Source: Longimicrobiales bacterium (lineage in GTDB: Bacteria; Gemmatimonadota; Gemmatimonadetes; Longimicrobiales; Gaopeijiaceae). Taken from it: a stretch of DNA of 64,000 nucleotides. Position numbers and translations under genes: made by a program. A model generated the notes under the pieces. It was not told the origin of the DNA and made no database searches. It worked only from the letters and a program-made list of their open reading frames with translations. How positions within the stretch are numbered: position 1 is the stretch's first letter; the number at the start of each line of letters is the position of its first letter. Below are positions 1 through 64,000 of the stretch, one piece after another. The stretch is from positions 576,001 to 640,000 of the forward strand of contig OZ220732.1 in assembly GCA_965116905.1 (NCBI GenBank), written 5' to 3'.

Positions 1-120
1 CTAAGTGATGGTCGGACTTGGGGTAACGAATGTTCGTCCCACCAGCCGTGCCCGTTTGGAACGCGTCCGGGCCGGCAAGACCTGGAGGCCAGACCCAGCC
101 GTCGGCCGGGATGCCGCTGC

Positions 121-1410
121 TCATCGGCCCACCGCGCGCAGGAACGACTCGGCCATGAGCGAGCAGCCCCGGAGGCTGGCGCCCGGGGCGCGCCCGGCCA
201 GCTCGACGCTGCCGTCCGCGCTCGTGCAGCCGACGTCCTCGGTGAGGATGTGGCAGACGGAGCCCGCGTTCGCGAGATCGAAGTGGGCCAGCAGCCCGGG
301 CCTACCCGGCGGCAGTGGCAAGAGGGTGGCCGGGTCGAGCGCGCGCGTGCGCACCCAGGGAGGGAACCGGTGGCGACGCACGACCGCCGCGCCGGGGCCC
401 GCCACGTCACGTTCGGCCACGCCGGGGCCCGCCACGTCACGTTCGGCCACGCCGGGGCCCGCCACGCTGTCGTACGCCTGCGACAGGAGTTCCGTCATTC
501 CGTACTCGTTGACGATGCCGGACGCGGGAACGGACAGGACCCGTTCGACCCTCGCGTAGAGCGTGTCGCGGTCCACTTCGGCGATCCTCCCCTTGAAACC
601 GCCGGTCTCCATGATGCGGGAGCCGGGGGGCAGGGGCAGTCGCCGCGAGGCCAGCGCGTCCAGGAGATGGACGAGGGAGAAGGCCGTCGTCAGGAGCAGG
701 ACGGGATCCGGACCGCGGGCGGCGCTTCGCACCGAATCGATGTCGACTCCGGTCACGGGATCGAAGGCCCACACCGCGCCGGTGATCTCCGGCTCGTCCG
801 CGATAAACCCCGCCATGCGGGCGAGCGACGAATCGGTCGCGACCGCGGGATTCGGGATCAGCGACACCACCCGGATCCGGTCGACGCCCTTCAGCAGGTG
901 CCTTCTGTAGTTGCCGCGCGCGGCCGAGCGATAGAGGTCCAGGCTGGGTACATGGTGCTCGCCCCGCCCGCCCCGCCCGCCCCGGCTGCCCCGGCTGCCC
1001 CGGCCACCGCGGCCGCCGCTGGTCCCGCTCGTCCGGAACACCGCTTCCGCCGTGCCGCTGGTGATCGGTACGTCCCGGAATGCCATCACCGGGAGGGGTG
1101 GAACCTCGTGCCAGAAGGCGACGGCACCAGGGGCGGCGCCAGGGGCAGCGCCACCGGTGGGCGCCGTGTCCCAGAAGCGCCGCAGTATGGGATTCGACGC
1201 CCGCTGGATCGCGTGAATGCGCAGCGCCAGGCGGTTGAAAGCACGGTCGTCTGCCAGCTCGGCGGCGCTGGTTATCCCTGCGAGCCCGCCGGCACCTCGA
1301 CGGCCGGTGTCCTCACGGCCCCACCCACCGAACAGGGCGGCGAGTTCCCGCAGTAACTGCGCCATGGACGCGGTCGCGGTTGAACCGGAATGACCCGTCA
1401 TGTCTGTCAT
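121..1410 (-). CDS. LuxE/PaaK-like acyl-protein synthetase (ANL adenylate-forming family)
   Basis: Motifs FRTSGTSG (P-loop-like), METGGFKGR, NEYGMTELLSQ, DLAN..S...ILTEDVG and GRAPGASLRGCS are typical of LuxE-like proteins. Confidence 0.8.
   Translation of the reverse strand: MTDMTGHSGSTATASMAQLLRELAALFGGWGREDTGRRGAGGLAGITSAAELADDRAFNRLALRIHAIQRASNPILRRFWDTAPTGGAAPGAAPGAVAFWHEVPPLPVMAFRDVPITSGTAEAVFRTSGTSGGRGGRGSRGSRGGRGGRGEHHVPSLDLYRSAARGNYRRHLLKGVDRIRVVSLIPNPAVATDSSLARMAGFIADEPEITGAVWAFDPVTGVDIDSVRSAARGPDPVLLLTTAFSLVHLLDALASRRLPLPPGSRIMETGGFKGRIAEVDRDTLYARVERVLSVPASGIVNEYGMTELLSQAYDSVAGPGVAERDVAGPGVAERDVAGPGAAVVRRHRFPPWVRTRALDPATLLPLPPGRPGLLAHFDLANAGSVCHILTEDVGCTSADGSVELAGRAPGASLRGCSLMAESFLRAVGR
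391..466. repeat. In-frame 30-bp tandem repeat (~2.5 copies) inside the LuxE-like gene
   Basis: gccggggcccgccacgtcacgttcggccac at 391 and 421, partial copy at 451; encodes VAGPGVAERD repeats. Confidence 0.95.
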
Positions 1411-1437
1411 ATCCCGTCATTTCCCGCGCATTGTACC

Positions 1438-3126
1438 CTACCCGGCCCGACCCAGTCCACGAACCGCGCGGCCTCCCAGGTCCCCGGTCTGCTCCCCGTC
1501 GCGGATCGTGTGCACCCCCGAGACGACGACGTGCGCGATGCCTTCGGGGTACTGGTGCGGCTCGTCGAAGGTCGCGCGATCTCGCACGGTGTCGGGATCG
1601 AAGACGACGACATCGGCCACGGCGCCCTCTCTCAGCACGCCGCGGTCGCGGAACCCCAGCTTTCGCGCGGGCAGGCCCGACATCTTGTGCACGGCGCTCT
1701 CCAGGCTCAGGGCGCCCTGCTCGCGCACGTAATGGCCAAGCACCCTGGGGAAGCTGCCGTAGCCGCGCGGGTGCGGCGACGAGCGCGAGAGCGGGCCGTA
1801 GGGCGCAAAAGCACCGCCATCGGAACACACCATGCCGAGCGGGTGGGACAGCATGCGCGCCGTATTCTCTTCGGACATGCCGAATCCGATCATGCCCACG
1901 CTGCCGCCCGCGCCCCGCAGCAGTCTCACGGTGAGGTCGTAGGGATCCTCGCCGAGCTCGGCCGCCAGCTCGCCGAGCCGCCGCCCCCGCGCGGCCGCGT
2001 TGGCGCCGCCGATCCGGGTGATCTGCACGGCGTCCCAGGAGCCCAGCAGCGAGATCTTGTCCCTGCAGGCGCGTTCAAGCGCCGGGCCTTCATCCGGGTC
2101 GGCGAGCCGCGCCAGGAATCGTGCCGTGCCGCCGGCCCGCGCCGAGGCGGGGAAGAGGTTCGACAGGCCCGTGGCGTAGGCGACGTAGGGGTAACGGTCG
2201 AAGTGCACGTCCACGCCCGCCGCGCGCGCGGCCTCGATTGCCGCGAGAGCCGCGTCGGCCTTCCAGTGATTGCGCTCTCCCTGCGCCTTGAGGTGCGATA
2301 CCTGAACCGCGACCCCGGCCACGCGTCCTACGTGCACGGCCTCTTCGAGCGCGCCCAGCAGGCGGTCGTCCTCGTTGCGCATGTGCGAGGCGTATGGATA
2401 GATCGTGCCGCGAAGTTCGCCTGCGAGCGCCACCAGCTCGTCCCGGCCGGCGAAGCTGCCGGGGGTGTATTCCAGCCCGGTGGACAGCCCCACGGCGCCA
2501 CCCGACAGCCCTTCCCGCACGAGCGCGCGCATGCGCTCGATCTCGACCGGGGTCGCCGGACGGTCCGCGCTGCCCACGACGAGGCCGCGGATCGTGCCGT
2601 GCCCGACCATCGACGCCACGCTCACGGCCGGGCGCACGCGGTCCATCCGGTCCAGGAACCCGCCGACATCGCGGAAGTCGATGTCCACGTCGAAATCGCG
2701 CCGGTAGCGGTCGCGCGTGGACTCGAACGCGCCGTCGCTCCAGGGCCCGATCGACGAGCCGTCCTGGCCGACCACCTCCAGCGTGACGCCCTGCCGAATC
2801 CGGCTTTCGGCGCGAGGATTGACCAGGAGGGACAGATCCGCGTGGGAGTGGATGTCGATGAAGCCGGGCGCGACCGCCATTCCCCGGGCGTCGATCTCGA
2901 CCGCGCCCGTCTCGGCCACCTCGCCGACGGCCGTGATGCGGTCGCCATCGATGGCGATGTCCCCGGTGCGCGGCGGGCCTCCCGTGCCGTCGTAGAGGGT
3001 GCCGTGGCGGATCACCAGCGTCTGGCGGCTGCGGGTGGCCGCGACCCAGGGCGCGGCAGGCCGCCCGAGGCCTGCCAGCCCCGCCAGCCCGATCGCACCA
3101 CCCGCCAGGAATTCGCGTCGCTTCAC
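1438..3126 (-). CDS. Tat-exported N-acyl-D-amino-acid deacylase (D-aminoacylase family amidohydrolase)
   Basis: GTG start at 3126 overlaps the upstream stop (GTGA); twin-arginine signal KRREFL; PGFIDIHSH, HPRGYGSFPRVLG and ADVVVFDP motifs. Confidence 0.9.
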   Translation of the reverse strand: MKRREFLAGGAIGLAGLAGLGRPAAPWVAATRSRQTLVIRHGTLYDGTGGPPRTGDIAIDGDRITAVGEVAETGAVEIDARGMAVAPGFIDIHSHADLSLLVNPRAESRIRQGVTLEVVGQDGSSIGPWSDGAFESTRDRYRRDFDVDIDFRDVGGFLDRMDRVRPAVSVASMVGHGTIRGLVVGSADRPATPVEIERMRALVREGLSGGAVGLSTGLEYTPGSFAGRDELVALAGELRGTIYPYASHMRNEDDRLLGALEEAVHVGRVAGVAVQVSHLKAQGERNHWKADAALAAIEAARAAGVDVHFDRYPYVAYATGLSNLFPASARAGGTARFLARLADPDEGPALERACRDKISLLGSWDAVQITRIGGANAAARGRRLGELAAELGEDPYDLTVRLLRGAGGSVGMIGFGMSEENTARMLSHPLGMVCSDGGAFAPYGPLSRSSPHPRGYGSFPRVLGHYVREQGALSLESAVHKMSGLPARKLGFRDRGVLREGAVADVVVFDPDTVRDRATFDEPHQYPEGIAHVVVSGVHTIRDGEQTGDLGGRAVRGLGRAG

Positions 3127-3410
3127 GTCCCGTCGCTCCTCATGGTCGCTCTTCCTCCAACCCCCAACCTGCCCGGCGTGATCCCGCCCGACCGCAGAAT
3201 CTTGAGCTGCTGCCGCGCCTGCTCGCGCTTCACCATTTCGACGACGGAAGCGAGGTGGTCTTCCATTTCCGCGTAGTCGTCGCCCGGAAAGCCGTCGGCT
3301 TCGGACTGCTCGAGGGCCTCGCGGAGCCCGCGGATCTCCCGCCGGGCCTTTTCGAGGGCCCGTTGGAGTCGGTTCAGTGCTCGGCGGATGTCGGCGTCGG
3401 GTGTCTTCAT
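3123..3410 (-). CDS. Small helical/coiled-coil hypothetical protein (95 aa)
   Basis: MKTPDADIRRALNRLQ...; ATGA overlap with the vapC stop and GTGA overlap with the downstream gene indicate translational coupling. Confidence 0.7.
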   Translation of the reverse strand: MKTPDADIRRALNRLQRALEKARREIRGLREALEQSEADGFPGDDYAEMEDHLASVVEMVKREQARQQLKILRSGGITPGRLGVGGRATMRSDGT

Positions 3411-3826
3411 GGCATGCAGGGTTGCGCGGACGGATCGAGCACCGCCACGCCCGTGGGCTCGAAATGTCGCACATCGCGGGTGACGACCGTCAACCCGTGC
3501 TCCAGTGCAGTCGCGGCGATGAGCAGATCGGCGCTGTCGTGCCGGTGCCCCCCGGTCAGGAGGCCCCAGCGGCGGGCGACCGACGTGTCGATGGGCAGGA
3601 CGCGATCGGCATACAGGCGGACGAAGTTGTCCAGCCACGCGCCCAGCCGGTCGGCGAACCCGGGATCGCGCGTGCGCTCCCTGGCGATGCCGCGCTCGAT
3701 CTCGCCTACGGTCACGACGCTCAGGTAGAGGTCGGCGGCGCGCTGAGCCGAAACCCATGCCACGATATCGGGATTGCGGCCGGGTCGGCGGAGCGCCGAA
3801 AGGACATCGGTATCGATCAGGTACAT
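3407..3826 (-). CDS. vapC: Type II TA toxin, VapC/PIN domain
   Basis: MYLIDTDVLS..., SVVTVGEIERG and DLLIAATALEHGLTVVTRDVRHF supply the PIN acidic residues. Confidence 0.92.
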   Translation of the reverse strand: MYLIDTDVLSALRRPGRNPDIVAWVSAQRAADLYLSVVTVGEIERGIARERTRDPGFADRLGAWLDNFVRLYADRVLPIDTSVARRWGLLTGGHRHDSADLLIAATALEHGLTVVTRDVRHFEPTGVAVLDPSAQPCMP

Positions 3827-3914
3827 GCGGATTGCCCGTGGGCGCGGGACGAGGCCGATCGTCCGGCCCGGACGCATCGCCGCTCGAATGCCTGGGGGAT
3901 TCTGTCCACGGCAG

Positions 3915-4169
3915 TTACAGGTCCACCGGCCGGGGCCTCGCGGTCAGCCGCCGCAACCCGGGGCCGCCCTGCGGGATGGCCAGCAGCAGATCCTGGAGCG
4001 AAGGCGCGTTGGCGTCCTCCAGGCGCTGCAGGCGCTCGTAGTCGGCAGTCGCCAGCACGACGACCGCGGGCTTTCCGTGACGGGTCACGCGCTGCGGATA
4101 CCCGGCCATGGCCTCGCGGACGACGGCGCTGAAGCGGTTCTTGGCATCCTGGAGCTTCCAGTCGGTCAT
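3915..4169 (-). CDS. Type II TA antitoxin, Phd/YefM family
   Basis: WKLQDAKNRFSAVV...PQRVTRHGKPAVVVL signature; lies upstream of vapC. Confidence 0.92.
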   Translation of the reverse strand: MTDWKLQDAKNRFSAVVREAMAGYPQRVTRHGKPAVVVLATADYERLQRLEDANAPSLQDLLLAIPQGGPGLRRLTARPRPVDL

Positions 4170-4347
4170 GGGTGGGGCTCCATTTTATGGACAGATTATC
4201 AGGCTAGATGAATTTACTGGCCAGATTGATCCTGTCAAGTGGAGGCACACGAGCCACACGAGTCTGGACGCGGGGACAGCGTGAGAGTACCTCTTTACTA
4301 GCCTGTCGTGCGCCCTCCACGGGTTGCCGCCGCGGGCTGCTCGAGCC

Positions 4348-4373
4348 GCAGTAACCAGGAGCAGTAACCAGGA
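4348..4373. repeat. 13-bp direct tandem repeat just upstream of the amidohydrolase operon RBS
   Basis: gcagtaaccagga x2 (4348-4360, 4361-4373), followed by GGAGGA. Confidence 0.85.
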
Positions 4374-4391
4374 CGATGGAGGAATGACCCG

Positions 4392-5912
4392 TTGAACGCA
4401 TCAAGGTACATCCGGGGTTGCATGGTGGCCGCCGTGGCCGTCGTGGCCGCCTCCGCCGTCGCTCTCGCCCTGCCCGCCCCGGCCGCTGCGCAGGAGATCT
4501 ACGACATCGTGCTGGCGGGCGGACGCGTGATGGACCCGGAGACGGGCCTGGACGCGGTTCGAAACGTGGGCATCAACGGCTCCACGATCGCGGCCGTCTC
4601 GGAAGAGGCGCTCGACGGCGAGGTGGTGGTGGACGTCACCGGCCTGGTGGTATCGCCCGGGTTCATCGATCTCCACGCGCACGGCCAGACCAACCGCGCG
4701 AACGAGTTCCAGGCCCGGGACGGCGTCACGACGGCGCTTGAGCTGGAGAGCGGGGTGGGCAAGCCCGCGGCCTTCCTCGCCGAACGCGGCAAGGGGGCGA
4801 TCCTGAACTTCGGCGCCACGGTGTCGCACATGACCGTGCGCACGCTGGCGATGCCGGACAAGCGTGAAGATGTGCATCGGGCACTCATGGCGGTCGAGGA
4901 CAACGCGGGGATCGCGCTGCGGGGGCTGGAATGGATCGCTTCGGCAGCCCGATACGACCCGGTCCTGCCCGACGACTACCCGGCGCTCCACGACGCCCTC
5001 GCCCAGGGACTCGCCGAAGGAGCACTCGGGATCGGGATGGCCCACCAGTACTACCCGGGCGCGTCGCTGGAGGAGATCCTGGAGGTCTTCCGGTTCGCGT
5101 CGGAGACGAATACCACGATCTACACCCACGTGCGCGACATGGCGATCAGCGCGATTCAGGAAGTCATCGCCAACGCGGTGGCGACGGGCGCATCCCTGCA
5201 CATCGTCCACATGAACAGCTCCAGCCTCTGGAACGTGACGCCGGTGCTGCAGCTGATCGGGGGCGCACAGAGCCGGGGCTTCGACATCACGACCGAGGCC
5301 TACCCCTACACCGGGGCCTCCACCGGCCTCCAGTCCGCAATCTTCGACCCCGGCTGGCAGGACAAGCTGCGGATCGGCTACGGGGACCTGCAGTGGCAGG
5401 ACACCGGTGAGCGGCTGACCGAGGAGACGTTCAACGGCTATCGGGCGAGCGGCGGCACGGTCATCATCCACATGATGAGGGAGGAGTGGATCCGTGAAGC
5501 GCTGGCCACCGACTTCGTGATGGTCGCGTCCGACGGGATGCCCTACGCGCCCGGCGCGCACCCCCGCAGCGCAGGCACCTTCTCGCGTTTCCTGGGCCGC
5601 TACGTGCGTGACGAGGGGCTGATGCCGCTAATGGAGGGCCTCGCCAGGATCACGATCATGCCGGCGAAGCGGCTGGAAGGGATGACAGATCAGGCGTCCA
5701 TGATGGGACGTTTGCAGGCGGGCGCGACGGCGGACATCACCGTGTTCGACCCGCAGACCATCATCGACACCGCGACCTTCGAGGAGGATCTGTCCTACTC
5801 GGAGGGCGTCGCCCACGTGCTCGTGAACGGGGAGTTCGTCGTGCGCGACGGGGAGAATGTTCCGGATGCGATGCCGGGGACGGCGATCGTCGGAAGAGGG
5901 GCGGGCGAATGA
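4392..5912 (+). CDS. Secreted amidohydrolase (D-aminoacylase/D-glutamate deacylase-like)
   Basis: Signal peptide ending AAAQ; SPGFIDLHAH, HPRSAGTFSRFLG, ADITVFDP. TTG start after GGAGGA (start could be the ATG at 4422). Confidence 0.88.
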   Translation: MNASRYIRGCMVAAVAVVAASAVALALPAPAAAQEIYDIVLAGGRVMDPETGLDAVRNVGINGSTIAAVSEEALDGEVVVDVTGLVVSPGFIDLHAHGQTNRANEFQARDGVTTALELESGVGKPAAFLAERGKGAILNFGATVSHMTVRTLAMPDKREDVHRALMAVEDNAGIALRGLEWIASAARYDPVLPDDYPALHDALAQGLAEGALGIGMAHQYYPGASLEEILEVFRFASETNTTIYTHVRDMAISAIQEVIANAVATGASLHIVHMNSSSLWNVTPVLQLIGGAQSRGFDITTEAYPYTGASTGLQSAIFDPGWQDKLRIGYGDLQWQDTGERLTEETFNGYRASGGTVIIHMMREEWIREALATDFVMVASDGMPYAPGAHPRSAGTFSRFLGRYVRDEGLMPLMEGLARITIMPAKRLEGMTDQASMMGRLQAGATADITVFDPQTIIDTATFEEDLSYSEGVAHVLVNGEFVVRDGENVPDAMPGTAIVGRGAGE

Positions 5913-7681
5913 GCACCCCGCGACCGAACCGGCGGCGCGGCGCCGTGCACCCGCTGCTTCTTGCGGCTGCGCTGGCCGTCGGGACCGCGGCAGGGGCAGC
6001 GCCGCTGGCGGGCCAGGATTACGACGTGATTATCCGTGGCGGGCGGGTGCTCGACGGGACCGGCAACGACTGGTTCACCGCCGACATCGCCATCGACGGC
6101 GACGAGATCGTGCGGATCGGCCGCATGCCGAACGCCACGGCCGCGCGCGAGATCGACGCCACCGGCATGTACGTCTCGCCCGGGTTCATCGACCTGCATT
6201 CGCACAGCGATCAGGCGATGACGTCGGACCATCTTGAGGCGCGCCGGGCCAAGAGCCTCAACAGCCAGGGGCTGACGACGGTGATCGGGGGGCCGGACGG
6301 GCGCAACGCAAGGTGGCCGCTGTCGGCGGAGATCGAGGCGCTTCGGGATCGGGGCCACGCCATGAATTTCGTGCCGATGGTGGGTCACAGTACCGTTCGC
6401 AATGCGGTGATGGGGAATGACTACGAACGCCCCGCCACGGCTCGCGAGGTCGCGCGCATGCAGGAACTGGTGCGGCAGGGGATGGAGGCCGGCGCGTGGG
6501 GGCTCGGGGCGGGGATCGAGTACAGGCCCGCGCGCTTCAGCACCCCCGACGAGGTGATCGCGCTGGCGTCCGAGGTGGCGCCGTACGACGGGTTCTACGT
6601 GGCGCACCAGCGCAGCGAGGCCACGATGCCGCTATGGCAGCTCCCCAGCAACGTGGACGACTGGCCGGTCGACGGGCTGCAGGGCCTCCGGGAGACGATC
6701 AACATCGCGCGCGAGACGGGGATTCGCGTGGTGGCGAGCCATCACAAGGCGCGCGGGCGCTCCAGCTTCGGCCGCTCGGGCCACGACACGCTGGTGGTGA
6801 ACGCGGCCCGGGACGAGGGGCTCGAGATCTACCTGGACGTCTACCCGTACGAGACCTTCGGGGGCGGTGCGCGTCCGATGATCCCGCGGTGGAGCCTGGT
6901 GGCCGACAGCGTGGACACGAGCGGCGGCCGCGACAGCCCCGCGTACTATGCGGTGGGGATCTTCAGCGACGCGCAGGCGCACCTGGCGCGGCGGTGGGAC
7001 GATCCCGAGACCCGTACGCGCATCGCGCGGGACATCGCGTGGATCGTGGACCACAACGGCGGCGAGGACCGGGTGGTGGTGGTGGACTATCCCGACGCCG
7101 CGTTCGTGGGGAAGACGCTCACCGAGCTGGCCGGGGAGATGGGCGTGACCTTCCAGGAGGTCGTGGTCCACATGGCCCTCAACGGGTACCCGGACGTGAT
7201 CGGTGGGGCCTGGACCCGGGGATACGGCATTCATGATGTCGACGTCATCAACTACTACAAACAGGAGTACACGGCGACGGCCTCGGACGCCGGTGTGAGC
7301 GGGGTCGCGGGCGTGCCGCAGTTCGCATCGCGGCCCGGTGCGCATCCGCGGCATTTCGGCGCCTTCACGCGCAAGATCGCGCACTACGTGAAGGATCTGC
7401 AGGCGATTTCGCTGCCCTTCGCCGTCCGTTCGATGACCGGACTGCCGGCGCGGATCATCGGACTGCCGGACCGCGGCCTGCTGCGCGAGGGGTACAAGGC
7501 GGACATCGTGATCTTCGACTACGGGCGGCTGCGGGACCGCGCGACCGTGCTGGAGCCCGACCTGTACAGCGAGGGCGTGGACTACGTGATGGTCAACGGC
7601 GTGCTGACGATCGACAATGGCGAGTTCACGGACGCGCTGCCCGGCGAGGTGGTGCTGCGGGGCAGCCGGCCGGTCAGCTGA
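5909..7681 (+). CDS. Secreted D-aminoacylase-family amidohydrolase
   Basis: ATGA overlap with the previous gene; signal peptide; SPGFIDLHSH, HPRHFGAF, ADIVIFD. Confidence 0.9.
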   Translation: MSTPRPNRRRGAVHPLLLAAALAVGTAAGAAPLAGQDYDVIIRGGRVLDGTGNDWFTADIAIDGDEIVRIGRMPNATAAREIDATGMYVSPGFIDLHSHSDQAMTSDHLEARRAKSLNSQGLTTVIGGPDGRNARWPLSAEIEALRDRGHAMNFVPMVGHSTVRNAVMGNDYERPATAREVARMQELVRQGMEAGAWGLGAGIEYRPARFSTPDEVIALASEVAPYDGFYVAHQRSEATMPLWQLPSNVDDWPVDGLQGLRETINIARETGIRVVASHHKARGRSSFGRSGHDTLVVNAARDEGLEIYLDVYPYETFGGGARPMIPRWSLVADSVDTSGGRDSPAYYAVGIFSDAQAHLARRWDDPETRTRIARDIAWIVDHNGGEDRVVVVDYPDAAFVGKTLTELAGEMGVTFQEVVVHMALNGYPDVIGGAWTRGYGIHDVDVINYYKQEYTATASDAGVSGVAGVPQFASRPGAHPRHFGAFTRKIAHYVKDLQAISLPFAVRSMTGLPARIIGLPDRGLLREGYKADIVIFDYGRLRDRATVLEPDLYSEGVDYVMVNGVLTIDNGEFTDALPGEVVLRGSRPVS

Positions 7682-7697
7682 AGCCGGGGCGGGCGAA

Positions 7698-8795
7698 GTG
7701 AGTTCGGGGCCGGAGGCCGATCCGCTTGACCTCGTCATTGTCGGGGCCGGGCCGTGTGGGCTGGCTGCGGCGGTGGCGGCCAAGGAGAGTGGGCTGCGCC
7801 ATGTCGTGCTCGACCGCGGGTGCATTACCGAGTCGCTGACGCACTACCCCTACTACATGACGTTCTTCTCCACGGCCGAGCGACTGGAGATCGGGGGCGT
7901 GCCGTTCACGATCCCGGACCCCAAGCCGACGCGGCGAGAGGCGCTGGCGTACTATCGGCAAGTGGTCGCGCACCATGGATTGAGGGTGCGGCAGTATGAG
8001 GAGGTGACGGAGGTTGTGCGCCGGGATGGGGACGAGTCGGAGCGCTCTGGGTTCGTCGTGCGCACGCGCGGCCGCGACGGGCGGGAGGGCGCGCTGTTTG
8101 CGCGGGCCGTGGTCATCGCCACCGGTGGCTTCGGCGAGCCCAACCGCCTCGAACTGGAAGGCGGCGATCCGGAGGGGCGCGTCATCCACTACTACAAGGA
8201 TCCCTATCCCTTCTTCGACCAGGACGTGACGGTCGTCGGGGGCGGCAATTCGGCGGTGGAAGTCGCGCTGGAGCTGTACCGAAACGGGGTGCGGGTGCGG
8301 ATGGTGCACTTCCTGGACGTCTTCGACCGGGGCGTGAAGCCGTGGGTCCGGCCCGACATCGAGAACCGGATCGCGAGCGGCGAGATCCCGATGCACTGGG
8401 GTTCGCGGGTGGCGCGGCTGGGGCCGGGGACGGCCATGATCGTGCGCAAGGGCGGCGGCGAGGCCACGGAGGTCGCGAACGACTGGGTGCTGGCCATGAC
8501 CGGGTGGCGTCCGAACCGGACTCTGCTGCACGGCCTCGGTGTGGAGACCGATCCCGAGACCGGCATCCCGGAGCACGACCCGGCCACCATGGAGACGAAT
8601 GTTCCGGGCGTGTACATCGCCGGGGTGATCGCGGCGGGCTTCAACGCGAACAAGATCTTCATCGAGAACGGGCGGGAACACGGTGGGCTGATCGCGGGGC
8701 ATCTGGCGGGGCTGGGGCTCGATCTTGCCGGGGGCTTTCCCGGGCCGGAGGACTTGTCCACGAATCCCGAATACATGCGCGGATTCGGTCATTGA
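7698..8795 (+). CDS. ypdA: YpdA-family FAD/NADPH oxidoreductase (putative bacillithiol disulfide reductase)
   Basis: GAGPCGL, YPYYMTFFSTAERLEIG, KPTRREALAYY, GGGNSA and FIENGREHG motifs; GTG start at 7698 is inferred. Confidence 0.85.
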   Translation: MSSGPEADPLDLVIVGAGPCGLAAAVAAKESGLRHVVLDRGCITESLTHYPYYMTFFSTAERLEIGGVPFTIPDPKPTRREALAYYRQVVAHHGLRVRQYEEVTEVVRRDGDESERSGFVVRTRGRDGREGALFARAVVIATGGFGEPNRLELEGGDPEGRVIHYYKDPYPFFDQDVTVVGGGNSAVEVALELYRNGVRVRMVHFLDVFDRGVKPWVRPDIENRIASGEIPMHWGSRVARLGPGTAMIVRKGGGEATEVANDWVLAMTGWRPNRTLLHGLGVETDPETGIPEHDPATMETNVPGVYIAGVIAAGFNANKIFIENGREHGGLIAGHLAGLGLDLAGGFPGPEDLSTNPEYMRGFGH

Positions 8796-8976
8796 CACGG
8801 CGGGACATCTCAGTGGGACTCGCTGGTGGTCGCGCTTGCCGAAGAGCTTGACGTGGAACTGCGGGTCGGGTTGCACCCCCCCCCACGCCTGGCATTAGAG
8901 GTGGCCGACGCCACCGCAGCCCCCCGGGTCCCGGGACAGTCCGTTGATGGACCCCCGGGGGGCCGCGGCGGGCGAC

Positions 8977-9453
8977 CTACCTCAGCGGAACCTCCAGGCC
9001 GATCCTAAGCACGCGGTGGCCGGACAGGATGACGCCTCCGGTGCAGCAGTTGCGGTCGGGCACGAGGCCATACACGAATGCCACCTCCGCGCCGACGGGA
9101 TAGTCGCGTCCCCGCACGCTCAGGCCGACCAACGCGCCAACGTCCGGATAGTCATTGTAGCTGAAGGCGGGGCCCGCCGTGAGAGTGATGTCACCGAGCC
9201 GGCGCTTATAGAGCACGGGTACTTCGATCGAATGCACCCGGTAGCTCCCGCTCCCCCTCTGGACATAGAGGGCGCCGAGGTGAAAGTGGTCGCGCACGTC
9301 GAATGACAAGCCGCCGTAGAAGCCTCTTATCGTGTCCTCCCACACGGGGTCGTGAAGGGACGCGAGGGCGAGGCCGAAATGAACCCTTCCACTCTGTGCG
9401 GCTGCCGGTACGGCTGCCAGGGCCATCATGAGAACCGCCAGTAGTGTGCGCAT
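8977..9453 (-). CDS. Small secreted outer-membrane beta-barrel-like protein (PorT/OmpA-like)
   Basis: Signal peptide MRTLLAVLMMALAAVPAAAQ; alternating beta-strand pattern (LYVQRG, IEVPVLYK, LTAGPAF); C-terminal strand LRIGLEVPLR. Confidence 0.65.
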   Translation of the reverse strand: MRTLLAVLMMALAAVPAAAQSGRVHFGLALASLHDPVWEDTIRGFYGGLSFDVRDHFHLGALYVQRGSGSYRVHSIEVPVLYKRRLGDITLTAGPAFSYNDYPDVGALVGLSVRGRDYPVGAEVAFVYGLVPDRNCCTGGVILSGHRVLRIGLEVPLR

Positions 9454-9455
9454 TG

Positions 9456-9655
9456 TCACCCCACGTTCTGAATCCATGTCTTGCGGATGTCGTCTGCATT
9501 CCATCCCGACGGCCGTGTAGAACTCGGGTTCCGCGGCGCGTTCAGGCCGGGAAACCGGATTCGGTGGACCATGGTATCGACCCGGTTCTCCAGGCACCAT
9601 ACGAAGTCGGCGGTGTCGTTGCGCTTGCCGTCAGAGTTGCGGCACGTCTTGAACA
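9456..9655 (-). pseudogene. 3'-terminal remnant of a paralog of the 59536-61260 zinc-protease lipoprotein
   Basis: FKTCRNSDGKRNDTADFVWCLENRV...PSGWNADDIRKTWIQNVG* aligns with LRTCRVDGSKRNDVSDFVWCLENRV...PSDWDADDIRRTWIQNVGY*. Confidence 0.85.
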
Positions 9656-9710
9656 ATGGCAGCGGCCGGAACACGCGCGACCGATCGCGGGTAGTCTGGA
9701 CATGGTGAGA

Positions 9711-10928
9711 ATGCCCCGTGTCGCAACCGTCCTGTGCCTCCTGGCAATCCTCCCGGCGTGTGAAGACGCACCCGTCGGCAACGTCACGGGCGCCCCGATC
9801 GAGCTGGGCGAAACGGCCATTGAGATACTCGGGAGCTCCGACTCCCTGGTCGTTGCCCGGGACCTCGAGATTGCGGACGACGGATCCGTCTGGGTGCTGA
9901 ACTCGGCCGAGCCCCTTTTCGTGGGATTCGGACCGGATGGCGAGCCGCTTGGCTCTCATGGACAATCAGGCAGAGGACCCCGCGACTTCCCCATGCCCGC
10001 AGGATTCGTTGCGGGGGGATGGCGGGGGGACGTCTGGGCCCTCGACCTCGTGCGTCACGCGATGGTCCGGATCTCGCACCCAGACGCCGACTGGGAGGAG
10101 ATTTCGTTGCAGTCGGCTTCCCTCCTTCCCGGCACCGTGCGGGGCGGCAGGAGCATGCTGGGCGGCTCGGTGCGAACCGCGAGACTCGGCCGTGAGGTCA
10201 TCGTGCCCCGCACGAGCGCGACGCTGGAGGGCGGCGTCCTGAACTACCGGTTCGCGGTCATGCGGCCCGACTTCGTCGCCTTTGATCCGGAAACCCGCGA
10301 GAGCCGAAGCCTCGTGGCGCTCGCCGACGTGCTGGAGGACCCTTCGAGCACCTTCGATCCCATCGAGGGGGGGTTCGGTTTCCCGCTGTGGTATCGGCTG
10401 TGGGCTTCCTGTGGCGATAGCGTTGTGAGGGTTTACGATCGGGTGACGAATCAACTCCGTGGTTTCGACGGGTCGGGTGCCGAATTGCCACCTATCATCC
10501 TGCCGCCGGTGCCCTTCAACGAAGTCACGGCTCGGCAGTTCGCGGGAGCGGTCTTCGCGATCCGGCAAGCCGAGCTGACGGGAGACGTGTGGAGCCGGCT
10601 CAGCCCGGAGGACAGCGTCCGGGTGATGAACCAGATGGTCCGGTCGGTCAACGGAAGGCCGAGTGAGCTCGCCAGCTACCTGCCTCGCTACGTGGACTTC
10701 CGCTGCGGCGCGGACGGGACGATGTGGCTGAATCCGGTCGATCTGGATGCCGGGGGCCTCAAGGGGGCTACGACGTGGCTACGAATCGCGTCCGACGGGA
10801 ACATCCGCGAGGTGCGTCTGCCCGAGCGGTTCGATGCCTTCCGCTTCTCGGAATCGCGCGTCTGGGGCGTGTACAGGGACGAATTGGACGTGCCCTCGGT
10901 CGCGTCGATCCGGCTGCCCATCAACTGA
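9711..10928 (+). CDS. 6-bladed beta-propeller (NHL-like) lipoprotein
   Basis: Lipobox LPAC; HGQSGRGPRDF motif; C-terminal WGVYRDELDVPSV. Start may be 9702. Confidence 0.8.
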   Translation: MPRVATVLCLLAILPACEDAPVGNVTGAPIELGETAIEILGSSDSLVVARDLEIADDGSVWVLNSAEPLFVGFGPDGEPLGSHGQSGRGPRDFPMPAGFVAGGWRGDVWALDLVRHAMVRISHPDADWEEISLQSASLLPGTVRGGRSMLGGSVRTARLGREVIVPRTSATLEGGVLNYRFAVMRPDFVAFDPETRESRSLVALADVLEDPSSTFDPIEGGFGFPLWYRLWASCGDSVVRVYDRVTNQLRGFDGSGAELPPIILPPVPFNEVTARQFAGAVFAIRQAELTGDVWSRLSPEDSVRVMNQMVRSVNGRPSELASYLPRYVDFRCGADGTMWLNPVDLDAGGLKGATTWLRIASDGNIREVRLPERFDAFRFSESRVWGVYRDELDVPSVASIRLPIN

Positions 10929-13900
10929 TCGTGCGACGCCAGTTCGTAATGATCTTCGGGGCATCCTCCAGGAGTTCATTGAGGTCTGCGATCACGCCGT
11001 TCACGATGCCGGACAGCTCCTGCGCCCGCTGAGCGGCCCCGGCCTCGATCTCCGTGAGCACCTCCATTTGCCCGACGGTCGGGCGCGCCTGCGGGCCCGA
11101 CACCGCGCGGGAGATGTTCCGAAGCTGCTCGATCAGACGCGGCCAGTCGCGGTAGCTCATCGAACCCGGCGGACGGCGAACCTCGCTGGACACGGCCGTT
11201 AACTGCCCCTGCGCGTCCCCTGCCACGGCCTTCACCTGCTCCTCGTTGGCCAGGTCCTTGCCTTCGATGGACTCGAGAAGCCCGTCGATCTGGCCATCCA
11301 GGTCGAGGATCGTGCCCATCATCTGGTTGAGCTGCGTCTCGAGGTCACGCGCACGCATGGCCGCGGCGAAGCGATCCGCGTACACGGCCTGCGACGCCGC
11401 CACGTTCGGATCGCCGCGGAGCTGAAAGTCCTTCGACAGCTCCCGGTCACCCAGATCGACCGTCGCCGTGTACGTGCCTGGCACGGCGGGCGGACCCGTA
11501 GAACCGAAGAAGAAGAAAAAGAACCCGCCGCCCGGTGGACCCTCTCCCGGGATCGGCTCCGCGCCGGTCCAGCGGAGGTCCCAGATCGCGCGGTTCACTC
11601 CCGGCTTGACGTCGCGGTGCTGGAATTCGCGCACGAGCACGCCGTCGCTGTCGGTGATGCGCACGTCGACGGAGTTGCCCGCGGCCTCGGCAGCATCCTC
11701 CGAGAGATGGAAGTGGATCCAGGCGCCGGGATCGGGGTTCTCGCCGGCGAAGCGGCTCTGGCCGAAGTTGCTGGTGCGGCCCCACATCTCCCACTCGGTC
11801 GCCATGCGGATGTCGAAGAGATGGGCGTCCTGGCCCATCGCCTCGGTCAGCTCGACCATGGGCTGGATGTCGTCCAGGATGAAGGCGCCGCGGCCGTGGG
11901 TTCCGATGACGAGGTCGTTGTACTGGCGCTGGATCTTCACCCCCCGAACCGACACGCGCGGAAGGTTGCCGCGGATGTCCACCCACGTGTCGCCACGGTC
12001 CCACGAGGCGAAGATGCCCCGCTCCATGCCGACGAACAGCAGGTTGGGGTTCGCGGGGTGCTGCCGGACGACCTTGACGTAGTCGTCCTGCGGGAGCCCG
12101 GCGGAGATGTCGCGCCACGACTGTCCGTAGTCGCGCGTCTCGTACAGGTGCGGGGTGAAGTCGTCGAGGCGGTGGTTGTCGACGGCCATGTACGCGGCCC
12201 CGGCATCCGTGGGCGACGCCTCGATGTTGCCGATCCAGGTCTCGGCCGGCAGGCCCGGCACGCGGTCGCGCACGTTCGTCCACGTCGCGCCGTCGTCGCG
12301 GGTGATCTGCACGTTGCCGTCGTCCGTGCCGACCCAGATCACGCCCGGCTCGAACTCGTCCTCCGCGATGGTGAGGATCGTGGTGTGGAACTCGGCCGCG
12401 GTGTTGTCCAGGTAGATCTCGCCGCCGGAGTCGAGCTGCTTCTCCGGGTCGTCCGTGGTGAGGTCGGGGCTGATCACGTCCCACGAGTGGCCGTAGTCGT
12501 TGCTGCGGAAGACCACGTTGCCGCCCCAGTACACGGTGCCCGGGTCGTGCGGCGAGATGACGATCGGCGCGTCCCAGTTGAAGCGGTACCGCGCCTGGAA
12601 CATGCCCTGCCCCTGTGAACCGATCATGAGCGGCCACGGCTCGATCGAGCGCATCTGCCCGGAGTTGATGTCCGTAATACGGAAGTAACCGCCCTGGGCG
12701 TTCGAGTAGATCAGGTTCGGCTGACCCGGTACGGGCACGGTGTAGAAGCCGTCGCCGCCGGACACCGTGTAGAAGTACCCGGGCAGAATGCCGCGGCGAT
12801 CGTTGAGCCGGCTCGGGCCGCACCAGTTGCCGTTGTCCTGCAGCCCGCCGCACACATAGTAGGGGTCGCGGTCGTCGACGAAGATGTGGTAGTACTGCGC
12901 GAGGCTGAAGTTGCGGAAGATGTGGAAGTTGGCGCCGCCGTCGTACGACACCTGCATGCCGCCGTCCGAGCCGGAGAGCACGCGCTCGCCGTCGGTCGGA
13001 TCGATCCAGTACGCCTGGTGGTCTCCGTGCACGTCGTTGGCGATGCGCTCGAAGGTGCGGCCCCCGTCGGTCGATTTTGCCAGCGCGCCCGAGAGCGTGT
13101 AGAGCGTCTCGTGGTCGGACGGGTCGATGTAGACGTCGGAGTAGTAGAAGGGTCGGAAGTTGATCAGATTCTTGTTGTCGTTGACCATCGTCCACGTCTC
13201 GCCGTAGTCGTCGGACATGAAGAGCGTGCCGGCGGTGGGATACTCGGTGATCAGGTAGACGATGTTGGGGCGCGACTGGGCCACGCTGACGCCGATGCGG
13301 GCCATGGGCTCATCCGGCGTGGTCGTGATCTTCTTCCAGGAGACGCCGCCGTCGCGCGAGACGTAGAGCGCCGTCTCCCTGCCCCCGTCGTCGAAGCGCC
13401 ACGGCTTGCGGCGGAAGGTCCACATGCCCGCGTAGACGTTCCGGGGGTTGGTCAGGTCGATGTCCATGTCCGAGCAGCCCGTGTCCTCGTCGATGAAGAG
13501 CACGTGGTCCCATGACTGCCCGCCGTCGGTGGTGCGGAAGACGCCACGCTCCCGGTTGGGGCCCCATTCGTGGCCCATGGCGCAGACCAGCGCGACGTCG
13601 GGGTCGCGCGGATCGACGACGATGCGCTTGATTCGCTCGCTGTCGTCGAGGCCGAGGTGGGTCCAGGTGGCACCGCCGTCGGTCGAACGGTACACCCCGT
13701 CGCCATACGAGACCGAGTTGCGCGGGTCCGCCTCTCCGGCACCGAGCCAGAGGACGTTGTGGTCCGAGGGGGCGAGCGTCAGGGCCCCGACCGAGTAGGT
13801 GTTCTCGTCGTCCCACTGGTGCTCGAAGGTCACGCCGCCGTTGGTGGTCTTCCAGACGCCCCCGTTGGCAGCCCCCACCCAGAAGGTCCGCGGATCGCCC

Positions 13901-14103
13901 GGCACTCCGATGATCGCGGATACGCGGCCGCCCATGTTCACCGGACCGATGTGCCGCCACTCGATGTCGCCGAGGGCGGCCGAGATGGTTTCGGCGTCCT
14001 GGGCGTGGGCCGGAGGGGCGGCGAGCGGGGCAAGGGTGAGCGGGGCGACGAGCGCGAGGGCGAGGGTGCGCGGGAACGCGCTGCGGGACGACTTCATCTT
14101 CAT
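10921..14103 (-). CDS. Secreted VPS10/BNR-repeat (sortilin-like) glycosyl-hydrolase-like protein
   Basis: Signal peptide; WRHIGPVNMGGRV, many S.DGG.TW Asp-boxes, HGDHQ, GGLQDNG and GTHGRG motifs; RBS GGAGA. Confidence 0.9.
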   Translation of the reverse strand: MKMKSSRSAFPRTLALALVAPLTLAPLAAPPAHAQDAETISAALGDIEWRHIGPVNMGGRVSAIIGVPGDPRTFWVGAANGGVWKTTNGGVTFEHQWDDENTYSVGALTLAPSDHNVLWLGAGEADPRNSVSYGDGVYRSTDGGATWTHLGLDDSERIKRIVVDPRDPDVALVCAMGHEWGPNRERGVFRTTDGGQSWDHVLFIDEDTGCSDMDIDLTNPRNVYAGMWTFRRKPWRFDDGGRETALYVSRDGGVSWKKITTTPDEPMARIGVSVAQSRPNIVYLITEYPTAGTLFMSDDYGETWTMVNDNKNLINFRPFYYSDVYIDPSDHETLYTLSGALAKSTDGGRTFERIANDVHGDHQAYWIDPTDGERVLSGSDGGMQVSYDGGANFHIFRNFSLAQYYHIFVDDRDPYYVCGGLQDNGNWCGPSRLNDRRGILPGYFYTVSGGDGFYTVPVPGQPNLIYSNAQGGYFRITDINSGQMRSIEPWPLMIGSQGQGMFQARYRFNWDAPIVISPHDPGTVYWGGNVVFRSNDYGHSWDVISPDLTTDDPEKQLDSGGEIYLDNTAAEFHTTILTIAEDEFEPGVIWVGTDDGNVQITRDDGATWTNVRDRVPGLPAETWIGNIEASPTDAGAAYMAVDNHRLDDFTPHLYETRDYGQSWRDISAGLPQDDYVKVVRQHPANPNLLFVGMERGIFASWDRGDTWVDIRGNLPRVSVRGVKIQRQYNDLVIGTHGRGAFILDDIQPMVELTEAMGQDAHLFDIRMATEWEMWGRTSNFGQSRFAGENPDPGAWIHFHLSEDAAEAAGNSVDVRITDSDGVLVREFQHRDVKPGVNRAIWDLRWTGAEPIPGEGPPGGGFFFFFFGSTGPPAVPGTYTATVDLGDRELSKDFQLRGDPNVAASQAVYADRFAAAMRARDLETQLNQMMGTILDLDGQIDGLLESIEGKDLANEEQVKAVAGDAQGQLTAVSSEVRRPPGSMSYRDWPRLIEQLRNISRAVSGPQARPTVGQMEVLTEIEAGAAQRAQELSGIVNGVIADLNELLEDAPKIITNWRRTIS

Positions 14104-14236
14104 GTTTGGTTCTCCGGGGGTGGCTTCCAATGCCTGTCGATAAGCAGTGAGTGGCCCACCACTAATACAAGGGACCTCGTCGCGGCAAAAGCTCGGCTCG
14201 CCAAGCCACGGGGTCAGCTTGGCAGGCCACGCTCGA

Positions 14237-14253
14237 TGTGTAATCTTTACACA
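14237..14253. promoter_or_regulatory. Inverted-repeat operator candidate for the downstream TA pair
   Basis: tgtgtaa-tct-ttacaca, 28 bp upstream of the antitoxin ATG. Confidence 0.6.
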
Positions 14254-14281
14254 CTTGCCGAGACACCTGGAGGTGAACGAC

Positions 14282-14512
14282 ATGGCTCGACGGGTCAACA
14301 TCATGATGGACGATGACTCCTGGCGCATTATCGGGAGGCTGCCGCGCGGTACTCGCAGCCGGGCCGTCAACGCCGCCATCCGGGAGTGGGCGGGTGTCTC
14401 CATGAGGCGGGAAGCCTCTGCCCGGATGGACGCATTGCGCGCGCGCTTGCCGGCGGTTGACACGTGCCAGATCGTCCAATGGATTCGGGAGGAGCGGGAA
14501 CGGCGGCCGTGA
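14282..14512 (+). CDS. Antitoxin, ribbon-helix-helix-like
   Basis: GGAGGTG RBS; MARRVNIMMDDD...RSRAVNAAIREW; GTGA overlap with the PIN gene. Confidence 0.8.
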   Translation: MARRVNIMMDDDSWRIIGRLPRGTRSRAVNAAIREWAGVSMRREASARMDALRARLPAVDTCQIVQWIREERERRP

Positions 14513-14937
14513 TCGTAACGCCCGACGCATCGGTTCTTCTCAAGTGGGTTCTGCCGGGCGACGACGAGCAGGACACGGACGCGGCGCTCGCCCTGCGTGA
14601 CGAAGCGGTGAGCGGGAAGCTTGAGCTGGTCGTTCCCCAGCTCTGGATCTACGAGGTGGGAAACACGCTGGCGAGACGGTTCCCCGATGACGCCGACGAA
14701 CTTCTCGCATCGCTGGTCGACTTCGGCCTGACCGAGGCCCGACTGGACGCCGACTGGAGAACGCGGGCGGTGTCCTTGTCCGTGAGGTACGGCGTCGCGT
14801 TCTACGACGCGGGGTACCATGCCGTGGCGCTCGAGCTGGATGGTGTGTTCGTCACCGCCGACGAACGATACGTGCGCCGCGCGGCGGGCGCCGGCAGCAT
14901 CTCAACGTTGCGGGCCTGGCGAACGGATTCCTCCTAG
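14509..14937 (+). CDS. vapC: Type II TA toxin, VapC/PIN domain
   Basis: PDASVLLKW, PQLWIYEVGN, FYDAGYHAVA...FVTAD. Confidence 0.9.
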   Translation: MIVTPDASVLLKWVLPGDDEQDTDAALALRDEAVSGKLELVVPQLWIYEVGNTLARRFPDDADELLASLVDFGLTEARLDADWRTRAVSLSVRYGVAFYDAGYHAVALELDGVFVTADERYVRRAAGAGSISTLRAWRTDSS

Positions 14938-14941
14938 CGCA

Positions 14942-14982
14942 CACCCCCGGGCTCGTCCTCCACGAACCCCCGGTATCCCAGC
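14942..14982. repeat. 41-bp direct repeat, copy 1 (duplicate of the 3' end of the 16537-19944 gene)
   Basis: Matches 16551-16591 at 40/41 positions. Confidence 0.95.
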
Positions 14983-15087
14983 CACAGGCCATAGACCCTC
15001 TGACCTCGCCGAAGGTTCAGAACCGGACACACTATGTGCTAGAAAACCGGACAGATAAAGTGCTCTCAACAAACCGCCGTAACGTGG

Positions 15088-15116
15088 TTGACTAAGGTCC
15101 CTGGTCCTCCTAGGGT
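15088..15116 (+). promoter_or_regulatory. Sigma70-like promoter candidate for the peptide-propeller cassette
   Basis: TTGACT-17 nt-TAGGGT upstream of the 15183 ORF. Confidence 0.5.
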
Positions 15117-15182
15117 TCAGCCCGCTGGTCGGAGGACCCCCCTCTCGCCACGATTACTCGACTCCCACAGTGAGGAGAATCA

Positions 15183-15380
15183 ATGTCGCGCTTCAACCGT
15201 GTTGCCCTGACCCGCTCCCTCGTAATAGCGATAGCCGTAGTCTTCGCTCCCCTCCTCGCGGCCCAGACCACAACGCCGTGTTTCGACGAGTGCCATGCAG
15301 CCGCAATGGACCGTTACAACGAAGGCATGCCGCTCTTCATGAACGACGCGATTTTCAAGCTGTGCCTCGACCTTTGCTAA
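15183..15380 (+). CDS. Small secreted Cys-rich peptide (CX3C-X23-CX3C)
   Basis: GAGGAG RBS; ~27-aa signal peptide ending LAA|Q; 38-aa mature region with four Cys. Confidence 0.75.
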   Translation: MSRFNRVALTRSLVIAIAVVFAPLLAAQTTTPCFDECHAAAMDRYNEGMPLFMNDAIFKLCLDLC

Positions 15381-15415
15381 CACTGCACCCTGGCGGCAAG
15401 CATCCACTTTCAACT

Positions 15416-16438
15416 GTGGCGGCCGTCTCCGTGGCGGTCGCTGCAGTTGCGTGTGACTCCGGGACGGTCACCACTCCAGCCGTCCCCCTCGCTTCTATCG
15501 CCTCCGTGTCCGCACCGTTTAGCGTTGACACGCGCATCGTGCTAGTGGATGAAGACCTCGTATGCGTGAACAACTCCTTCGAGATGCGAGTCCGGTGTGT
15601 TGACCAGCGCGGCGACCTGGTCGGTGTATTCGGTCGCAGGGGAGAGGGCCCAGGGGAGTTCGAACTGCCACCGAGTCTTGTGCGCGGACCCGACGGCACG
15701 GTTGGCGCCATCTCCATCAACCGGCTTGCCATCTTCACCCCCGGTGGGGATCTGGTTGATGAGATAACCTTACCCGTAGGCTTTCCCCTTCCGGCCGCAA
15801 AGTCGTTTGATACGACTCTTCTGGCCAACTACTACCTGGGCGGGGCCAATATGACCTTGGTAGAGATCGACCTCTCATCCGCCACCGTGCTGTGGGAACG
15901 CCAGGACATCGCCCACATCGCCGCGACCGAGTGCGGCAGCGTTGCACTGGGAGTCGCTTCTCCCTCCGGAGGCTGGACGTTCCCCGCGTGTCAGCGTGAA
16001 CTCGCATTCCTCGACGATCGTGACGCATCCACCGCTACCGCCATCCTGTCTCCAACCTATGCCGAAGAGTTTCCCAACGAACGCGATATCGCGGAGATGC
16101 AAGCCCAGACCCAGCCCTTTGCCTTTCGAGCGGATTTGGACGTGTACAGGGAGACCCCGAAGCGCAATCACCTCAGGGTCGGGTCCCTTGCGTACGACGA
16201 TGAAGGCCGTCTTTGGGTAGCCACGGAACGAGACCGTTCCCGGTTCTCCTATTTCGACCTCTATGTCGGCACCGAGCACGTCGGCTCGGTGCGGATCAAG
16301 GATCGCCTTCTGGGCTACGACCTCTATGGTTCCACCCTGGCTGCCCTGGTCGAGCGCGACCCCGACACCGACGGAATAGGACGCCGTGCCGTGGACTGGT
16401 ACGATATTGGGCCTCTGGATTTCGGTGTGGGACAATAG
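15416..16438 (+). CDS. 6-bladed beta-propeller (NHL-like) lipoprotein
   Basis: Lipobox AVAC; FGRRGEGPGEF; DDEGRLWVAT. Exact start uncertain. Confidence 0.8.
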   Translation: MAAVSVAVAAVACDSGTVTTPAVPLASIASVSAPFSVDTRIVLVDEDLVCVNNSFEMRVRCVDQRGDLVGVFGRRGEGPGEFELPPSLVRGPDGTVGAISINRLAIFTPGGDLVDEITLPVGFPLPAAKSFDTTLLANYYLGGANMTLVEIDLSSATVLWERQDIAHIAATECGSVALGVASPSGGWTFPACQRELAFLDDRDASTATAILSPTYAEEFPNERDIAEMQAQTQPFAFRADLDVYRETPKRNHLRVGSLAYDDEGRLWVATERDRSRFSYFDLYVGTEHVGSVRIKDRLLGYDLYGSTLAALVERDPDTDGIGRRAVDWYDIGPLDFGVGQ

Positions 16439-16536
16439 CTCGAGCACGAACATTTTTTCGCTCAAATAGCTTCCCTCGAAGTCGCCCGCTGCTTCCCAAG
16501 GTCTAGAGCCTGACCCGGCAGACGGCCTCGGTCAGC

Positions 16537-19500
16537 CTACCGATTCTCGCCACCCCCGGGCTCGTCCTCCACGAACCCGCGGTATCCCAGCGCCCGCTGC
16601 CGCGGCCAGACCTCGTCGAGGGTCTCCGCGTCGAACAGCCTCCCGTTGATCATCACCTGCTCGACCAATTCGGTATTCCGGAGATCGTCGAGGGGGTTGC
16701 GCGACAGGATGGCCAGGTCGGCCAGCTTGCCGGGCTCGATCGAGCCGAGTTCGGTCTCGAGGCCGATGCCGTTGGCGCCGAAGATCGTGGCGGACTTGAG
16801 CGCGTCGTGGTTCGACATGCCGCCCGAGGCGACCATCCACAGCTCCCAGTGGAACCCGAGGCCCTGGAGCTGGCCGTGGCTGCCGACCCCAGCGAAGCCG
16901 CCGTCAGCGACCACATCGGCCAGGAAGCGGGCGTGGTCTTCGAAGACGTACTCCTCGTCGATCGCCCACGCGACCGAACCCGCCGCGCCGGCGCGCCGCC
17001 GGGTGCGGGAGTCGAGGGTCTCGCGGGGTGTGAATCGCACCAGGCGCTCGTTGCCGAGCACGTCCTCGGTCGTGAACCAGTAGATCTCGCCCATGGGGCC
17101 GCCGAAGGAGACGATCAGCGTCGGCGTGTTCAGGACCTTTGTCGCCGAAAAGAGGCGGACGACATCGTGATAGAGGGGGTAGATGGGGACGTTGTGTTCG
17201 ATCCCGGGATAGCCGTCCATTGCGTGCGTCAGGTCGGCCTGATAGTCGAGTCCGGCCTCGGTCGTCGGCATGAGCTCGAGTTCGCGCGCCGCCATGACGA
17301 GCCACTGTCGCTGCTGGCGGTTCCCCGAGAGGTACATCTTGAACGTCTTGGTGTCGTAGTAGTCCGAGTAGCGCCTGAGGACATTGCGCGCGTGGTCGAG
17401 GTCGCGGATGCCCTCCAGCGCCTGGTAGTTGCCGAAGACCCCCGGGCCGGTGGAGAAGATGCGCGGTCCCAGGATGTCGCCTGACCGCACCCGGTCGGCG
17501 TAGGTGAGGACGTCCGAGACGCCGGTCTGGGGGTCGCGTGTGGTCGTGACGCCGAACGCCAGGTTGGCGAGGTAGCCCCACGGCTGCGTGGTGTGGACGC
17601 CGGCCGGCGGACGCAGGTGGGCGTGCGTGTCGACGAAGCCGGGCGTGATGGTCATGCCGGAGACGTCGCGGACCTCGGCGCCGTCGGGGACGGAGAGCGT
17701 GCCGGATGGGCCCACCGCGGCGATGCGGTGGCCGTCGATGAGGATGTCTCCCCGTTCGATGACGTCGTCCCCGCGCATCGTGATGACGCGTGCGCCGGAG
17801 AGCAGGAGCGTCCCGGTGGGCAGGTCGCGGGGGACGTCGAGGGCGACGCGGACTTCGGTGGGCTGGTAGCGGGGGTTGGAGGAGGAGGACGCGGCTGGAT
17901 CGTCGGTCGCCGCAGGGTCGGCGGCGTCCGCAGGGTCGGCCTCGTCGGACTCCGCAGCCTCCGCAGCCTCGACGCTGTCCGCGAATGCCTCCGCGTCGGC
18001 CAGGTTGTAGCGGAAGTACGCGTTCCCGAGTGCCCAAACCGCCTCGGTGCCGTCGCTGCTCCAAGACTGGAACTCGCCGCCGGACTCGGTGATGCGGGTG
18101 ACCGGGACCGCTGCGCCGGAGGGACTCCGGACCGAGACTGTCGGGGCCTCGGCGCCCACCTGTGGGACGGTCACGAGGTAGAGGTCGTTGCCCACCTTGG
18201 CCAGCGCCCGCCCCCCGGCGGGTGACACCCGAATCGAGGAGGCGTTGGCCGGGGGACCGCTACGGTTGGCCGAGAAGCCGGTGACCTTGAGGTGTTCCTT
18301 CTCGTCGGTGCCGTCCCAGCGGATCGAGACCAGGCCGCGCGTGCCCGCGTGCAGGTAGATGCGGTCGGGTTGGTCGGTGCGGAAGTGCGGCTGGGAGCGT
18401 CCCAGCGCCTCCGCCACGATTGTCGCCGCGGCGGGGGCGCCGCTGCCCGCCCCGTACCAGACGATGTCGGCCTGGCCACCGCCGCCGGCACCTTGCAGAC
18501 GTGCGCGCACCGGTCGCTGCAGCGCCACGATGCGGTCGCCGTCTGGAGACCAGGCGGGGGATTGCAGATAGCGGGCCGCGTCCGACACGCGCCGGGCGCC
18601 GTCGCCATTCGCAGGGATCTCCCAGAGATGGCCACCGTCCGGCTCACGCCAGCTCACCGCCGCCAATGTCTCGCCGTCGGGCGACCACGCGGGATGGAAC
18701 ACGGCACCGTCGACCTCCGCGCCGATCCGGCGCGGGACACCTCCACCTGCTTCCATCACATACAGCTGGCCAAGCGCGGTGAAGGCGACCGTGCCGCCGT
18801 CCGGCGACAGGGCGACCTCGCGGATCTGGCGCGCGCGGAAGGTGGGCGTGTCCTCGACCGGGTAGTCGAAGTCGAGGCGGGGGCCCGCGTGGATGACCAC
18901 GTCGGCCGTGAAGGGGATCTCGGTGGGCTCGTTCGCGTCCGTCTCGCCGGCGTTTGTCTCACCGGCATCCAGCGGCACGCGCCACAGGCGGCCGCCGTAC
19001 GAGGCGATCAGCGCGGTGCCATCGGGCGTGAAGGCGTAGCCGGGGAGGAGGTCGAGGGTCGCGCGGCTCTCCATGTCGTCGCGCTGCACGGGGTAGACGA
19101 GCCAGCGTTCGTTGCCGGTGGCGAGGTCGCGGGCGCGGAGACCCGTGGCATCCTCGTGGCGGGAACCGTAGACCAGCGTGGCGCCGTCGGGGGATACGGC
19201 CGGGCGGAACCCGGAACCGTAGCGGCCGGTGACCGTAGGGCTGCGGCCTGTCTCGCGGTCATAGCGGACGAGCTGGTACTTCGGGAAGGCCGCGTCGTAG
19301 GTCCAGTCGCGCGTCCCCTGCGCGAGGTAGATGTAGCGGCCTGTGGGATCGAAGGCGGCCCCGATGGCCTTGAGCTGTTCGGGCTCGTCGATCAGGGCGA
19401 TCCCGCTGCCCCCGTCGCGGTGGAAGAGCCACGGCTTCGCGGCGCCGCCGAGCGGGCTGAAGGTGCGGGACGCGACGAGGTACTGCCCGTCCGGGGACCA

Positions 19501-19944
19501 CTCGGGCGAAGTGTAGAGGTTGTCGTTGCCGCGGGTAATCTGGGTCGTGTCGGAGCCGTCGGTGCTCAGGACCCAGAGGTTCTGGCCGCCGCTCCTGTCC
19601 GAGACGAAGACGATTTCGCTTCCGTCGGGGCTGAAGCGCGGCTGGCTCTCGAAGGCGGGGCCGGTGAGGAGCGGGGTGGCGGCGCCGCCGTCGACGGGGA
19701 GCGTGTAGAGGTCGCCGAGCAAGTCGAAGACGAGGGTGGCGCCGTCCGGGCTGATGTCGACGGAGATCCAGGAGCCCTCGCTGGTGGTGAACCGGATCTC
19801 GCGGGTGGGCTCGAGGGGGAGGGAGGCGGTGGCGAGGGAGTCGGCCTGCGCCGCGGTGCCGGCGGACTCCTGGGCGTGGGCGGGCGCCGCCGGGAGGGAC
19901 GCGATAAATGCGATGGCGACGAAGGTGAGGACGAGGCTCTTCAT
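16537..19944 (-). CDS. Secreted amidohydrolase with N-terminal TolB/PD40 beta-propellers
   Basis: Signal peptide; EGSWISVDISPDG and repeated SPDG motifs; PGFVDTHAH, GSHGQLQG, GSIEPGKLAD. Confidence 0.9.
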   Translation of the reverse strand: MKSLVLTFVAIAFIASLPAAPAHAQESAGTAAQADSLATASLPLEPTREIRFTTSEGSWISVDISPDGATLVFDLLGDLYTLPVDGGAATPLLTGPAFESQPRFSPDGSEIVFVSDRSGGQNLWVLSTDGSDTTQITRGNDNLYTSPEWSPDGQYLVASRTFSPLGGAAKPWLFHRDGGSGIALIDEPEQLKAIGAAFDPTGRYIYLAQGTRDWTYDAAFPKYQLVRYDRETGRSPTVTGRYGSGFRPAVSPDGATLVYGSRHEDATGLRARDLATGNERWLVYPVQRDDMESRATLDLLPGYAFTPDGTALIASYGGRLWRVPLDAGETNAGETDANEPTEIPFTADVVIHAGPRLDFDYPVEDTPTFRARQIREVALSPDGGTVAFTALGQLYVMEAGGGVPRRIGAEVDGAVFHPAWSPDGETLAAVSWREPDGGHLWEIPANGDGARRVSDAARYLQSPAWSPDGDRIVALQRPVRARLQGAGGGGQADIVWYGAGSGAPAAATIVAEALGRSQPHFRTDQPDRIYLHAGTRGLVSIRWDGTDEKEHLKVTGFSANRSGPPANASSIRVSPAGGRALAKVGNDLYLVTVPQVGAEAPTVSVRSPSGAAVPVTRITESGGEFQSWSSDGTEAVWALGNAYFRYNLADAEAFADSVEAAEAAESDEADPADAADPAATDDPAASSSSNPRYQPTEVRVALDVPRDLPTGTLLLSGARVITMRGDDVIERGDILIDGHRIAAVGPSGTLSVPDGAEVRDVSGMTITPGFVDTHAHLRPPAGVHTTQPWGYLANLAFGVTTTRDPQTGVSDVLTYADRVRSGDILGPRIFSTGPGVFGNYQALEGIRDLDHARNVLRRYSDYYDTKTFKMYLSGNRQQRQWLVMAARELELMPTTEAGLDYQADLTHAMDGYPGIEHNVPIYPLYHDVVRLFSATKVLNTPTLIVSFGGPMGEIYWFTTEDVLGNERLVRFTPRETLDSRTRRRAGAAGSVAWAIDEEYVFEDHARFLADVVADGGFAGVGSHGQLQGLGFHWELWMVASGGMSNHDALKSATIFGANGIGLETELGSIEPGKLADLAILSRNPLDDLRNTELVEQVMINGRLFDAETLDEVWPRQRALGYRGFVEDEPGGGENR
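16551..16591. repeat. 41-bp direct repeat, copy 2 (within the last codons of the amidohydrolase gene)
   Basis: Matches 14942-14982. Confidence 0.95.
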
Positions 19945-19949
19945 TTCGG

Positions 19950-20414
19950 TTACTCCCCGAGGCTGTGGCGCCGACGCCGTTCCGGCACGCGAGGCACCGT
20001 CTCGAACCCGGCCTGAGAGAAATGGCGATCGGTCGTCAGGGCCCTGGCCAGACCCAGTTCCTGCATCACGACGAAGCTTGTGCAATCGGTAAACGAGAAG
20101 TCCCTGTCGGTCCACTCGAAGAAGCGCGTCCGGGCTTTCTCGGCCCGCGAGGCATCGATGCGTTCCCAGCGGATCCGGGAACTGGCGTCGATCTGGGCCC
20201 ACCACTCCTCGGCCGCACGCAGCCCCAGCCGAACCCGAATGAGCGTCAGCGTCTCGTCGATCACATAGTCGGTCGAGACCAGGATCCCCCCGCTCTCCAG
20301 GCACACGTCGCGTTCCCGACGGCTGGCTTGATGCGCCGGGTCAGCGGCGTCGGCCATGGCCATCCAGCCGGCCGTGTCGACGAAGAGCGCCCGGCCGCTC
20401 GGTGGGCTACTCAC
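19950..20414 (-). CDS. vapC: Type II TA toxin, VapC/PIN domain (VapC20-like)
   Basis: LFVDTAGW, STDYVIDET, FSFTDCTSFVVM, LTTDRHF. GTG start overlaps the antitoxin end (alternative ATG at 20426). Confidence 0.9.
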   Translation of the reverse strand: MSSPPSGRALFVDTAGWMAMADAADPAHQASRRERDVCLESGGILVSTDYVIDETLTLIRVRLGLRAAEEWWAQIDASSRIRWERIDASRAEKARTRFFEWTDRDFSFTDCTSFVVMQELGLARALTTDRHFSQAGFETVPRVPERRRRHSLGE

Positions 20415-20661
20415 CACCCCGACCATACAGAATCCGGTCGTGATCCGCAGAGATCAGCCCGTCGGTCGACTGGCCCACCGCTTCCGCCCCGTAGAGCGAA
20501 TCGTCCTCCAGGGGGCCGAGAGCGACTCCGCCATGCAGCGGCACGATCCGAAAGGCCGGGCGGCTCCGGTAGAGCACGGTGAAGTGCTCTCCGCGTTTCA
20601 CCCGCTCGATGACACGCCTCATTTCGTGCCGCAGCGTCTTGACGTTGATGGTGTTGGACAT
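20407..20661 (-). CDS. Type II TA antitoxin, Phd/YefM family
   Basis: INVKTLRHEMRRVIERVKRGEHFTVLYRSRPAFRIVP. Confidence 0.85.
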   Translation of the reverse strand: MSNTINVKTLRHEMRRVIERVKRGEHFTVLYRSRPAFRIVPLHGGVALGPLEDDSLYGAEAVGQSTDGLISADHDRILYGRGGE

Positions 20662-20803
20662 CGGCGAACCCCCGGACGCTGCCTGGTGAGCGACTAAAGA
20701 TAAACTTAAGATAACCTTTGGTGATTGGTTGCGCGCCAAGCTACCTCGATTCTAGCGTACTCCCCGAGAGCTTTCGATCCTGTCGCGCCGCAAAGGAGAT
20801 CCC

Positions 20804-20902
20804 ATGTCTACGTTCGTGCTGGTTCGTCGTGTCCAGGCATCGGACACCGAGGCGTGCGGATCTCGCACAGCACTTCCTGCGGAGCAGGGCGCTTGCCGCT
20901 AG
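20804..20902 (+). CDS. Putative 32-aa leader ORF overlapping the erm-like start out of frame
   Basis: AAAGGAG RBS at 20792-20798, ATG at 20804; MSTFVLVRRVQASDTEACGSRTALPAEQGACR*. Confidence 0.5.
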   Translation: MSTFVLVRRVQASDTEACGSRTALPAEQGACR

Positions 20903-21626
20903 CCTGATCGCTCAGGCCCCCGTCGAACGAAGCGACCTGGTCGTCGAGATCGGGCCGGGCCGCGGCATTCTCACTCGAGAACTGGCACGCCGCTGTCGCA
21001 AGGTCGTCGCGGTGGAGTTCGACGGAGTGCTGGCGGACGCGCTTCGCACACGCTTCCTGAGTGACAACCGCGTCACGATCGTCACGGCCGACATCCTGCG
21101 TTTTGGGCTGCCCGATGTCCCCTACAAGGTTCTGGGGAACATTCCGTTCAATCGGACCGCCGCGATCGTGCGGCGGCTCGCCCAGGCCGATGCTCCGCCA
21201 CAGGACGCCTATCTCGTGGTCCAGCGTGAAGCGGCGGAACGATTCGCCGGAGGTCCCTTTTCCCGGGAGACCCGGTCCTCGCTGTTGCTCAAGCCGTGGT
21301 GGCAAATCGAAATCGCGCGGCGCCTTCGCCGTACCGACTTCGATCCCCCTCCCTCCGTCGACGCCGTCGCCCTATGGCTTGCCCGTCGAACGAGGCCACT
21401 CGTGGACCGATCCCGGGCCGCGGACTACCGTCGCTTCATCCGGACTTGCTTCGGTCGCGATGGTCAGTCGATCAGACGATGTCTGCGACCCGAGTTCACG
21501 CGAACGCAGATCCACCGATTGAGTCGGGATCTGAGGTTCGATCCGTCGGGGCCACCTTCAAACCTCATCTTCGACCAATGGCTCGGGCTGTTCAGATTCC
21601 GCGGGCTCAGGCCGGACTCAGGATGA
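20829..21626 (+). CDS. Erm-like rRNA adenine N6-methyltransferase (RrnaAD family)
   Basis: LAQHFL, VVEIGPGRG, GNIPFNRT, LVVQREAA, DFDPPPSVD; NIPFN is more Erm-like than KsgA-like. Start uncertain. Confidence 0.8.
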   Translation: MSRHRTPRRADLAQHFLRSRALAASLIAQAPVERSDLVVEIGPGRGILTRELARRCRKVVAVEFDGVLADALRTRFLSDNRVTIVTADILRFGLPDVPYKVLGNIPFNRTAAIVRRLAQADAPPQDAYLVVQREAAERFAGGPFSRETRSSLLLKPWWQIEIARRLRRTDFDPPPSVDAVALWLARRTRPLVDRSRAADYRRFIRTCFGRDGQSIRRCLRPEFTRTQIHRLSRDLRFDPSGPPSNLIFDQWLGLFRFRGLRPDSG

Positions 21627-22778
21627 CCCAGGCCCGAATATCATCTTCACGATCTCGGGAACACCCAGTTCGTCCGTCGCCGCCCCCAACGCCACATCGC
21701 CGCGAATCGCGCCGTAGTCCAGAGCTACTTCCCGCGGCCAAGCCGCATTGAACAGCAGCTCGCCTCCGGCAGAGTAGACATGCGCTGTCGCGAGCGAGTC
21801 TCCGTCCTCGCCCCAGAGTTGAACCCAGAGCCGGTTGTCCTGATCGAACCACAGATCTTCTATTGGCGGCTTTCGCTCGGGGACTTCGAACGGTGCCCAC
21901 TCGACCGGTGTTGGCTGTTGCCGATAGGCGGCGGCGACGCTGTCCATCCGGGATTCCTCGCGTCGACGTTCCGCGGTCGACACGAGCGGCCCCGCACGGT
22001 CCCTGCGGATGGTGCCTGTCTGGACGCCCGCAGCGGTGAACAGGTCGACCTCATATAGCCAGGTGACGACCCTCGCGTATTCGCCGGCTGCCGAGGTGGC
22101 CAGCAGGTCGAACGGCGCGAACGGACCTGGGAGGGCTGGGTACATTACCTCGACTCGGCCGTCGCTGAAGGTCGCCGTCATCCAGTGGTGCCCCAGTTCC
22201 TCCGCATCCAGCGCCGCAGGCAGCGTGTCTTCACGCAGAACGGTCCCCGCCACGTCCAGCCAGACCCGAACACCGTGCAACCCCGTCTCGTACGAGCGCA
22301 GACCGACTTCACCATTCGGCGCGAACACCGGGGTGCTCCCCACTTCGTCGAACGACATCGACCTGACGTACGGCGCTCCGGCTACGGCGGGCGAAAAGAC
22401 CTCGTAGTCCCGGTACGTATTCACCCAGAGCTCACCACTCGGGGCGATGGCGACGCCCGAGACCTGCGAAAACTCCCCCGGACCTTCGCCGGTTCCGCCA
22501 ATCGTCCCGACAAACTGTCCATTCCCCGCATACAACGTGATCCGCGGGCCAATCCCGTCCGCAACCACAAATCGGGAATCGGGGAGTAGAGCCAGGTCTC
22601 TCACGTCGGCGAACAGGTAGTCCGGATCGTCCGTGTTCTTTCCCAAACGGAACTCGACGGACGCCACCCTTCGGTTCCCACGGATCGAGTCTTCGGATTC
22701 CCCCGCGCCGGTCGATTCCAACTCCGAATCGCAGGCCGCCGCAGCAACCATGATCAGGGCGCACCGGGCACACTGCAT
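21618..22778 (-). CDS. 6-bladed beta-propeller (NHL-like) lipoprotein
   Basis: TGATG overlap with the DUF1801 gene; lipobox AAAC; IGGTGEGPGEF; DQDNRLWV; DELGVP. Confidence 0.82.
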   Translation of the reverse strand: MQCARCALIMVAAAACDSELESTGAGESEDSIRGNRRVASVEFRLGKNTDDPDYLFADVRDLALLPDSRFVVADGIGPRITLYAGNGQFVGTIGGTGEGPGEFSQVSGVAIAPSGELWVNTYRDYEVFSPAVAGAPYVRSMSFDEVGSTPVFAPNGEVGLRSYETGLHGVRVWLDVAGTVLREDTLPAALDAEELGHHWMTATFSDGRVEVMYPALPGPFAPFDLLATSAAGEYARVVTWLYEVDLFTAAGVQTGTIRRDRAGPLVSTAERRREESRMDSVAAAYRQQPTPVEWAPFEVPERKPPIEDLWFDQDNRLWVQLWGEDGDSLATAHVYSAGGELLFNAAWPREVALDYGAIRGDVALGAATDELGVPEIVKMIFGPGSS

Positions 22779-23188
22779 CAAAACAGCTCCTCCCCCGGCA
22801 GCCCCGACGCCTGTTCCAGCCAGCTGACCAGCAACTCCTCGTCGGGCTCGTCCCCCTCGTGGATGTGGAAGTACCGCACGTGCTCGTACTTGGAGGTCAC
22901 CGGAGGCACGGGCCGCAGCGAGCCGCCGTTGAGGAAGGTCACCTTGATGTACTTCGTGAAGCAGTGGAAGGAGAGGAACCAGCCCCGGTCCTCGATCCCG
23001 TAGAACGGCGAGTTCCACCGGACCGCCTTGCGGACCTCGGGCACGCTGCGCTCAACAAGCGCGTCGAGCTGGCGGCCGACCTCGCGCTTCCAGCCCGGCA
23101 TCGCCGCGATGTAGGCCTGCACGGGCCCGTCCCCGTCACCTTTCGGGATCTGCGGATTCCCGCCCGAGAGGAGTTTCGGCTTCCCCAC
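22778..23188 (-). CDS. DUF1801 (YdhG-like) domain protein
   Basis: LLSGGNPQIPKGDGDGPVQAYIAAMPGWK...KAVRWNSPFYG pattern. Confidence 0.8.
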   Translation of the reverse strand: MGKPKLLSGGNPQIPKGDGDGPVQAYIAAMPGWKREVGRQLDALVERSVPEVRKAVRWNSPFYGIEDRGWFLSFHCFTKYIKVTFLNGGSLRPVPPVTSKYEHVRYFHIHEGDEPDEELLVSWLEQASGLPGEELF

Positions 23189-23228
23189 CGGAAGTCAGCC
23201 CGCCCTGGCCACAGCTCGCCGCCGACCC

Positions 23229-25256
23229 TCAGCTCGCCGCCGGCATCACCCGGTACTTCTCGAACCACGCCACGATGTTCGCGATCTTGGCCATCAGCTG
23301 ACTCGGGCGCCGGCTCATGTCGTGCGACGCGCCGGGCAGCCGGATCACCGCGGTGTCGATCCCGCGCATCTTGAGCGCGTGGAACATCTGGTAGGACTCG
23401 GACAGCGGCGTCCGCAGGTCTTCCTCGCCGGTGATGATCATCGTCGGCGTGGTCACGTTCCCGACCAGCGACAGCGGCGAGAACCTCCAGTACGGCTCCG
23501 GGTCCTCCCACGGCAGCCCCTCGTAGCGGCTGTGGTAGTAGCCGTACCAGTTGTCGGCAGTCAGCGTCTTGCTGATCCAGTTGACGACGGGCTTCTGAGA
23601 CACCGCCGCGCGGAACCGGTCCGTCTTGCCCACGATCCACGCGGTCATGATCCCGCCCGCGCTGCCACCGGTCACAAACAGGTTGTTCTCGTCGACGTAG
23701 CCTTCCGCAATCACCGCATCCACGCCCGAGATCAGGTCGTCGTAGTCCTGGCCGGGGTAGTTGTGGTAGAGCAGGTCGCCGAACTCTTCGCCGTAACTTG
23801 TGCTCCCCCTCGGGTTGGCATAGAGCACGACGTAGCCTGCGGAAGCCAGAAGCTGCATCTCGGCCGAGAACCTGTCGCCGTAGTTCGACACCGGCCCGCC
23901 GTGGATCTCCAGGATCAGGGGATAGCGACGATTCGCGTCGAAGTCGGGCGGCTTGACTATCCAGCCCTGGACCGGGCGTCCGTCGTAGGACGACTCCCAC
24001 CAGATCTCCTCGACCTCGCCGAGGGTCCTGTTGGCGAGCAGGTCGCTGTTGAGGTCGGTGATGGTGCGGGCGTCGGCGCCGGGCCTGCCCACCGCGAGTT
24101 CGCCGGGCATGTCCGGGCGGGTCTGGTTGAGCGCGAAGGTGCCGTCGTTCGCGACCGAGAACGAGCCGCCGCCATAGGGACGCCCGTACGAAGTGCCGCC
24201 CAGGTCGCCCGCGAGGACCTCGGTGTCGCCGTCGAGCGTGGCGAATCCGACCTTGGAGTTGCCCTCGTGGTCGTACTGGAAGTAGACGCCGCTGCCGTCG
24301 GCGGCCCACACGGGGCTGGAGACGCTGCGGTCGAGGCCGGCGGTGAGAGTGCGGTGGCCGCCGCCGTCCAGATTCATGACCTGCAGCCGGCTGACCTGGT
24401 AGGTGCGGGTGCGGTCCTCGTAGCCCACGAATGCGATCTGGCGGCCGTCCGGGGAGACTGCGGGGCTGCCGTCAGGGCCCGGGCGGTCGGTGAGCGCACG
24501 GATATCGCCGGTCTGCACCGAAGCGATGTACAACTCCGAGTTTCGGTAGTCGAGGACGTCCGGGTTGCGGTTCGCGGACAAGACGAGGTGGATCCCGTCG
24601 GGATGCCACGCGGCCGCGCTCGAGTGCTGAAAGTCACCCGACGTGACCTGCGTGGGGGTCCCGCCGTCGACCGGGATCACGAAGATGTGGCTGTAGCCGA
24701 AATCGAGGTACCCGACGCCGTCCTGACGGCTCTTGAAGCGGTCCTCCATGATCGGCGGAGCGGCCCACTCGGCGCCCGCAGGCGGCCTCGGCGGCGTGGC
24801 CAGGCTCGGCGGCGGATACGGCACCAGCATGTTGAACGCGATGTGGCGGCCGTCCGGCGACCAGCGCAACCCGCTCGGCGATTCGGTGAGCTGGGTGAGC
24901 GCCGCGGTCTCGCCCGTGTCCATCCAGCGCAGGTGGATCTGGCCGCCGGCGGTGTAGGCGATGCGCGTGCCATCGGGCGACCAGCGCGGGGAGCCGCCTT
25001 CGCCCAGGCGGCGGTGGTCGGAGCCGTCGGCGTCGATGATCCACAGCTCGGAGCGCTTGCGGTCCCGCATGATGTCCATCGCAGTGCGGATGTACACGAC
25101 CTGGCTGCCGTCGGGCGAGATCTGCGGGTCGGCCGCGTACTCGAGCTGGAAGACGTCCATGGGCTCGAAGCGGGACTGGGCGTGGGTGGGGGCGGCGGGC
25201 GCGGCCGCGGCGGCTGCGGCAACGAGGGTGGCGACGAGGAAGGTGCGGTTGGTCAT
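23229..25256 (-). CDS. Secreted S9 family peptidase (acylaminoacyl/dipeptidyl peptidase)
   Basis: Signal peptide; PD40-like repeats; IHGGP, NPRGS, GGSAGG nucleophile, GEEDLRTP, GASH. Confidence 0.92.
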   Translation of the reverse strand: MTNRTFLVATLVAAAAAAAPAAPTHAQSRFEPMDVFQLEYAADPQISPDGSQVVYIRTAMDIMRDRKRSELWIIDADGSDHRRLGEGGSPRWSPDGTRIAYTAGGQIHLRWMDTGETAALTQLTESPSGLRWSPDGRHIAFNMLVPYPPPSLATPPRPPAGAEWAAPPIMEDRFKSRQDGVGYLDFGYSHIFVIPVDGGTPTQVTSGDFQHSSAAAWHPDGIHLVLSANRNPDVLDYRNSELYIASVQTGDIRALTDRPGPDGSPAVSPDGRQIAFVGYEDRTRTYQVSRLQVMNLDGGGHRTLTAGLDRSVSSPVWAADGSGVYFQYDHEGNSKVGFATLDGDTEVLAGDLGGTSYGRPYGGGSFSVANDGTFALNQTRPDMPGELAVGRPGADARTITDLNSDLLANRTLGEVEEIWWESSYDGRPVQGWIVKPPDFDANRRYPLILEIHGGPVSNYGDRFSAEMQLLASAGYVVLYANPRGSTSYGEEFGDLLYHNYPGQDYDDLISGVDAVIAEGYVDENNLFVTGGSAGGIMTAWIVGKTDRFRAAVSQKPVVNWISKTLTADNWYGYYHSRYEGLPWEDPEPYWRFSPLSLVGNVTTPTMIITGEEDLRTPLSESYQMFHALKMRGIDTAVIRLPGASHDMSRRPSQLMAKIANIVAWFEKYRVMPAAS

Positions 25257-25339
25257 GGCATTACTGTGGCTCGGGAATCGGGTGGAGTGTCCCCAAGGTT
25301 CCCAACAAAGGCGTGGCGGGCAACCGGGGGGGAAGCGAA

Positions 25340-25600
25340 TCAACGCGCCCGGTACGCCTCGCCCCGGCTCCGCACACGCACCACCAGAATCACCAATTCG
25401 CCGTCCAACACCTCGTACAGGACCCTATAGCGGCCGACCCTAATCCGGCGAAGTCCTCGCAATTCCCCCTTCAGCGCAGTCCCCGCGAGGGGCTGGTTGC
25501 CCAGTCCGTCGATCGCCCGCACGATGCGAACCCGATCAGCGCGGGGGATCCTGGCCAGCTCCCTGGCAGCGCTGCGCTTAATCCGAATCGAGTAGCTCAC
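25340..25600 (-). CDS. relE: Type II TA toxin, RelE/ParE family
   Basis: YSIRIKRSAAREL...LKGELRGLRRIRVGRYRVLY...RGEAYR. Confidence 0.9.
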   Translation of the reverse strand: MSYSIRIKRSAARELARIPRADRVRIVRAIDGLGNQPLAGTALKGELRGLRRIRVGRYRVLYEVLDGELVILVVRVRSRGEAYRAR

Positions 25601-25799
25601 GCCTGACTTCGTCCCAATCGAGAACGGGATCAGAGGGATCGCGAAGTCGTTCCAGGGCTACGGCAATATCGTCGTAGTCCGCCAGATAGCGCTGCAACGC
25701 CTCGCGGACGACCTGCGCGCGGCTTCGCCTTAGGCGCGCCGCGGCCTCATCCAGCGCATCGACAACCGGCTGGGGTACTCGTGCGGTAATCTGGCTCAT
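25578..25799 (-). CDS. Antitoxin, CopG/RHH family
   Basis: QITARVP...LDEAA..LRRSRAQVVREAL...LDWDEVRREL; overlaps the relE start. Confidence 0.88.
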   Translation of the reverse strand: MSQITARVPQPVVDALDEAAARLRRSRAQVVREALQRYLADYDDIAVALERLRDPSDPVLDWDEVRRELLDSD

Positions 25800-25817
25800 G
25801 TGCTTTCCCAGGGTGCA

Positions 25818-25858
25818 GTAATGTCATCGCAATTGATGTCATGTGATGTAATGGCATT
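25818..25858. promoter_or_regulatory. AT-rich promoter/operator region with repeated atgtcat-like boxes
   Basis: aatgtcat, gatgtcat, gatgtaat and aatggcat clustered upstream of the RHH antitoxin. Confidence 0.5.
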
Positions 25859-25975
25859 CAACCATGCGATCGAATGACCTCCGTTGTCAAGTGGATGGTC
25901 GTGTCTCGCAGCGATGGACTCGTGGCGTTACGATGCTGCCAAGGTCAGCCAGGCACCCCGTCGTCCAGGATCGAT

Positions 25976-28642
25976 ATGATGAAGACAGCAATGAAGTGGC
26001 CGGTCTCGGTCCGCATGGCCTCAGGCGCCGCAGTGCTAGCACTTGCTGCTAGCACGCCCGCCGCCACCGCCCAGCAGTACGAATACCCCGACCCCTTCCC
26101 GGGCGGCTACCCGAACCTCTCGGGCGCGAGCGGCGCGGGCCGGATGTACATGGAGAGCTACTTCCCGCCGCCGGTCACCGCGTCGCCCACCTACCCGGCG
26201 TGGTCCCCCGACGGCGGGTCGATCGCGTTTGCGTATCAGGGGCGCATCTGGGTGGTGCCGGTCGAGGGAGGTACGGCGCGCCAGGTCACCAGCGGCCCCG
26301 GGTATCACTCGCAGCCGAGCTGGTCGCCCGACGGCGCCCACATCGCGTACGCGGCCGACATCGACCGCAACTTCGACATCTTCGTCGTCGAGGTGGGAGC
26401 GGGCGGCAGTGGCGCCATAGGCGAGCCGCGCCGCCTCACCACGCACCCGTTCCTCGACCTGCGCCCGCGCTGGTCGCCCGACGGCGGCCGCATCCTCTTC
26501 ACCACCGAGCGCGACGGCACCTTCGACCTGTGGGCGTACGACATGGAGCGCGGCGAGGCCGAGGCCGTGATCGCCGACCCGCAGGCCAACGACATGGCCG
26601 GGGACTGGGTCGGCAGCACCGGGGATATCGTATTCGTGTCGCGGCGGGGCAAGGCCGCGCTCGGCTCCGGTTCCCTCTGGAGATGGCGTTCCGGCACTGG
26701 AGAGGTGGAACTCCTTCTGCGCATCGAGACCAACTACCAGGCGGCGCCGGTCGTCGCCCCGCATGGGGGCATCGTCTCTTACATCACGGACTCCTCGGGG
26801 AACAACGACATCTACGCCGTCCCCAGCGAGGAATCGCCCCGCGGCATCCAGCCCGTGCGGCTCACGCACACGCGCACGGACGAGTACTTCCCGTCGTGGT
26901 CACCCGACGGCGGCCACATCGTGTACGCGCGCAACGGAGGGACCGACGACCAGCCCCGCACCATCGACAGCGGCATGGGGTTCGGGCTCTACGTCATCAC
27001 GCGGGGCGGCGGCGAGCCCAGGCGGGTGCGGATCGACGACTACGCGTGGTCCGAGCCCACCGGCCGGGTGCGGGTGCGCGTCAGTGACTCCGCCGGCGAG
27101 CTTCTGCCGTCGCGCATCTACCTGACCGGCGCCGACGCCCGGGCCTACTTCCCCCACGGCAGCTATCCCCGCGTCGTCAGCGTCACCGAGGACTACTACT
27201 TCCACAGCGACGGCAGCTTCACGGCGACTCTGCCCGTGGGTGAGGCGAGCCTCGAGGTCTGGCGGGGCTTCGAATATGAGCCCGTCTCGCGCTCGGTCGA
27301 GGTGCGGGCGGGCGAGCACACCACCATCGAGGTCCAGCTCGACCGCTGGATCGACATGGCGGCGGACGGCTGGTACTCGGGCGACAACCACATCCATCCC
27401 AACTACGGCGGCCACTACTTCGTGACCCCCGAGGACCTCCGCAACAAGGCCCACGCCGAGGATCTGAACGTGGCGAACGGCATGATCGCCAACTACTGGG
27501 GCAACAGCCGGGTCGAGGACCTGGAGCACTTCCTCGGGCATCCGCATCCGCACGGCGGTCCGCGCACGATCGTCTACTACAACGAGGAGTACCGGCCGAG
27601 CTTCTTCGCGCACCTCTCGCTCCTGAACCTGGTCGAGCTGATCACCCCCTTCTACATCGGCTCGGTGGGGACCGCGCACCATGCCCTCTACCCTGACAAC
27701 GCGTCTGTGCTTCGCAGGGTGCATGAGCAGGGCGGCATTGGCGGATACGTCCACCCCTTCGGGCTACAGCATCGCGATCTGGACGCGGCGGGGGTCGGAT
27801 ACGCGCGCGAGCTGCCCGTCGACGCGGTTCTCGGCCTGGCGGACTTCGTGGATGTGGCATGTATCTGGAGCGACGAACTCGGGACGGCCGAGGTGTGGTA
27901 CCGACTCCTCAACACGGGCTCGCGCATTCCGGGGACCGCCGGCACGGACGTCATGTCGGATATCTGGCGGCACCCCGCGGTGGGCGCCACGCGGACGTAT
28001 GTCTACACCGGGGAGGATCACCTGCACTACGACGCGTGGGCCGACGCGATGGCTGCGGGACGAGCGTTCGTGACGAGCGGGCCGATCATGACGCTGGAGG
28101 TGGCAGGGCCTGCGGGCGGCTCTGGCGGCGAGGGAGGCGGCGAGGACGGCGGCGAGGGCGGCGGCGCCCCCAGGGGGATGGGCGAGGAGCTGGCGGTGTC
28201 GCGCGGCGATGTGGTCACGGTGCGGGCGACGGCGCGGTCGCTGTTCGTGATGCACGGGCTGGAGATCGTGCAGAACGGGCGGATCGTGCACAGGGTGGAG
28301 GCCGCGGGCGACGGGCGGTCGATCGACGCCGAGCTGGAGATTCCGGTCGAGGGGAGCGGGTGGATCGCGGCGCGGGCGCTGGGGCCGGCGCAGCACGGTG
28401 CCATGGACAGCTACCTCTTCGCGCACACCAACCCCGTCTTCGTCATCGCGGACGGCGAGCCGATCCGGTCGCGGGACGACGCGGCGTTCTTCGTGCGGTG
28501 GATCGATCACGTGCTGCTTGAGTTGAGCGTGATGGACCGCTGGGACGACCCGGCGCACAAGGCGGAGGTGCTGGCCACGTTCGAAGAGGGCCGGCGGTTG
28601 TACCAGGCGCAGGTGGACGCGCTGGGGGGGAGCGGGAAGTAG
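25976..28642 (+). CDS. Secreted TolB/PD40-propeller + CehA/McbA-like (PHP-fold) metallohydrolase
   Basis: Signal peptide; repeated WSPDG motifs; GWYSGDNHIH, WYRLLNTG, AGTD, FVTSGP and AHTNP motifs. Start could be 25991. Confidence 0.82.
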   Translation: MMKTAMKWPVSVRMASGAAVLALAASTPAATAQQYEYPDPFPGGYPNLSGASGAGRMYMESYFPPPVTASPTYPAWSPDGGSIAFAYQGRIWVVPVEGGTARQVTSGPGYHSQPSWSPDGAHIAYAADIDRNFDIFVVEVGAGGSGAIGEPRRLTTHPFLDLRPRWSPDGGRILFTTERDGTFDLWAYDMERGEAEAVIADPQANDMAGDWVGSTGDIVFVSRRGKAALGSGSLWRWRSGTGEVELLLRIETNYQAAPVVAPHGGIVSYITDSSGNNDIYAVPSEESPRGIQPVRLTHTRTDEYFPSWSPDGGHIVYARNGGTDDQPRTIDSGMGFGLYVITRGGGEPRRVRIDDYAWSEPTGRVRVRVSDSAGELLPSRIYLTGADARAYFPHGSYPRVVSVTEDYYFHSDGSFTATLPVGEASLEVWRGFEYEPVSRSVEVRAGEHTTIEVQLDRWIDMAADGWYSGDNHIHPNYGGHYFVTPEDLRNKAHAEDLNVANGMIANYWGNSRVEDLEHFLGHPHPHGGPRTIVYYNEEYRPSFFAHLSLLNLVELITPFYIGSVGTAHHALYPDNASVLRRVHEQGGIGGYVHPFGLQHRDLDAAGVGYARELPVDAVLGLADFVDVACIWSDELGTAEVWYRLLNTGSRIPGTAGTDVMSDIWRHPAVGATRTYVYTGEDHLHYDAWADAMAAGRAFVTSGPIMTLEVAGPAGGSGGEGGGEDGGEGGGAPRGMGEELAVSRGDVVTVRATARSLFVMHGLEIVQNGRIVHRVEAAGDGRSIDAELEIPVEGSGWIAARALGPAQHGAMDSYLFAHTNPVFVIADGEPIRSRDDAAFFVRWIDHVLLELSVMDRWDDPAHKAEVLATFEEGRRLYQAQVDALGGSGK

Positions 28643-28644
28643 GC

Positions 28645-29475
28645 CTACGCCTCGACTCCCTCCAGGAACGCCCGCATCTCCGGCACCATGATTGCCGGAT
28701 CCAGGATCGCGGCCGTCTCGGCGCCCGGGATTTCGCGCACCGCCCAGCCCATGGCCTCCAGTGCTGGCCGGGCCTCACGCAGCCGCTCGACCAGCCGCAG
28801 CGGAATACCCGCCACCGAGCTTTCCGCGTTCGCGCCGATGAGGGCCAGCCGGGGACAGGTGATGGCCGCCGCGACCTCCGCTTCGGGCCAATCCTGCATG
28901 CCGGCGTAGAAGGTGCGCCACTGCGCGTACTGCTCCCGGTTGCGAAGGATCACCATGGCGTGGGGTGGGGGCTCGGCAAGCTGCATTTCGCCTCCGCGCA
29001 GCATGTCGGCGTACGGTGCGCCGAGCGGCGGCCAGGTGCCGCAGATCAGCGCCGAGAGCCGGTCCGAGCGCGACGCCAGCATGAGGCCGCTGATCGCGCC
29101 CCAGAGGTGGCCGCAGTAGGCGAAGCGGTCGAATCCGGCGGCGTCGGCAACGGCCAGGAGGTCGGAATAGACGCGGTTCGGCGTCATCTCGGCGGGTGCC
29201 GGCACCATGGTCCTGCCGACGTTCGGGTAGTCGACGAGCAGGACGCGGTAGCGATCGGTGAGGCGGCCCAGGAACCCGTCCTTCACGGCCCCCTGCTCCT
29301 GGCCGAAGATCTCGGCGTAGGACGCCATCAGGGGGAAGCCGAGGAAGAGGGGAACGCCGTCTTCGGGTCCGTGCACCTCGAAATGGATGAGGTGTTGCTC
29401 TGCGCTCCGACAGTTGGCGAGCGCAGTTCCGGCAGCGAAGGTGGCCGAAGTGCGGATGAAGTCGCGTCGGTTCAT
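28645..29475 (-). CDS. Tat-exported alpha/beta-hydrolase-fold protein with a degenerate active site
   Basis: MNRRDF signal; RYRVLLVDY; the nucleophile elbow reads GHLWG instead of GxSxG. Confidence 0.75.
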   Translation of the reverse strand: MNRRDFIRTSATFAAGTALANCRSAEQHLIHFEVHGPEDGVPLFLGFPLMASYAEIFGQEQGAVKDGFLGRLTDRYRVLLVDYPNVGRTMVPAPAEMTPNRVYSDLLAVADAAGFDRFAYCGHLWGAISGLMLASRSDRLSALICGTWPPLGAPYADMLRGGEMQLAEPPPHAMVILRNREQYAQWRTFYAGMQDWPEAEVAAAITCPRLALIGANAESSVAGIPLRLVERLREARPALEAMGWAVREIPGAETAAILDPAIMVPEMRAFLEGVEA

Positions 29476-29603
29476 GAGAGAGACAGGGAAGCAACAGGAC
29501 GATTGGCCGATTCAGCCATTCTAACGCCCCTGATTCCGCTGACGTTAGTCATCCGGCAACCATTGCCGCCCGCCCCCGCACCTGAAGGAGTCAGAATCCA
29601 CCC

Positions 29604-30536
29604 TTGCAGGATCCCGCGTTCAAAACGGTATTCTGCCATCCCGCGGCAATCGAGAGGTTGGTTCGTGGGTACGCTCCGGAGCATGCCGACAGGATCGACT
29701 TCTCGACGCTGGAGAAACTGGACGCCGAACTGGTCGGCGAGGCGCTTGTGCGGCGCTACCCCGACATGCTGTGGATCGCCCGGACCAACGACCGCGACAC
29801 CTCGGTGGTAGTCCTGCTGGAGTTCCAGGGTGCTCAGGATCGACTAATGGCGCTCCGGATGGCGGTCTACCAGCTCCTGACTGTCCAGCAACTGCTGCGG
29901 CGCCGACGATCATTGCGCTCCGACCGCTCGCTGGAGGTCCTGTCGTTCGTGATCCATCACGGCGAGGGAGTCTGGAAGGCGGCCCCGAGGCTTCGGAGAC
30001 TATTTCCGCATTGGGTGCCGGGCGACTACAGGCTGATCTCCCGCGGCGCGGGAGGATTCCAGGGCGATCTGGCCCAGACGATTCTGCAGCTGGAGCGAGA
30101 TCGATCTGTCGAAGGCACGCTGGCAGTCCTTGCGGAGTTGCGGCGGATTGCCGATGAGAGCAGAAGCGACTACGACCACCTGATGGCCGAGTGCGTTGCG
30201 GAAATGCTAGTATTGACGAGACGGATCACAAGAGCGCAGCTACGGGAGGTGAGGACGATGGCACAGGTGGACACTACGTATCAGCGGAGCCTGGAGGAGT
30301 TTGGGCAGAAGTGGTTTCGCCAGGGGCGCGATGAGGGGATCCGCCAGGGGCGTGATGAGGGGCAGGCCGCGATGTTGGAAGAATTGGCCTGCGAGAAGTT
30401 CGGTCCCGAGGCGGCCCGGCAGGTGTCTCGTCTGGTCGGACAGGTCTCGGTCTCCGGGCAAATGTCGATAGCCGTGAAGGCAGTGCTCGAGTCCACTACC
30501 GCCGAAGAGTTCCTGGCCCGCCTACGGAGACTCTGA
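29604..30536 (+). CDS. Rpn/YhgA-like PD-(D/E)XK nuclease (putative transposase family)
   Basis: DPAFKTVF.HP, DFSTLEKL, RRYPDMLW, LLEFQ, MALRM; C-terminal RQGRDEG repeats. Confidence 0.88.
   Translation: MQDPAFKTVFCHPAAIERLVRGYAPEHADRIDFSTLEKLDAELVGEALVRRYPDMLWIARTNDRDTSVVVLLEFQGAQDRLMALRMAVYQLLTVQQLLRRRRSLRSDRSLEVLSFVIHHGEGVWKAAPRLRRLFPHWVPGDYRLISRGAGGFQGDLAQTILQLERDRSVEGTLAVLAELRRIADESRSDYDHLMAECVAEMLVLTRRITRAQLREVRTMAQVDTTYQRSLEEFGQKWFRQGRDEGIRQGRDEGQAAMLEELACEKFGPEAARQVSRLVGQVSVSGQMSIAVKAVLESTTAEEFLARLRRL
30258..30536 (+). CDS. Putative intragenic small Rpn antitoxin (Rpn-S, 92 aa), in frame
   Basis: Internal GGAGGTG (30245-30251) 6 nt before the in-frame ATG at 30258. Confidence 0.7.
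   Translation: MAQVDTTYQRSLEEFGQKWFRQGRDEGIRQGRDEGQAAMLEELACEKFGPEAARQVSRLVGQVSVSGQMSIAVKAVLESTTAEEFLARLRRL
30318..30362. repeat. 24-bp tandem repeat in the Rpn C-terminus
   Basis: cgccaggggcgYgatgagggg x2. Confidence 0.9.
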
Positions 30537-31724
30537 ACCTCCGCCCAGTTCGGCCAGCAGCTGACGGACGACCTCGAGCACGAACTCGGGCGTCTCGTAG
30601 GGGTAGTTGTGGCCGGTACCCGGCGGGGTGTGGATGAGCCGCGTGTCGCTCGAGACCTCCAGGTACCGCACCCGCACGCGCTCGAAGAAGTTGACCGCCC
30701 GACGCGCCGCGCCTTCTTCCATCTCCAGCGGCTCGATAATCCCGGTCGCGTCCTCGTCCGGAATCACGACCAGAACAGGCAGGTCACCGAGTTCGCCGTC
30801 GTAGACCACGAGATCGGGCGCGGCCGCCGATACGAAGTCCGCGCTGAACTCCTGGAAGATTGAGGCAGTCGCGAACGACGACGCCGGACGCCGCGCATTG
30901 GCCGCCATCGCTTCGCCCACGTCGGCCAGGAGCGCGCGCTGCTTGCGCAGCACCTCGCCGATCTCGCCCTCCGCTTCGGCCATCGCCAGTTCCGGATTGG
31001 TCCAGCCGCCGAAGAGCTTGTCGAGACCCTGCTGCTCGGCATCCCGCACCAGTCCGTCCAGCGCCGCGGCGCCGTACGCAGGCGCGTAGATGAAAGCGTC
31101 GGGCGGCGATGCGTCGAGGAGCACCACAGCCGCCGTCCGCTCCGGGTATCGGCGGGCGAAGTTCGCGGCCAGCAGTCCGCCGTAGGAGTGTCCGGCCAGC
31201 ACGAACGGGCCTTCCTCACCGGCTTCTGTCAGCAGGGTCGCGAGTTCGACCGCCTCGGTCGCGGTGCGTCGCGGAAACGGGCCCGGATCGCTCCATCCGG
31301 TGCCAGGGCGGTCAAAGAGGATCGAGCGGGTCTCGTCGCGGACCGCCGCGTGCAGGTGATGCAGCGCCAGCCCCTGCGCATGGCCCCCCGGGATCCAGAT
31401 GACCGTCGGCCCGCCGGCGGCGTCCCCCTCGGCGAGGATGTGCATCCGGTAGCCACCGACGTCGACCAGAGCGCCCGGAGGCGGGTGCGCATCGGCCAGA
31501 CGGCGGATCTCGACCATGGACATCGCGGCAGCGATCAGGACAAACGCTGCGAAAGCACCGACAAGCACTCCCAAACCCCTGAGCCCGCGGGCCCGCCCCG
31601 TGGGTTGCCCCGCCCCGACGTGACGCGAGAAAACCAGGAGGATGACGCTGATCGCAGCCACACCCAGACCGATGGCGACACCACCCCACGGGTGCGATAG
31701 CAGTGGATAGAAGGGGGTTGGCAT
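30522..31724 (-). CDS. Membrane-anchored alpha/beta hydrolase
   Basis: Two N-terminal hydrophobic helices; VDVGGYRMH, FDRPGTGWSD, GHSYGG, TGHN. Confidence 0.87.
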   Translation of the reverse strand: MPTPFYPLLSHPWGGVAIGLGVAAISVILLVFSRHVGAGQPTGRARGLRGLGVLVGAFAAFVLIAAAMSMVEIRRLADAHPPPGALVDVGGYRMHILAEGDAAGGPTVIWIPGGHAQGLALHHLHAAVRDETRSILFDRPGTGWSDPGPFPRRTATEAVELATLLTEAGEEGPFVLAGHSYGGLLAANFARRYPERTAAVVLLDASPPDAFIYAPAYGAAALDGLVRDAEQQGLDKLFGGWTNPELAMAEAEGEIGEVLRKQRALLADVGEAMAANARRPASSFATASIFQEFSADFVSAAAPDLVVYDGELGDLPVLVVIPDEDATGIIEPLEMEEGAARRAVNFFERVRVRYLEVSSDTRLIHTPPGTGHNYPYETPEFVLEVVRQLLAELGGGSESP

Positions 31725-31844
31725 GACGGGGCTGAAGCTGGCGTGCCGCCGGGCGCTGCGCCAGCCGGGACGGGTTCGCGTCGACCGCGGCTGGACGGCT
31801 ACCATTGGGGTTCGTCGGCCCTGCCCCGTGACCGTGAGGAAGTC

Positions 31845-33917
31845 ATGCGACCTTCTTTTGCACCCGCGCTCAAGCCCTTGTTCGCGGCTGTCCTGTTCGC
31901 AGCCATCGCAACCGTACGCGGCGCCGCACCCGCCGCGGCCCAATCCCCTGTCCTCGATGCGTTCCGCGCCCAGATCGCGCTCGAGTCCGTGGGAAGCCCC
32001 CGGATCTCGCCGGACGGAGGCATGATCGCGTTTTCCGTGACGACGACCGACTGGGAGGCCAACCGCTTCAACCAGGAGATCTGGCTCGTGGCAGGGGACG
32101 AGGAGCCCTTCCAGCTCACTCGCACCGAGCCGGGTAGCAGCACGGGGCAGCAGTGGTCGCCGGACGGATCCCGGCTGGGCTTCATCGCCGACCGTGGCGA
32201 CGGCGCGCAGGTTTACATCATCCGTCCCGAAGGCGGAGAGGCCGAGCAAGTCACCTCCCACGACGGGGGGATCAGCGCCTTCCGGTTCTCTCCCGACGGC
32301 AGCCGGATCGCCTTTGCGGCCACCGATCCGGCACCCGACGACTTTGAAGAGCGCGAAGAACGCTACGGCGACTACGCGGTCGAGGACGCGGACTTCCGCA
32401 TGACCCATCTCTGGGTGACGGACGCACACGCGGGCGCCGAGCCTCGCCGCCTGACGGGAGGGGACGACTACACGATTGGCGGCGGCTTCGGCGGCAGCGC
32501 GTTCGAATGGTCGCCGGACGGTCGCGAAATCGCCTTCGGCCACACGCCGACGCCCCAGGTCAACTCCTTCCCGCACGCCGACATCTCCGTCGTTGACGTG
32601 GACGAGGGAACGGTTCGCACGCTGGTCGCGGAAGCAGGCTCCGAGCGCGGCCCCATGTGGTCGCCGGACGGCTCGCAAGTCCTCTATTCCACAACCGCGG
32701 GCGCCAACCCGTTCTACGGCAACACCGAACTCGCCGTGGTCGCAGCGGGCGGTGGCGAGCCGCGTATCCTGACCGCCGGTTTCGACGAGAACCCGGCACC
32801 CGTGGCCTGGACGGACGAGGGCGTGTTTTTCGTCGCGTCACAGCGCACCGCGCGCCACCTCTTCCTGCTCGATCCCGAGTCGGGCGAGGTGTCGCTCGAG
32901 GCGGACACCCCCGAGATGATCGTGACGGCCGACCTCTCGAGCGACGGCTCCGTGATGGCGCTGCAGGGCGAGGACCGGACCCGCGTTGGCGAGATCTTCC
33001 GCGTGGCGCGGCGGACGGGCGCCTCGCGCGTGGCCACCGCCATGCAGCCCGTCACCGACATGACCTCGCAGGTTGCCGACTGGGGCGACCTCGGCGCGCG
33101 CGAGGTCATCCGGTGGGAGAGCGAGGACGGCGCCGAGATCGAGGGAGTCCTCATGAAGCCTCCGGGATACGACCCCAGCCGCACCTATCCGCTCATGGTG
33201 GTCATCCATGGCGGCCCGACCGGCACGTCCCGTCCGCAGCTGGTCGGCGGCTACGTGTACCCGGTCCTTGAATGGCTCAGGAAGGGCGCCGTGGTCATGA
33301 TGCCCAACTACCGGGGCTCTGCCGGCTATGGTGCCGACTTCCGCGCCCTCAACGTGCGCAACCTGGGCGTCGGCGACGCCTGGGACGTTCTTTCCGGCGT
33401 CGAGGCGCTTGTCGACCGCGGTATCGCCGACCCGGAGCGCGTCGCGGCCATGGGCTGGAGCCAGGGCGGCTACATCTCCGCCTTCCTGACCACCTCCAGC
33501 GACCGCTTTCGTGCGATCTCGGTGGGCGCAGGCATCTCCAACTGGATGACCTACTACGTGAACACGGACATCCACAGCTTCACCCGCGAGTACCTCGAGG
33601 CGACCCCGTGGGACGACCCCGAGATCTACGCGAAGACCTCGCCGATGACCTATATCAAGCAGGCCAGCACACCGACGCTCATTCAGCACGGCGAATTCGA
33701 CGCACGCGTCCCCACACCCAACGCCTACGAACTCTACCAGGGTCTCCAGGATGTCGGTGTCGACACCCGGCTGATCATCTACAAGGGCTTCGGCCACGGG
33801 ATCACCAAGCCGCGCGAGCGCCTCGCCGCCATGTGGCACAACTGGGAGTGGTTCGCCCGCCACATCTGGGGTGAGACGGTCGAGATGCCGATCACCGAGG
33901 GGGAATTCGGGCGATGA
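31845..33917 (+). CDS. Secreted S9 family peptidase
   Basis: Signal peptide; IHGGP, PNYRGS, GWSQGG, HGEFDARVP, GFGHG. Confidence 0.92.
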   Translation: MRPSFAPALKPLFAAVLFAAIATVRGAAPAAAQSPVLDAFRAQIALESVGSPRISPDGGMIAFSVTTTDWEANRFNQEIWLVAGDEEPFQLTRTEPGSSTGQQWSPDGSRLGFIADRGDGAQVYIIRPEGGEAEQVTSHDGGISAFRFSPDGSRIAFAATDPAPDDFEEREERYGDYAVEDADFRMTHLWVTDAHAGAEPRRLTGGDDYTIGGGFGGSAFEWSPDGREIAFGHTPTPQVNSFPHADISVVDVDEGTVRTLVAEAGSERGPMWSPDGSQVLYSTTAGANPFYGNTELAVVAAGGGEPRILTAGFDENPAPVAWTDEGVFFVASQRTARHLFLLDPESGEVSLEADTPEMIVTADLSSDGSVMALQGEDRTRVGEIFRVARRTGASRVATAMQPVTDMTSQVADWGDLGAREVIRWESEDGAEIEGVLMKPPGYDPSRTYPLMVVIHGGPTGTSRPQLVGGYVYPVLEWLRKGAVVMMPNYRGSAGYGADFRALNVRNLGVGDAWDVLSGVEALVDRGIADPERVAAMGWSQGGYISAFLTTSSDRFRAISVGAGISNWMTYYVNTDIHSFTREYLEATPWDDPEIYAKTSPMTYIKQASTPTLIQHGEFDARVPTPNAYELYQGLQDVGVDTRLIIYKGFGHGITKPRERLAAMWHNWEWFARHIWGETVEMPITEGEFGR

Positions 33918-35302
33918 GCGCACAAACGGGCGAGCCGATGGACCGGCGGACCTTCCTCGGAGCCGCGGCGGTCGCAGCGGCCGGTACAACGCTGGAGACC
34001 GGAGCGAACCTGACCGGTGATCGGACACCGGCCGAAGCCGCGGACGCCTCGAGCCGGCAGGCCCCCGACATCAAGGGGTACGTGAAGCCCGGCCTCGAAT
34101 CCGTCCGCGAGACCTTCGCCACCAACGCGCGCCTCATGGGCACCGGCGGCGCGGCCTTCGCGGCCACCCACCAGGGCGAAATCGTCGTCGATCTCTGGGC
34201 GGGGATGGCCGACCACGACCGCCCGTGGTTGCGCAACACCCGCGTCCATGTCCAGTCCACCAGCAAGGCGGTCACCGCGGCCACAGCGATGGTGCTCTAC
34301 GACCGTGGCGAACTCGACCTCGACGCAACCGTCGGCCGCTACTGGCCCGAATACGCCACCAACGGCAAGGAAGGCACCACGGTCCGCATGCTGCTGAGCC
34401 ACGCGGCGGGCTCCACCCAGCTGCCCGGCTATACCGAACTGCTCGACCTCGACGGCAACGGCTTCGACCAGTACGACGAAATCGCCCGGCGCCTGGCCGC
34501 GGCCGAGCCCGACTGGGAGCCCGGAACCGCGCACGGCTACCACGGCTACACCTACGGCAACCTGGTCAGCGAGGTCGTCTACCGCGTTGCGGGCAAGCGT
34601 GCGGGCGAGCTCCTGCGCGACGAGATGGCGGGGCCGTGGGCACTCAACACCTGGCTGGGCACACCCTATGAAGAGCAGCGCGATCTGGCCGCGATCAAGC
34701 CCTGGCCGGAAGCGCCCGTGCACGAGTCTGTGGCGGAGATGTACGCGAATGTCACGGCCCAGATGGCAGAGATGGATCTGTCCGCTCTGACCGATCCGTC
34801 GACGTGGCAGTACCACGCGGCATTCCGAGGGCTCCTGGGCGGTCCGATGGACGTGTTCATGCTTCAGGTCGGGCGCCTGTGGAGCCAGCCGAAGGCGCTG
34901 GCCGCCGAGTTCGGTGCCGCCAATGTGACCACCGACGCCCGCAGTCTCGCGCGACTCTACACGCCGCTCGCCATGGACGGCGTGCTCGACGGTCGACAGG
35001 TTCTACGGCCCGAGACCGTGCGCGAATTCACCACCCCGACCCCACCCGGCGGTCCCGACCTGCTGATTGGCCTCGAGCAGAAGTGGACTCCAGGGAGCCA
35101 TCACGCGAACAACTCATTCTTTCCGGCGCTTCCCCCGATCTATGGCCCCAATCCCGACGCCTTCGGGATGAGTGGCGGGGGCGGCAACTACGGCTTCGCG
35201 GACCCCGCGGCCGGAATCGCGGGTGGCTTCGTGCGCAACCACTACAGCAACACGATGGGGCTCAGCGCGCTGCTGGTGGACGCGCTCTACGAGGCCCTGT
35301 GA
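33914..35302 (+). CDS. Tat-exported serine hydrolase (beta-lactamase class C/EstB-like)
   Basis: DRRTFL signal; STSK (SxxK), LLSHAAG, WEPGTAHGYH. Confidence 0.88.
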   Translation: MSAQTGEPMDRRTFLGAAAVAAAGTTLETGANLTGDRTPAEAADASSRQAPDIKGYVKPGLESVRETFATNARLMGTGGAAFAATHQGEIVVDLWAGMADHDRPWLRNTRVHVQSTSKAVTAATAMVLYDRGELDLDATVGRYWPEYATNGKEGTTVRMLLSHAAGSTQLPGYTELLDLDGNGFDQYDEIARRLAAAEPDWEPGTAHGYHGYTYGNLVSEVVYRVAGKRAGELLRDEMAGPWALNTWLGTPYEEQRDLAAIKPWPEAPVHESVAEMYANVTAQMAEMDLSALTDPSTWQYHAAFRGLLGGPMDVFMLQVGRLWSQPKALAAEFGAANVTTDARSLARLYTPLAMDGVLDGRQVLRPETVREFTTPTPPGGPDLLIGLEQKWTPGSHHANNSFFPALPPIYGPNPDAFGMSGGGGNYGFADPAAGIAGGFVRNHYSNTMGLSALLVDALYEAL

Positions 35303-35312
35303 AATGGGTTCG

Positions 35313-35328
35313 CGTTTCAGCTGAAACG
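35313..35328. repeat. Perfect 16-bp palindrome CGTTTCAGCTGAAACG, copy 1
   Basis: Intergenic; identical to 40581-40596, and the flanks also match in inverted orientation. Confidence 0.9.
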
Positions 35329-35352
35329 TATCCGACAGCATTGGAGACCGTC

Positions 35353-38300
35353 ATGCCAAGAACAGCTCCCATATTCTCCCTCGCCCTGATCGCCGCCCTC
35401 CCCACCCTGGCCGTCGCGCAGGACGCCGACGAGTGGAGCATCGAGGAATCGCGGGCTCCTTCCACCACCCCCCTCAGATTCACCGCGTCGGAAGGCACGT
35501 GGATCAGTCTCGATGTCTCGCCGGACGGACGGCACATCGCGTTCGAGCTGCTCGGGCACATCTACGAGATGCCGATCGAGGGGGGCGACGCCGTGGCGCT
35601 TACCGGCGGGCGCTCGTGGAACAGCTTTCCGCGCTACAGCCCGGACGGGACGCGGATCGCGATCACCTCGGACAGGGGCGGGAGCGAGGACGTGTGGATT
35701 CTGGATCGCGGAACGGGGGATGCGGCGGATCCGGGCGACGCGGCCGCCATTGACCCGCCGGAGAACGTCACGAAGATGGCGCTGCCGGTCGTGCAGGGAT
35801 CCTGGTCGGCCGACGGGCGGGCCATATACGCCTCGGCGCTGGAGCAGGACGGGAGCATGACCGCGTACCGCTTCAACCTCTTCGGCTCGCGCCAGGAGAT
35901 TGCGTCGGGAACGACTTTCCAGGCGATCACGCACTTCGACGAGCACCCGGAGCGCGCCGTCCTCTTCTACGAGCACGTCGACCGGCAGATCCCCCAGAGC
36001 GGCGCGCGCATCAAGACCTACGACCTCGAGACGGCCAAGATCCGCGTCCACCGCGAGCGGCCCGGCGGCGCTTTCAACCCTGCGCTCTCGCCCGACGGGC
36101 GCCACCTCGCCTACGGACACCGCGACGACCGGGACGTGGTCCTCGTCGTCCACGACCTGGAGACGCGGTCGGAGCGCGTGCTGGCGCGGGGACTCGACCG
36201 CGATCACCAGGAATCGGGCCCATACTACCATGGCGTCGCCCCGAACTGGGACTGGCACCCCGACGGGACGCACCTTTACCTGACCAGGGACGGCGGGATC
36301 CACGCTGTCGACATATCGTCGGGCGAGATCACCGAAGTCCCCTTCAGCGCCCTCGTGGACCGCCAGATCGACGAGACCATCCGCTTCCCCTTCGAGTTCC
36401 CGGAGGGCGAGACCCGGGCGTGGTCCTACCGCTTCGCACACCGCACCCCCGCGGGCGTCGTCTTCGAGGCGCTGGGCGACATCTGGCTGGCTGGGGACGA
36501 CGGCGACGGCGGTGTGCGCAATCTCACCCAGTCATCCGCCCACGAGACCAGTCCGGTGATCGACGCGGACGGCGGCTGGCTCTACTACGCGACCTGGACC
36601 GACACCGACCTCGGAGCCGTCCACCGCCGGCCACTCGCGGGCGGCGCAGCGACCGAAGTGTCATCCCGCCCCTCCCAGTACATGTCGCTGGCGCTGGGGC
36701 CAGACGGCGCCCTCGCCTTCATCCGGGGGGCCGGCGGCCTCATCAACGGCGCGCGCATCGAGGAGGAGACCGACTTCGAGCTCGTCGTGGTGGCGGGCGG
36801 CGAGGAGCGCAGAGTCACCGATGTGCGCGGCAGCGTCATGGCACAGGGGCGCGCGCCCCACACCGTCCGCTTCGACGACGCCGGCGAGTGGATCTACTAC
36901 ACCGAGTTCGTCCTGGGCACAGTCGCGGCCAACTCCGGCCTGAGCGCCGACACGCTGGTCCTCCGCCGCATCCGCCCCGACGGCACCGGCAAGGCGACCC
37001 TCTACCGCTTCCCGCACGCCGAACGCGCGGTCCTCTCCCCGGACCTCGCCTGGATCGCGTTCCGCGAGTACCAGCGCAGCTTCGTGACGCCCTTCGAATG
37101 GATCGGCAAGCCGGTCACGATCTCGGCCTACGACGGCATCGGCTTTGCCAGGCGCATCGACCCGTCCGACGGCGCGAGCATGGCCTGGTCGGATGCGGCG
37201 ACCGTGTCGTGGCCGCGGGGAGGCACGTTCCACGAGAAGGCGCTCGACGACATCCTTGCCGGCACCGACGGCACCCGGACCACCGACATCACGGTCCGCT
37301 TCGAGGTGGCCCTGCCCCGTACGACCATTGCGCTGACCAACGCCCGCGTCGTCACGATGGACGAAGGGCGAAGTGTTTTGGAGAGTGCGACGATCCTCGT
37401 GCGGGGACATCGCATCGCAGAGGTGGGACCCCATGTCGTCGTGCCTGCGGAAGCGCGCGTGTTCGATCTCGCGGGCCACACCGTCATACCTGGCCTCGTG
37501 GACGCGCACGCACACTCGGTCGGGCAGCTCGCGACGACGCAGCTGATCGAGCAGCGGCTTCCCGGCGTCACCGGCTCGCTGGCCCACGGCGTCACCACAC
37601 TCTACGAGCTCTACGGGTCCGAGGAGAAGGAGCCCTGGGTCAGCGACATGATCCGCTCCGGCCGCATGGATGGCCCGCGGATGCTCTCGGTCGGCGCGCC
37701 CATGTACGGCATCCGCGAGTACCGTCCGCGCACCTACCGCCCGATCGCCTCGTACGACGACGCCGACCAGCACGCCCGCTTCAGCCGCGACATGGGGATC
37801 ACCGCGCTCAAGGATTATGTCAACTTCACCCGCGCCGACCGCCACCAGCTGATCACGGCGGCGCGTGAGCGGGGGCTGAACGTGCTTTCCGAGACGGCCG
37901 CGATCCCCCCGATGAACTTCACGCAGATCATCGACGGCGTGACCGGGCTCGAGCACACGATGGGGCTGACGCCCCTCTACGGCGATGTGGTCGAGCTCTT
38001 CCGCGCGAGCGGGACCGGTGTGACGCCCACCCTGCTCGTCGTCTACAACGGCCCGGTGGGCCAGGCGTACTTCGACCAGTCACAGCGCTACTGGGAAGAC
38101 GAGAAGCTCCTGCGTTTCAGCACGGAAGAGCGGCTGCGCGGCCGCTTCCGCCGGGTCACGCACTACTGGGACGACGACCTGTATTCGCCCGAGATGGTGG
38201 CCGCGATGAAGCGCCTCTTCGACGCGGGCGTGCTGATCAACGCGGGCGGCCACGGCCAGATGCCCGGGCGCGACATGCACTGGGAGATGGAGCTGTTCGT

Positions 38301-38571
38301 GCAGGGCGGATTCTCGGAGATGGACGCCCTGCAGACGGCGACGCGGAATGCGGCGGTGTACCATGGCCTCGGCGCGGACCTGGGCACGATCGAGGCCGGC
38401 AAGCTTGCGGATCTGGTGGTGCTGGGCGCGAACCCGTTGGCGGACATCCGGCATACGCAGGCGGTCGTGTACGTGGTGAAGAACGGGGTGGTGTACAGCG
38501 GAGAGGACGCGGCGCGGGTGTATCCGGGGCCGGTGGCGGCGCCGGCGATGTACTTTCAGCGGGAGAGGTGA
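35353..38571 (+). CDS. Secreted amidohydrolase with N-terminal TolB/PD40 beta-propellers
   Basis: GGAGA RBS; signal peptide; EGTWISLDVSPDG, PGLVDAHAH, GGHGQ, GTIEAGKLAD; paralog of 16537-19944. Confidence 0.9.
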   Translation: MPRTAPIFSLALIAALPTLAVAQDADEWSIEESRAPSTTPLRFTASEGTWISLDVSPDGRHIAFELLGHIYEMPIEGGDAVALTGGRSWNSFPRYSPDGTRIAITSDRGGSEDVWILDRGTGDAADPGDAAAIDPPENVTKMALPVVQGSWSADGRAIYASALEQDGSMTAYRFNLFGSRQEIASGTTFQAITHFDEHPERAVLFYEHVDRQIPQSGARIKTYDLETAKIRVHRERPGGAFNPALSPDGRHLAYGHRDDRDVVLVVHDLETRSERVLARGLDRDHQESGPYYHGVAPNWDWHPDGTHLYLTRDGGIHAVDISSGEITEVPFSALVDRQIDETIRFPFEFPEGETRAWSYRFAHRTPAGVVFEALGDIWLAGDDGDGGVRNLTQSSAHETSPVIDADGGWLYYATWTDTDLGAVHRRPLAGGAATEVSSRPSQYMSLALGPDGALAFIRGAGGLINGARIEEETDFELVVVAGGEERRVTDVRGSVMAQGRAPHTVRFDDAGEWIYYTEFVLGTVAANSGLSADTLVLRRIRPDGTGKATLYRFPHAERAVLSPDLAWIAFREYQRSFVTPFEWIGKPVTISAYDGIGFARRIDPSDGASMAWSDAATVSWPRGGTFHEKALDDILAGTDGTRTTDITVRFEVALPRTTIALTNARVVTMDEGRSVLESATILVRGHRIAEVGPHVVVPAEARVFDLAGHTVIPGLVDAHAHSVGQLATTQLIEQRLPGVTGSLAHGVTTLYELYGSEEKEPWVSDMIRSGRMDGPRMLSVGAPMYGIREYRPRTYRPIASYDDADQHARFSRDMGITALKDYVNFTRADRHQLITAARERGLNVLSETAAIPPMNFTQIIDGVTGLEHTMGLTPLYGDVVELFRASGTGVTPTLLVVYNGPVGQAYFDQSQRYWEDEKLLRFSTEERLRGRFRRVTHYWDDDLYSPEMVAAMKRLFDAGVLINAGGHGQMPGRDMHWEMELFVQGGFSEMDALQTATRNAAVYHGLGADLGTIEAGKLADLVVLGANPLADIRHTQAVVYVVKNGVVYSGEDAARVYPGPVAAPAMYFQRER

Positions 38572-38608
38572 GGGGGCACGCTGCTCGATGAGGGGGCACG
38601 CTGCTCGA
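38569..38608. repeat. 20-bp tandem duplication beginning at the stop codon
   Basis: tgagggggcacgctgctcga x2. Confidence 0.95.
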
Positions 38609-38612
38609 ATAT

Positions 38613-38637
38613 GTATTTTACGTAAAATACGTATTTT
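38613..38637. promoter_or_regulatory. AT-rich palindromic operator/promoter candidate
   Basis: Perfect 18-bp palindrome gtattttacgtaaaatac containing TAAAAT; 38618-38637 recurs at 40602-40621 (18/20). Confidence 0.65.
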
Positions 38638-38757
38638 GTCGGGTGCCTACTCCGTCGCCCACGGCGGAAGATGCACGGCAACCCGTCGTATGTCATATTT
38701 CGGGCACCCCGATCCCCGCCGACGGACGGGGGTAGGCGGCAGCCCCGGAGGTATCTC

Positions 38758-40542
38758 GTGAACATGACCGATGCGGAGATCCGCCAGCGTCTGCGGCTGG
38801 GCGAGGACAGCGGCTGGGAGTTCAAGCAGATCGAATTCAGTGGCGACCGCCCCACGAGCCCCCGGCGAGAGGACCTTGCCGATGAGATGGCGGCTTTCGC
38901 CAACGCGAACGGCGGCGTGCTTATTTGCGGGGTCTCCGACGACGGGCGGCTTCAGGGGATGTCTTCCGGGCAGATGGCCGCCCTCGACCGACTGTTGGTC
39001 GAGGTAAGCACCGATGCCGTGGAGCCTTCCCTCCGCGTCAACGTTCATCATCGGGAACTCGACGGAAAAGCCTTCGTGCTCGTGGACGTTTCGCGGGGCG
39101 ATTCCGTGCATGAACGGGCCGGTCGCGCATTCATCCGGGTCGGCGCGAGCAAACGGCGCCTCGGCGGCGACGAGCGTCTGCGGCTGGCGCAGAGGCGTGC
39201 CCAGAGCCGCTACCTCTGGTTCGACCGACAGGTCGTTCCTCAGACCGGGTTCCACACCCTTCGTGAGCGCCTGTGGGAACCGCTGCTCAGTGCTGCGGGA
39301 GCGAGCGACCCTCGCCGGGCTCTGGAGAACCTAAAGCTGCTGGCGTCCGATGAAGCCGATGTGGACCGGGCGACCGTCGCGGGCGTACTGCTCTGCACCG
39401 ACTCGCCCCAGCAGTGGTTGCCGCAAGCCACGATCATGGCGACGCTGTACCGTGGCAAGGATCGCGCCTCCGGCCAGATAGACTCACAGGAGATCGAGGG
39501 GCCGCTTCCCGCCCAGATCGCCGACGCGGTGAAGTTCGTGGTCCGCAACATGCGCGTCTCGGCACGAAAGACACCTGCTCGCGAAGATGCGCCGCAGTAC
39601 AACAAGGCGGCCGTGTTCGAGGCGGTGGTCAACGCCGTTGTTCACCGCGACTACTCGATGTCGTCGAGGCGCATCAGGCTGTCGATGTTCAAGAACCGGC
39701 TGGAAATCGACTCCCCCGGCCAGCTTCCCAACGGAATGACGATAGACGGCATGGACTCGATCCAGGCCACCCGCAACGAGGTCCTCGCTTCCGTGTTTGG
39801 ACGAATCCCCGTCGGCGACGTTCCCGGGTCCGATCATCGACGCTACATGATGGAACGGCGGGGGGACGGTGTCTCGATCATTCTCAAGGAGACGCGTGAA
39901 ACCGCCGGCGTTGTGCCGGAGTACAGGGTCGTCGACGAATCGAATCTGGTCCTCGCCATCCCGGCCGCCAGACTCGAACTTGTGCGCTCGGACGCCACGG
40001 TCACGGTGCATTCCGAAGGCGAACCGCTTGCTGGCGTCGATGTCCTCGCCCTGTTTCCGAACAGGACCTGGCAGCGGGCAACAACCGACGAGGCCGGTGA
40101 GGCGGAGTTCGATCTGTACACGACGCACCTGCCGATGACCGTGTACGCTGCCGCGCCCACCTATGCCGCCGGGCTGGCACGAGAGTGGACGCCGCACCAG
40201 GGCGGTCTGTTGCTGGAACTGGCTCCGCTCCCGGACGGAGGCGCCGTCATTTTCCCAAATGCTACCGGGAATGTCCCCGGACTGCGCGGTCGGTTGAACC
40301 CGAAACGCGATGCCTCGGACCGGACCTACCTGTACGCCGACAACATCGCTATCGACGAGGGAAGGCAGCAGCCGGTCTCCTTCCGGCTGGGCAAACCGTT
40401 GCGGCTTACGGACGCGTTCGGGGTCGAGATGTCGGTGACCATCGTCGATGTCGTCGGGCGGTCGGCCTTGGTGGAGTACCGAAGCTTTCAAGCGGAGATG
40501 CCGGCGCCTACTCCACCACCCGCAACCGAAACACCCACGTGA
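38758..40542 (+). CDS. Schlafen/AlbA_2 domain + HATPase_c_4 (RecG C-terminal-like) protein with a beta-rich C-terminal extension
   Basis: GEDSGWEFK, AAFANANGGVLICGVSD, EAVVNAVVHRDY, RLEIDSPG, RN, MERRGDG; GGAGG RBS before GTG. Confidence 0.85.
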   Translation: MNMTDAEIRQRLRLGEDSGWEFKQIEFSGDRPTSPRREDLADEMAAFANANGGVLICGVSDDGRLQGMSSGQMAALDRLLVEVSTDAVEPSLRVNVHHRELDGKAFVLVDVSRGDSVHERAGRAFIRVGASKRRLGGDERLRLAQRRAQSRYLWFDRQVVPQTGFHTLRERLWEPLLSAAGASDPRRALENLKLLASDEADVDRATVAGVLLCTDSPQQWLPQATIMATLYRGKDRASGQIDSQEIEGPLPAQIADAVKFVVRNMRVSARKTPAREDAPQYNKAAVFEAVVNAVVHRDYSMSSRRIRLSMFKNRLEIDSPGQLPNGMTIDGMDSIQATRNEVLASVFGRIPVGDVPGSDHRRYMMERRGDGVSIILKETRETAGVVPEYRVVDESNLVLAIPAARLELVRSDATVTVHSEGEPLAGVDVLALFPNRTWQRATTDEAGEAEFDLYTTHLPMTVYAAAPTYAAGLAREWTPHQGGLLLELAPLPDGGAVIFPNATGNVPGLRGRLNPKRDASDRTYLYADNIAIDEGRQQPVSFRLGKPLRLTDAFGVEMSVTIVDVVGRSALVEYRSFQAEMPAPTPPPATETPT

Positions 40543-40580
40543 GCACCTGTCCGGTTCGCTTCCGTGCTGGGGCGGATTCA

Positions 40581-40596
40581 CGTTTCAGCTGAAACG
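40581..40596. repeat. Perfect 16-bp palindrome CGTTTCAGCTGAAACG, copy 2
   Basis: Intergenic; identical to 35313-35328. Confidence 0.9.
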
Positions 40597-40633
40597 CGAA
40601 ATTACGTAGAATACGCATTTTCTGCACAGACAC

Positions 40634-41089
40634 ATGCAAGACAGATACGTCGGTGACATCGGAGACTACGCGAGGCACCGCGATGTGTGGTTCCGGGATT
40701 CGGTGGAATCCCTGAAGGGCTGCGACATCGTCTTTGCAGATCCGGACAACGGCCTGCGGGAGTCAAGAAACTTCAGACCCGGGCAGTGTAGGTCAGGGAA
40801 GAGCATTTGCGAGGATGAAGCGCTTGCTTTGGCGGCAAACGAAAGGCCGGTGGTCGTCTACCATCACAGCACAAGGTTCCAAGGTGGCATTGACAGGGAA
40901 GTCGCGCATTGGCAAGAAAAACTCGGATCTGAGACCTGTGCGGTCGTTTGGAGGCACCGCTCGCCCCGGATCTTCTTCATCCTGAACTGCACCAGGGAAC
41001 TTCGTCAACGAGCCGAAGAGTGGTGCGGACGGTGGAAGCTACAGGAGAAGGTGTACTTCGAGGGCTATCCCGATCGCGCGATCGATTAG
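40634..41089 (+). pseudogene. Probably internally deleted member of the MQDRYVGDIGD...DPDNGL hypothetical (methyltransferase-like) family
   Basis: The N-terminal motif is joined almost directly to WF...IVFADPDNGL; from recollection, homologs have a long segment between these. Confidence 0.55.
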
Positions 41090-41173
41090 CCTCGTTGCGA
41101 GCCAAGCTCCGATTTTCGAAATCGGTCCCGTTGCCCCAGCACCTCATCTCGTCACCCTCGGGCGTGGTCGCCT

Positions 41174-42679
41174 CTACTCCGTCACCCGCACCTGAAACGC
41201 GCCGGTAAGCACCTCTCCGGCCCGCTTCACCTGAACCCAGATGGTATAGTCGCCCGCCTGGGGGAAGGCGTAGGGGAACTCGACGGTGCCGGGAACACCC
41301 TCTCCAGCCTCCGCCATTGGCTGCATCTGCGGCGCCAGCACGGACAGCGAGCCCATCGAGATCGTGCCCGCAGGGTGGAGGTGCACGAACACCGAGCCAT
41401 CGTCGCGGGTGAGAGCCGCATGGCTGATCATGCCCATGTAGGGCTCGAGCGAGGCCGGTTCTCCCGCCGGGTCCAGCACGGCGAACGAGAGCACGACCTC
41501 TTCGTCAACGCGCAGCGCCGATTCCCCGAGCCAGTGCAGGGTCGATCCGTCCGAAGGCGACGCTGAGGCGCCGGGCGCCGACACCGGGGCGGGCGTGCCT
41601 CGCCATGACGAGTCGTCGGGATCCCCTTCGGACAGGGCTTCCGGGGCAGCGCCCGAGTCTCCCTCTGCAAGCGCCCCCGCGTCGACCAGCGCCTCAGCGG
41701 GCACCAGCGCCCCCACCTCCACCAACACCGTGTCAACAACCGTCTGCGCGAACCCGGATTCATGCACGATGTCGCCGTAGATGCGGTATTCGCCCGGTGG
41801 CAGGTCCGGCCACGGAACGCGGAAGGTCGCCGAGTCCACCGGAACCGGGTGAACGTGTGCGAAGGCATCCATGTCGGGCGCGCCGACGACGAACATGTGC
41901 ATGAGCTTGCCGTGGTCGGGCACCAGGGGACTCCAGTTCCGGCCCAACCAGGACGGATCCGTGATCCGGACCTCAAGCATGGGCCCACCGCCGCCGCCAG
42001 TCACCACACCCTCCACGGCCAACCGCTCGAAGATTCCGCCGCGTACATCCCGGTCGACCGCATCCCACCAGGCGTTGCCCCAGTACGCGCCGGTCAGCAG
42101 CAGGGCGGCGGCGCAGGTCATCGCGAACCATCCCCAGCGCCGCTGGGTCGCCTGCACTGCCTCGTCGGGTCCCAGGCGACTCTCGCGCACGGCCGCGCCG
42201 GCGATCGTCACCGCGCCCGCGAGAAGCAGTCCCCCCAGCAGCAGGAGCACCGCGCCCAGTGCAGGTGGCATGTCGAGAACACCCAACATGACCGAGGTCA
42301 CGGGCACGGACGCGGTACCCGCCCCGCGCGAACCCTCCACGGTCACTTCGATGCGGTAGGCGCCCACGGTCATCAGCCAGAGTTCGGCGCTGTAGAGTTC
42401 CGGATCGCCTGGCACGGCCACGGCGGGGTCCGGCGGCGGCGCTCCTCCTTCGGGTGCGGCATCCCAGCGCACGGGGCGCACGGTCACCCGCTCGACTTCG
42501 CCCACGCCACCCGTAACGCGCACCGAAATCTCCGCCAGGCCGGGAACGACGTCGGGCGGACGGACGACAACGGACACCGGGTAGGGCCCTGCGTCGCCCG
42601 CGAAGAAGACGTTCTTGCTGCCGACGTGTCCCGCGGTCGCCAGGTAGAGCCCCGCGACGAGCAGCAGGGCGCGCCTCAT
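41174..42679 (-). CDS. Exported, membrane-anchored His/Met-rich putative metal (copper)-binding protein
   Basis: Signal peptide followed by His; two TM helices; DHGKLMHMF..FAHVHP and PYMGMISHA..FVHLHP motifs; ATGA overlap with the upstream gene. Confidence 0.7.
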   Translation of the reverse strand: MRRALLLVAGLYLATAGHVGSKNVFFAGDAGPYPVSVVVRPPDVVPGLAEISVRVTGGVGEVERVTVRPVRWDAAPEGGAPPPDPAVAVPGDPELYSAELWLMTVGAYRIEVTVEGSRGAGTASVPVTSVMLGVLDMPPALGAVLLLLGGLLLAGAVTIAGAAVRESRLGPDEAVQATQRRWGWFAMTCAAALLLTGAYWGNAWWDAVDRDVRGGIFERLAVEGVVTGGGGGPMLEVRITDPSWLGRNWSPLVPDHGKLMHMFVVGAPDMDAFAHVHPVPVDSATFRVPWPDLPPGEYRIYGDIVHESGFAQTVVDTVLVEVGALVPAEALVDAGALAEGDSGAAPEALSEGDPDDSSWRGTPAPVSAPGASASPSDGSTLHWLGESALRVDEEVVLSFAVLDPAGEPASLEPYMGMISHAALTRDDGSVFVHLHPAGTISMGSLSVLAPQMQPMAEAGEGVPGTVEFPYAFPQAGDYTIWVQVKRAGEVLTGAFQVRVTE

Positions 42680-43929
42680 CTTCGCACCGCCAACATCCAA
42701 TTGCCCACCCAGAGACCCACTCGCGCCGACGCGAACCCGATCGGCAACGCCCACCACGCCATTGACAGGAAGCCCGGGACGGAGATCTCGCCGCCCGAGA
42801 ACCGGCTCGCGCCCCAGAACTCGTACTGCCAGGGACCCGGGGCGTTGTTGTATCCCCAGGTGTCACCCTGGAAGAAGTAGTTGCGTGACGCCTCGGAGAG
42901 CATGAACTCACCGAAATACCAATGCACCACGCCGAACAGGCCGACGAACGCGACGGAACCGAGAGCGGCGAGCCCCCAGTCCACCGACCGTCGGACCGGC
43001 GCCCGCCCTGGTTGCGAGGCCCTCCGCAGGAGCAGGTCGAGCGCGATCGCGGGAACAATCAGCACGAGCGGGAACTCCGGCGCCACCATCCTGTCCACGT
43101 TGCGCAGGATGGGGGCGAGCAGGGGCTCGGCGGGAAACAGGGGAAGCACCCACATCATGATCAGCGTCACGCCCATGTACACCAGGGCAGTCCAGGTGGC
43201 TGGCCAGCGGAGGCGCGCGGCCCGGCCTACCGCGAAAAACACCACCGGGTAGACACCCGCCGAGATCATGTGGAACGTAGGTCCACGCCAGTCGTTCGGG
43301 AACGAGTACTCCAGCATGAGGACCGCGAGCGTCAGAAGGAGCATTCCCGCGCTGTAGGCGTAGGCGAAGCCCAGCAGACGCTGTCCGCGTTCCGACGCCC
43401 GGTTCTGCCACGACAACGCCATGAGCAGGGCTCCCAGCTGGATCGCGCAGATGCCCATGGCCAGTACCACATGGGGCGGGCTGAGAATCTCGACGTCGAG
43501 CCCGTAGGCGTTGTGCCACCAGTCGTCGAGCGGCGCGGAGGTGAGCATGGCGATCGCGCCCCAGATCGCCACCCAGGCCCCGAGCGGCGCGCGAAAGCCC
43601 CACATGCGCACCGAGCGCCCGACTTCGGTGCCGGTGCCGGAAAAGGTCGTCTTCAGGGCCAGCCAGCCGCAGGACAGGCCGGCCGCCAGGCCACCCGTGT
43701 AGACCGCGAGGTGAGCCGGGGTCCAGAACGAGTCGCGCCCGATCGTCCGGTGCCACGAGATGTCCCAGATAATTCCGACGATCACGCTTGTGGACGCCAA
43801 GAGGACAGCGGTCAGGTACCACGGGAAATCGCGTGGCGAGTTGTGCTCGGTGGTCTCGAAGATGTTCGGCCCCCGGGATCTGCGGGTTCGGTTGATAGTG
43901 GGAACCAAAGAGCAATGAAGCTGTACCAT
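42676..43929 (-). CDS. Polytopic membrane protein with two D-x3-H-x12/13-H (PmoC/AmoC-like) motifs
   Basis: WDISWHRTIGRDSFWTPAH and LDDWWHNAYGLDVEILSPPH; many hydrophobic helices. Start codon uncertain. Confidence 0.75.
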   Translation of the reverse strand: MVQLHCSLVPTINRTRRSRGPNIFETTEHNSPRDFPWYLTAVLLASTSVIVGIIWDISWHRTIGRDSFWTPAHLAVYTGGLAAGLSCGWLALKTTFSGTGTEVGRSVRMWGFRAPLGAWVAIWGAIAMLTSAPLDDWWHNAYGLDVEILSPPHVVLAMGICAIQLGALLMALSWQNRASERGQRLLGFAYAYSAGMLLLTLAVLMLEYSFPNDWRGPTFHMISAGVYPVVFFAVGRAARLRWPATWTALVYMGVTLIMMWVLPLFPAEPLLAPILRNVDRMVAPEFPLVLIVPAIALDLLLRRASQPGRAPVRRSVDWGLAALGSVAFVGLFGVVHWYFGEFMLSEASRNYFFQGDTWGYNNAPGPWQYEFWGASRFSGGEISVPGFLSMAWWALPIGFASARVGLWVGNWMLAVRR

Positions 43930-43966
43930 GGATCCATGGCCCACAAGGAAACCTGATGTGACCGGA

Positions 43967-44977
43967 ATGAAGAAGGGGGTCCTGCTGTCGGCTGTCCTGT
44001 TGGCCGCCTGTCAGGCTGACGATGCGAATCAATCCTTCGGCCGAAGCAGCGGAGGTCAACGGGTCTTCGAGACGGCTTCCTTCGACACTCTGTGGACGCT
44101 CGGGGCCGAGGCCGACAGCACCTTCGCTCTTCTATGGTCGCCGCGACGCGCACCCGGTAGCGGCCTGTACATCGCGGACATCGGCAATGCGAAGCTCCAC
44201 CATGTAAACGCCGCCGGGGAGCTCGCCTGGTCGTACGGGCGCAGGGGGCAGGGGCCCGGTGAACTCCTCGAGGTGCGCGTATTCGATGTCGACGCACAGG
44301 GGAATGCTGTCATCATCGACAACCCCAACCGTCGCGTCGTCACCGTTGACCCCAGCGGGAGTCTGGTCAGAGAGTTCCCTCTGCCCCAGGAAGTGGGGTT
44401 CACATCGGCAGTCGCTACGCTGGACAACGGCAACCTCGCCGTGGCCTACCTCGGGGGTCCGTGGGCCTTATTGTCCAATGACGGCAAGTTCCTGCAACGG
44501 ATCGAACCTCCGTGGGAAGGATTTGCCGACAAGCCCTTCCTGGAACTGGTCGGCCAGGCGATCTCCGTGCGGGGGACCGACCGGTGGGTATACAGCTTTG
44601 ACACGGCGGGCGAGTGGATCGTTTTCGAGGATGGCGAGGTTGTGGAACGGTACGCCCACATCGAACACGTCCCGTTCGCCAACGTCATGGTCACCGATAC
44701 CGAACACGGCGGTTCGCTGGCCAGGTACGACGGCAATCCGACCCACACGACTGCCGGTCTGGCCGTCAGAAAGGATACGCTGTTCGTCCTGTACTTTGGC
44801 ACAACGGAACACAGCGGCAGGGTTGTGGACAAGTACGACATCAACACGGGGGACCACCTCGGGTCGCTCCTGCTCCCGGACAAGGCCAGCGGTGTCAGTT
44901 TCGGCCACGATGGCACCGTCTACGCGGTGAGTGACTCGCGGCTGTACTTCACCGTGACCGCATTGCGTTACAGGTAG
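43967..44977 (+). CDS. 6-bladed beta-propeller (NHL-like) lipoprotein
   Basis: MKKGVLLSAVLLAAC lipobox; YGRRGQGPGEL. Confidence 0.82.
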   Translation: MKKGVLLSAVLLAACQADDANQSFGRSSGGQRVFETASFDTLWTLGAEADSTFALLWSPRRAPGSGLYIADIGNAKLHHVNAAGELAWSYGRRGQGPGELLEVRVFDVDAQGNAVIIDNPNRRVVTVDPSGSLVREFPLPQEVGFTSAVATLDNGNLAVAYLGGPWALLSNDGKFLQRIEPPWEGFADKPFLELVGQAISVRGTDRWVYSFDTAGEWIVFEDGEVVERYAHIEHVPFANVMVTDTEHGGSLARYDGNPTHTTAGLAVRKDTLFVLYFGTTEHSGRVVDKYDINTGDHLGSLLLPDKASGVSFGHDGTVYAVSDSRLYFTVTALRYR

Positions 44978-44987
44978 AGGTAGCCCC

Positions 44988-46796
44988 CTACTCCGTCGCC
45001 CTTCTCCGCCCCCTCACCGGCAAGACAATCCGCGAGGGATACTCCCTGCTGTGATAGATGATCTGCCGCGCGGTGTTCCACTCCGTGTCGGTCGCGATCG
45101 GGTTGCCGGTGTTCTGGTTGGGCGCGATTTCCGGGTAGGCGCTGCTCGTCAGATCGATGCGGATCCTGTGACCCGGCTGGAAGGAATGGGCGATGTGGCC
45201 CAGGTCGATCTCGTAGCGCGCGACTTCGCCGGGGGTGAGCAGTTCCTCCCGGTCGAAGCCGTTGCGGTAGCGGGCCCTTATGACGCCGGTGCGAGGGCCG
45301 AGCTTGACCGCCCTGCCGTCGGGATAGACATCCATGATGGTCGCGACGAAGTCGGTGTCGCGCGCGTCGGTGGCCGCGTGGAACTCGATCACGATCGGGC
45401 CCACGACTTCCAACGCTTCCTGAATCTCCTCGCTCGTGTAGACCAGGACATCATCGCGGCGGTGCAGGGGAGTCCGATCCTCACCGAGCGGCATCTCGCC
45501 GACGGAACCGGGAACCGGCCGCTGAGGGTCGAAGGTGAACCGGTCGGGCGGCGAATCGGCTTCGGGCGGTGTCCACTCGAGCGCCCCGTCGCCGACGATC
45601 GAATTCGCCCTTCCTCCACTCGTCAGGTACAAGCTGGTGGCCTCGATGTCCGCCGGCGGATACTCGTCGAATTCACGCCACTCTTCTGCACCGACCACGT
45701 AGATCCGCGCCCGCGGCTGGTCGTAGCTGTCCGCGGTCCCCTTCAGGTAGTGGTCGAAGAACGCGAGGTGCTCGGCCTTGTTGTCGACGAGCGCGTGCGG
45801 CTCGAACTCCATGTCGCCGAGCGTGAGGGTGCCGCCGATGAAGGTCTCGGCATGACCCCACGGGCCAGCCAGCATGTACTGCTCGTCGGCGGCCGGCGAA
45901 TGGGCCATCATTCCGTCCCAGTAGAACATGGCGCCCGGCTGGTCGCCGTCGAACCACCCGGTGACGTGCAGAATCGGCAGGTCGAGTCCCCGGAAGTCCT
46001 CCTCGGTGAAGTGCAGGCGCTGCCAGTACTCGTTGAAGGTGGAGTTCTCGAGGAAGTCGTTGAAGAGCGGCATGTCGCGGCCCATCGCGTCATCCTGCGT
46101 GATGAGCGGCCGGTGCCAGTAGACGGACTCCATGTCGACCCCCTGCATGTTGGCCGACTGACTGTTCCTTCCGGAGGTGTCGTTGATCCAGGCGAGGGCC
46201 CACTGCATCATCCAGGCGCCCCCGTAATGCGGCAGTTCGTGCATCCAGCGCCCGGCCGCGGCGGTCGCGACCATGCATTTCAGCGAAGGCGGATGCTCGC
46301 GGGCCGCCAGCCACTGGTCGGTCCCCAGGTAGGACACGCCCGCAGTGCACACGTCGCCGTTCGACCAGGGCTGGGACGCCATCCATTCGATCGTGTCGTG
46401 TCCGTCCTCACCCTCCTGGAAGAAGAAGTCGAACTTGCCGTCCGAGTCACCGCGGCCGCGGACGTCCTGGATTACGACCGCGTAGCCGCGCTCCGCGAAG
46501 TAGGTGGCCCAGCCGGCGAGGCTGAAGGTCGCAACGGCCATCGTCTTCAGGTACGGCGTCCGGATGATGATGGTGGGGAACGGTCCGCCCTCGGCCGGCA
46601 TCCAGACGTCGGAGGACAACTCGACGCCGTCGCGCATCGGCGTGCGGACGTCGAACATGCGGGTGACCTGCGCGGCCTGAGCGGAGGCCGGGGTGGGGGG
46701 GAGCGAGAAGGTCGTCACCGCGGCCATAGCGAGGATGGCAGACGCCGGTGCGCGCAACCGGAAAAAGGTGGCGGTCTGTTGACCATTGCTTTTCAT
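44988..46796 (-). CDS. Secreted CocE/NonD family hydrolase (S15)
   Basis: PMRDGVEL, RTPY, QDVRGRGDS, GVSYLG, GWFD, GPWGH. Confidence 0.92.
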   Translation of the reverse strand: MKSNGQQTATFFRLRAPASAILAMAAVTTFSLPPTPASAQAAQVTRMFDVRTPMRDGVELSSDVWMPAEGGPFPTIIIRTPYLKTMAVATFSLAGWATYFAERGYAVVIQDVRGRGDSDGKFDFFFQEGEDGHDTIEWMASQPWSNGDVCTAGVSYLGTDQWLAAREHPPSLKCMVATAAAGRWMHELPHYGGAWMMQWALAWINDTSGRNSQSANMQGVDMESVYWHRPLITQDDAMGRDMPLFNDFLENSTFNEYWQRLHFTEEDFRGLDLPILHVTGWFDGDQPGAMFYWDGMMAHSPAADEQYMLAGPWGHAETFIGGTLTLGDMEFEPHALVDNKAEHLAFFDHYLKGTADSYDQPRARIYVVGAEEWREFDEYPPADIEATSLYLTSGGRANSIVGDGALEWTPPEADSPPDRFTFDPQRPVPGSVGEMPLGEDRTPLHRRDDVLVYTSEEIQEALEVVGPIVIEFHAATDARDTDFVATIMDVYPDGRAVKLGPRTGVIRARYRNGFDREELLTPGEVARYEIDLGHIAHSFQPGHRIRIDLTSSAYPEIAPNQNTGNPIATDTEWNTARQIIYHSREYPSRIVLPVRGRRRATE

Positions 46797-46886
46797 GTTG
46801 GATCTCCGGGTAGCCAGGACGCGGATGTGTGAGGCCAGAATAGGCGCTCGCGACGCGGTGCTCAATCCCGTGTTAGGCTGTATGGC

Positions 46887-47150
46887 ATGAAGACGCGCAC
46901 CGTAACCATCAGAATCGACCGGGCACTCGATCGGAGCCTGGACCGGGCGGCTCGGCTGAGCGGCAGAAGCAGGAGCGCCGTCGTGCGCGACGCGCTGGAG
47001 CGACAATTGGCGCTAAGTCAACTGGCCGACTTGCGGCGGCGCATCGTTCCGTTTGCAGAGGCCAGAGGTCTTTTGACCGACGAAGACATCCGTCGGGACA
47101 CGATAGAATCGGAGGGATCGGAGGCCGAACAGGGGACGGCAGCCTCCTAG
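46887..47150 (+). CDS. Orphan CopG/RHH antitoxin-like protein
   Basis: TVTIRID...GRSRSAVVRDAL...PFAEARGLLTDEDI; no toxin follows. Confidence 0.78.
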   Translation: MKTRTVTIRIDRALDRSLDRAARLSGRSRSAVVRDALERQLALSQLADLRRRIVPFAEARGLLTDEDIRRDTIESEGSEAEQGTAAS

Positions 47151-47473
47151 GACCTCGATGCCGCGAACTCGGCAAAGTCGACGCGCAGATCGGTGATCAG
47201 CGCCTCGATCCTGTCGTAGGCGGACTGGTTCTCCTTTCGCATCTCGGCCAGCATCTCGAGGGTCCGGATCTCCGAGTCCTTGATCGCGGTCGAAAGCCTG
47301 AGTTCGACTTCGGAGACCTTGAGTTCGACCTCCGAAATCCTCAGCTCGGTATCCGAGATCGACCGCCCGTATGCCCACGTGGCCGACACGGCCGCGACCA
47401 CGATCGCGAGTATCGTAGCGGTGGCCGTGGCCAGTACCTCCCAGAGCTTGGGCGGTTCAGTCAGTCGCTTCAT
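47147..47473 (-). CDS. Small TM + coiled-coil hypothetical protein with heptad repeats
   Basis: One hydrophobic helix followed by ISDTELR-ISEVELK-VSEVELR (21-bp repeats). Confidence 0.65.
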   Translation of the reverse strand: MKRLTEPPKLWEVLATATATILAIVVAAVSATWAYGRSISDTELRISEVELKVSEVELRLSTAIKDSEIRTLEMLAEMRKENQSAYDRIEALITDLRVDFAEFAASRS

Positions 47474-47534
47474 CCACTCATTGTTACCTTAGACGGCACC
47501 GCAGACAAGCCATGACGAGGACGTTAGGAGCACC

Positions 47535-48134
47535 ATGCCAAGCCGCGTTTCCCAGCCTCGGACGGACGACCTAGACGAGACTGGACAGGACGATTTCGAG
47601 CAGCGGATGGCTGGCGTATCGCGTCTTCCGGGGCGTGACCGCCTGGTCGAGGAAACGGTCGTCAGGTCACGTCAAGGCGCGGCTGTGCACGAGCCCGGGG
47701 CCTTCGGAAAACGCGCAGGGGAGGCGGGTTCGGCAAGACAGGGGTCCCGCATCGAGATCGGCTCGGTCGCCGGGCTCAACCGACGTCAAGCCGACGCGTT
47801 GCGTGGTGGCGAGATAGCGATCGGCGCCCAGTTGGACCTGCATGGCTTCTCGCGCAAGGAGGCCGGCGGCAAGGTGGCGGCATTCCTGGCCCGGTCCACC
47901 CGACGCGGCCTCCGCTGCGTCCTCGTCATTACCGGGCAGGGCAGGCGCGATCCGCTGGCCAAGGCGCGGGGCGTGCTGCGCGGCGGACTCGAACGGTGGT
48001 TGAACGAGCCCGCAACCCGCCCGCTGGTGCTGGCGTGCGTGCCCGCGCAGCGCAGACACGGGGGCCAGGGGGCTTTCTACGTGCTGCTGCGCCGGCGTCG
48101 CAGTGCGGATTCCCGTGGGGTCGTGCGGACGTAA
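47535..48134 (+). CDS. Smr domain protein (Smr/MutS2 C-terminal-like endonuclease)
   Basis: AGGAG RBS; LDLHG, CVLVITGQG, HGGQGAFYVLL. Confidence 0.88.
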   Translation: MPSRVSQPRTDDLDETGQDDFEQRMAGVSRLPGRDRLVEETVVRSRQGAAVHEPGAFGKRAGEAGSARQGSRIEIGSVAGLNRRQADALRGGEIAIGAQLDLHGFSRKEAGGKVAAFLARSTRRGLRCVLVITGQGRRDPLAKARGVLRGGLERWLNEPATRPLVLACVPAQRRHGGQGAFYVLLRRRRSADSRGVVRT

Positions 48135-48221
48135 CGAGCCAGCACGTGCCCGTCGTCCATCACCTAGATGTCGTTGACTAAGGGCCTGACTAACTCGCCT
48201 TCGGTGCCTACATAGTCATGA

Positions 48222-49394
48222 TCACGGCTCGCCAATGGGCCTCACGAAAACCACGCGCCAACCCCTGACGTCGTCCCGGCGAATGGCGACAGCACCCCCG
48301 TCATGGATCTGTTTCAACTCCAGATCCGGGTCCGCGATCCACGTTCGCACGAGATTGCCCTCGATGGTCCAGGCCCTCCAAACGACTCTGCCACCTTTGC
48401 CGGTGCTCCCGACCCAGAGGTTGCCAGCATTGTCGAGCAGAAAACTCGACAGGGCGGGCAGGCGATCGGGTGCCTGAACTGCCTCCAAGATGGACTTGCG
48501 AACGCTGGCGACCGGAAGGCCGTGGCGCGTCGAGAGGCTCTCGACTATGTCGCCAGTTCGTTCAAGCACATCATCATCCGACGCGGGATCTGTTTCGACG
48601 CCCACGGCAGTGCTACCCAGCTCGTTCCCGGTGTCGTCGTACAGGACGAATCGGAGTTCCGAGCCGTCAGGCCCCTCCAGTTCGTCCGCGGTTGCGAAGT
48701 AGCGGCCGTCTGGACTGAGTGCCGTTCGCGTGAAGTTCGCCAGAGGATTCAGGAAGACGAACCCCCTTCCGTTTGGCAGCGCCGCGTCCGCTGAGACTCG
48801 CCGGTGGCGAGCTTCTCCGAGCGAGTCCAGGATCTGGCCGTCCGTGCCGACGAGGAATATGGGCTTGGGCTCCGGGGTCGATCTCGAGGTGGTCCGAGGG
48901 GCCGCCACCGTGAGGCCCGAGCGCAGGTATCCGACGGGACCGTACCTGGCGGCAGCTGAACGCGGGACGGTGGTATTGCCTCGGAGGTACCGCCCATCGG
49001 TGGCCATAAGAGACACACGCGGCGATCCCAGGCCCTCCACGACCACGAGGGTATCGCCCCGCCACGCCACCTGTGGCACGGACCCGAATTCTCCGGGCCC
49101 TTCGCCACGGCGCCCCACGACCTGCCTCCTGCCCCGCGCGTCAAACACCCAGATCTCACCGAGGCCGGATTGTGACACTGCCAGGACACCCGCCGAACTC
49201 AGCGCAACGTCAACAATGAGCCCGAACGAATCAGCGCCGTCCGTGGTGCCCAAGGAGTCGATGGCGAACAGAGGTTCCGCGGCATCGACGGAGCCGGGCA
49301 GCGCCCCCGGCGCTGTATCGCCACCACCACAGCCGAGCGCAACCGCCGCAACCGTCACGACAACCCATCCCCGGACCCAGGATCTCACGCTCAT
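48222..49394 (-). CDS. 6-bladed beta-propeller (NHL-like) lipoprotein
   Basis: Lipobox ALGC; VGRRGEGPGEF; LDNAGNLWV. Confidence 0.82.
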   Translation of the reverse strand: MSVRSWVRGWVVVTVAAVALGCGGGDTAPGALPGSVDAAEPLFAIDSLGTTDGADSFGLIVDVALSSAGVLAVSQSGLGEIWVFDARGRRQVVGRRGEGPGEFGSVPQVAWRGDTLVVVEGLGSPRVSLMATDGRYLRGNTTVPRSAAARYGPVGYLRSGLTVAAPRTTSRSTPEPKPIFLVGTDGQILDSLGEARHRRVSADAALPNGRGFVFLNPLANFTRTALSPDGRYFATADELEGPDGSELRFVLYDDTGNELGSTAVGVETDPASDDDVLERTGDIVESLSTRHGLPVASVRKSILEAVQAPDRLPALSSFLLDNAGNLWVGSTGKGGRVVWRAWTIEGNLVRTWIADPDLELKQIHDGGAVAIRRDDVRGWRVVFVRPIGEP

Positions 49395-49481
49395 CCACCT
49401 GTATACACAAATGTCGGGGATGGGGTCCTACCCCCCGGATTCAGGATCTCATACGCTGAAACTGGCCGTAGGTGTTTCCCC

Positions 49482-50656
49482 CTACGGACGCACTATCGTG
49501 GCGCGCACGAGGAAGGGCACATCGAGAATCCCTGGAGTGACCGCGATGATCGTGTCACCGACAAGCGCAGGTACATTGCGACGCGGAAGACCAAATCCCA
49601 GATCAACGCTGCCCAGGAAATGGCCTTCCGGGCTGAACACATCCACGAGGCTTGGATCCTCTCCGACCTCTTCAATGATCCCGACCAGGATGTGGCCGTC
49701 GTCCATCACATAGAGTTCGTTGACCAATGGTCGGACCAATTCGACATCCTGTCTGGAGATGCCCCCTTCCGCCAAGCCGTCCGCAATTGCCTTACGGTCC
49801 GCCCGATCGAACGTCGATTCCCGATGTGAGGTCTCGACTATCCTGATCGTGTCGCCGCTTGAAGTAGTCTGAATCAGGCGAAGCCGACCGGTTGACGCAG
49901 ACCAGACGGTGCCGTCGGGAGCCAGGCTCCATCGCAGTCGCGGTATGTAGTGATTGCCGATGAAACGAAGCGACTCCTGACGCGGCCGGATGACGTTTCG
50001 GAATCCCCTAGAAAGTTCAGGCTTCGGCAGACCGCCATCGTGTAGACGACGTGTCCCATCGTGTCCACGCGCACGAATATGACCATCGGGAGCCCCCGCG
50101 CGGTGGCGGTTTCGTCAATGAGAATGCCGACACGCTCCACAACGAGCGGATGCTGGATACGATTGACGGACCGAACCGGTCTCGGCACAGACCGTTGGAA
50201 CGTTCCTGTCGAGTCAAAGACGTGATACCGTCCGTTCAGTCCGTCCGCTACCCAGAGCCGATCCGCACCATCCCAAGCCAGAGCATGCGGACCTCGAAAC
50301 TCGCCAGGGCCCTCCCCAGAACCACCGAAACTCCTCACGAAATCACCGTCCGCGCTGAAGACCAGTACGCGGGTTGCTCGATATTCCAAGACGAAGATTT
50401 GACCGTTGGGTCCAAGTGTCACGCTGTTGTTTCGCGGAGCCGCTACCGCTTCGTCCGCACTATCCCAGACGCTTCCCACCCTGAATTCCTCGACTAGCTG
50501 CCATTGCTCCGACTCTCGCCAAAGGCCGGTCGGCCCGTTTCGGACCACCACGACCCCGCCCATGGTGTCCACCTCCGGCAGCACAATGGCTGGAGTGTCC
50601 GGGGCACTCCCACAGGCTGCCGTCAGTAATGTGAGGGCAACGCATTGGTGCGTCAT
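49482..50656 (-). pseudogene. Frameshifted 6-bladed beta-propeller lipoprotein
   Basis: 5' frame (lipobox TAAC, FGGSGEGPGEF) shifts near 50031-50040 into a second open frame (LPKPELSRG...WSLAPDGTVW...LDVPFLVRATIVRP*). Confidence 0.8.
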
Positions 50657-50726
50657 GAACGGCTGGCCAGTGCGCTTCAAGGGTTGATCGCGAACTTTCT
50701 GTGTCGTTCGAAGAATGATCGTCCCC

Positions 50727-52613
50727 CTACCCCCCCGGATTCACCAGCACCGTCACATGCGTCGGATGCTCCGCTGACCGATAAACCCGCTTCGTCGCCT
50801 TCGCAAAATCCCCCTCCACCGCCTCGAAGATATTCGGCACCCACGTCTGCGGATTCCTGCCGATCACCGGGAACCACGTACTCTGCACCTGGACCATGAT
50901 CCGATGACCCGTCTGGAAGCGGTGGTCGCGGTCCCGCAGGCTGATCGTGTACGGGGTGATCTCATTCGGGACGACCGGCTCGGGCTCGCGGAAGCTGTTG
51001 CGGAAGCGCGCGCGGAAGACTTCGCCGGCCACCATGTACTGGTAGCCCCGCAGCGCCGGATTGGGGTGATCGTCGGGGTAGACGTCGATCAGCTTGACGA
51101 TCCAGTCGGCCCCGCTGCCGCTGGTCGAGGCGTAGAGATGGGCAACAATGTCGCCGGTGATCGCGAACCCCTCCTCCAGCGGCTCCGACTCCCAGGTCAG
51201 CACGTCCGGCCGGCCATCCACGAAGCGCTGGTCCTCGGCCTGCCAGTAGTGCCAGCGATCGTAGTGGATCGGCCGGTACTGGAACGGGACCGGATTGTCG
51301 GGGTCGGAGACGTACTCGTCGTAGGCGGTGTCGTCGCCCTCCGAGGCCGGCGGCGGGTCGAACGAGACCACGCCGTCGGCGCGCAGATAAACGTTCCTCG
51401 GCACCATCCCTTCGGCGGGCCAGCTGTCGTACTGCTTCCACTCGTTGGAGCCGGTCTGGAAGGTGATCGCCTCGGCGGCGGGCAGCGAGCCCTTGTCCTT
51501 CAGCCAGTAGGCGAACCACGGGGCGTGGATCTCGTCGCGGAAATACCGGGCGGTCTCGCTCTCCAGATCGAAGTCGAGCACCTGCCGGCCGGCCTCCTCG
51601 AAGGTCCAGCCGCCGTGCCGCCAGGGGCCGAGCACGAGGAAGTTCTCGTTGTCGTCGTCGTCCTCCTCGAGCTGCTTGTAGACCTCGATGGGGCCGTAGA
51701 AGTCCTCGGCGTCCCACCAGCCCGTGACATGAAGCGCCGGCACGGTCATGCCCTGCAGATACGGGAAGACGCCGCACATCTCCGTCTCCCAGTACTCGTC
51801 CATGTTGGGATGGGCCACGTAGTCGTTCCACATGCGCGAGTTGCCGTCGAGCATCTCGGTGACCCGCGAGAGCGGGCCCATCTCCAGGTAGCGCGTGTAC
51901 TTGTCCCAGGCGCCCTCGGGGGGCCACAGCTCGGGCGGCATCTCGAACCGTACGGCCGCCTCGTACGCGTAGCTGAACCGAAAGGCGCCGTTGTGGTGGA
52001 AGTCGTCGCCGATGAACATGTCGGCGCAGCTCGCCTGCGGTGAGACCGCGGCCAGCGCGGGGTGGGGGTCGACCATCGCGCGCGTGGCCAGGAAGCCGCC
52101 GTACGAGATGCCCCACGTGCCGACGCGGCCGTTGTTGCCGGGCACGTTGTTCACCAGCCACTCGATCGTGTCGTAGAAGTCGGTGGACTCGTCGGTGCCG
52201 TCCACGTCGCCGGGCTTGCGGTTGGGGCGCAGCGTCACGAATTCGCCCTCGGACTCGTAGCGCCCGCGCAGGTCCTGCAGCACGAAGATGTAGCCCTCAT
52301 CGAAGAACTCTTCGTACCAGTCCAGCCGGATCGAGTACTCCTGCTCCTGCGGGTTGGCGTAGTACGGAGTGCGCTCCAGCATGATCGGAAGCGGCTCGGC
52401 GTGGCCCCGCGGGATGTAGATCTCGGTGTGCAGGCGCACGCCGTCGCGCATGGGCACCATGACGTCCCACTTGGGCTCGAAGATGGCGGCCAGGTCGAGG
52501 TCGGCGCGGTCCTCGTAGCCGTACCGCGTCATGACCTCTTCCTGGGCCAGGGCGGGGGCAGGCGCGGCCAGCAGGGCGGCGGCAGCCAGGAGCCCGGCCG
52601 CCGCCAGGCGCAT
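50727..52613 (-). CDS. Secreted CocE/NonD hydrolase (alpha-amino-acid ester hydrolase / glutaryl-7-ACA acylase-like)
   Basis: VPMRDGVRL, RTPY, GISYGG, GDDFHHNGAFR, GWWDAED, GPWRHG, QSTWFP. Confidence 0.9.
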   Translation of the reverse strand: MRLAAAGLLAAAALLAAPAPALAQEEVMTRYGYEDRADLDLAAIFEPKWDVMVPMRDGVRLHTEIYIPRGHAEPLPIMLERTPYYANPQEQEYSIRLDWYEEFFDEGYIFVLQDLRGRYESEGEFVTLRPNRKPGDVDGTDESTDFYDTIEWLVNNVPGNNGRVGTWGISYGGFLATRAMVDPHPALAAVSPQASCADMFIGDDFHHNGAFRFSYAYEAAVRFEMPPELWPPEGAWDKYTRYLEMGPLSRVTEMLDGNSRMWNDYVAHPNMDEYWETEMCGVFPYLQGMTVPALHVTGWWDAEDFYGPIEVYKQLEEDDDDNENFLVLGPWRHGGWTFEEAGRQVLDFDLESETARYFRDEIHAPWFAYWLKDKGSLPAAEAITFQTGSNEWKQYDSWPAEGMVPRNVYLRADGVVSFDPPPASEGDDTAYDEYVSDPDNPVPFQYRPIHYDRWHYWQAEDQRFVDGRPDVLTWESEPLEEGFAITGDIVAHLYASTSGSGADWIVKLIDVYPDDHPNPALRGYQYMVAGEVFRARFRNSFREPEPVVPNEITPYTISLRDRDHRFQTGHRIMVQVQSTWFPVIGRNPQTWVPNIFEAVEGDFAKATKRVYRSAEHPTHVTVLVNPGG

Positions 52614-52616
52614 GTG

Positions 52617-52638
52617 TGAGTATATGAGTATATGAGTA
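52617..52638. repeat. 8-bp AT-rich tandem repeat in the short divergent intergenic region
   Basis: tgagtata-tgagtata-tgagta, 3 nt from the CocE start codon. Confidence 0.85.
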
Positions 52639-52702
52639 GGCATTGGAGATGCTGCCGTAGGTGTGTACACTGACTTGGATACCAATCGACAAGGAGCATC
52701 CC

Positions 52703-54124
52703 ATGACACGCAAGTTGCGGATCGCCGCAATCACGCTAACGACCGCGCCGCTCAGCCTGGCCATCGGAGCCTGCCAGCCCGACACCCCCAGCGAGCCCAC
52801 CTACAGGCAAACCGCTGCGGCAGAGGCAGACTTCCGCCTCAGATCCGACGTCGAAGCCGCCCTCCCCGCCCGTGCGGACGCCTTCGCGGCCGACCCCGAC
52901 GATGAAGACGCGCGACACGCCTACGCCGACATCCTCTTCAAGCTCGGCAACATGTGGGAGGCCGACGAAGTCATCGCACCCCTCGCCGACCCCTCCTCGT
53001 CCAACGTCGACGACCTCCAACTCGCCGCCCGCCTGGCCTACGTCCTCGGCCACTACACGCGCGCCGAGGCCCTCTACGACCGGCTGATGGACCTCACCGA
53101 AGACGGCTCCGAGGCCCACGCCGACGCCACGCGGGGCCTGGCCCTCACCTGGTACCAGACCAACCAGTTCGCCAAGGCGCCCGAGCTCCCGGCACCCGAG
53201 GACAGCGAGGGCATATCGAGCCTCATCGCTTTCATGCAGGCGTTTGAGGGCGAACCCTACGGCATCGAATGGACCACCGACGAGCGCATCTCGCACCTCC
53301 CGATGACCAACGACATCACGCAGCCTGGCGCCCTTCCCATCGTCGACCTCGAAGTCAACGGCCAGACCGTCTCGCTCATCCTCGACACCGGCGGCGACCG
53401 CCTCTACCTCGACAAGGGCATCTACGCGAGCCTCGGCCTCACCACCCTCACCAACCGCGAGGCCCGCTACGCCTACACCGGCGGCGCAACGGTCGAAGAG
53501 CCGCTCGGAGTCGCCGAAGCGGTCACCATGGGCGACGTCACCCTCACCAACGTCCCCGTCGTCGGCGCCACCTGGAAGGAACTCGGCCAGACCAGCGACG
53601 GCGTCCTCACCACGCAGCTGCTCAAGCAGTTCCTGAGCACGATGGACTACGACAACCGCCGCATCACCCTCCGCGAGCGCACCCCGGAAGCCCTCGCCCA
53701 GGTTATGACAAACTTTGCCAACCCGCCCCTCGAGGCGCCCTTCTTCATGACAACCACGCACCTCATGTTCGCGAAGGGCGACCTGAACGGCCACGAGATC
53801 AACTACTTCCTGGACTCCGGGCTGGCCATGAGCATGCCCATGATCGTGGTGGACGAAACGGTCGAACTCCTCGGTCTCGAGACCAACGACATCGAAGGCA
53901 CCCCCTACTACTGGACCGCCATCGAGTCCCACGGCCTCAACGGACTCGTGAAAGGCGCCACGCAGGCCATGGGCAACGTCTTCGTCGAGCAGGACTTCTT
54001 CTGGCAGGCCGGCTTCATGGCGGACGCCCTCATGTCCCACCAGTACCTCTGGCCCCTGGGCTCCTGGACGATCGACTTCGACAACATGACCTACTACTTC
54101 CCGGCCCCGGAGTCGGAGGAGTGA
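52703..54124 (+). CDS. Lipoprotein with TPR-like helices and two retropepsin-like aspartyl protease domains
   Basis: AAGGAG RBS; lipobox IGAC; ILDTGG and FLDSGL motifs. Confidence 0.82.
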   Translation: MTRKLRIAAITLTTAPLSLAIGACQPDTPSEPTYRQTAAAEADFRLRSDVEAALPARADAFAADPDDEDARHAYADILFKLGNMWEADEVIAPLADPSSSNVDDLQLAARLAYVLGHYTRAEALYDRLMDLTEDGSEAHADATRGLALTWYQTNQFAKAPELPAPEDSEGISSLIAFMQAFEGEPYGIEWTTDERISHLPMTNDITQPGALPIVDLEVNGQTVSLILDTGGDRLYLDKGIYASLGLTTLTNREARYAYTGGATVEEPLGVAEAVTMGDVTLTNVPVVGATWKELGQTSDGVLTTQLLKQFLSTMDYDNRRITLRERTPEALAQVMTNFANPPLEAPFFMTTTHLMFAKGDLNGHEINYFLDSGLAMSMPMIVVDETVELLGLETNDIEGTPYYWTAIESHGLNGLVKGATQAMGNVFVEQDFFWQAGFMADALMSHQYLWPLGSWTIDFDNMTYYFPAPESEE

Positions 54125-55278
54125 GAGTCGCGGCCTCCCTGTTGCTCGTGTCCTCCGCGTCGCTTGCGTTGCCCCCGGCCCCCGCAGCTGCCCAGTCCCT
54201 CCGCCCCTTCCCCCCGCCCTTCGAGATCCGCGTGCCCGTCCCGCCCGGCCCGCTCGTCTCCGGAGACACCCGCTACTTCGTCTACGAGCTCCTGATCACG
54301 AGCTTCCTGCCCGCCCCGGCGCAGGTGAGCCGAGTCGAGATCTTCGCCGAATCGGCAGAGGGACAGCGCCTGCTGGAGTACTCCGGCGAGGAGCTGGGCG
54401 CGAACATGCTTCCGCCGTTCGAGCAGGAGGACGATCCAGTCGCGCAGCGAACCATCGGGCCCAGGTCACACGGCGTGGTGTACGTGATGCTGCCCCTGCC
54501 GGCATCGACCGCCACCCCGCGGCAGTTCTTCCACCGCGTGTGGTTCGACCTTCCCGCGGGCGACTCCACCGAGGCCGACTACGTGGCCCTGGAGACGCCG
54601 ATCCACGAGGGCTCCGTGATCGAGATCGGGCCGCCGCTCCGGGGCGGACCCTGGGCGGTGTTCAACGGTCCCTCCAACGACTCCGGGCACCGCCGAATGC
54701 CGCTTCAACTCTTCGGACGCTCGGCGTTCGCGCAGCGGTACGCGATCGACTACATGCTGGTCGACGCCGAGGGTCGCGCCAGCCCGGTGGAGGGCGGCGA
54801 CAACGACACCTATCCGGGCTACGGCGAAGAAGTGATCGCCGTGGCGCATGGGGTGATCTCCTCGGTGCTCGACGGCGTCCCGGAGAACCGTCCCGGAGAG
54901 ACCTCCCGCCCCGCTGACTTCAACCTGTCCACCGCCATCGGCAACCACGTCATTCTGAACATCGGAGAGGGCCGCTACGCGCTGTACGCCCACCTTCTGC
55001 CCGGGAGCGTGCCGGTCCAGGTCGGCCAGCAGGTGCGGCGCGGCCACGTGCTCGGCCAGGTCGGCAACTCCGGCAACTCGGGAGGCCCGCACCTGCACTT
55101 CCACATCACCGACGAGAACGTGCCGCTCGGTGCGGAAGGGTTGCCGTTCGTGCACGACGCCTTCGACCTGCTGGGCTTCTGCCGCCAGGGACCAGCCGGA
55201 CCATGCGAGATGCACGAGCCCGAGACGCGGCGAGGCGAGACGCCGATGCGGGATCAGCTGATTCGGTTTCCAGAATAG
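54121..55278 (+). CDS. Secreted M23 family metallopeptidase
   Basis: GTGA overlap; signal peptide; GNHVIL, YAHL, GNSGNSGGPHLHF. Confidence 0.88.
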   Translation: MRVAASLLLVSSASLALPPAPAAAQSLRPFPPPFEIRVPVPPGPLVSGDTRYFVYELLITSFLPAPAQVSRVEIFAESAEGQRLLEYSGEELGANMLPPFEQEDDPVAQRTIGPRSHGVVYVMLPLPASTATPRQFFHRVWFDLPAGDSTEADYVALETPIHEGSVIEIGPPLRGGPWAVFNGPSNDSGHRRMPLQLFGRSAFAQRYAIDYMLVDAEGRASPVEGGDNDTYPGYGEEVIAVAHGVISSVLDGVPENRPGETSRPADFNLSTAIGNHVILNIGEGRYALYAHLLPGSVPVQVGQQVRRGHVLGQVGNSGNSGGPHLHFHITDENVPLGAEGLPFVHDAFDLLGFCRQGPAGPCEMHEPETRRGETPMRDQLIRFPE

Positions 55279-55295
55279 CGAGGAGCGATTCTTCC

Positions 55296-57527
55296 ATGAA
55301 TCACACACGCAAGCTCGCGCCCGGCGCAGTCCTGCTGGCGGTCGCCGCCACGAGCGCGACGCACGTCGCCGCCCAGGTCACCATCCACCGCGACCCCTGG
55401 GGCGTCCCCCACATCATCGCCGACACCGAGGAGGCCGGGTTCTACGGTCTCGGGTACGCCCAGGCCGAAGATCAACTTAAGTTCATCTTGAACATGTTTC
55501 TCGCGGGGCGCGGCGAGCTTGCGGCGGCATTCGGGGACGAACCGACCTCCGGTATCGGCGGCCCGCCCACCGCGAACGCGATCCCCACGGACATCCAGTC
55601 CCGCATTTGGCGACACGTCGAGGAGGCGCAGGCTGGATTTGAGCGGCTGAGCCCGCAGCTGCAACAGAACTACATCCACTACATCGCGGGCATGGAAGCC
55701 TGGATGGCCGAGCACCCGGACGACACCCCGGACTGGGCGCCCGACCTCGAACCCTGGGACCCGGTGGTGCTGTCGCGCTTCGTGCTCTGGCCCGGCTACC
55801 AGGCCGGACAGGGTCTGCAGGACTGCGCGCGCGGCGGCGTCCAACTCGCGGCCGCCGACCGAGACGCCCTCGCCCGAGCCGACCGGAACGCGTCCAACGA
55901 GTGGGTCCTGGCGCCGTGGCGCACCCGCGACAACGCCATGATCGTGCTCAGCGACCCGCACGGCGGGATCGACGGCGCCTTCACGTACGAGTCGCGCATG
56001 CACGCGGGCGATCTCCACGCGGCGGGCTACTCGCTCGGCCCCCTCCTGATCCTCACGCACACCCGCGACGTGTCCTGGGGGATGACCACCGGCGCCCCCG
56101 ATGTCGCCGACTGCTACGAGGTCGCGGTCGATCCCGCCGACTCGCTCCGCTACCGCTACGACCGTGAGTGGCGCCGGATGGAGACGCACGACGTCACGAT
56201 CGAGGTCCGGGGCGGCGACCCGGTCACGCGCACCTTCGCCTACACCCGCCACAACGACGTCATGTCCCCCGTCGTGGCCCGGCAGGACGGCAAGGCCTAC
56301 GTCGTGAGCACGTCGTACATGCACACCGCCGGCGACTTCGACCAGGAGGTCTACGAGATCAACCACGCGACCAACATCGCCGAGGTGAAGCTGGCCATGC
56401 GGCGGCTGGGCATGTTCCCCCAGAACCTCATGTTCGGCGACCGCCACGGCGACTCGTGGTACGTCCGCGCGGGCCGCACGCCGATGCGCCCCGACGGCCA
56501 CGACTGGAACCGGCCCGTGCCCGGCAACACGTCGGCGACCGCGTGGCTCGGCATTCACCCGCTGGGGGATCTTGTCCAGCTCGAGACCCCCGCCGCGGGC
56601 TACATGCAGAACAACAACATCGCGCCCGACGTCATGCTCGAGGACAGCCCGCTCACCGCCGACCGTTACCCGTCGTACATCTACAACGACACGCCGGGGC
56701 GCCGGAACTCGCGTGGCGTGCGCGCCGTTGATGTCCTCTCGGGTGCGTGGGACTTCACCTTCGACGACGCCGTCGAACTCTCACTCGACGAGATGTGGAT
56801 CGGAACCACGGCCTGGCAGGAAGCGCTGCGGCGGGCCCTTAACGCCGACCTCGACCGGGTTCAGGCCGCCTCGCCCCAGGTCCGCACCCTCGCGGCCCGC
56901 ATCCTCGGCTTCGACGGCCATGCCCGCCAGGAGTCCCGCGCCGCGCATGCCTACCTCGTCTGGCGCGAGCAGGTCTTCGCCCTCCCCGACCTCGACGACG
57001 CCGCCCGCGCGATCCTCACCGACCCGCTCTGGGAGAAGGACCCCGTCCCCACAGCGCTGCTCCCGCGCCTTCTCGACGCCCTCGACGCCACCGCCGCGTT
57101 CATGCTCGACACCTACGGCTCGATCGACCGCACCCTCGGCGACGTCTTCCGCATCGGCCGCGGCGGCCGCACCTGGCCTCTCGGCGGCCTCTCGATCGTG
57201 CCGCCCGCCGGCGGTGGGGTAGGCTGCGCGCTCGACCTCTCCTGCATCTTCACGCTGCGCGCCATGAGCACGTTCAGCCCGCCCGACTCGCTGGGCCTGC
57301 GCCATGTCGAGATCGGCTCGCGGCTCCTGCGCCTGGTACAGTTCACCGATCCCATCCGGTCGTACACGCTTCACAATTACGGCCAGAGCGAGAACCCCGA
57401 CTCGCCCTACTACGTCGACCAGGCCCGGCTCACGAGCGAGCGGCGCCTCAAGCCGACCTACTTCGTCACCGCGGAGCTCATGAACCATGTGGTCTCGACC
57501 AAAGTTGTGGACGTCATCGTGCCCTGA
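55296..57527 (+). CDS. Penicillin acylase family (S45, Ntn hydrolase)
   Basis: GAGGAG RBS; IHRDPWGVPHI, GYAQAED, A|SNEWV, DPH, YGQS..PDSP.Y.DQA. Confidence 0.92.
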   Translation: MNHTRKLAPGAVLLAVAATSATHVAAQVTIHRDPWGVPHIIADTEEAGFYGLGYAQAEDQLKFILNMFLAGRGELAAAFGDEPTSGIGGPPTANAIPTDIQSRIWRHVEEAQAGFERLSPQLQQNYIHYIAGMEAWMAEHPDDTPDWAPDLEPWDPVVLSRFVLWPGYQAGQGLQDCARGGVQLAAADRDALARADRNASNEWVLAPWRTRDNAMIVLSDPHGGIDGAFTYESRMHAGDLHAAGYSLGPLLILTHTRDVSWGMTTGAPDVADCYEVAVDPADSLRYRYDREWRRMETHDVTIEVRGGDPVTRTFAYTRHNDVMSPVVARQDGKAYVVSTSYMHTAGDFDQEVYEINHATNIAEVKLAMRRLGMFPQNLMFGDRHGDSWYVRAGRTPMRPDGHDWNRPVPGNTSATAWLGIHPLGDLVQLETPAAGYMQNNNIAPDVMLEDSPLTADRYPSYIYNDTPGRRNSRGVRAVDVLSGAWDFTFDDAVELSLDEMWIGTTAWQEALRRALNADLDRVQAASPQVRTLAARILGFDGHARQESRAAHAYLVWREQVFALPDLDDAARAILTDPLWEKDPVPTALLPRLLDALDATAAFMLDTYGSIDRTLGDVFRIGRGGRTWPLGGLSIVPPAGGGVGCALDLSCIFTLRAMSTFSPPDSLGLRHVEIGSRLLRLVQFTDPIRSYTLHNYGQSENPDSPYYVDQARLTSERRLKPTYFVTAELMNHVVSTKVVDVIVP

Positions 57528-57636
57528 GGCGGGCGCGGGGTAAGCGGACCGGCGTCGAGTCGGCGAGAACGGGCGGACGGACGGGGCCGAGTGGGCGGGC
57601 GGCGTCGAGTGGGCAGACCGGGGGCGCCCATACGAG

Positions 57637-57673
57637 CATGCCGGTGTCCCTGGATTTGCCGCGGAAACGTGGG
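57637..57673. repeat. Left inverted repeat
   Basis: catgccggtgtccctggatttgccgcggaaacgtggg; weaker similarity extends outward to ~57616. Confidence 0.93.
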
Positions 57674-58086
57674 GGGGGCGATCCGAGGCAGCCGCCACCT
57701 CGGTGCCCCGCCAGCCGCATGCCGGACTGAGGCAACATCCGTTAGCCCACTGGCCCATCTCCGCAGCCCATCGCCCGGACCGATCCCGGGATCGCGCTTT
57801 CCGGCCACCCCGCTGTCCCAAACCGCCGAAACACAGGCCGATCCTGCTATAGACGGGTTTTGAAATGGCGGTTTCGGCGAGGTCCGGGACCGCGTCGTCA
57901 ATGCCGCCCAGGAGCCGCAGGTGGCCCGCTGGCGGGTGATCGGGCATCGGCGACCCTTCCACGTCATCCCGACCCGAGATCGTGCGTTCTGCGGCCGTAC
58001 GGAAGGCCGAAAATCCATGGTTAAATTTCAGGTGCGACAGTCTCACCACACATAAGCCGTTGCCGGACTTGAACCTGGAGGATCAC

Positions 58087-58599
58087 ATGAACACCACGCA
58101 ACTCGGAGAGCGGATCGCCGAACTCGCCGCCCGGATCAACATCGCCACCCACGAGATGCTCACCCTCGTCGCCGAGTTCGACCGCCGCGATGGGTGGGCC
58201 GACGCCTTCGACTCCTGCGCCGAGTGGCTCGCCTGGCGGACCGGGCGCACGGTCGCCACCTGCCGCGAGAACGTGCGCGTCGCGCATGCGCTCGAGGACC
58301 TGCCCGCCACCTCGGCCGAGATGAAGGCCGGACGGCTCTCCTACGCCAAGGCGCGGGCCATCACCCGGGTGGCCACACCACAGACCGAGGCGGAACTGCT
58401 CGACTACGCCCACAAGGGCTCGGCCGCGGCGGTGGAGCGCATGGTGTGGGGGGTGCGGCACCGTGGGAAATGTCCCATAGTCCGCCGCTGTCCGATGTCG
58501 TCCGAGCCAGTACGTGGGCAGCTGGACGCCACCGCCAGCGGCACTGAAAACACCTCCCCAACGTCTTGGGCACGGTTTCGTCGGAGCTCGGCTTCGTAG
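58087..58599 (+). pseudogene. DUF222 (13E12-repeat-like) HNH endonuclease, N-terminal fragment
   Basis: GGAGGA RBS; LGERIAELAARI...EFDRRDGW...SCAEWLAWRTG...ENVRVAHAL..LP...GRLSYAKARAITRVATP; similarity ends near 58463. Confidence 0.85.
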
Positions 58600-58833
58600 G
58601 CCAGCCCGAACCACCGCCGCCAGCCACCGCGTGAAGTACCGAGCCTTGTCGGCGAAAGCTTGACGCTCGTCGAATACGCGCGATCGTGCGCAGGGTGCTG
58701 TCCTAATTGAGCATCTCCATCTCGAACGCATTGCCCGGGATGACGCAAATGCGGTGGGCGGAGATAGCCCTTGGCCGCACTCAGTTCTTCCCCTTCTTGG
58801 CCCCTCAGGCCACCATTCGAAGATTCATGGTCC

Positions 58834-59451
58834 TCAGCGGTCCAGGTGGTAGTTCACGGCGGTGACGAAGGTTCTTGCGACGCCGATGCCATCATGCTCT
58901 GATCGGAACAGGTCCCATTCTCTCAGGTTGATGCCGTACCGCAACTCCATCGTCACGCTGACGCGCTCGGTTGCTTGGATGGCGAGTCCAGCCCCGGCGA
59001 CAAAGCGTGCATCTTCCTCGGTCCCGTAGCACTCTCCCTCTGTTCCGCGGGTCAGGTTCTTCGCTCGACACCTGACCGGTATACCCCAGGTCGGACCGAA
59101 CATAAGCTGCAGGTCGAGTCCGTCTTGCCGCGCGACGCTTGCCTCTGCGATGACCGAGAAGTCGATGTGGTCTATCTGGTCACGGAACCTGTCGCCGCAG
59201 GGACCGGGACAATCGTAGTTTTCACGCCACAGCCAATAGCTTCCCTGCTTGTACGCAGCACCGAACCGAAAGCCGAAACGTTCGCTGACAGGAGCGTAGG
59301 CGGTAGCACCGACAGTCATCAGTGTCACTGGATGATCGCGGTAGTTGTCTTCGGGCCAAGTCGGCCCGCCCTGGACTCCGATTTCGGAGATTCCCGGTGG
59401 GAAGATGTACAGCAACACCCCCGAGACCATCAGCAATGCGAGGTTGTCCAT
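58834..59451 (-). CDS. Outer-membrane beta-barrel-like protein
   Basis: GGAGG RBS; hydrophobic N-terminus; amphipathic strands (FRFGAAYKQG, LMFGPTWG, FVAGAGLAI, MELRYG); terminal strand FVTAVNYHL. Confidence 0.65.
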   Translation of the reverse strand: MDNLALLMVSGVLLYIFPPGISEIGVQGGPTWPEDNYRDHPVTLMTVGATAYAPVSERFGFRFGAAYKQGSYWLWRENYDCPGPCGDRFRDQIDHIDFSVIAEASVARQDGLDLQLMFGPTWGIPVRCRAKNLTRGTEGECYGTEEDARFVAGAGLAIQATERVSVTMELRYGINLREWDLFRSEHDGIGVARTFVTAVNYHLDR

Positions 59452-59535
59452 AAGTCCCCCTCCTGTTCCAGAAGAACCGGCGGCCACCGGGCCAAGTCCG
59501 CATCCCGGTGGCCCCCCGCTCCTGACCTAATGTCC

Positions 59536-61260
59536 TTAGTACCCCACGTTCTGGATCCAAGTTCGTCGAATGTCGTCTGCGTCCCAATCGGACGGCTCGG
59601 AGGCGCCCTCGGTCGCGTTGTCCGGTGCACCGATGCCGGGAAAGTTCGAGTTGTGCACGATCTCGCTGACCCGGTTTTCGAGGCACCACACGAAATCCGA
59701 CACGTCGTTGCGTTTTGAGCCATCGACACGGCAAGTCCGGAGGACCTCGGATACATAGTGTGCTGGGTAGTTCGTTCGATCGTCTCCCTCGTCCGCCGAG
59801 TCGATCAGATCCGTGAACAGCGCGGCAACGTGGCCCTCGATCTTGCCCGGAATGCCGTTAGTATTCCGGAGTTTCTCCCATTGTCCCGGCTGCTGCCGGC
59901 CGATCGAGCCGGCGTAGCTTGCGAACCCCTCCTTGAACGCGCACTCGTACGATGTCGCTTTCCACACGCCGCCGCGGTCCTTGCCGCATCTCGAGGCACT
60001 CCATGTTCCGCCGAGCGACTTGTTGTGCAATGCGTGACCGTACTCGTGTCCGGCTACCTGCTGGCTCCAATAGCCTCCCTTATAGAAGGTGATTTTATCC
60101 CCGGTCCGTGAGTACGACCCGCCGCCGGAAGCGGACGAGTACTTGTAGTCCACGGCCGACCGCGACTGGTCGAAGTGGTCGTCGATGCGCGGTATCGACT
60201 GGCCCAGGTGGCGCCACGGCAGATACCACTTGTCGCTGATGACAAACAAGGACGTAGAACCGCAGTCGTCCTGGTCCACCTGGGTGCTTCCGATGGAGTG
60301 ATTCGCGTTGACTTCCGTGGTCGTGGGAACCGACCCGGCGACGTTCATGTACTCGGCATCCTCGTCCTCGGGACACGGGAACGTGATCAATCCGCTTTCG
60401 CCCACCTCCCTGATGATGATGTCCCCGGACCAGTCGCCGGGGTCGAGGTACATCGCCTGGACGTACGCTCCCGATGCGGCGTGGAAGCTGCCACCACTGT
60501 AGTAGCCGACCCTAACGCCGATGGAGTCGGACCCGCCATTGGCGCCCGCAGCGCTCGCGGTCATGTCGGCGCCGGTTGCGGTCCGGCTCTCGTACCTGGT
60601 GCGGAACGGGCCGGGTTGCGGGACGAGGTTGTCATCGAAAACCGACTCGTCGAATTCGTTGGTGACGCGGCCGCCTCCGTCCATCACAAGCAGCCATGCC
60701 TCGCCGTAGCCATCGTCGAATACATAGGGATCCCACTTGTCGTCAGGTCCCTGCGCATCGACATCTACAGCCACATGGTAGTAGCCCTTGTCGGGCAACT
60801 TGACGGCGACGGACCTCTTCCAGGTGCCGCCCTCGTCGAGGGCGGGTACCTCCCATTTTGCCACCACGGGCAGTTCCTTGCCAATCGGATAGTTCGGCCG
60901 ATTGCCCTCCCCGGCGTGATCCATCGCCGCCATCGTCGGCAATCGCATCCGCACTTCGCCGCCCGTCAGCTTCTCGGTGGCAACACCCTCGATCCAGATC
61001 GTGACCGTCTGGTGCGGCTCCAAGTCGCCTTCGACCTCCAGTGTGACTGCGAAACGTGATCGGAAGTTGTCGACCGATCCGCCGTCGTCAGCGGCGTGGG
61101 CAGCCGCAAGGCCGAGCTCATCGCCCCCGACATCCGGCTGCTCGACAGCGATGGGATCGTCGTCACAGGCTCCCACCAGGAGTACACCGCCAACGGACAG
61201 CACGACCTTCCAGAACCCGATAGTCCCGTTGAGGTTTCTGATCTCTTTTGGCCTGTTCAT
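59536..61260 (-). CDS. Lipoprotein with a gluzincin-type zinc metallopeptidase motif
   Basis: AGGAGG RBS; lipobox VGAC; VAGHEYGHALH followed by AFKEGFASY. Confidence 0.8.
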   Translation of the reverse strand: MNRPKEIRNLNGTIGFWKVVLSVGGVLLVGACDDDPIAVEQPDVGGDELGLAAAHAADDGGSVDNFRSRFAVTLEVEGDLEPHQTVTIWIEGVATEKLTGGEVRMRLPTMAAMDHAGEGNRPNYPIGKELPVVAKWEVPALDEGGTWKRSVAVKLPDKGYYHVAVDVDAQGPDDKWDPYVFDDGYGEAWLLVMDGGGRVTNEFDESVFDDNLVPQPGPFRTRYESRTATGADMTASAAGANGGSDSIGVRVGYYSGGSFHAASGAYVQAMYLDPGDWSGDIIIREVGESGLITFPCPEDEDAEYMNVAGSVPTTTEVNANHSIGSTQVDQDDCGSTSLFVISDKWYLPWRHLGQSIPRIDDHFDQSRSAVDYKYSSASGGGSYSRTGDKITFYKGGYWSQQVAGHEYGHALHNKSLGGTWSASRCGKDRGGVWKATSYECAFKEGFASYAGSIGRQQPGQWEKLRNTNGIPGKIEGHVAALFTDLIDSADEGDDRTNYPAHYVSEVLRTCRVDGSKRNDVSDFVWCLENRVSEIVHNSNFPGIGAPDNATEGASEPSDWDADDIRRTWIQNVGY

Positions 61261-61412
61261 GGCACCCTCCTGGGTATGGGTCCTACCGACCGCCCGGATC
61301 AGATGTCGAGTGAAATCCCGGTAGGGCCAAAGTTGGTCGCCGTGTGTTGGAGCACGTGTAGGCTCCCCAAACTCACTACTCCAGTATTGGCAACGGATTC
61401 CAGCGCTCATAG

Positions 61413-61469
61413 AGGGAAAACCCGGTAGTTCGTAGGGGAAAACCCGGTAGTTCGTAGGGGAAACTCCGG
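61413..61469. repeat. 22-bp tandem repeat (~2.5 copies) upstream of the metallopeptidase gene
   Basis: Rgggaaaacccggtagttcgta x2, then ggggaaactccgg. Confidence 0.9.
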
Positions 61470-61796
61470 CCAAGCCACGAAAGCGTTGAGCGTGAAGGCG
61501 GGGGACTGGAGGCTCTGTCCCGAAGCTGGGCAGGGAGCGAGAACCGGTTGGTTGTCAACACGTCTCCATCGAACCGAAGTAGGCGCGATGATCGGAAGAG
61601 AAGCGCGGAGGCGACCCTCGGGAGCGGGTAGGCAAACGCGACCGGAGGTGGCGCCGGGATTCCCGCCAATCAAGTCCGGCTTTCCCGCTGTCGCAGCACT
61701 GTCCAGCAGGGTCCAGCCCGATGGCAACAGTGACAGATCGTGCAGTTCTGATTGAACTTACGTGATCTCTTGCCGTGATTCAGGCCTTGGGTGCTC

Positions 61797-62198
61797 CGCC
61801 TGGCCAACACGGTGCTGCTCTGCCGGCGGCACCACCGGCTCGCGCACGAGGGCAGGGTCCGGATGGCGCTCGACCGGCGCGACCGGGCGGTGTTCTTCGC
61901 GCGCAGCGGGGCGGCGGTCGCAAGCGCGCCCCCGCTGCCGGAGCCGACGCTGCCTCTGCCGTCCCCGCCCCCGCTTGGGCCCGGCGAGATGTACAACGGT
62001 GCGGCACGGCTCCTGGACTCGGCGATCCCATGGGAGATCGAGGCCGCGGCACGGGAGGCGGTGGAGGCGGCACCGGAGGCGGGCGAGGTGGGCAAGCAGG
62101 CCGGCGAGCCTTGCAAGGCGGTGGAGCAGGTCGGCAGGGCCGACCGCAGAACCGACCGCAGACGCCAAGACACCCCGCCACCCGCCCAGGCCGCCTGA
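61797..62198 (+). pseudogene. DUF222-HNH endonuclease, C-terminal fragment
   Basis: RLANTVLLCRRHHRLAHEG is the distal half of an HNH motif; the proximal half is missing; the stop lies 2 nt before the right inverted repeat. Confidence 0.8.
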
Positions 62199-62200
62199 GT

Positions 62201-62237
62201 CCCACGTTTCCACGGCAAATCCAGGGACACCGGCATG
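62201..62237. repeat. Right inverted repeat
   Basis: cccacgtttccacggcaaatccagggacaccggcatg; weaker similarity extends to ~62257. Confidence 0.93.
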
Positions 62238-62399
62238 TCGGGATGGGACACCAGGTCACAATTCAGAAGGAGCAGGAGCCGGGGACAACCGCCTCGACGA
62301 TGAACCCTTCGCCCCCGACCGGCACCCGGCGTACCTTGCAAGCAACCAGACGGCCGTGACCGGCTGTCGAAAGAGAGGATCAAAACGCCGAGGCTCACA

Positions 62400-63641
62400 A
62401 TGACGAACGTGACAATAACGCGACGGCATTTCACCCCGCCGCCCCTCGCCCTCGCTCTCGCGCTCCTGGTGGCCTGCAGCGACGCCGGGAACGAATCCGA
62501 CACCGGCGCTGTCGGAACCCTGGACGGCCCGGACGTGATCGTGAACGCCGTGACCGAGGAGGTCTTCGCCGTCGGCTCGGCCATGGCCACCGACTGGCAG
62601 GCTTTCGGCAACGTCCGCTCGGTCCACTTCGACGCGCAGGCCAACCTGCACATCTTCGACAGCAACGCCGATCACATCGTGGTGGTCGGGCCCGACGGGT
62701 CGCTGATCCGTACGGTCGGCGGGCCGGGCGAGGGACCCGGAGAGTTCGGCAACGTCACCACGGCGATCGTTGCGCCCGACGGCTCCTATACGGTGATGGG
62801 GTTTACGCGGATCGACCTTTTTGAACCCGACGGCGACTTCGTGCGCAGCATCACCATGGACCCGTTTACGACGGGAATGGTCATGGCCACCATGGCGCTT
62901 CCTGATGGCCGCCTGTTGACCGGCCAGATAATGCGCTTCGGCAGTGACGAGGAGGCTGACGAAGTGGGTCGCCCGATCCACATCTTTCCACTCGACGGCA
63001 CCGAAACGGAACTTCTCTACACTGCCTGGGAGTTGCCCGAGGAGGGCGGGGACGAAAGCACAGCCGAGTCGACGTCGGGTGGCACGCTCTTCCGCTTCGC
63101 GGCGGGCCGCGCCTTCGAGCCCCGCCTTCAATACGACCTTCTGACCGATGGCCGCCTCGCGCTGATCGATTCGATCGGTTACCGCGTCAAGCTCATCGGA
63201 CTCGACGGAAGCGTCACCGGAACCATCGAGCGGCCGATCGCGCCGCTGCCGGTCGACGATGCAGTCATGGAAGCCGAGCGCGCACGCTACAGTGAACGCG
63301 AGGCATCGGAGGTGGTGACCTCAAGCGGCGTCAACGTGCAGATCGAGCGGGAGGGCGTGGAGGGGCGTACCTTCGCCGACGAGTTGCCGGTGTTGTATGA
63401 CCTGGAGGTCGACTGGGAGGACCGAATCTGGCTGGAACGCTGGGGACCGACGGGCGACGACGACGGTCCGACCGACATCGTGACGCCCAACGGGGACTAC
63501 ATCGGCACCCTGCCACCGGACGGACTCAGGACACCGGACGCCTTCGGCCCCGGCGGACTCCTGGCCTATATCGAGACCGACGAAATGGACGTGCCGACCG
63601 TGCGCGTGCTCAGACTGGTTGCGCTGGAGCCGGAGGGGTAG
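62400..63641 (+). CDS. 6-bladed beta-propeller (NHL-like) lipoprotein
   Basis: Lipobox LVAC; VGGPGEGPGEF; VDWEDRIW; ETDEMDVPTV. Confidence 0.85.
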   Translation: MTNVTITRRHFTPPPLALALALLVACSDAGNESDTGAVGTLDGPDVIVNAVTEEVFAVGSAMATDWQAFGNVRSVHFDAQANLHIFDSNADHIVVVGPDGSLIRTVGGPGEGPGEFGNVTTAIVAPDGSYTVMGFTRIDLFEPDGDFVRSITMDPFTTGMVMATMALPDGRLLTGQIMRFGSDEEADEVGRPIHIFPLDGTETELLYTAWELPEEGGDESTAESTSGGTLFRFAAGRAFEPRLQYDLLTDGRLALIDSIGYRVKLIGLDGSVTGTIERPIAPLPVDDAVMEAERARYSEREASEVVTSSGVNVQIEREGVEGRTFADELPVLYDLEVDWEDRIWLERWGPTGDDDGPTDIVTPNGDYIGTLPPDGLRTPDAFGPGGLLAYIETDEMDVPTVRVLRLVALEPEG

Positions 63642-63674
63642 GGGCGTAGTCGGGGAGCCCTAGCGACGGGAGCC

Positions 63675-64000
63675 CTAGCCGCCGCTGACCTCCACTCCTA
63701 CCTCCGCCCCCTCCCCGCTTCCCAACCGCAGCGTCGCCGGCGGTTCCACCTCGCGCCGCACATACCCCAGCCCGATCGTCTGGCCGAAGCGCGGCGAGTC
63801 CGCGACCGAGGTCACGCGGCCCCGCACCCTGGTCCCGTCCGCCTCGAACAACTGCGCTCCCGGCCGGGCGGCGACGTCCCCGAACCGCAGCGCCCGCAAG
63901 TGCCAGTTCACCCGCCCGCGATGCCGGATCCGCACGATGACTTCCTGGCCGGTATAGCACCCCTTGTCGTGATCGAAAGCGACGTCGACCAGCCCCGCCT
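63675..64000 (-). CDS. ygfZ: YgfZ/GcvT-family folate-binding protein, 3' part (runs off the window)
   Basis: Signature KGCYTGQEVIVR followed by a GcvT-like C-terminal barrel. Confidence 0.88.
   Translation of the reverse strand, partial: AGLVDVAFDHDKGCYTGQEVIVRIRHRGRVNWHLRALRFGDVAARPGAQLFEADGTRVRGRVTSVADSPRFGQTIGLGYVRREVEPPATLRLGSGEGAEVGVEVSGG

Follow-up and report, generated by a model that had tools for sequence, protein, structure and literature searches.

In Bacteroidota, small proteins of the NVEALA family (PF14055) sit beside six-bladed propellers of the DUF5128 family (PF17170). Effector-immunity systems usually show an effector gene followed by the gene for its binder, abutting genes, orphan binders, a variable interface and mobility. 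Among small peptides with two helices, the alpha-hairpinins are described in PMC7191063 as having Cys1-Cys4/Cys2-Cys3 disulfides. The locus described here has points in common with each of these. It lies in a window of 64,000 nucleotides (G000:C1:576001-640000, where G000 is the bacterium's own genome; coordinates are those of the window unless marked G000:C1) and comprises a gene for a small peptide with an export signal, placed directly before the gene for a propeller lipoprotein.

The peptide gene, the propeller gene and their insertion site

The peptide gene (15183..15380, plus strand) starts with ATG and has 65 codons for a 65-aa precursor. Codons 1-27 (15183-15263) encode a signal peptide with a hydrophobic N-terminus that ends in LAA before the Q of the mature part, a cleavage site placed by reading of the sequence alone, and export would be through Sec. 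The mature part (codons 28-65, 15264-15377) is an acidic four-cysteine stretch of 38 residues, predicted to form a helical hairpin, with the spacing CX3C-X23-CX3C and Cys as its last residue. As read from the letters, this frame agrees with the Sec signal and the 38-aa mature peptide proposed in the initial annotation, and the strong ribosome-binding site claimed there is found as GAGGAG (15172..15177, plus strand), which stands 5 nt 5′ of the peptide ATG and is kept in related copies. The peptide gene is hidden, as had been noticed, by a longer frame: a 422-aa ORF from GTG 15170 masks it, and the extension of this ORF runs into stops in 6 of the 9 related loci examined and is open in 3. A candidate promoter had also been named; TTGACT-17-TAGGGT is present at 15088..15116 (plus strand), scores 8/12 and is kept in close relatives, but a promoter scan called 0 sites, this one lying under its threshold. 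Because the scan missed it and a like pattern, TTGA(C/T)-N17-TAGnnT, is found by eye 5′ of some unrelated peptide copies, the promoter remains a candidate. In one RNA run labelled sponge metagenome (share 0.05), a single 214-nt contig of depth 4 aligns with the 5′ part of the propeller gene with 8 differences and no contig covers the peptide, a result that speaks neither for nor against expression and says nothing of habitat.

Directly downstream, as described earlier, lies the gene for an NHL-type six-bladed propeller lipoprotein of about 354 aa (15374..16438, plus strand; lipobox Cys codon 15452-15454). Its start is either TTG 15374, which overlaps the peptide stop, or CTG 15383, where close homologs carry ATG; translation of the two genes may be coupled. 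The AlphaFold2 model (pLDDT 89) is all-beta with a helical insert at residues 236-259. Its best structural match is the NHL domain of Brat (1q7f; Z 21.7, rmsd 3.2, 254 residues aligned), Foldseek matches Thin (6d69) at E 6e-9, PAL is among the fold matches at Z 16.2, and the propeller profile matches NHL domains at E 3e-26 with one blade covered. The model, the match to Brat and the lipobox Cys27, whose conservation across 94 propeller homologs is at least 90%, uphold the earlier description of a six-bladed propeller lipoprotein. The propeller has no Pfam or NCBIfam family (0 at E 0.001; the DUF5128 cut-off was not reached), and in the Atlas clusters nearest to it 59-84% of members carry DUF5128.

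Within the genus, 33 of 36 genomes have propellers of this subfamily, against 0 of 24 genomes from two other families of the order. Longimicrobiales and Gemmatimonadetes MAG records hold propellers that are 96-97% identical, and subfamily propellers without the peptide are also found in one Rhodothermales and one Gammaproteobacteria record. Four true subfamily propellers (306-508 bits) are encoded in the bacterium's own genome. The window's other propellers had been proposed as orphan partners, a suggestion that finds no support: the five found by profile match one blade only, at 28-42 bits, and the same five have no signal-peptide ORF upstream. Judged from sequence, the candidates for real orphans are the three subfamily paralogs elsewhere in the genome.

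The pair forms a 1.6-kb insert between two 41-nt direct repeats that are 98% identical and correspond to the last bases of an amidohydrolase gene (16537-20304, minus strand). The left copy (14942..14982) is the displaced original 3′ end of that gene and marks the left border of the insert; the right copy (16551..16591) lies within the present 3′ end and marks the right border. At this site the cassette is present in 4 of 30 related loci, and six have an empty site, with a PIN toxin gene directly against the amidohydrolase end and one repeat copy; others carry different propellers or unrelated genes. The insert has 60% G+C, against 67% for the window, and contains no recombinase; insertion-sequence genes lie near four related loci. 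Two 20-nt tandem copies (family D3; 15021..15064), alike in close relatives and without a second copy in the genome, presumably resemble an insertion-sequence end. Cassettes bordered by comparable duplications of a gene end occur at asnB (three loci) and at one further gene. Such flanking repeats are not general: of 27 other loci, 4 have them, in two settings.

Several features of the surroundings deserve mention. On either side of the amidohydrolase gene is a PIN toxin gene (14147-14937 and 19950-20739) preceded by a small partner, and the first of these modules is missing at the same site in several relatives. A gene of the rRNA adenine dimethylase family (PF00398; 20718-21626) has a PIN module on one side and a propeller gene on the other, and a YhgA-like (Transposase_31) gene lies at 29604-30536. 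In genomes G068 and G304, which belong to different genera, two cassettes (L172/L171 and L082/L188) are 99.8-100% identical over 1.8-3.0 kb, by either recent transfer or a binning effect. At G021:C2:537383-540135 (L101), two cassettes lie in tandem with an ISNCY transposase upstream, the second consisting of an intact peptide gene, then a broken further copy whose sequence is close to that of the window's peptide, and then the propeller. At G153:C1:965000-969800 (L094), three cassettes stand in tandem, in one of which both the peptide and the binding face are switched, and a choice-of-anchor B family gene or fragment lies near the cassette at L094, L096, L099 and L102.

The peptide family and its pairing with the propeller

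A profile search with the peptide matched 14 of 53 genomes in the genus at E 4e-6 or better and 22 of 401 in the phylum, one of the latter matches being a false positive. By family, the phylum matches fall in 15 of 69 genomes of the bacterium's own family and 6 of 30 of one other, with none in ten others; in its own genome the profile search finds no second member. Among 1.84 billion representatives there were 50 matches at E 0.001, and nearly all of these proteins are short, carry a signal peptide and show the same pattern. Across 50 sequences, conservation reaches at least 90% at the Ala-Gln of the cleavage site, the four Cys, His38 and Met42. The second Cys motif is CX3C in 16 of 48 peptides, CX4C in 31 and CX5C in 1, the spacer has 23 residues in 26 of the 48, and many peptides carry Gly-containing tails. 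Three close pairs, in which each class has 2-6 changes, give dN/dS estimates of 0.15-0.30; for a second subgroup the estimates are 0.30-0.88. All 48 scored mature peptides are acidic (net negative, median -7), and this counts against a classic antimicrobial of the cationic kind, the cationic alpha-hairpinin type included; between the toxin and the ligand that the initial annotation had offered as alternatives, the sequence is otherwise compatible with both.

AlphaFold2 models the peptide as a helical hairpin (H32-46 and H51-64, pLDDT above 90), and a fold search with this model, signal peptide included, matched nothing more specific than generic helices, with Z no higher than 5.3. The hairpin-type fold suggested earlier is predicted, but descent from plant alpha-hairpinins is unsupported: the family has no match in Pfam, NCBIfam, PADLOC or the PDB, where a profile search returned 0 sequences at E 1. 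No toxin family match was found, and the Atlas matches are unnamed and all below 0.9. A pattern-seeded locus search produced no find among 601 candidates, and 7999 candidates of 155-2000 aa included no longer or fused form of the peptide, which is weak evidence. One peptide (P0052) lacks Cys2 alone, and three tandem copies in G153 have lost both Cys1 and Cys4 and are two-cysteine peptides; this joint loss fits a Cys1-Cys4/Cys2-Cys3 disulfide pattern. Such bonds would be formed by the cell's general VKOR/DsbA-type system, and the genome encodes one VKOR and four DsbA-like domains. A RiPP-modifying enzyme is absent from the 47 window ORFs, as had been stated, and also from 82 flanking ORFs of related loci. 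We conclude that this is a real, new family of acidic four-cysteine peptides with export signals and a predicted cognate propeller partner. In the literature within our coverage, outside which most subscription papers fall, we found no description of such a peptide-propeller pair, and the main text of PMC10469786 has no occurrence of propeller, peptide, secreted or RiPP.

Homologous small ORFs near propellers, without which the original proposal would have had little to rest on, are found at 42 of 42 evaluable peptide copies, each directly upstream of this propeller subfamily, in two Gemmatimonadota families. These 42 comprise 23 copies from the genus profile search, 13 from a second search and 6 from the phylum search of 401 genomes; one of them was checked by coordinates against propeller matches, and the near-identity of the G068 and G304 loci means that those rows are not independent of each other. 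Left out were G339 (contig end within the peptide), G186 (match inside a long protein), G118 (match to the signal peptide only), 13 weak genus-search matches with E above 0.001 (among them the broken second peptide copy of G021), and a further 2 weak matches that lack a propeller. Two of the 42 partner propellers are frameshifted (L048, L097). For each of the 17 peptide copies in the set G000-G036 (17 of 17), a propeller match lies at a distance of -3 to 153 nt, an outcome with a chance of ~1.5e-4 per copy.

Seen from the propellers, a peptide was detected at 19 of 145 matches (17 in the G000-G036 set and 2 from the phylum search), a minimum count, as it depends on how sensitive the profile is. 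In a quick tree built from a set enriched for peptide-bearing loci, the propellers that have a peptide are dispersed, with 17 changes among 68 rows. Remnants of the peptide precede three orphan propellers (L115, L016 and L028); L115 has lost its ribosome-binding site and the greater part of the peptide to a deletion but retains a propeller that is 96% identical, and L148, with the same deletion, was counted once with it. The scatter over the tree and the remnants before orphans suggest that the pairing is ancestral and that the peptide has been lost repeatedly. No third gene recurs among the 82 flanking ORFs of related loci; specifically, no sigma factor, kinase, TonB-dependent receptor, transducer, transporter, exporter or enzyme is recurrent there.

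Across the genome, 106 propeller-profile hits include only 2 with a signal-peptide Cys ORF directly upstream under a strict filter. Candidate small signal-peptide ORFs with at least four Cys number 20 in a scan of the genome and belong to several unrelated types; 7 of the 20 lie within 500 nt of a propeller, against a background of 5.8%. Small Cys ORFs lie at G000:C1 364753, 714311, 727511, 729070, 751068, 755595, 945359, 948322, 950825, 2678336, 2797771 and 3928685, many of them beside propeller genes, and DsbA-like domains at G000:C1 750441 and 946044 adjoin two small Cys ORFs. A row of three small, hydrophobic ORFs, related to one another, occupies G000:C1 3900681-3901963 (minus strand); they carry GCxGC-like motifs and are bacteriocin-like by appearance.

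The predicted complex and the possible roles of the pair

Prediction of the complex, which had been put forward as a check, gave 0.91 for peptide and propeller in three runs, and the best of 3 controls gave 0.02; these controls included no non-cognate propeller from the same subfamily, and close cousins often pass this tool. The score mark is reached by 116 of 157 solved pairs and 2 of 215 mismatched pairs, a benchmark that is rough here since alignments of our own were supplied for both chains. The runs share at least 89% of contacts, with a partner pLDDT of at least 82. In the model, the hairpin turn (residues 38-62) rests on 29 propeller residues, 26 of which are in loops assigned to the top face. 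We think it probable that peptide and propeller are a physical cognate pair.

The predicted interface is hypervariable, with a modal frequency of 0.33 versus 0.62 for the rest. In G153, the copy whose peptide differs has changes at 14 of the 29 interface positions, versus 42 of 286 elsewhere, a switch that is one event at non-independent sites. Across 24 pairs (7 distant pairs out of 31 having been dropped), peptide distance and interface distance show a partial correlation of -0.095, and 295 of 300 random variable-site sets outscored the interface; the test on the top loops was unspecific (0.18 vs 0.24). Saturation may be the cause of this negative outcome.

The order of effector then binder, the abutting genes, the orphans, the decay of the peptide, the variable face and the lack of a transducer lead us to rank first a mobile, strain-variable effector with its cognate immunity protein, although this antagonistic role is a tentative choice that could well be wrong. 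The small exported hairpin, likely disulfide-stapled, would bind the top face of the propeller encoded right behind it. It would harm or block an envelope target in neighbours without a matching propeller, and the producer's own lipoprotein would capture it. Strains could then lose the peptide and keep or collect propellers as protection. The secreted family, the predicted hairpin, the tight pairing and the predicted complex also lend partial support to the broader proposal of the initial annotation, a peptide toxin or ligand with a cognate receptor or immunity protein. Several results speak against an effector with immunity: the peptide has no toxin family match and is uniformly acidic, unlike cationic antimicrobials; no dedicated exporter was found nearby, which leaves passage beyond the periplasm unexplained; peptide distance fails to track interface distance; and a dispensable cap would give the same one-way dependence. 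Two other explanations, a signal and a cap, follow closely, given the acidity, the lack of an exporter and the negative result of the co-evolution test.

In the first of these, the peptide would be a strain-specific kin or density cue, which the propeller relays to a sensor encoded elsewhere and on which orphans eavesdrop. The same pairing, variable interface and predicted complex would serve such a signal, which an acidic, non-lytic peptide suits, and several orphan propellers have interface strings that by eye resemble those of peptide-bearing copies. However, a sigma factor, kinase or TonB-dependent receptor is not recurrent in the flanks and the lipoprotein has no cytoplasmic part, and we regard a signalling role as possible but doubtful. 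In the second, the peptide would plug the binding face of a host- or environment-binding NHL-like propeller during export, or tune it, and be otherwise inactive. This seems unlikely, even though just 2 of the 106 propeller hits have a small Cys ORF directly upstream, the best folds are eukaryotic NHL domains, interface variation does not track the peptide and propellers are intact after peptide loss. Unrelated Cys-peptide families beside propellers present more variety than a simple cap needs, and peptide and interface switched together in G153.

A CX3CH string, which we take to be reminiscent of heme-c attachment, is present in most family members and, with the conserved His38 and Met42, would suit a metal or heme carrier, the propeller then being a carrier or uptake receptor. 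The peptide might otherwise be a host-directed effector resembling channel blockers, as the CX3C-CX3C motif is, by PMC7191063, common to alpha-hairpinins and to scorpion and cone-snail peptides. We consider either improbable: a sequence match or clear fold match is absent, no metal transporter recurs nearby, and the joint loss of Cys1 and Cys4 in G153 is the expectation for disulfides, not for heme attachment. Least credible of all, and by a long way, is a role for the propeller as an enzyme acting on the peptide, in the manner of PAL-type NHL propellers. In favour, PAL is among its fold matches and many peptides have Gly-containing tails; against it, conservation in the propeller is lowest at the predicted binding face, its invariant residues are of structural types (G, C, W, D, R) with no conserved His, and the peptide was not detected at most propellers.

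A more speculative reading takes in the whole propeller complement. The hundred-plus propeller lipoproteins of these bacteria might form a swappable recognition repertoire, in which each subfamily locks one mini-protein family, cassettes cross strains and phyla, and orphan locks read or neutralise the peptides of neighbours; we would not expect this to hold. If true, it would reveal an undescribed peptide-based self/non-self code and give a function to gene pairs of the DUF5128/NVEALA type. These uncultured bacteria have a much enlarged set of such propellers, which have no assigned ligand, and the cassette offers a 38-residue candidate. Because the peptide can be synthesised, the complex is predicted with confidence and natural variant pairs exist, such as the switched pair in G153, the question of the ligand can be tested directly in vitro.

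Comparison with known systems

The parallel with NVEALA pairs, drawn in the initial annotation, stands as an analogy: in both, a small secreted Cys protein is encoded beside a DUF5128-like propeller. It does not extend to sequence, as 0 of 50 peptide family members match the NVEALA profile (PF14055) at E 0.1 and the propeller matches no Pfam or NCBIfam family, and the present cassette has two genes only. With bacteriocins or microcins and with polymorphic toxins and their immunity genes, the cassette shares effector-then-binder order, abutting genes, orphan binders, a variable interface and mobility. In contrast to microcin and bacteriocin systems, it has a Sec-type signal and not a double-glycine leader, no exporter recurs in its flanks, the peptide is acidic, and the predicted binder is a 350-aa propeller lipoprotein.

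The peptide itself appears to be a bacterial four-cysteine hairpin scaffold, as predicted, of a kind that may go unseen beneath a longer overlapping ORF call. Its four-Cys motif on two antiparallel helices, here predicted, is common to the alpha-hairpinins and to the CX3C-Xn-CX3C peptides of scorpions and cone snails, as given in PMC7191063. Unlike the alpha-hairpinins, it is made as a bacterial single-peptide precursor, has a long spacer, carries CX4C as its second motif in 31 of 48 members, is always acidic and has a propeller partner. Neither a PDB sequence match (profile, E 1) nor a Pfam family links the two, and the likeness is likely convergent. The propeller, in turn, resembles the NHL propellers Brat (1q7f), Thin (6d69) and TRIM71 in its fold and in its predicted top-face binding. 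It differs from them in an identity of about 10-15%, in being a lipoprotein, in the helical insert at 236-259, and in that its predicted ligand is a mini-protein and not RNA.

Follow-up and report, generated by a model that had tools for sequence, protein, structure and literature searches.

The 16-bp palindrome CGTTTCAGCTGAAACG, two copies of which are located in the window (the whole stretch of 64,000 nucleotides analyzed), is likely the duplex binding site of the subfamily B DUF222-HNH protein. The probability of the explanation as a whole is estimated at roughly one half. According to this explanation, the B gene would be induced as part of the SOS response, a dimer of the B protein would dock on the dyad and its HNH domain would nick the DNA near the docked site. 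Recombination repair at such nicks would spread the B gene with ragged ends, may leave short gene-derived fragments around some free sites, and may convert or maintain near-matches in host genes. The two window copies would be old, independent docking sites where gene content changes. The following features of the window were used:

35313..35328, no strand: free palindrome 1, CGTTTCAGCTGAAACG, in a 50-bp intergenic spacer with a beta-lactamase-family gene on one side and the amidohydrolase gene on the other
35353..38571, + strand: PD40/beta-propeller amidohydrolase gene, a bystander between the sites (Pfam)
38764..40542, + strand: Schlafen AlbA_2 + HATPase_c_4 gene, variable cargo (Pfam)
40509..40563, - strand: old copy of the 3'-terminal part of the adjacent gene at 41174 (-) (sequence comparison)
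40581..40596, no strand: free palindrome 2, 38 bp past the Schlafen gene
57627..57673, - strand: left inverted repeat of the subfamily A DUF222 element, with an imperfect CCGCGG-type palindrome
58087..58462, + strand: 5' part of the subfamily A DUF222 gene (Pfam DUF222; alignment to intact copy)
61800..62198, + strand: 3' remnant of the subfamily A DUF222-HNH gene (alignment to intact copy)
62201..62247, + strand: right inverted repeat of the subfamily A element (spacer profile)

The sequence-only reading had reported a perfect palindrome at 35313 and 40581. Both copies (35313-35328 and 40581-40596) were found in the window scan, and no further matches were obtained in the window even when 2 mismatches were allowed (0.06 expected from shuffling). 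The genome-wide count which had been called for gave 19 exact copies of the 14-bp core, 28 with at most one and 34 with at most two mismatches, compared to 0.005 exact copies expected from a fifth-order Markov model. The 14-mer is the commonest perfect 14-bp palindrome of the genome, with 5 copies for the next one, whereas the count of GTTTCCGCGGAAAC, suggested at the same time, was 0 in this genome. One and the same palindrome is set within a mobile DUF222-HNH gene and at 17 other places. When one mismatch is allowed, 16/28 sites are intergenic and 12/28 are located in coding sequence, although 85% of the genome is coding.

The exact variant is borne by the subfamily B genes at 1.145 and 3.588 Mb of the genome, the latter spanning 3587799-3589190, where it is encoded in frame as VSAET. 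The motif is conserved, which bears out the earlier suggestion that VSAET recurs in DUF222-HNH proteins. The codons of the palindrome are rare in this genome (GTT 6%, TCA 3%, GCT 4%). In 80 loci, 76 core sites could be read; the 16-bp palindrome is perfect in 53 of them and broken at a single pair in 19. Compensating changes have kept the dyad perfect or nearly so in 72/76 homologues from four phyla. The variants AGCT, CCGCGG, GTTCCCGCGGGAAC and GTCTCCGCGGAGAC recur on several branches, and the GTTCCCGCGGGAAC variant turns VSAET into VPAGT. As judged from these homologues, the site is conserved as DNA and not as peptide. The variant of the free copies also matches that of the resident gene, genome by genome, when sequences are compared. 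All copies in this genome (G000) are AGCT (19/19); in G030, 44/46 are CCGCGG and the single AGCT copy is located in its one B-like gene; in G046 (4/4) and G047 (6/8) the copies show the mixed variant of the gene; and in G042 and G043 nearly all copies, among the matches listed, are GTTCCCGCGGGAAC.

At least 5 copies were found in 37/51 genomes with DUF222 versus 1/100 without, counts which take in copies within DUF222 genes and come partly from kin genomes that are not independent; the association with DUF222 genes put forward from the window is thus present. The sole DUF222-free genome with at least 5 copies holds DUF222-HNH fragments. Motif-free genomes of the genus occupy at least 4 places on the ParB+ParA tree, and 5/6 DUF222-free genus genomes are also among the smaller ones. 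Our explanation is weakened by G009 (single contig, 6 exact sites) and the drafts G013 and G024 (exact sites), since the B gene was not found in any of these three.

In the B genes and the intact A genes, DUF222 (PF02720) precedes an HNH domain whose catalytic and zinc residues are intact. The B gene is multi-copy, patchy and often fragmented, its copies share ragged ends, and no target-site duplication was seen at them. A classical transposon would be recognized by fixed ends with a duplication, which the B genes do not show, and by cargo moving as a unit, which the window genes do not do. Several free sites are flanked by gene-derived sequence, but this flank is absent from both window sites and from most free sites of G000 (flank profiles, p 0.6), which also counts against the nicking explanation. 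The box CCGAAC-N5-CCGAA occurs 4 times in the genome, i.e., upstream of lexA, upstream of each of the two B genes and once within coding sequence, and relaxed copies precede recA, a uvrC-like gene and a PA0069 radical SAM gene. An AT-rich second dyad was absent upstream of lexA and of recA. A gene next to this dyad was considered as a recombinase and rejected, as it reads as a methyltransferase-like protein, and no cognate protein was found for the dyad.

An AlphaFold2 model of the B protein (pLDDT 90) was searched against 48,161 chains. The top structural match was the ParB DNA-binding domain on parS (Z 9.0, rmsd 6.6, 113 aligned); Spo0J matched with Z 7.8, rmsd 2.3 and 89 aligned, and KorB and HNH domains were further top matches. 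With Foldseek, ParB and Noc entries were on top, none of them at E ≤ 0.001. The B genes are the second and third best HTH_ParB matches of the genome, below the curated cut-off. The N-terminal domain of the B protein is predicted from the model to have the ParB/Noc/KorB DNA-binding fold. An Arg aligned by eye to R204 of Caulobacter ParB is kept in 104/105 sequences, and the HNH and zinc residues are kept in 100-104/105. On the opposite side, the ParB match is weak at sequence level (Pfam E 0.016; hhalign probability 3.5%), Z-scores of this size are no more than moderate where the domain is helical, and the G1-reading Arg173 of ParB is not conserved in a linear alignment. BLASTP of the B protein against the ParB of the genome gave no match, and a PDB sequence search gave HNH matches only. 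The ParB_N (CTPase) domain is absent from the B protein, the only ParB_N of the genome being that of parB. A recognition-helix residue tracking the switch of palindrome variants was looked for and none was found, which likewise speaks against the binding explanation, the change in the A clade being a single event.

The DUF222 element of the window belongs to subfamily A and is broken, because the middle of its gene (VSAET and most of HNH) has been swapped for ~3.3 kb of other genes. The link between palindrome and DUF222-HNH genes holds mainly through subfamily B elsewhere in the genome and not through the window element. Its 47-bp inverted repeats (57627-57673 and 62201-62247) do hold the related imperfect palindrome CGTTTCC(G/A)CGGCAAAT, as had been described. 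The right repeat is homologous to the spacer-plus-palindrome unit within subfamily B genes: a profile of 8 distinct B spacers placed all 4 right A repeats within the top 27 of ~8.4 million positions. Unlike the ragged-ended B genes, the A element has inverted repeats. Subfamily A is one clade which has lost the internal palindrome, VSAET being written in ordinary non-palindromic codons, and in its recognition helix Lys/Arg is changed to Asn/His/Gln. A genome with A genes only (G004) has zero free AGCT sites. Subfamily A therefore provides a natural loss-of-site control.

According to the sequence-only reading, the flanks of the two window copies agree in inverted orientation and the copies face each other around the amidohydrolase and Schlafen genes. 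The short inverted match can be seen as described, but among the 342 pair-orientations of the 19 exact sites it takes rank 20 and is not above chance. Together with breakpoints of gene content 3-14 bp from both sites in some relatives, it would fit a mobile amidohydrolase-Schlafen unit with the copies as its inverted ends; this is very improbable and largely refuted, since the two genes and the two sites assort independently among relatives. Palindrome 1 persists at its position in G001, G002 and G013, has decayed in G021 (3 substitutions) and is missing from G003, G014 and G018; palindrome 2 is kept in G013, where homology ends 3 bp to its right. The amidohydrolase gene occurs without an adjoining Schlafen gene in 6 relatives, and the Schlafen gene is found at other, palindrome-free loci in five (G004, G006, G008, G011, G016). 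Reads of 4 runs (contigs only) bear out the region, and no joint of site 1 to site 2 is among the joints listed for these runs, which also argues against a mobile unit. In 2/4 runs (contigs only), a joined form 40527>41194 without palindrome 2 was present; this joint passes through the old gene-end copy at 40509..40563, ~18 bp left of palindrome 2.

As an alternative, the palindrome had been read as a lineage-specific parS variant, which would be a site for the chromosomal ParB, and the arms are indeed the same as those of parS. This alternative was rejected as scarcely credible: a canonical parS is separately present beside parAB, near dnaA and the GC-skew minimum, and inside the parB locus in 25/25 genus genomes, palindrome-free ones included. 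Clustering around oriC/parAB was not observed, with only 4/19 sites within 420 kb of the origin. The centre of the palindrome is AGCT (CGCG in other variants) versus ACGT in the parS consensus. The likeness to ParB-parS, Noc-NBS and KorB-operator pairs lies in the 16-bp dyad with GTT(T/C)C...G(A/G)AAC arms and, for parS and NBS, in position 6, which differs A/C between the two according to the available text of PMC7383237 and is likewise A/C-variable in the palindrome family. In contrast to these systems, the centre is GC and not CG, and the B protein has no CTPase domain, its predicted fold is fused to an HNH nuclease, and its gene contains the site, is multi-copy and patchy and has an SOS-like promoter box.

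REP/RAYT systems consist of an HUH Y1 nuclease with dispersed palindromes. A similar arrangement had been proposed here, and it stands insofar as the sites are linked to a nuclease gene, DUF222-HNH, and dispersed like REPs between genes, often past convergent genes, with tandem site-spacer-site units in relatives among the matches listed. IS110 elements of relatives also sit in the palindromes, as with REPs, and the target is matched by the guide segments predicted for them with the guide logic of bridge RNA (PMC11208160); G000 itself has no IS110 that could be found. IS110 is a secondary user of the sites; ISPpu9 is described as an IS110-type element inserting into REPs. The palindromes do not belong to REP/RAYT, and a REP-like single-strand hairpin (DNA or RNA) processed by the nuclease is improbable, as the 6-bp stem is no more stable than shuffles (z -0.9 and -1.1), the bases that would form the loop are themselves palindromic in every main variant, the HUH Y1 transposase (PF01797) had no match in G000 (97% complete), and the modelled HTH fold is of a duplex-binding type. 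Furthermore, the chemistry would be that of HNH and not HUH, the site is inside the gene, and many copies are in frame in host genes.

Copies in host genes arise without indels, keep 4/4 A/T-ending codons versus a background retention of 10-21%, and last despite saturated synonymous change. Free copies are long-lived and avoid the terminus. In 7 single-contig genomes, with sites shared by descent among kin, the terminal fifth contains 2/114 sites compared to 23 expected; the distribution is flat outside it, and the largest gap covers the point opposite parS in 7/7. Noc sites are likewise dispersed and described as absent from the terminus region (PMC4331003, available part). This distribution, the maintained host-gene sites, and the predicted ParB/Noc fold with the SOS-like box would also fit a domesticated, Noc/SlmA-like B protein marking the chromosome except the terminus when DNA is damaged, to aid repair or as a checkpoint on division. 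We consider this rather unlikely: the gene has the multi-copy, patchy, often fragmented distribution given above, and the CTPase domain is missing. DUF222 genes themselves shun the terminal fifth (1/46), and genes having 3 or more paralogs occur about half as often in it, which lowers the expectation to ~13 sites; terminus avoidance is thus partly explained by fewer accessory genes. Less probable still is that another host DNA-binding protein reads the dyad, with DUF222 genes carrying the site as passengers. The sites retained in G009, their enrichment between genes and their conservation in host genes agree with it, but between genera and phyla the variant changes along with the resident DUF222 gene, the intergenic sites prefer gaps between convergent genes (7/16, p 0.006) and not promoters, and a search of the genome gave no second ParB paralog. 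Two further points weigh against the docking and nicking explanation, namely that a nuclease carrying its own target has no obvious self-protection and that a host function would account at least equally well for the long conservation in host genes and the avoidance of the terminus.

The B and A genes share their domains with the REP13E12/DUF222-HNH family (PF02720 + PF01844), likewise a multi-copy element with no mechanism described; REP13E12 is named as a repeat class in the available part of PMC10589994. In the partly available literature on DUF222/13E12, neither a binding site nor a ParB-like domain nor cognate sites dispersed in the genome were found described. DUF222-HNH is very abundant, with 28,920 matching clusters (50% identity, E ≤ 0.001), and its mechanism is not described in the literature searched, as far as available. 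A candidate binding site, a predicted ParB-type reader and a loss-of-site control make its function testable. Tentatively, and with less confidence than in the binding site, DUF222-HNH may be a system of a new kind, an SOS-induced, ParB-derived, site-specific nuclease carrying its own docking site, which seeds and maintains tens of cognate sites over the chromosome, those in host genes in frame, and spares the terminus, giving a Noc-like map. In the same tentative reading, this map would double as a recombination hot spot and as the place where RNA-guided IS110 elements land. The variant series offers natural pairs of a putative ParB fold and its site with a new centre, as well as natural IS110 guide-target pairs. 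If the terminus gap is functional, it would represent a Noc-like chromosome map outside Firmicutes, derived from a mobile nuclease.

The AGCT-centred 16-mer palindrome CGTTTCAGCTGAAACG was found at window 35313 (site 1) and 40581 (site 2), as claimed in the sequence-only reading; with two mismatches allowed, the window still holds no further match. In the source genome (G000; 4.2 Mb, 68% G+C), its 14-base core is the commonest perfect 14-bp palindrome (19 exact copies, 28 at ≤ 1 mismatch; 0.005 expected). The 19 exact copies are dispersed over the genome.

G000 contains six DUF222 genes in two subfamilies of about 42% identity. The link to DUF222-HNH genes proposed earlier holds mainly through subfamily B (two copies), in which the exact palindrome lies in frame and is read as VSAET. 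Subfamily A (four copies) encodes VSAET by ordinary codons. The related imperfect palindrome reported for the inverted repeats, CGTTTCCGCGGCAAAT, is present in those of subfamily A. One of the four A copies is the broken element at window 57627-62247; the middle of its gene is replaced by ~3.3 kb of cargo (58463-61799) with a 574-aa protein without Pfam match and a possible beta-barrel protein. In B genes, tandem palindromes are separated by a spacer to which the A inverted repeats are homologous: using a profile from eight B spacers, all four right-hand A repeats ranked within the top 27 of ~8.4 million positions. In other genomes, the core site was readable in 76 of 80 loci (53 perfect 16-bp palindromes, 19 with one broken pair and 4 with more). 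Variants differ through compensating changes, one of which turns the peptide into VPAGT, and recur on several branches; selection thus acts on the DNA dyad rather than on the peptide. A long open reading frame of the relative G022 (L008, 2970-3170) contains several copies of the palindrome, in part spaced 42 bp from one another, which seem to form an in-frame linker.

The nearest relatives of the palindrome-associated protein are from records labelled Longimicrobiales or Gemmatimonadota. Among 24 relatives of the genus, 17 had 5-23 AGCT copies and 7 had none; subfamily B was found in 14 of the former and in none of the latter. G004 has subfamily A alone and no AGCT sites; in the single contig of G009, sites are present and no B gene was found. 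Over 151 genomes of the order, ≥ 5 degenerate-site copies occurred in 37 of 51 genomes with DUF222 versus 1 of 100 without, whereby in-gene copies were counted too and kin genomes are not independent. The sole DUF222-negative genome with ≥ 5 copies contains DUF222-HNH fragments. The free-copy variant equals that of the resident gene in G000, G030, G042, G043, G046 and G047 (for G042 and G043, among the copies listed); variants are mixed in G045 and, among the copies listed, in G041.

The palindrome was rejected as parS, also as the lineage-specific variant considered earlier. Two canonical parS sites (TGTTCCACGTGGAACA) adjoin the sole parAB of G000; dnaA lies 6.5 kb and the GC-skew minimum 8 kb away. 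They are separate from the dispersed palindrome sites, and the parB locus holds canonical parS in 25/25 genus genomes examined, with or without the new palindrome.

The window pair was likewise rejected as the ends of one element. The two copies had been described as facing each other around the amidohydrolase and Schlafen genes, but these genes and the sites occur separately in relatives. In G001, G002, G005, G014, G018 and G021, no Schlafen gene lies between the amidohydrolase gene and the next conserved gene, which comes directly after it or after other cargo, and the Schlafen gene was found elsewhere in relatives unaccompanied by the palindrome. The inverted agreement of the flanks is present, but ranks only 20th of 342 pair-orientations. 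Site 1 is old, as it persists in G001, G002 and G013 and has decayed in place in G021. In some relatives, gene content changes at breakpoints 3-14 bp away from the sites, a closeness proving little by itself because the gaps are short. In contigs of two runs, Schlafen is joined to the next gene via a duplicated gene end and site 2 is absent.

AT-rich TACGTAAAA-type repeats flank the Schlafen gene (window 38612-38640 and 40603-40622); they recur at about six other G000 positions, and the G002 allele that lacks Schlafen has them too. The 3' end of the gene at window 41174 (minus strand) exists in three copies of different ages (~38646, 40509, 41174), which suggests repeated integration into it. 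Elsewhere, the open reading frame 15170-16438 is flanked by a direct repeat of 41 bp (14942-14982 and 16551-16591; 98% identity, 1.6 kb between copies). Another repeat, of 56 bp (9458-9513 and 59541-59596; 79% identity, 50 kb between copies), probably represents the ends of two paralogous genes.

Ten of 26 non-DUF222 sites lie within host genes, read as VSAET or FQLK (gene calls made in this analysis). For a molybdopterin oxidoreductase gene, 11 of 24 relatives have the exact site, 2 differ from it by a single base and 11 lack it, without any indel; in eight distant relatives, 4/4 A/T-ending codons are retained versus a background retention of 10-21%. A 36-bp block in an aminotransferase gene, made up of the palindrome and a second dyad next to it, shows ≤ 2 changes in 9 of 10 orthologues. 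Such sites are kept either by selection or by repeated conversion. Some free sites in G000 and relatives have a DUF222-gene flank of 12-29 bp; most lack it, and none was found at either window copy. The second dyad, ACTWAAC-N6-GTTWAGT, has 22 sites at ≤ 2 mismatches on the G000 contig C1, many at 2.22-2.38 Mb. The two B genes (L024, L026) each have it at either end; it brackets some B genes, adjoins the palindrome at 2378566 and 3701275 (G000) and is also present in frame within host genes. Nine of 41 genomes have exact copies, the same nine with the composite aminotransferase-gene site; no cognate protein was identified for it.

An IS110 element sits inside the AGCT palindrome at both its known places (one B gene, one free unit), and the end palindrome of subfamily A is occupied by a different IS110 at 3/3 junctions examined. 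Other IS110 variants target other sequences, and none is present in G000. For at least 6 of 7 aligned variants (by eye), two variable segments of the IS110 non-coding end match the target of the respective element, and in this resemble bridge-RNA guides, for which target-matching segments are described in PMC11208160.

L276, L277, L300, L302, L304: IS110 insertions in the AGCT or the subfamily A end palindrome, whose predicted guide segments match

Modelled with AlphaFold2 (105-sequence alignment), B residues 25-385 reached pLDDT 90; the N-terminal part of the model matches the DNA-binding domains of ParB, Spo0J, KorB and Noc, the C-terminal part HNH nucleases. No CTPase domain was found in the B protein. 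An HTH_ParB search of G000 ranked the two B genes right behind parB itself; other support for kinship to ParB from sequence is weak. In a linear alignment with ParB (residue correspondence inferred), R204 is kept, R173 is not, and position 179 is Lys/Arg as in Noc; roles of these residues are described in PMC7383237. In subfamily A, a single clade, the internal palindrome was lost and the residue equivalent to 179 is Asn/His/Gln; as one event, this suggests a tie between residue and palindrome.

B copies begin at a conserved CCGAAC-N5-CCGAAC repeat and finish raggedly, and no target duplication was seen at them. The repeat also precedes lexA and, in one-mismatch form, recA, a uvrC-like gene and a PA0069 radical SAM gene; it is the probable SOS box of the lineage. 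G000 has two LexA-like genes.

G000:C1 2293761, 2853767, 509292, 3675609, 1145824, 3587721: CCGAA-N6-CCGAA direct repeat before lexA, recA, uvrC-like gene, PA0069 radical SAM gene and both B genes

In seven single-contig genomes, 2 of 114 sites lie in the chromosome fifth farthest from parS (23 expected), a count inflated by shared ancestry of sites. Sites ≤ 100 bp apart were merged, parS rows and one non-member row were removed, site patterns differed slightly per genome, two genome sizes were rounded, and parB replaced parS in G009. The remaining sites are evenly spread, and in 7/7 genomes the antipode falls within the largest gap (1.0-2.7 Mb). DUF222 genes are likewise scarce in the terminal fifth (1/46, five genomes). 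In control counts on G000, other dispersed repeats show no depletion at the terminus (26/75), and genes with ≥ 3 paralogs are about halved there, so that the expected number of terminal sites drops to ~13. Noc and SlmA sites have the same terminus-sparing pattern, according to PMC4331003.

The REP/RAYT-like arrangement suggested for DUF222-HNH proteins stands as to layout, but the system is not a REP/RAYT member. It resembles Noc and its NBS sites in fold and map, again without belonging to them, and a domesticated Noc-like protein would equally have B bind the palindrome sites. Taken jointly with the nicking model, binding of the palindrome by the B protein is quite probable. No description of a palindrome-DUF222-HNH system was found in the literature searched. 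In our main reading, to which we assign a probability of about 0.52, a DUF222-HNH protein that is SOS-induced and has a ParB-type reader recognises the palindrome as its cognate duplex site: the SOS response would induce the protein, the reader would dock on the duplex palindrome, and nicking followed by repair would disperse the gene and sustain its sites.

Follow-up and report, generated by a model that had tools for sequence, protein, structure and literature searches.

The window, i.e., the whole 64,000-nucleotide stretch analysed here, holds a DUF222-HNH gene in two pieces that are separated by an insert and flanked by inverted repeats (Table 1). The two repeats had been noted in an earlier sequence-only reading as identical at 36 of 37 nucleotides; the same count was obtained here, and they form the longest inverted repeat with at most one mismatch in the window, Markov-simulated windows (n = 10) giving 18-24 nt. 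The weaker similarity that had been extended outwards to about 57616 and 62257 amounts to 45 of 58 ungapped positions out to 57616/62258, but only a CCCAT block in it is real, so that the conserved ends lie at about 57625 and 62249.

Table 1 Features of the element in the window (coordinates are window positions)
Positions	Strand	Feature
57528-57624		Filler, G-rich, low-complexity, from amidase stop codon to left end
57625-57673	+	Left end, 45-bp motif (57625-57669), including repeat 57637-57673
57674-58086	+	Non-coding leader, about 410 nt, conserved block about 57810-58086
58087-58462	+	DUF222 codons 1-125, predicted ParB/Noc-type DNA-binding domain
58463-58833		Island remnant: spacer resembling that on the mobC side in sister islands, followed by decayed sequence
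58834-59451	-	Cargo ORF, 205 aa, no known family
59536-61260	-	Cargo ORF, 574 aa, lipoprotein-like, HEYGH, putative zinc metalloprotease
61414-61457		22-bp exact tandem repeat, upstream of the cargo genes
61653-61799	+	Integrase-distal end of a tyrosine-recombinase island family
61800-62198	+	Distal half of HNH motif and low-complexity tail
62201-62249	-	Right end, 45-bp motif (62205-62249), including repeat 62201-62237, facing inward

The left gene piece, described previously as some 125 N-terminal DUF222 codons, matches PF02720 at residues 11-118 of an ORF whose frame continues into the insert up to 58599 (170 aa). Alignment to intact paralogs, which the sequence-only reading had suggested for mapping the breakpoints, places the breaks after 58462 and before 61800: the left limit of about 58463 is retained, whereas homology restarts at 61800 and not at 61797. 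The middle of the nuclease gene is absent, as had been claimed (647 nt are missing relative to two intact paralogs and 665 relative to the third), and the right piece does end 2 nt before the right repeat, with its stop codon at 62196-62198. The HNH residues N344, C349, H352 and H353 are kept and the part with C316/C321 and H329/H330 is lost; both ends of this copy are thus present and its own gene is destroyed. The GC content is 61.6% in the insert (3337 nt), 71.5% and 76.2% in the gene pieces and 67.7% in the genome. A scan for sigma-70 promoters and terminators gave chance-level results, and no target-site duplication, which had not been seen before, was found on testing either. At the position of the filler to the left of the element, relatives have an amidohydrolase gene and often the P palindrome, both of which are absent from this genome.

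The repeat belongs to a 45-bp end motif of which this genome contains eight copies, none of them solo, arranged as four pairs that each surround a DUF222-HNH gene (three of the four genes being intact, one of these at genome positions 4179087-4180535). The same bracketing of intact genes by paired ends, which the sequence-only reading had proposed to test for, is found genus-wide, and across 56 genus loci the motif faces inward in all 55 upstream and all 47 downstream copies; unpaired end motifs are present in other genomes. The left end holds two TGTCCC-type boxes together with an imperfect palindromic core, the identity of the end core being 8/16 to parS and 9/16 to NBS, and a second DUF222 subfamily carries a perfect 14-bp palindrome within the gene. 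Tandem repeats occur in 14/39 left and 13/39 right flanks, as against 6/80 controls.

The insert corresponds to the opposite-strand cargo of about 3.3 kb that had been reported, with two minus-strand ORFs in 3337 nt. The 574-aa protein begins with a lipobox-like stretch and contains HEYGH, and since neither it nor the 205-aa protein has a match in Pfam or NCBIfam, the earlier name protease is a motif-level label and beta-barrel a putative one. A 38% paralog of the 574-aa protein lies within an integrase island of this genome, a homolog of the 205-aa protein is found in G062 without DUF222 ends, and the stretch at about 58578-58663 resembles, at 75%, the 3' end of hsdR, a type I restriction gene, in a sister island. 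At the right of the insert, the island end joins the nuclease gene just before codon L342. This end belongs to a family with 13 copies in this genome and matches 12 other island ends; sister island ends pair with PF00589 integrases and MobC/relaxase genes, and the sister islands have short direct repeats and many targets (tRNA genes, IS110, DUF222 genes). The window copy has the integrase-distal end only and no mobility gene, its left junction falling inside the island. The cargo is in all likelihood an island remnant; it is single-copy in this genome, and elsewhere its genes stand without DUF222 ends. Stretches similar to the 22-bp tandem repeat occur in other islands of this genome. One candidate cargo-homolog match, L144, was dropped, as a palindrome lies between its island end and the gene.

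Island ends inside DUF222 genes were found at six junctions in five genomes and at four positions, among 45 island ends that form a sample enriched by targeted retrieval. A fixed single landing site in DUF222 genes was rejected: three junctions share one nucleotide and three others differ, and the gene that harbours the closest G062 island is an unrelated one that has the same 9 bases. A single inherited event may underlie the G000 and G043 island junctions. In G065, a whole 10.9-kb island with int and mobC lies within a DUF222 element (L192), where both halves of the gene and an 11-bp direct repeat are present, and a second core-replaced DUF222 copy is also present (L193). At the site of the window copy itself, the G062 ortholog is intact, its HNH motif complete, and the G048 ortholog carries a stop, the gene order amidase, element, 62400 gene and ygfZ being the same in both.

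The intact ortholog at this site indicates that the composite formed in place, and we could not uphold the idea of a cargo-carrying derivative that had moved, no movement of the composite being seen. Nor did the capture of cargo by a DUF222 unit survive, given that the insert ends in the terminus of an integrase island and that a G065 element contains a complete island. Taken together, the island end of the insert, the intact element in G062 and the intermediate in G065 suggest that an island entered a resident element; since the left junction is without an island end, the order of insertion and deletion is one that we infer.

An intact paralog has above-cut-off matches to PF02720 and PF01844, parts of both of which are retained in the window copy; profile searches name only DUF222 and HNH, leaving the middle domain without a profile match, so that a new catalytic fold there is conceivable. 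The earlier description of a DUF222-HNH unit whose ends are defined and conserved, and in which no transposase is recognisable, is sustained. In the predicted model, residues 13-126 align with the DNA-binding domains of ParB/Noc/Spo0J, which make up the top 11 rows as one family (Z 8.7-11.3, rmsd 2.2-2.8 over 94-103 residues), a match to a helical domain below Z 13 and with a Foldseek E of 0.05 or worse, and residues 297-372 align with HNH nucleases, the closest structures including IscB (Z 6.7). The protein is thus predicted from the model to be a fusion of a ParB/Noc-type DNA-binding domain with an HNH nuclease. The ParB N-terminal domain was not detected, no solved relative by sequence was better than E 0.05, and a search of the ESM Atlas with residues 1-300, DUF222/HNH clusters excluded, gave unnamed clusters only. 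The middle domain (127-301), folded alone, had no Foldseek match; its best Z among 48,161 chains was 5.9, to a helical hairpin, which does not show a new fold.

Occupancy of individual sites is patchy (E1 in 4/30 genomes, E2 in 4/20), and empty sites show replaced bases and filler, including a near-precise one in which 8 bp are replaced beside a palindrome. Insertion sites are many, and the junctions are ragged, with filler and tandem extra ends; for 33 two-ended copies the mean abutting repeat was 2.33 nt, compared with 2.36 for mismatched flanks, i.e., no target-site duplication was detected. All four sites in this genome are common to other species, and the sister species G014 and G065 have 11 of 13 tested sites in common, which suggests that movement is rare; L197, considered as a G014-specific site, was set aside as being without a usable ortholog. 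Copies are 96-100% identical within G000 and 89-91% identical to the copies at orthologous sites in G062 and G048, and three G048 copies carry one common stop. In the tree, copies fall together by genome rather than by site; within-genome identity was not accepted as proof of recent jumping and reflects homogenisation. The term IS-like proposed earlier needs qualifying in these respects, and also in that target duplication is missing and most sites are older than the species. The pN/pS values are 0.13-0.40, and the unit looks to be under purifying selection. With its patchy and empty sites, lack of target duplication and scrambled flanks, it has the appearance of a slow selfish element, and it probably spreads to new sites. 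It often adjoins a palindrome resembling a MerR/TipA operator; since the same palindrome also receives islands, the insertion bias may not come from the nuclease, and since the intergenic element sites are hot spots, at which other exchangeable genes are found in relatives, a host process may move the unit.

The reading that we favour, with a probability of about 0.6, is that of a broken resident 2-kb DUF222-HNH unit, invaded by an island and then deleted in part, intact units spreading by nick-and-repair. A separate integrase island likely inserted into the HNH codons of the resident unit, and a later deletion likely took both the integrase and mobilisation genes of the island and some 650 nt of the nuclease gene, which would have left island cargo between the ends of the unit. 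In an intact unit, the predicted ParB/Noc-type N-terminal domain would bind the end motif at its palindromic core, and the HNH domain would nick or cut near the bound end. Host recombination repair with another copy as template likely leads to frequent homogenisation of copies and likely, on rare occasions, writes the unit into a new break; such a route would yield filler that varies, ends duplicated in tandem and deletions next to the unit, new sites being likely biased to a 21-bp palindrome resembling the MerR/TipA operator. Nick-and-repair through self-binding is a tentative proposal, to which we give somewhat less than even odds. Passive RecA-type gene conversion alone could account for homogenisation.

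That the two gene pieces derive from different copies, joined by misassembly or rearrangement, as the sequence-only reading had allowed for, is scarcely credible, even if repeats and islands promote both and breaks within these elements are frequent in the contigs of relatives. Both junctions are crossed, at single-copy depth, by contigs from two runs of two other studies, the shorter side measuring 20-36 letters; these contigs differ from the window at 5-8 cargo positions, and one of four crossings reaches the 31-letter bridging bar. In run X1 the depth of the cargo (74) and of the flanks (63-91) is about equal, and the gene order around the element is kept in G062 and G048. The cargo is without cover in RNA run X6, which fits an intact allele or silent cargo alike. 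An IS-like unit whose protein moves end-bounded DNA, the window copy being a non-autonomous derivative that carried or can carry cargo, could draw on two nearly perfect ends, on three intact copies that could supply the protein, and on two-ended internal deletions of 790-860 bp and the second core-replaced copy in relatives. We nevertheless consider it quite improbable, given the intact ortholog at the site in G062, the lack of target duplication and a single-copy cargo that ends in the terminus of another element; moreover, of 11 cargo-homolog loci fetched, none lies near an end motif or a DUF222 gene and two lie near an island end.

It is also possible, though unlikely, that the unit is not self-mobile, its ends being operators of an autoregulated nuclease (for stress or addiction) that arrived passively at gene-end hot spots through host or island recombination and was homogenised by ordinary gene conversion. 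The old, inherited sites, the turnover of adjoining DNA with unrelated cassettes at these same sites, and the gene conversion among REP13E12 copies of Mycobacterium tuberculosis reported in PMC13061034 are in line with this, as is a distant second DUF222 family here, whose flanking palindrome also stands alone at about a dozen other places. An operator, however, is not needed 3' of a stop codon, where the motif nonetheless always faces inward, solo end motifs are missing from this genome, and DUF222 matches range from 0 to 20 per genome, some genomes reaching 16-20 and others having none. An RNA-guided or RNA-templated element similar to OMEGA/HEARO, with the 410-nt leader as its RNA, appears very improbable. 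The leader is long and conserved, IscB is among the closest structures of the HNH domain, and contigs of one sponge RNA library, in which DNA may be present, cover leader and gene; yet the leader has no Rfam match and a weak consensus fold (-14 kcal/mol, with two-sided change in 2 of 35 predicted pairs over 21 leaders on the sense strand), the IscB model scores 18.2 bits, far below its cut-off of 175, and neither RuvC nor a reverse transcriptase was found.

The favoured reading, i.e., an island-invaded resident unit, can be set beside several known systems. The integrase of phiRv1, a neighbour of REP13E12, is a serine integrase. REP13E12 of M. tuberculosis is described as undergoing frequent gene conversion, as a putative prophage attachment site and as having no defined function (PMC13061034), as adjoining phiRv1 (PMC1931498), and as a site of recombination hot spots and DNA-damage (LexA) induction (PMC13157036), and a 2026 preprint still gives DUF222-HNH (13E12) genes no defined function. 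The units described here resemble REP13E12 in joining DUF222 (PF02720) and HNH (PF01844) in one protein, in being dispersed in multiple copies (four here), and in gene conversion between copies and service as landing site for an integrating element (PMC13061034 and PMC1931498). They differ in their 45-bp end motif, which is defined and faces inward, in their conserved leader, in belonging to another phylum (probably Gemmatimonadota), and in that the invader is a tyrosine-integrase island found at several positions. The literature covered in part here yielded no account of ends or of a spreading mechanism for REP13E12/DUF222-HNH.

Insertion sequences that end in terminal inverted repeats, taken together with non-autonomous derivatives (MITE-like or with cargo), likewise have a single gene between inverted ends and two-ended internal deletions, whereas the DUF222-HNH unit has no match to a transposase family, no target duplication, ragged junctions, tandem extra ends and slow turnover of sites. 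Free-standing HNH homing endonucleases have one cognate site, which is filled precisely. An HNH active site under purifying selection and the cut-and-repair spread proposed here are reminiscent of them; DUF222-HNH units, in contrast, lie at many non-allelic sites, with defined inverted ends and imprecise junctions. The source family of the cargo resembles integrative mobilisable elements with low-specificity tyrosine integrases in its integrase, MobC/relaxase, short direct repeats and many targets, while the window insert, which keeps one island end and no mobility gene, is less than a CIME, in which both att sites are kept (PMC5704250). The ParB-parS and Noc-NBS systems share with the unit a predicted helical DNA-binding domain of the same fold and 16-bp cores of comparable layout, the candidate cores here lying in the ends or, in the second subfamily, in the gene (PMC7383237). 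Unlike ParB/Noc, the DUF222 protein has no detected ParB N-terminal domain, is fused to an HNH nuclease, and has an end core that is an imperfect palindrome.

The window copy, as a decay product, is of modest interest alone. It carries two cautions for genome scans: near-identical copies at different loci are here old and homogenised, and the cargo between the ends of one element came from another. The intact copies, in turn, provide a testable model for the spread of DUF222-HNH genes, a family of very large size (25,047 representatives at E <= 0.001) for which this genus offers intact proteins, a sharp 45-bp end motif, mini-derivatives that arose naturally, empty sites to match and a palindrome that is a candidate target. 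It is conceivable, although we regard it as rather doubtful, that DUF222-HNH units form a transposase-free class of mobile elements, which would dock through a ParB fold on palindromic end arrays, nick through HNH and, with no target duplication, use host repair next to operators occupied by protein (in this case palindromes of the MerR/TipA type), the same cutting leading to concerted evolution and allowing cargo copies to travel in trans. If this were true, end-bounded DNA with island cargo, such as that of the window, could be carried in trans.

The 36/37-nt inverted repeat described in the sequence-only reading far exceeds the longest such repeat in 10 simulated windows (only 18-24 nt), and its proposed association with DUF222 genes holds, paired ends bracketing three more genes, all intact, in the single 4.21-Mb contig of the genome, of which the window is bases 576001-640000. 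The end of the unit is a 45-bp motif, which occurs eight times in this genome (≤8 mismatches), every time paired around a DUF222 gene. Over 56 loci of the genus the motif points inward in 55/55 upstream and 47/47 downstream copies, often two or three per side, and 17 loci lack it on a given side; a stricter pattern is present in 18 of the 36 other genus genomes, as opposed to 0/24 genomes of other families. DUF222 matches number 0-20 per genome and are present in 40/52 relatives. Intact DUF222-HNH genes have pN/pS of 0.13-0.40 (8 pairs). Further states of the unit in other genomes are ends that stand unpaired, internal deletions with both ends kept, and copies into which IS110 or an island has inserted. 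In one relative, the same IS110-family gene is inserted in the leaders of two different copies (G001 L194 and L224), one of which additionally carries an island end and a second IS110.

Intact DUF222-HNH units elsewhere in the window genome
Unit	Genome position	Structure
E1	319354-321101	same ends around intact ORF
E2	1011079-1013056	same ends around intact ORF
E3	4178639-4180574	same ends around intact ORF

The AlphaFold2 model of E3 residues 1-392 (mean pLDDT 88.8) gave no Foldseek match at E 0.001, but VIA-align superposed residues 13-126 on the DNA-binding domains of Noc, Spo0J and ParB (top 11 matches, Z 8.7-11.3, rmsd 2.2-2.8) and residues 297-372 on HNH nucleases (IscB, Z 6.7); the middle domain of the model had no clear structural match. 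The end core agrees with parS at 8/16 and with NBS at 9/16 positions, scored against the consensus sequences in PMC7383237. A second DUF222-HNH family, without this end motif, has a perfect 14-bp palindrome within its VSAET-motif codons; this spot is recoded in 36/39 end-bearing genes scored, and a palindrome is kept in 5/10 genes without ends. Members of this second family (genome 1144370-1145907 and 3587612-3589208) are ~43% identical to the first and are bounded by a different, 25-bp AT-rich palindrome, which is also found by itself at about a dozen sites; two of these solo sites are fused to the 14-bp palindrome known from within the genes of this second family.

In the window copy, alignment to the intact paralogs ends after 58462 and restarts at 61800, confirming a missing middle of 647-665 nt. 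Misassembly is unlikely, because both junctions are spanned by contigs of two studies, and at single-copy depth. The broken gene remains a 170-aa ORF (58087-58599; pN/pS 0.14-0.35 to its paralogs) that includes the whole predicted DNA-binding domain, and the window fragment retains exactly this domain; its product might repress the intact copies. For the cargo protein, the nearest Atlas cluster is mostly Gemmatimonadota, and close relatives occur in runs labelled sponge metagenome, so that the host probably belongs to the Gemmatimonadota and lives in association with sponges. Window 62400-63641 encodes a 413-aa lipoprotein with a weak beta-propeller match, from a family expanded to several paralogs per genome in the genus; elsewhere, 17 tRNA genes are arrayed within 2 kb (genome 1296478-1298432).

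The last 150 nt of the cargo match 12 other places in the genome, several being the far end of islands with PF00589 integrase and MobC/relaxase genes, and one of these island ends lies within an IS110 gene, where a 7-bp direct repeat is present. At its left edge the cargo is similar to the spacer that separates mobC from cargo in two sister islands; next comes a decayed hsdR 3' end, which matches at 75% over 89 nt as DNA and weakly as protein (E 0.17). At the window site, the element of G062 is intact and its HNH motif complete, and that of G048 has a stop; both are 86-93% alike to the window in flanks and element equally, and a left end is present in G043 and G013. No element is seen at this site in 8/9 genomes of one comparison, nor in G065. 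At another locus of G065 (L192), a DUF222 gene holds a complete 10.9-kb island at codon 154; the direct repeat is 11 bp long, both gene halves and both ends are retained, and this copy is an intermediate for island entry into a DUF222 element. A further G065 copy (L193) is, after that of the window, the second whose core is replaced by island-like DNA. Island ends occur inside a DUF222 gene six times in five genomes, three at the window's exact nucleotide. Cargo homologs are present in 13/52 relatives; of the 11 examined among the 24 other cargo matches, two lie close to an island end and none close to an end motif, and one sequencing run (X9) holds the same cargo gene pair at ~95% identity with different neighbours. 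The intact element in G062, the island terminus in the cargo and the L192 intermediate suggest that an island entered a resident DUF222 element and that deletion came afterwards, an order that is inferred. The insert is what remains, with one end only, of an integrative mobilisable element; of the proposed cargo-carrying derivative, the unit with defined ends stands, but the cargo belongs to another element, the integrase islands. This 13-copy family of small tyrosine-integrase islands carries MobC/MbeD-like genes (L053-L059, L192), its targets include tRNA-Val, tRNA-Pro, an IS110 gene, DUF222 genes and a 21-bp palindrome, and its cargo includes lipoproteins, TonB-type receptors and restriction genes.

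The 21-bp palindrome lies ≤800 nt from 26/48 end-bearing genes (loci that are not independent, many being orthologous), compared with 0/19 second-family genes and 26/2930 predicted genes of the window genome. Since empty sites have it, as do genomes that lack the end motif (31/36 genus genomes in all), it is a host sequence. One copy is immediately upstream of a MerR+TipAS gene, with a -35-like hexamer on one side and a -10-like one on the other, as judged by eye; MerR operators sit between -35 and -10, according to PMC4486848. This MerR/TipA-operator-like sequence is dispersed (L222:1390-1420 and 18 other genome places, sometimes inside ORFs) and almost missing from genomes outside the genus; islands as well as DUF222 units land at this sequence. 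The window copy lacks a palindrome, whereas its orthologs in G062, G048, G043 and G013 have one, and it is possible that the palindrome is a target of DUF222 units. The E1 site (L108-L136) is a hot spot of toxin-antitoxin-like and defence-like cassettes varying between species, with just part of an antitoxin-like gene remaining in the window genome. E2 is just upstream of a DNA polymerase IV-like (imuB-like) gene (L141, genome 1010990-1011070) and adjoins a genus-conserved direct repeat, which we take to resemble an SOS box.

Site E1 is occupied in 4/30 and E2 in 4/20 genomes, and at E3 4/5 relatives have the unit in some form: a complete copy, the two ends, a copy with a deletion or a remnant. 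At E2 the unit, together with ~35 and ~200 bp of flanking DNA that is new, stands where the empty allele has ~37 bp. G065 and G014, a sister pair, differ at one empty site by the replacement of 8 bp next to the 21-bp palindrome, on whose opposite side lies a second short insert carrying an extra end. Short tandem repeats occur in 14/39 left and 13/39 right flanks versus 6/80 control windows, and adjoining genes are often lost (vapC-like at E1, amidohydrolase at the window site; labels from sequence likeness). All four sites of the window genome are common to other species, as are 11 of the 13 G014 sites tested (from 20 DUF222 matches) with G065, and such shared occupied sites count against frequent movement. 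A tree built on codons 1-125 (40 rows) groups the copies by genome, not by site: those of the window genome are 95.7-99.7% alike, against 89-91% to G062 and G048, the broken copy being outgroup to its three intact paralogs. All three G048 copies examined (L101, L102, L042) carry the same premature TAG, a null allele that has spread through the family there. The copies thus undergo concerted evolution, and their high identity within a genome is therefore no evidence of recent jumps.

The unit shows the tested features of the REP13E12/DUF222-HNH family (PMC13061034, PMC1931498, PMC13157036), and literature searches on DUF222-HNH/13E12 brought up no description of ends or mechanism. The suggested IS-like system is upheld in its defined ends and its lack of a known transposase, and the unit is somewhat like IS elements in its working; however, the target-site duplication not seen in the window is also absent from all 33 two-ended copies. 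A true cargo transposon finds no support here and is quite improbable. The main rival, a passive, autoregulated nuclease gene residing at recombination hot spots, is somewhat less improbable, although still unlikely.

The favoured reading is that DUF222-HNH units operate by self-binding plus nick-and-repair. The protein would likely bind its end cores and cut near them; repair from another copy would often homogenise the copies and, on rare occasions, would place the unit in a fresh break, leaving filler and deletions.
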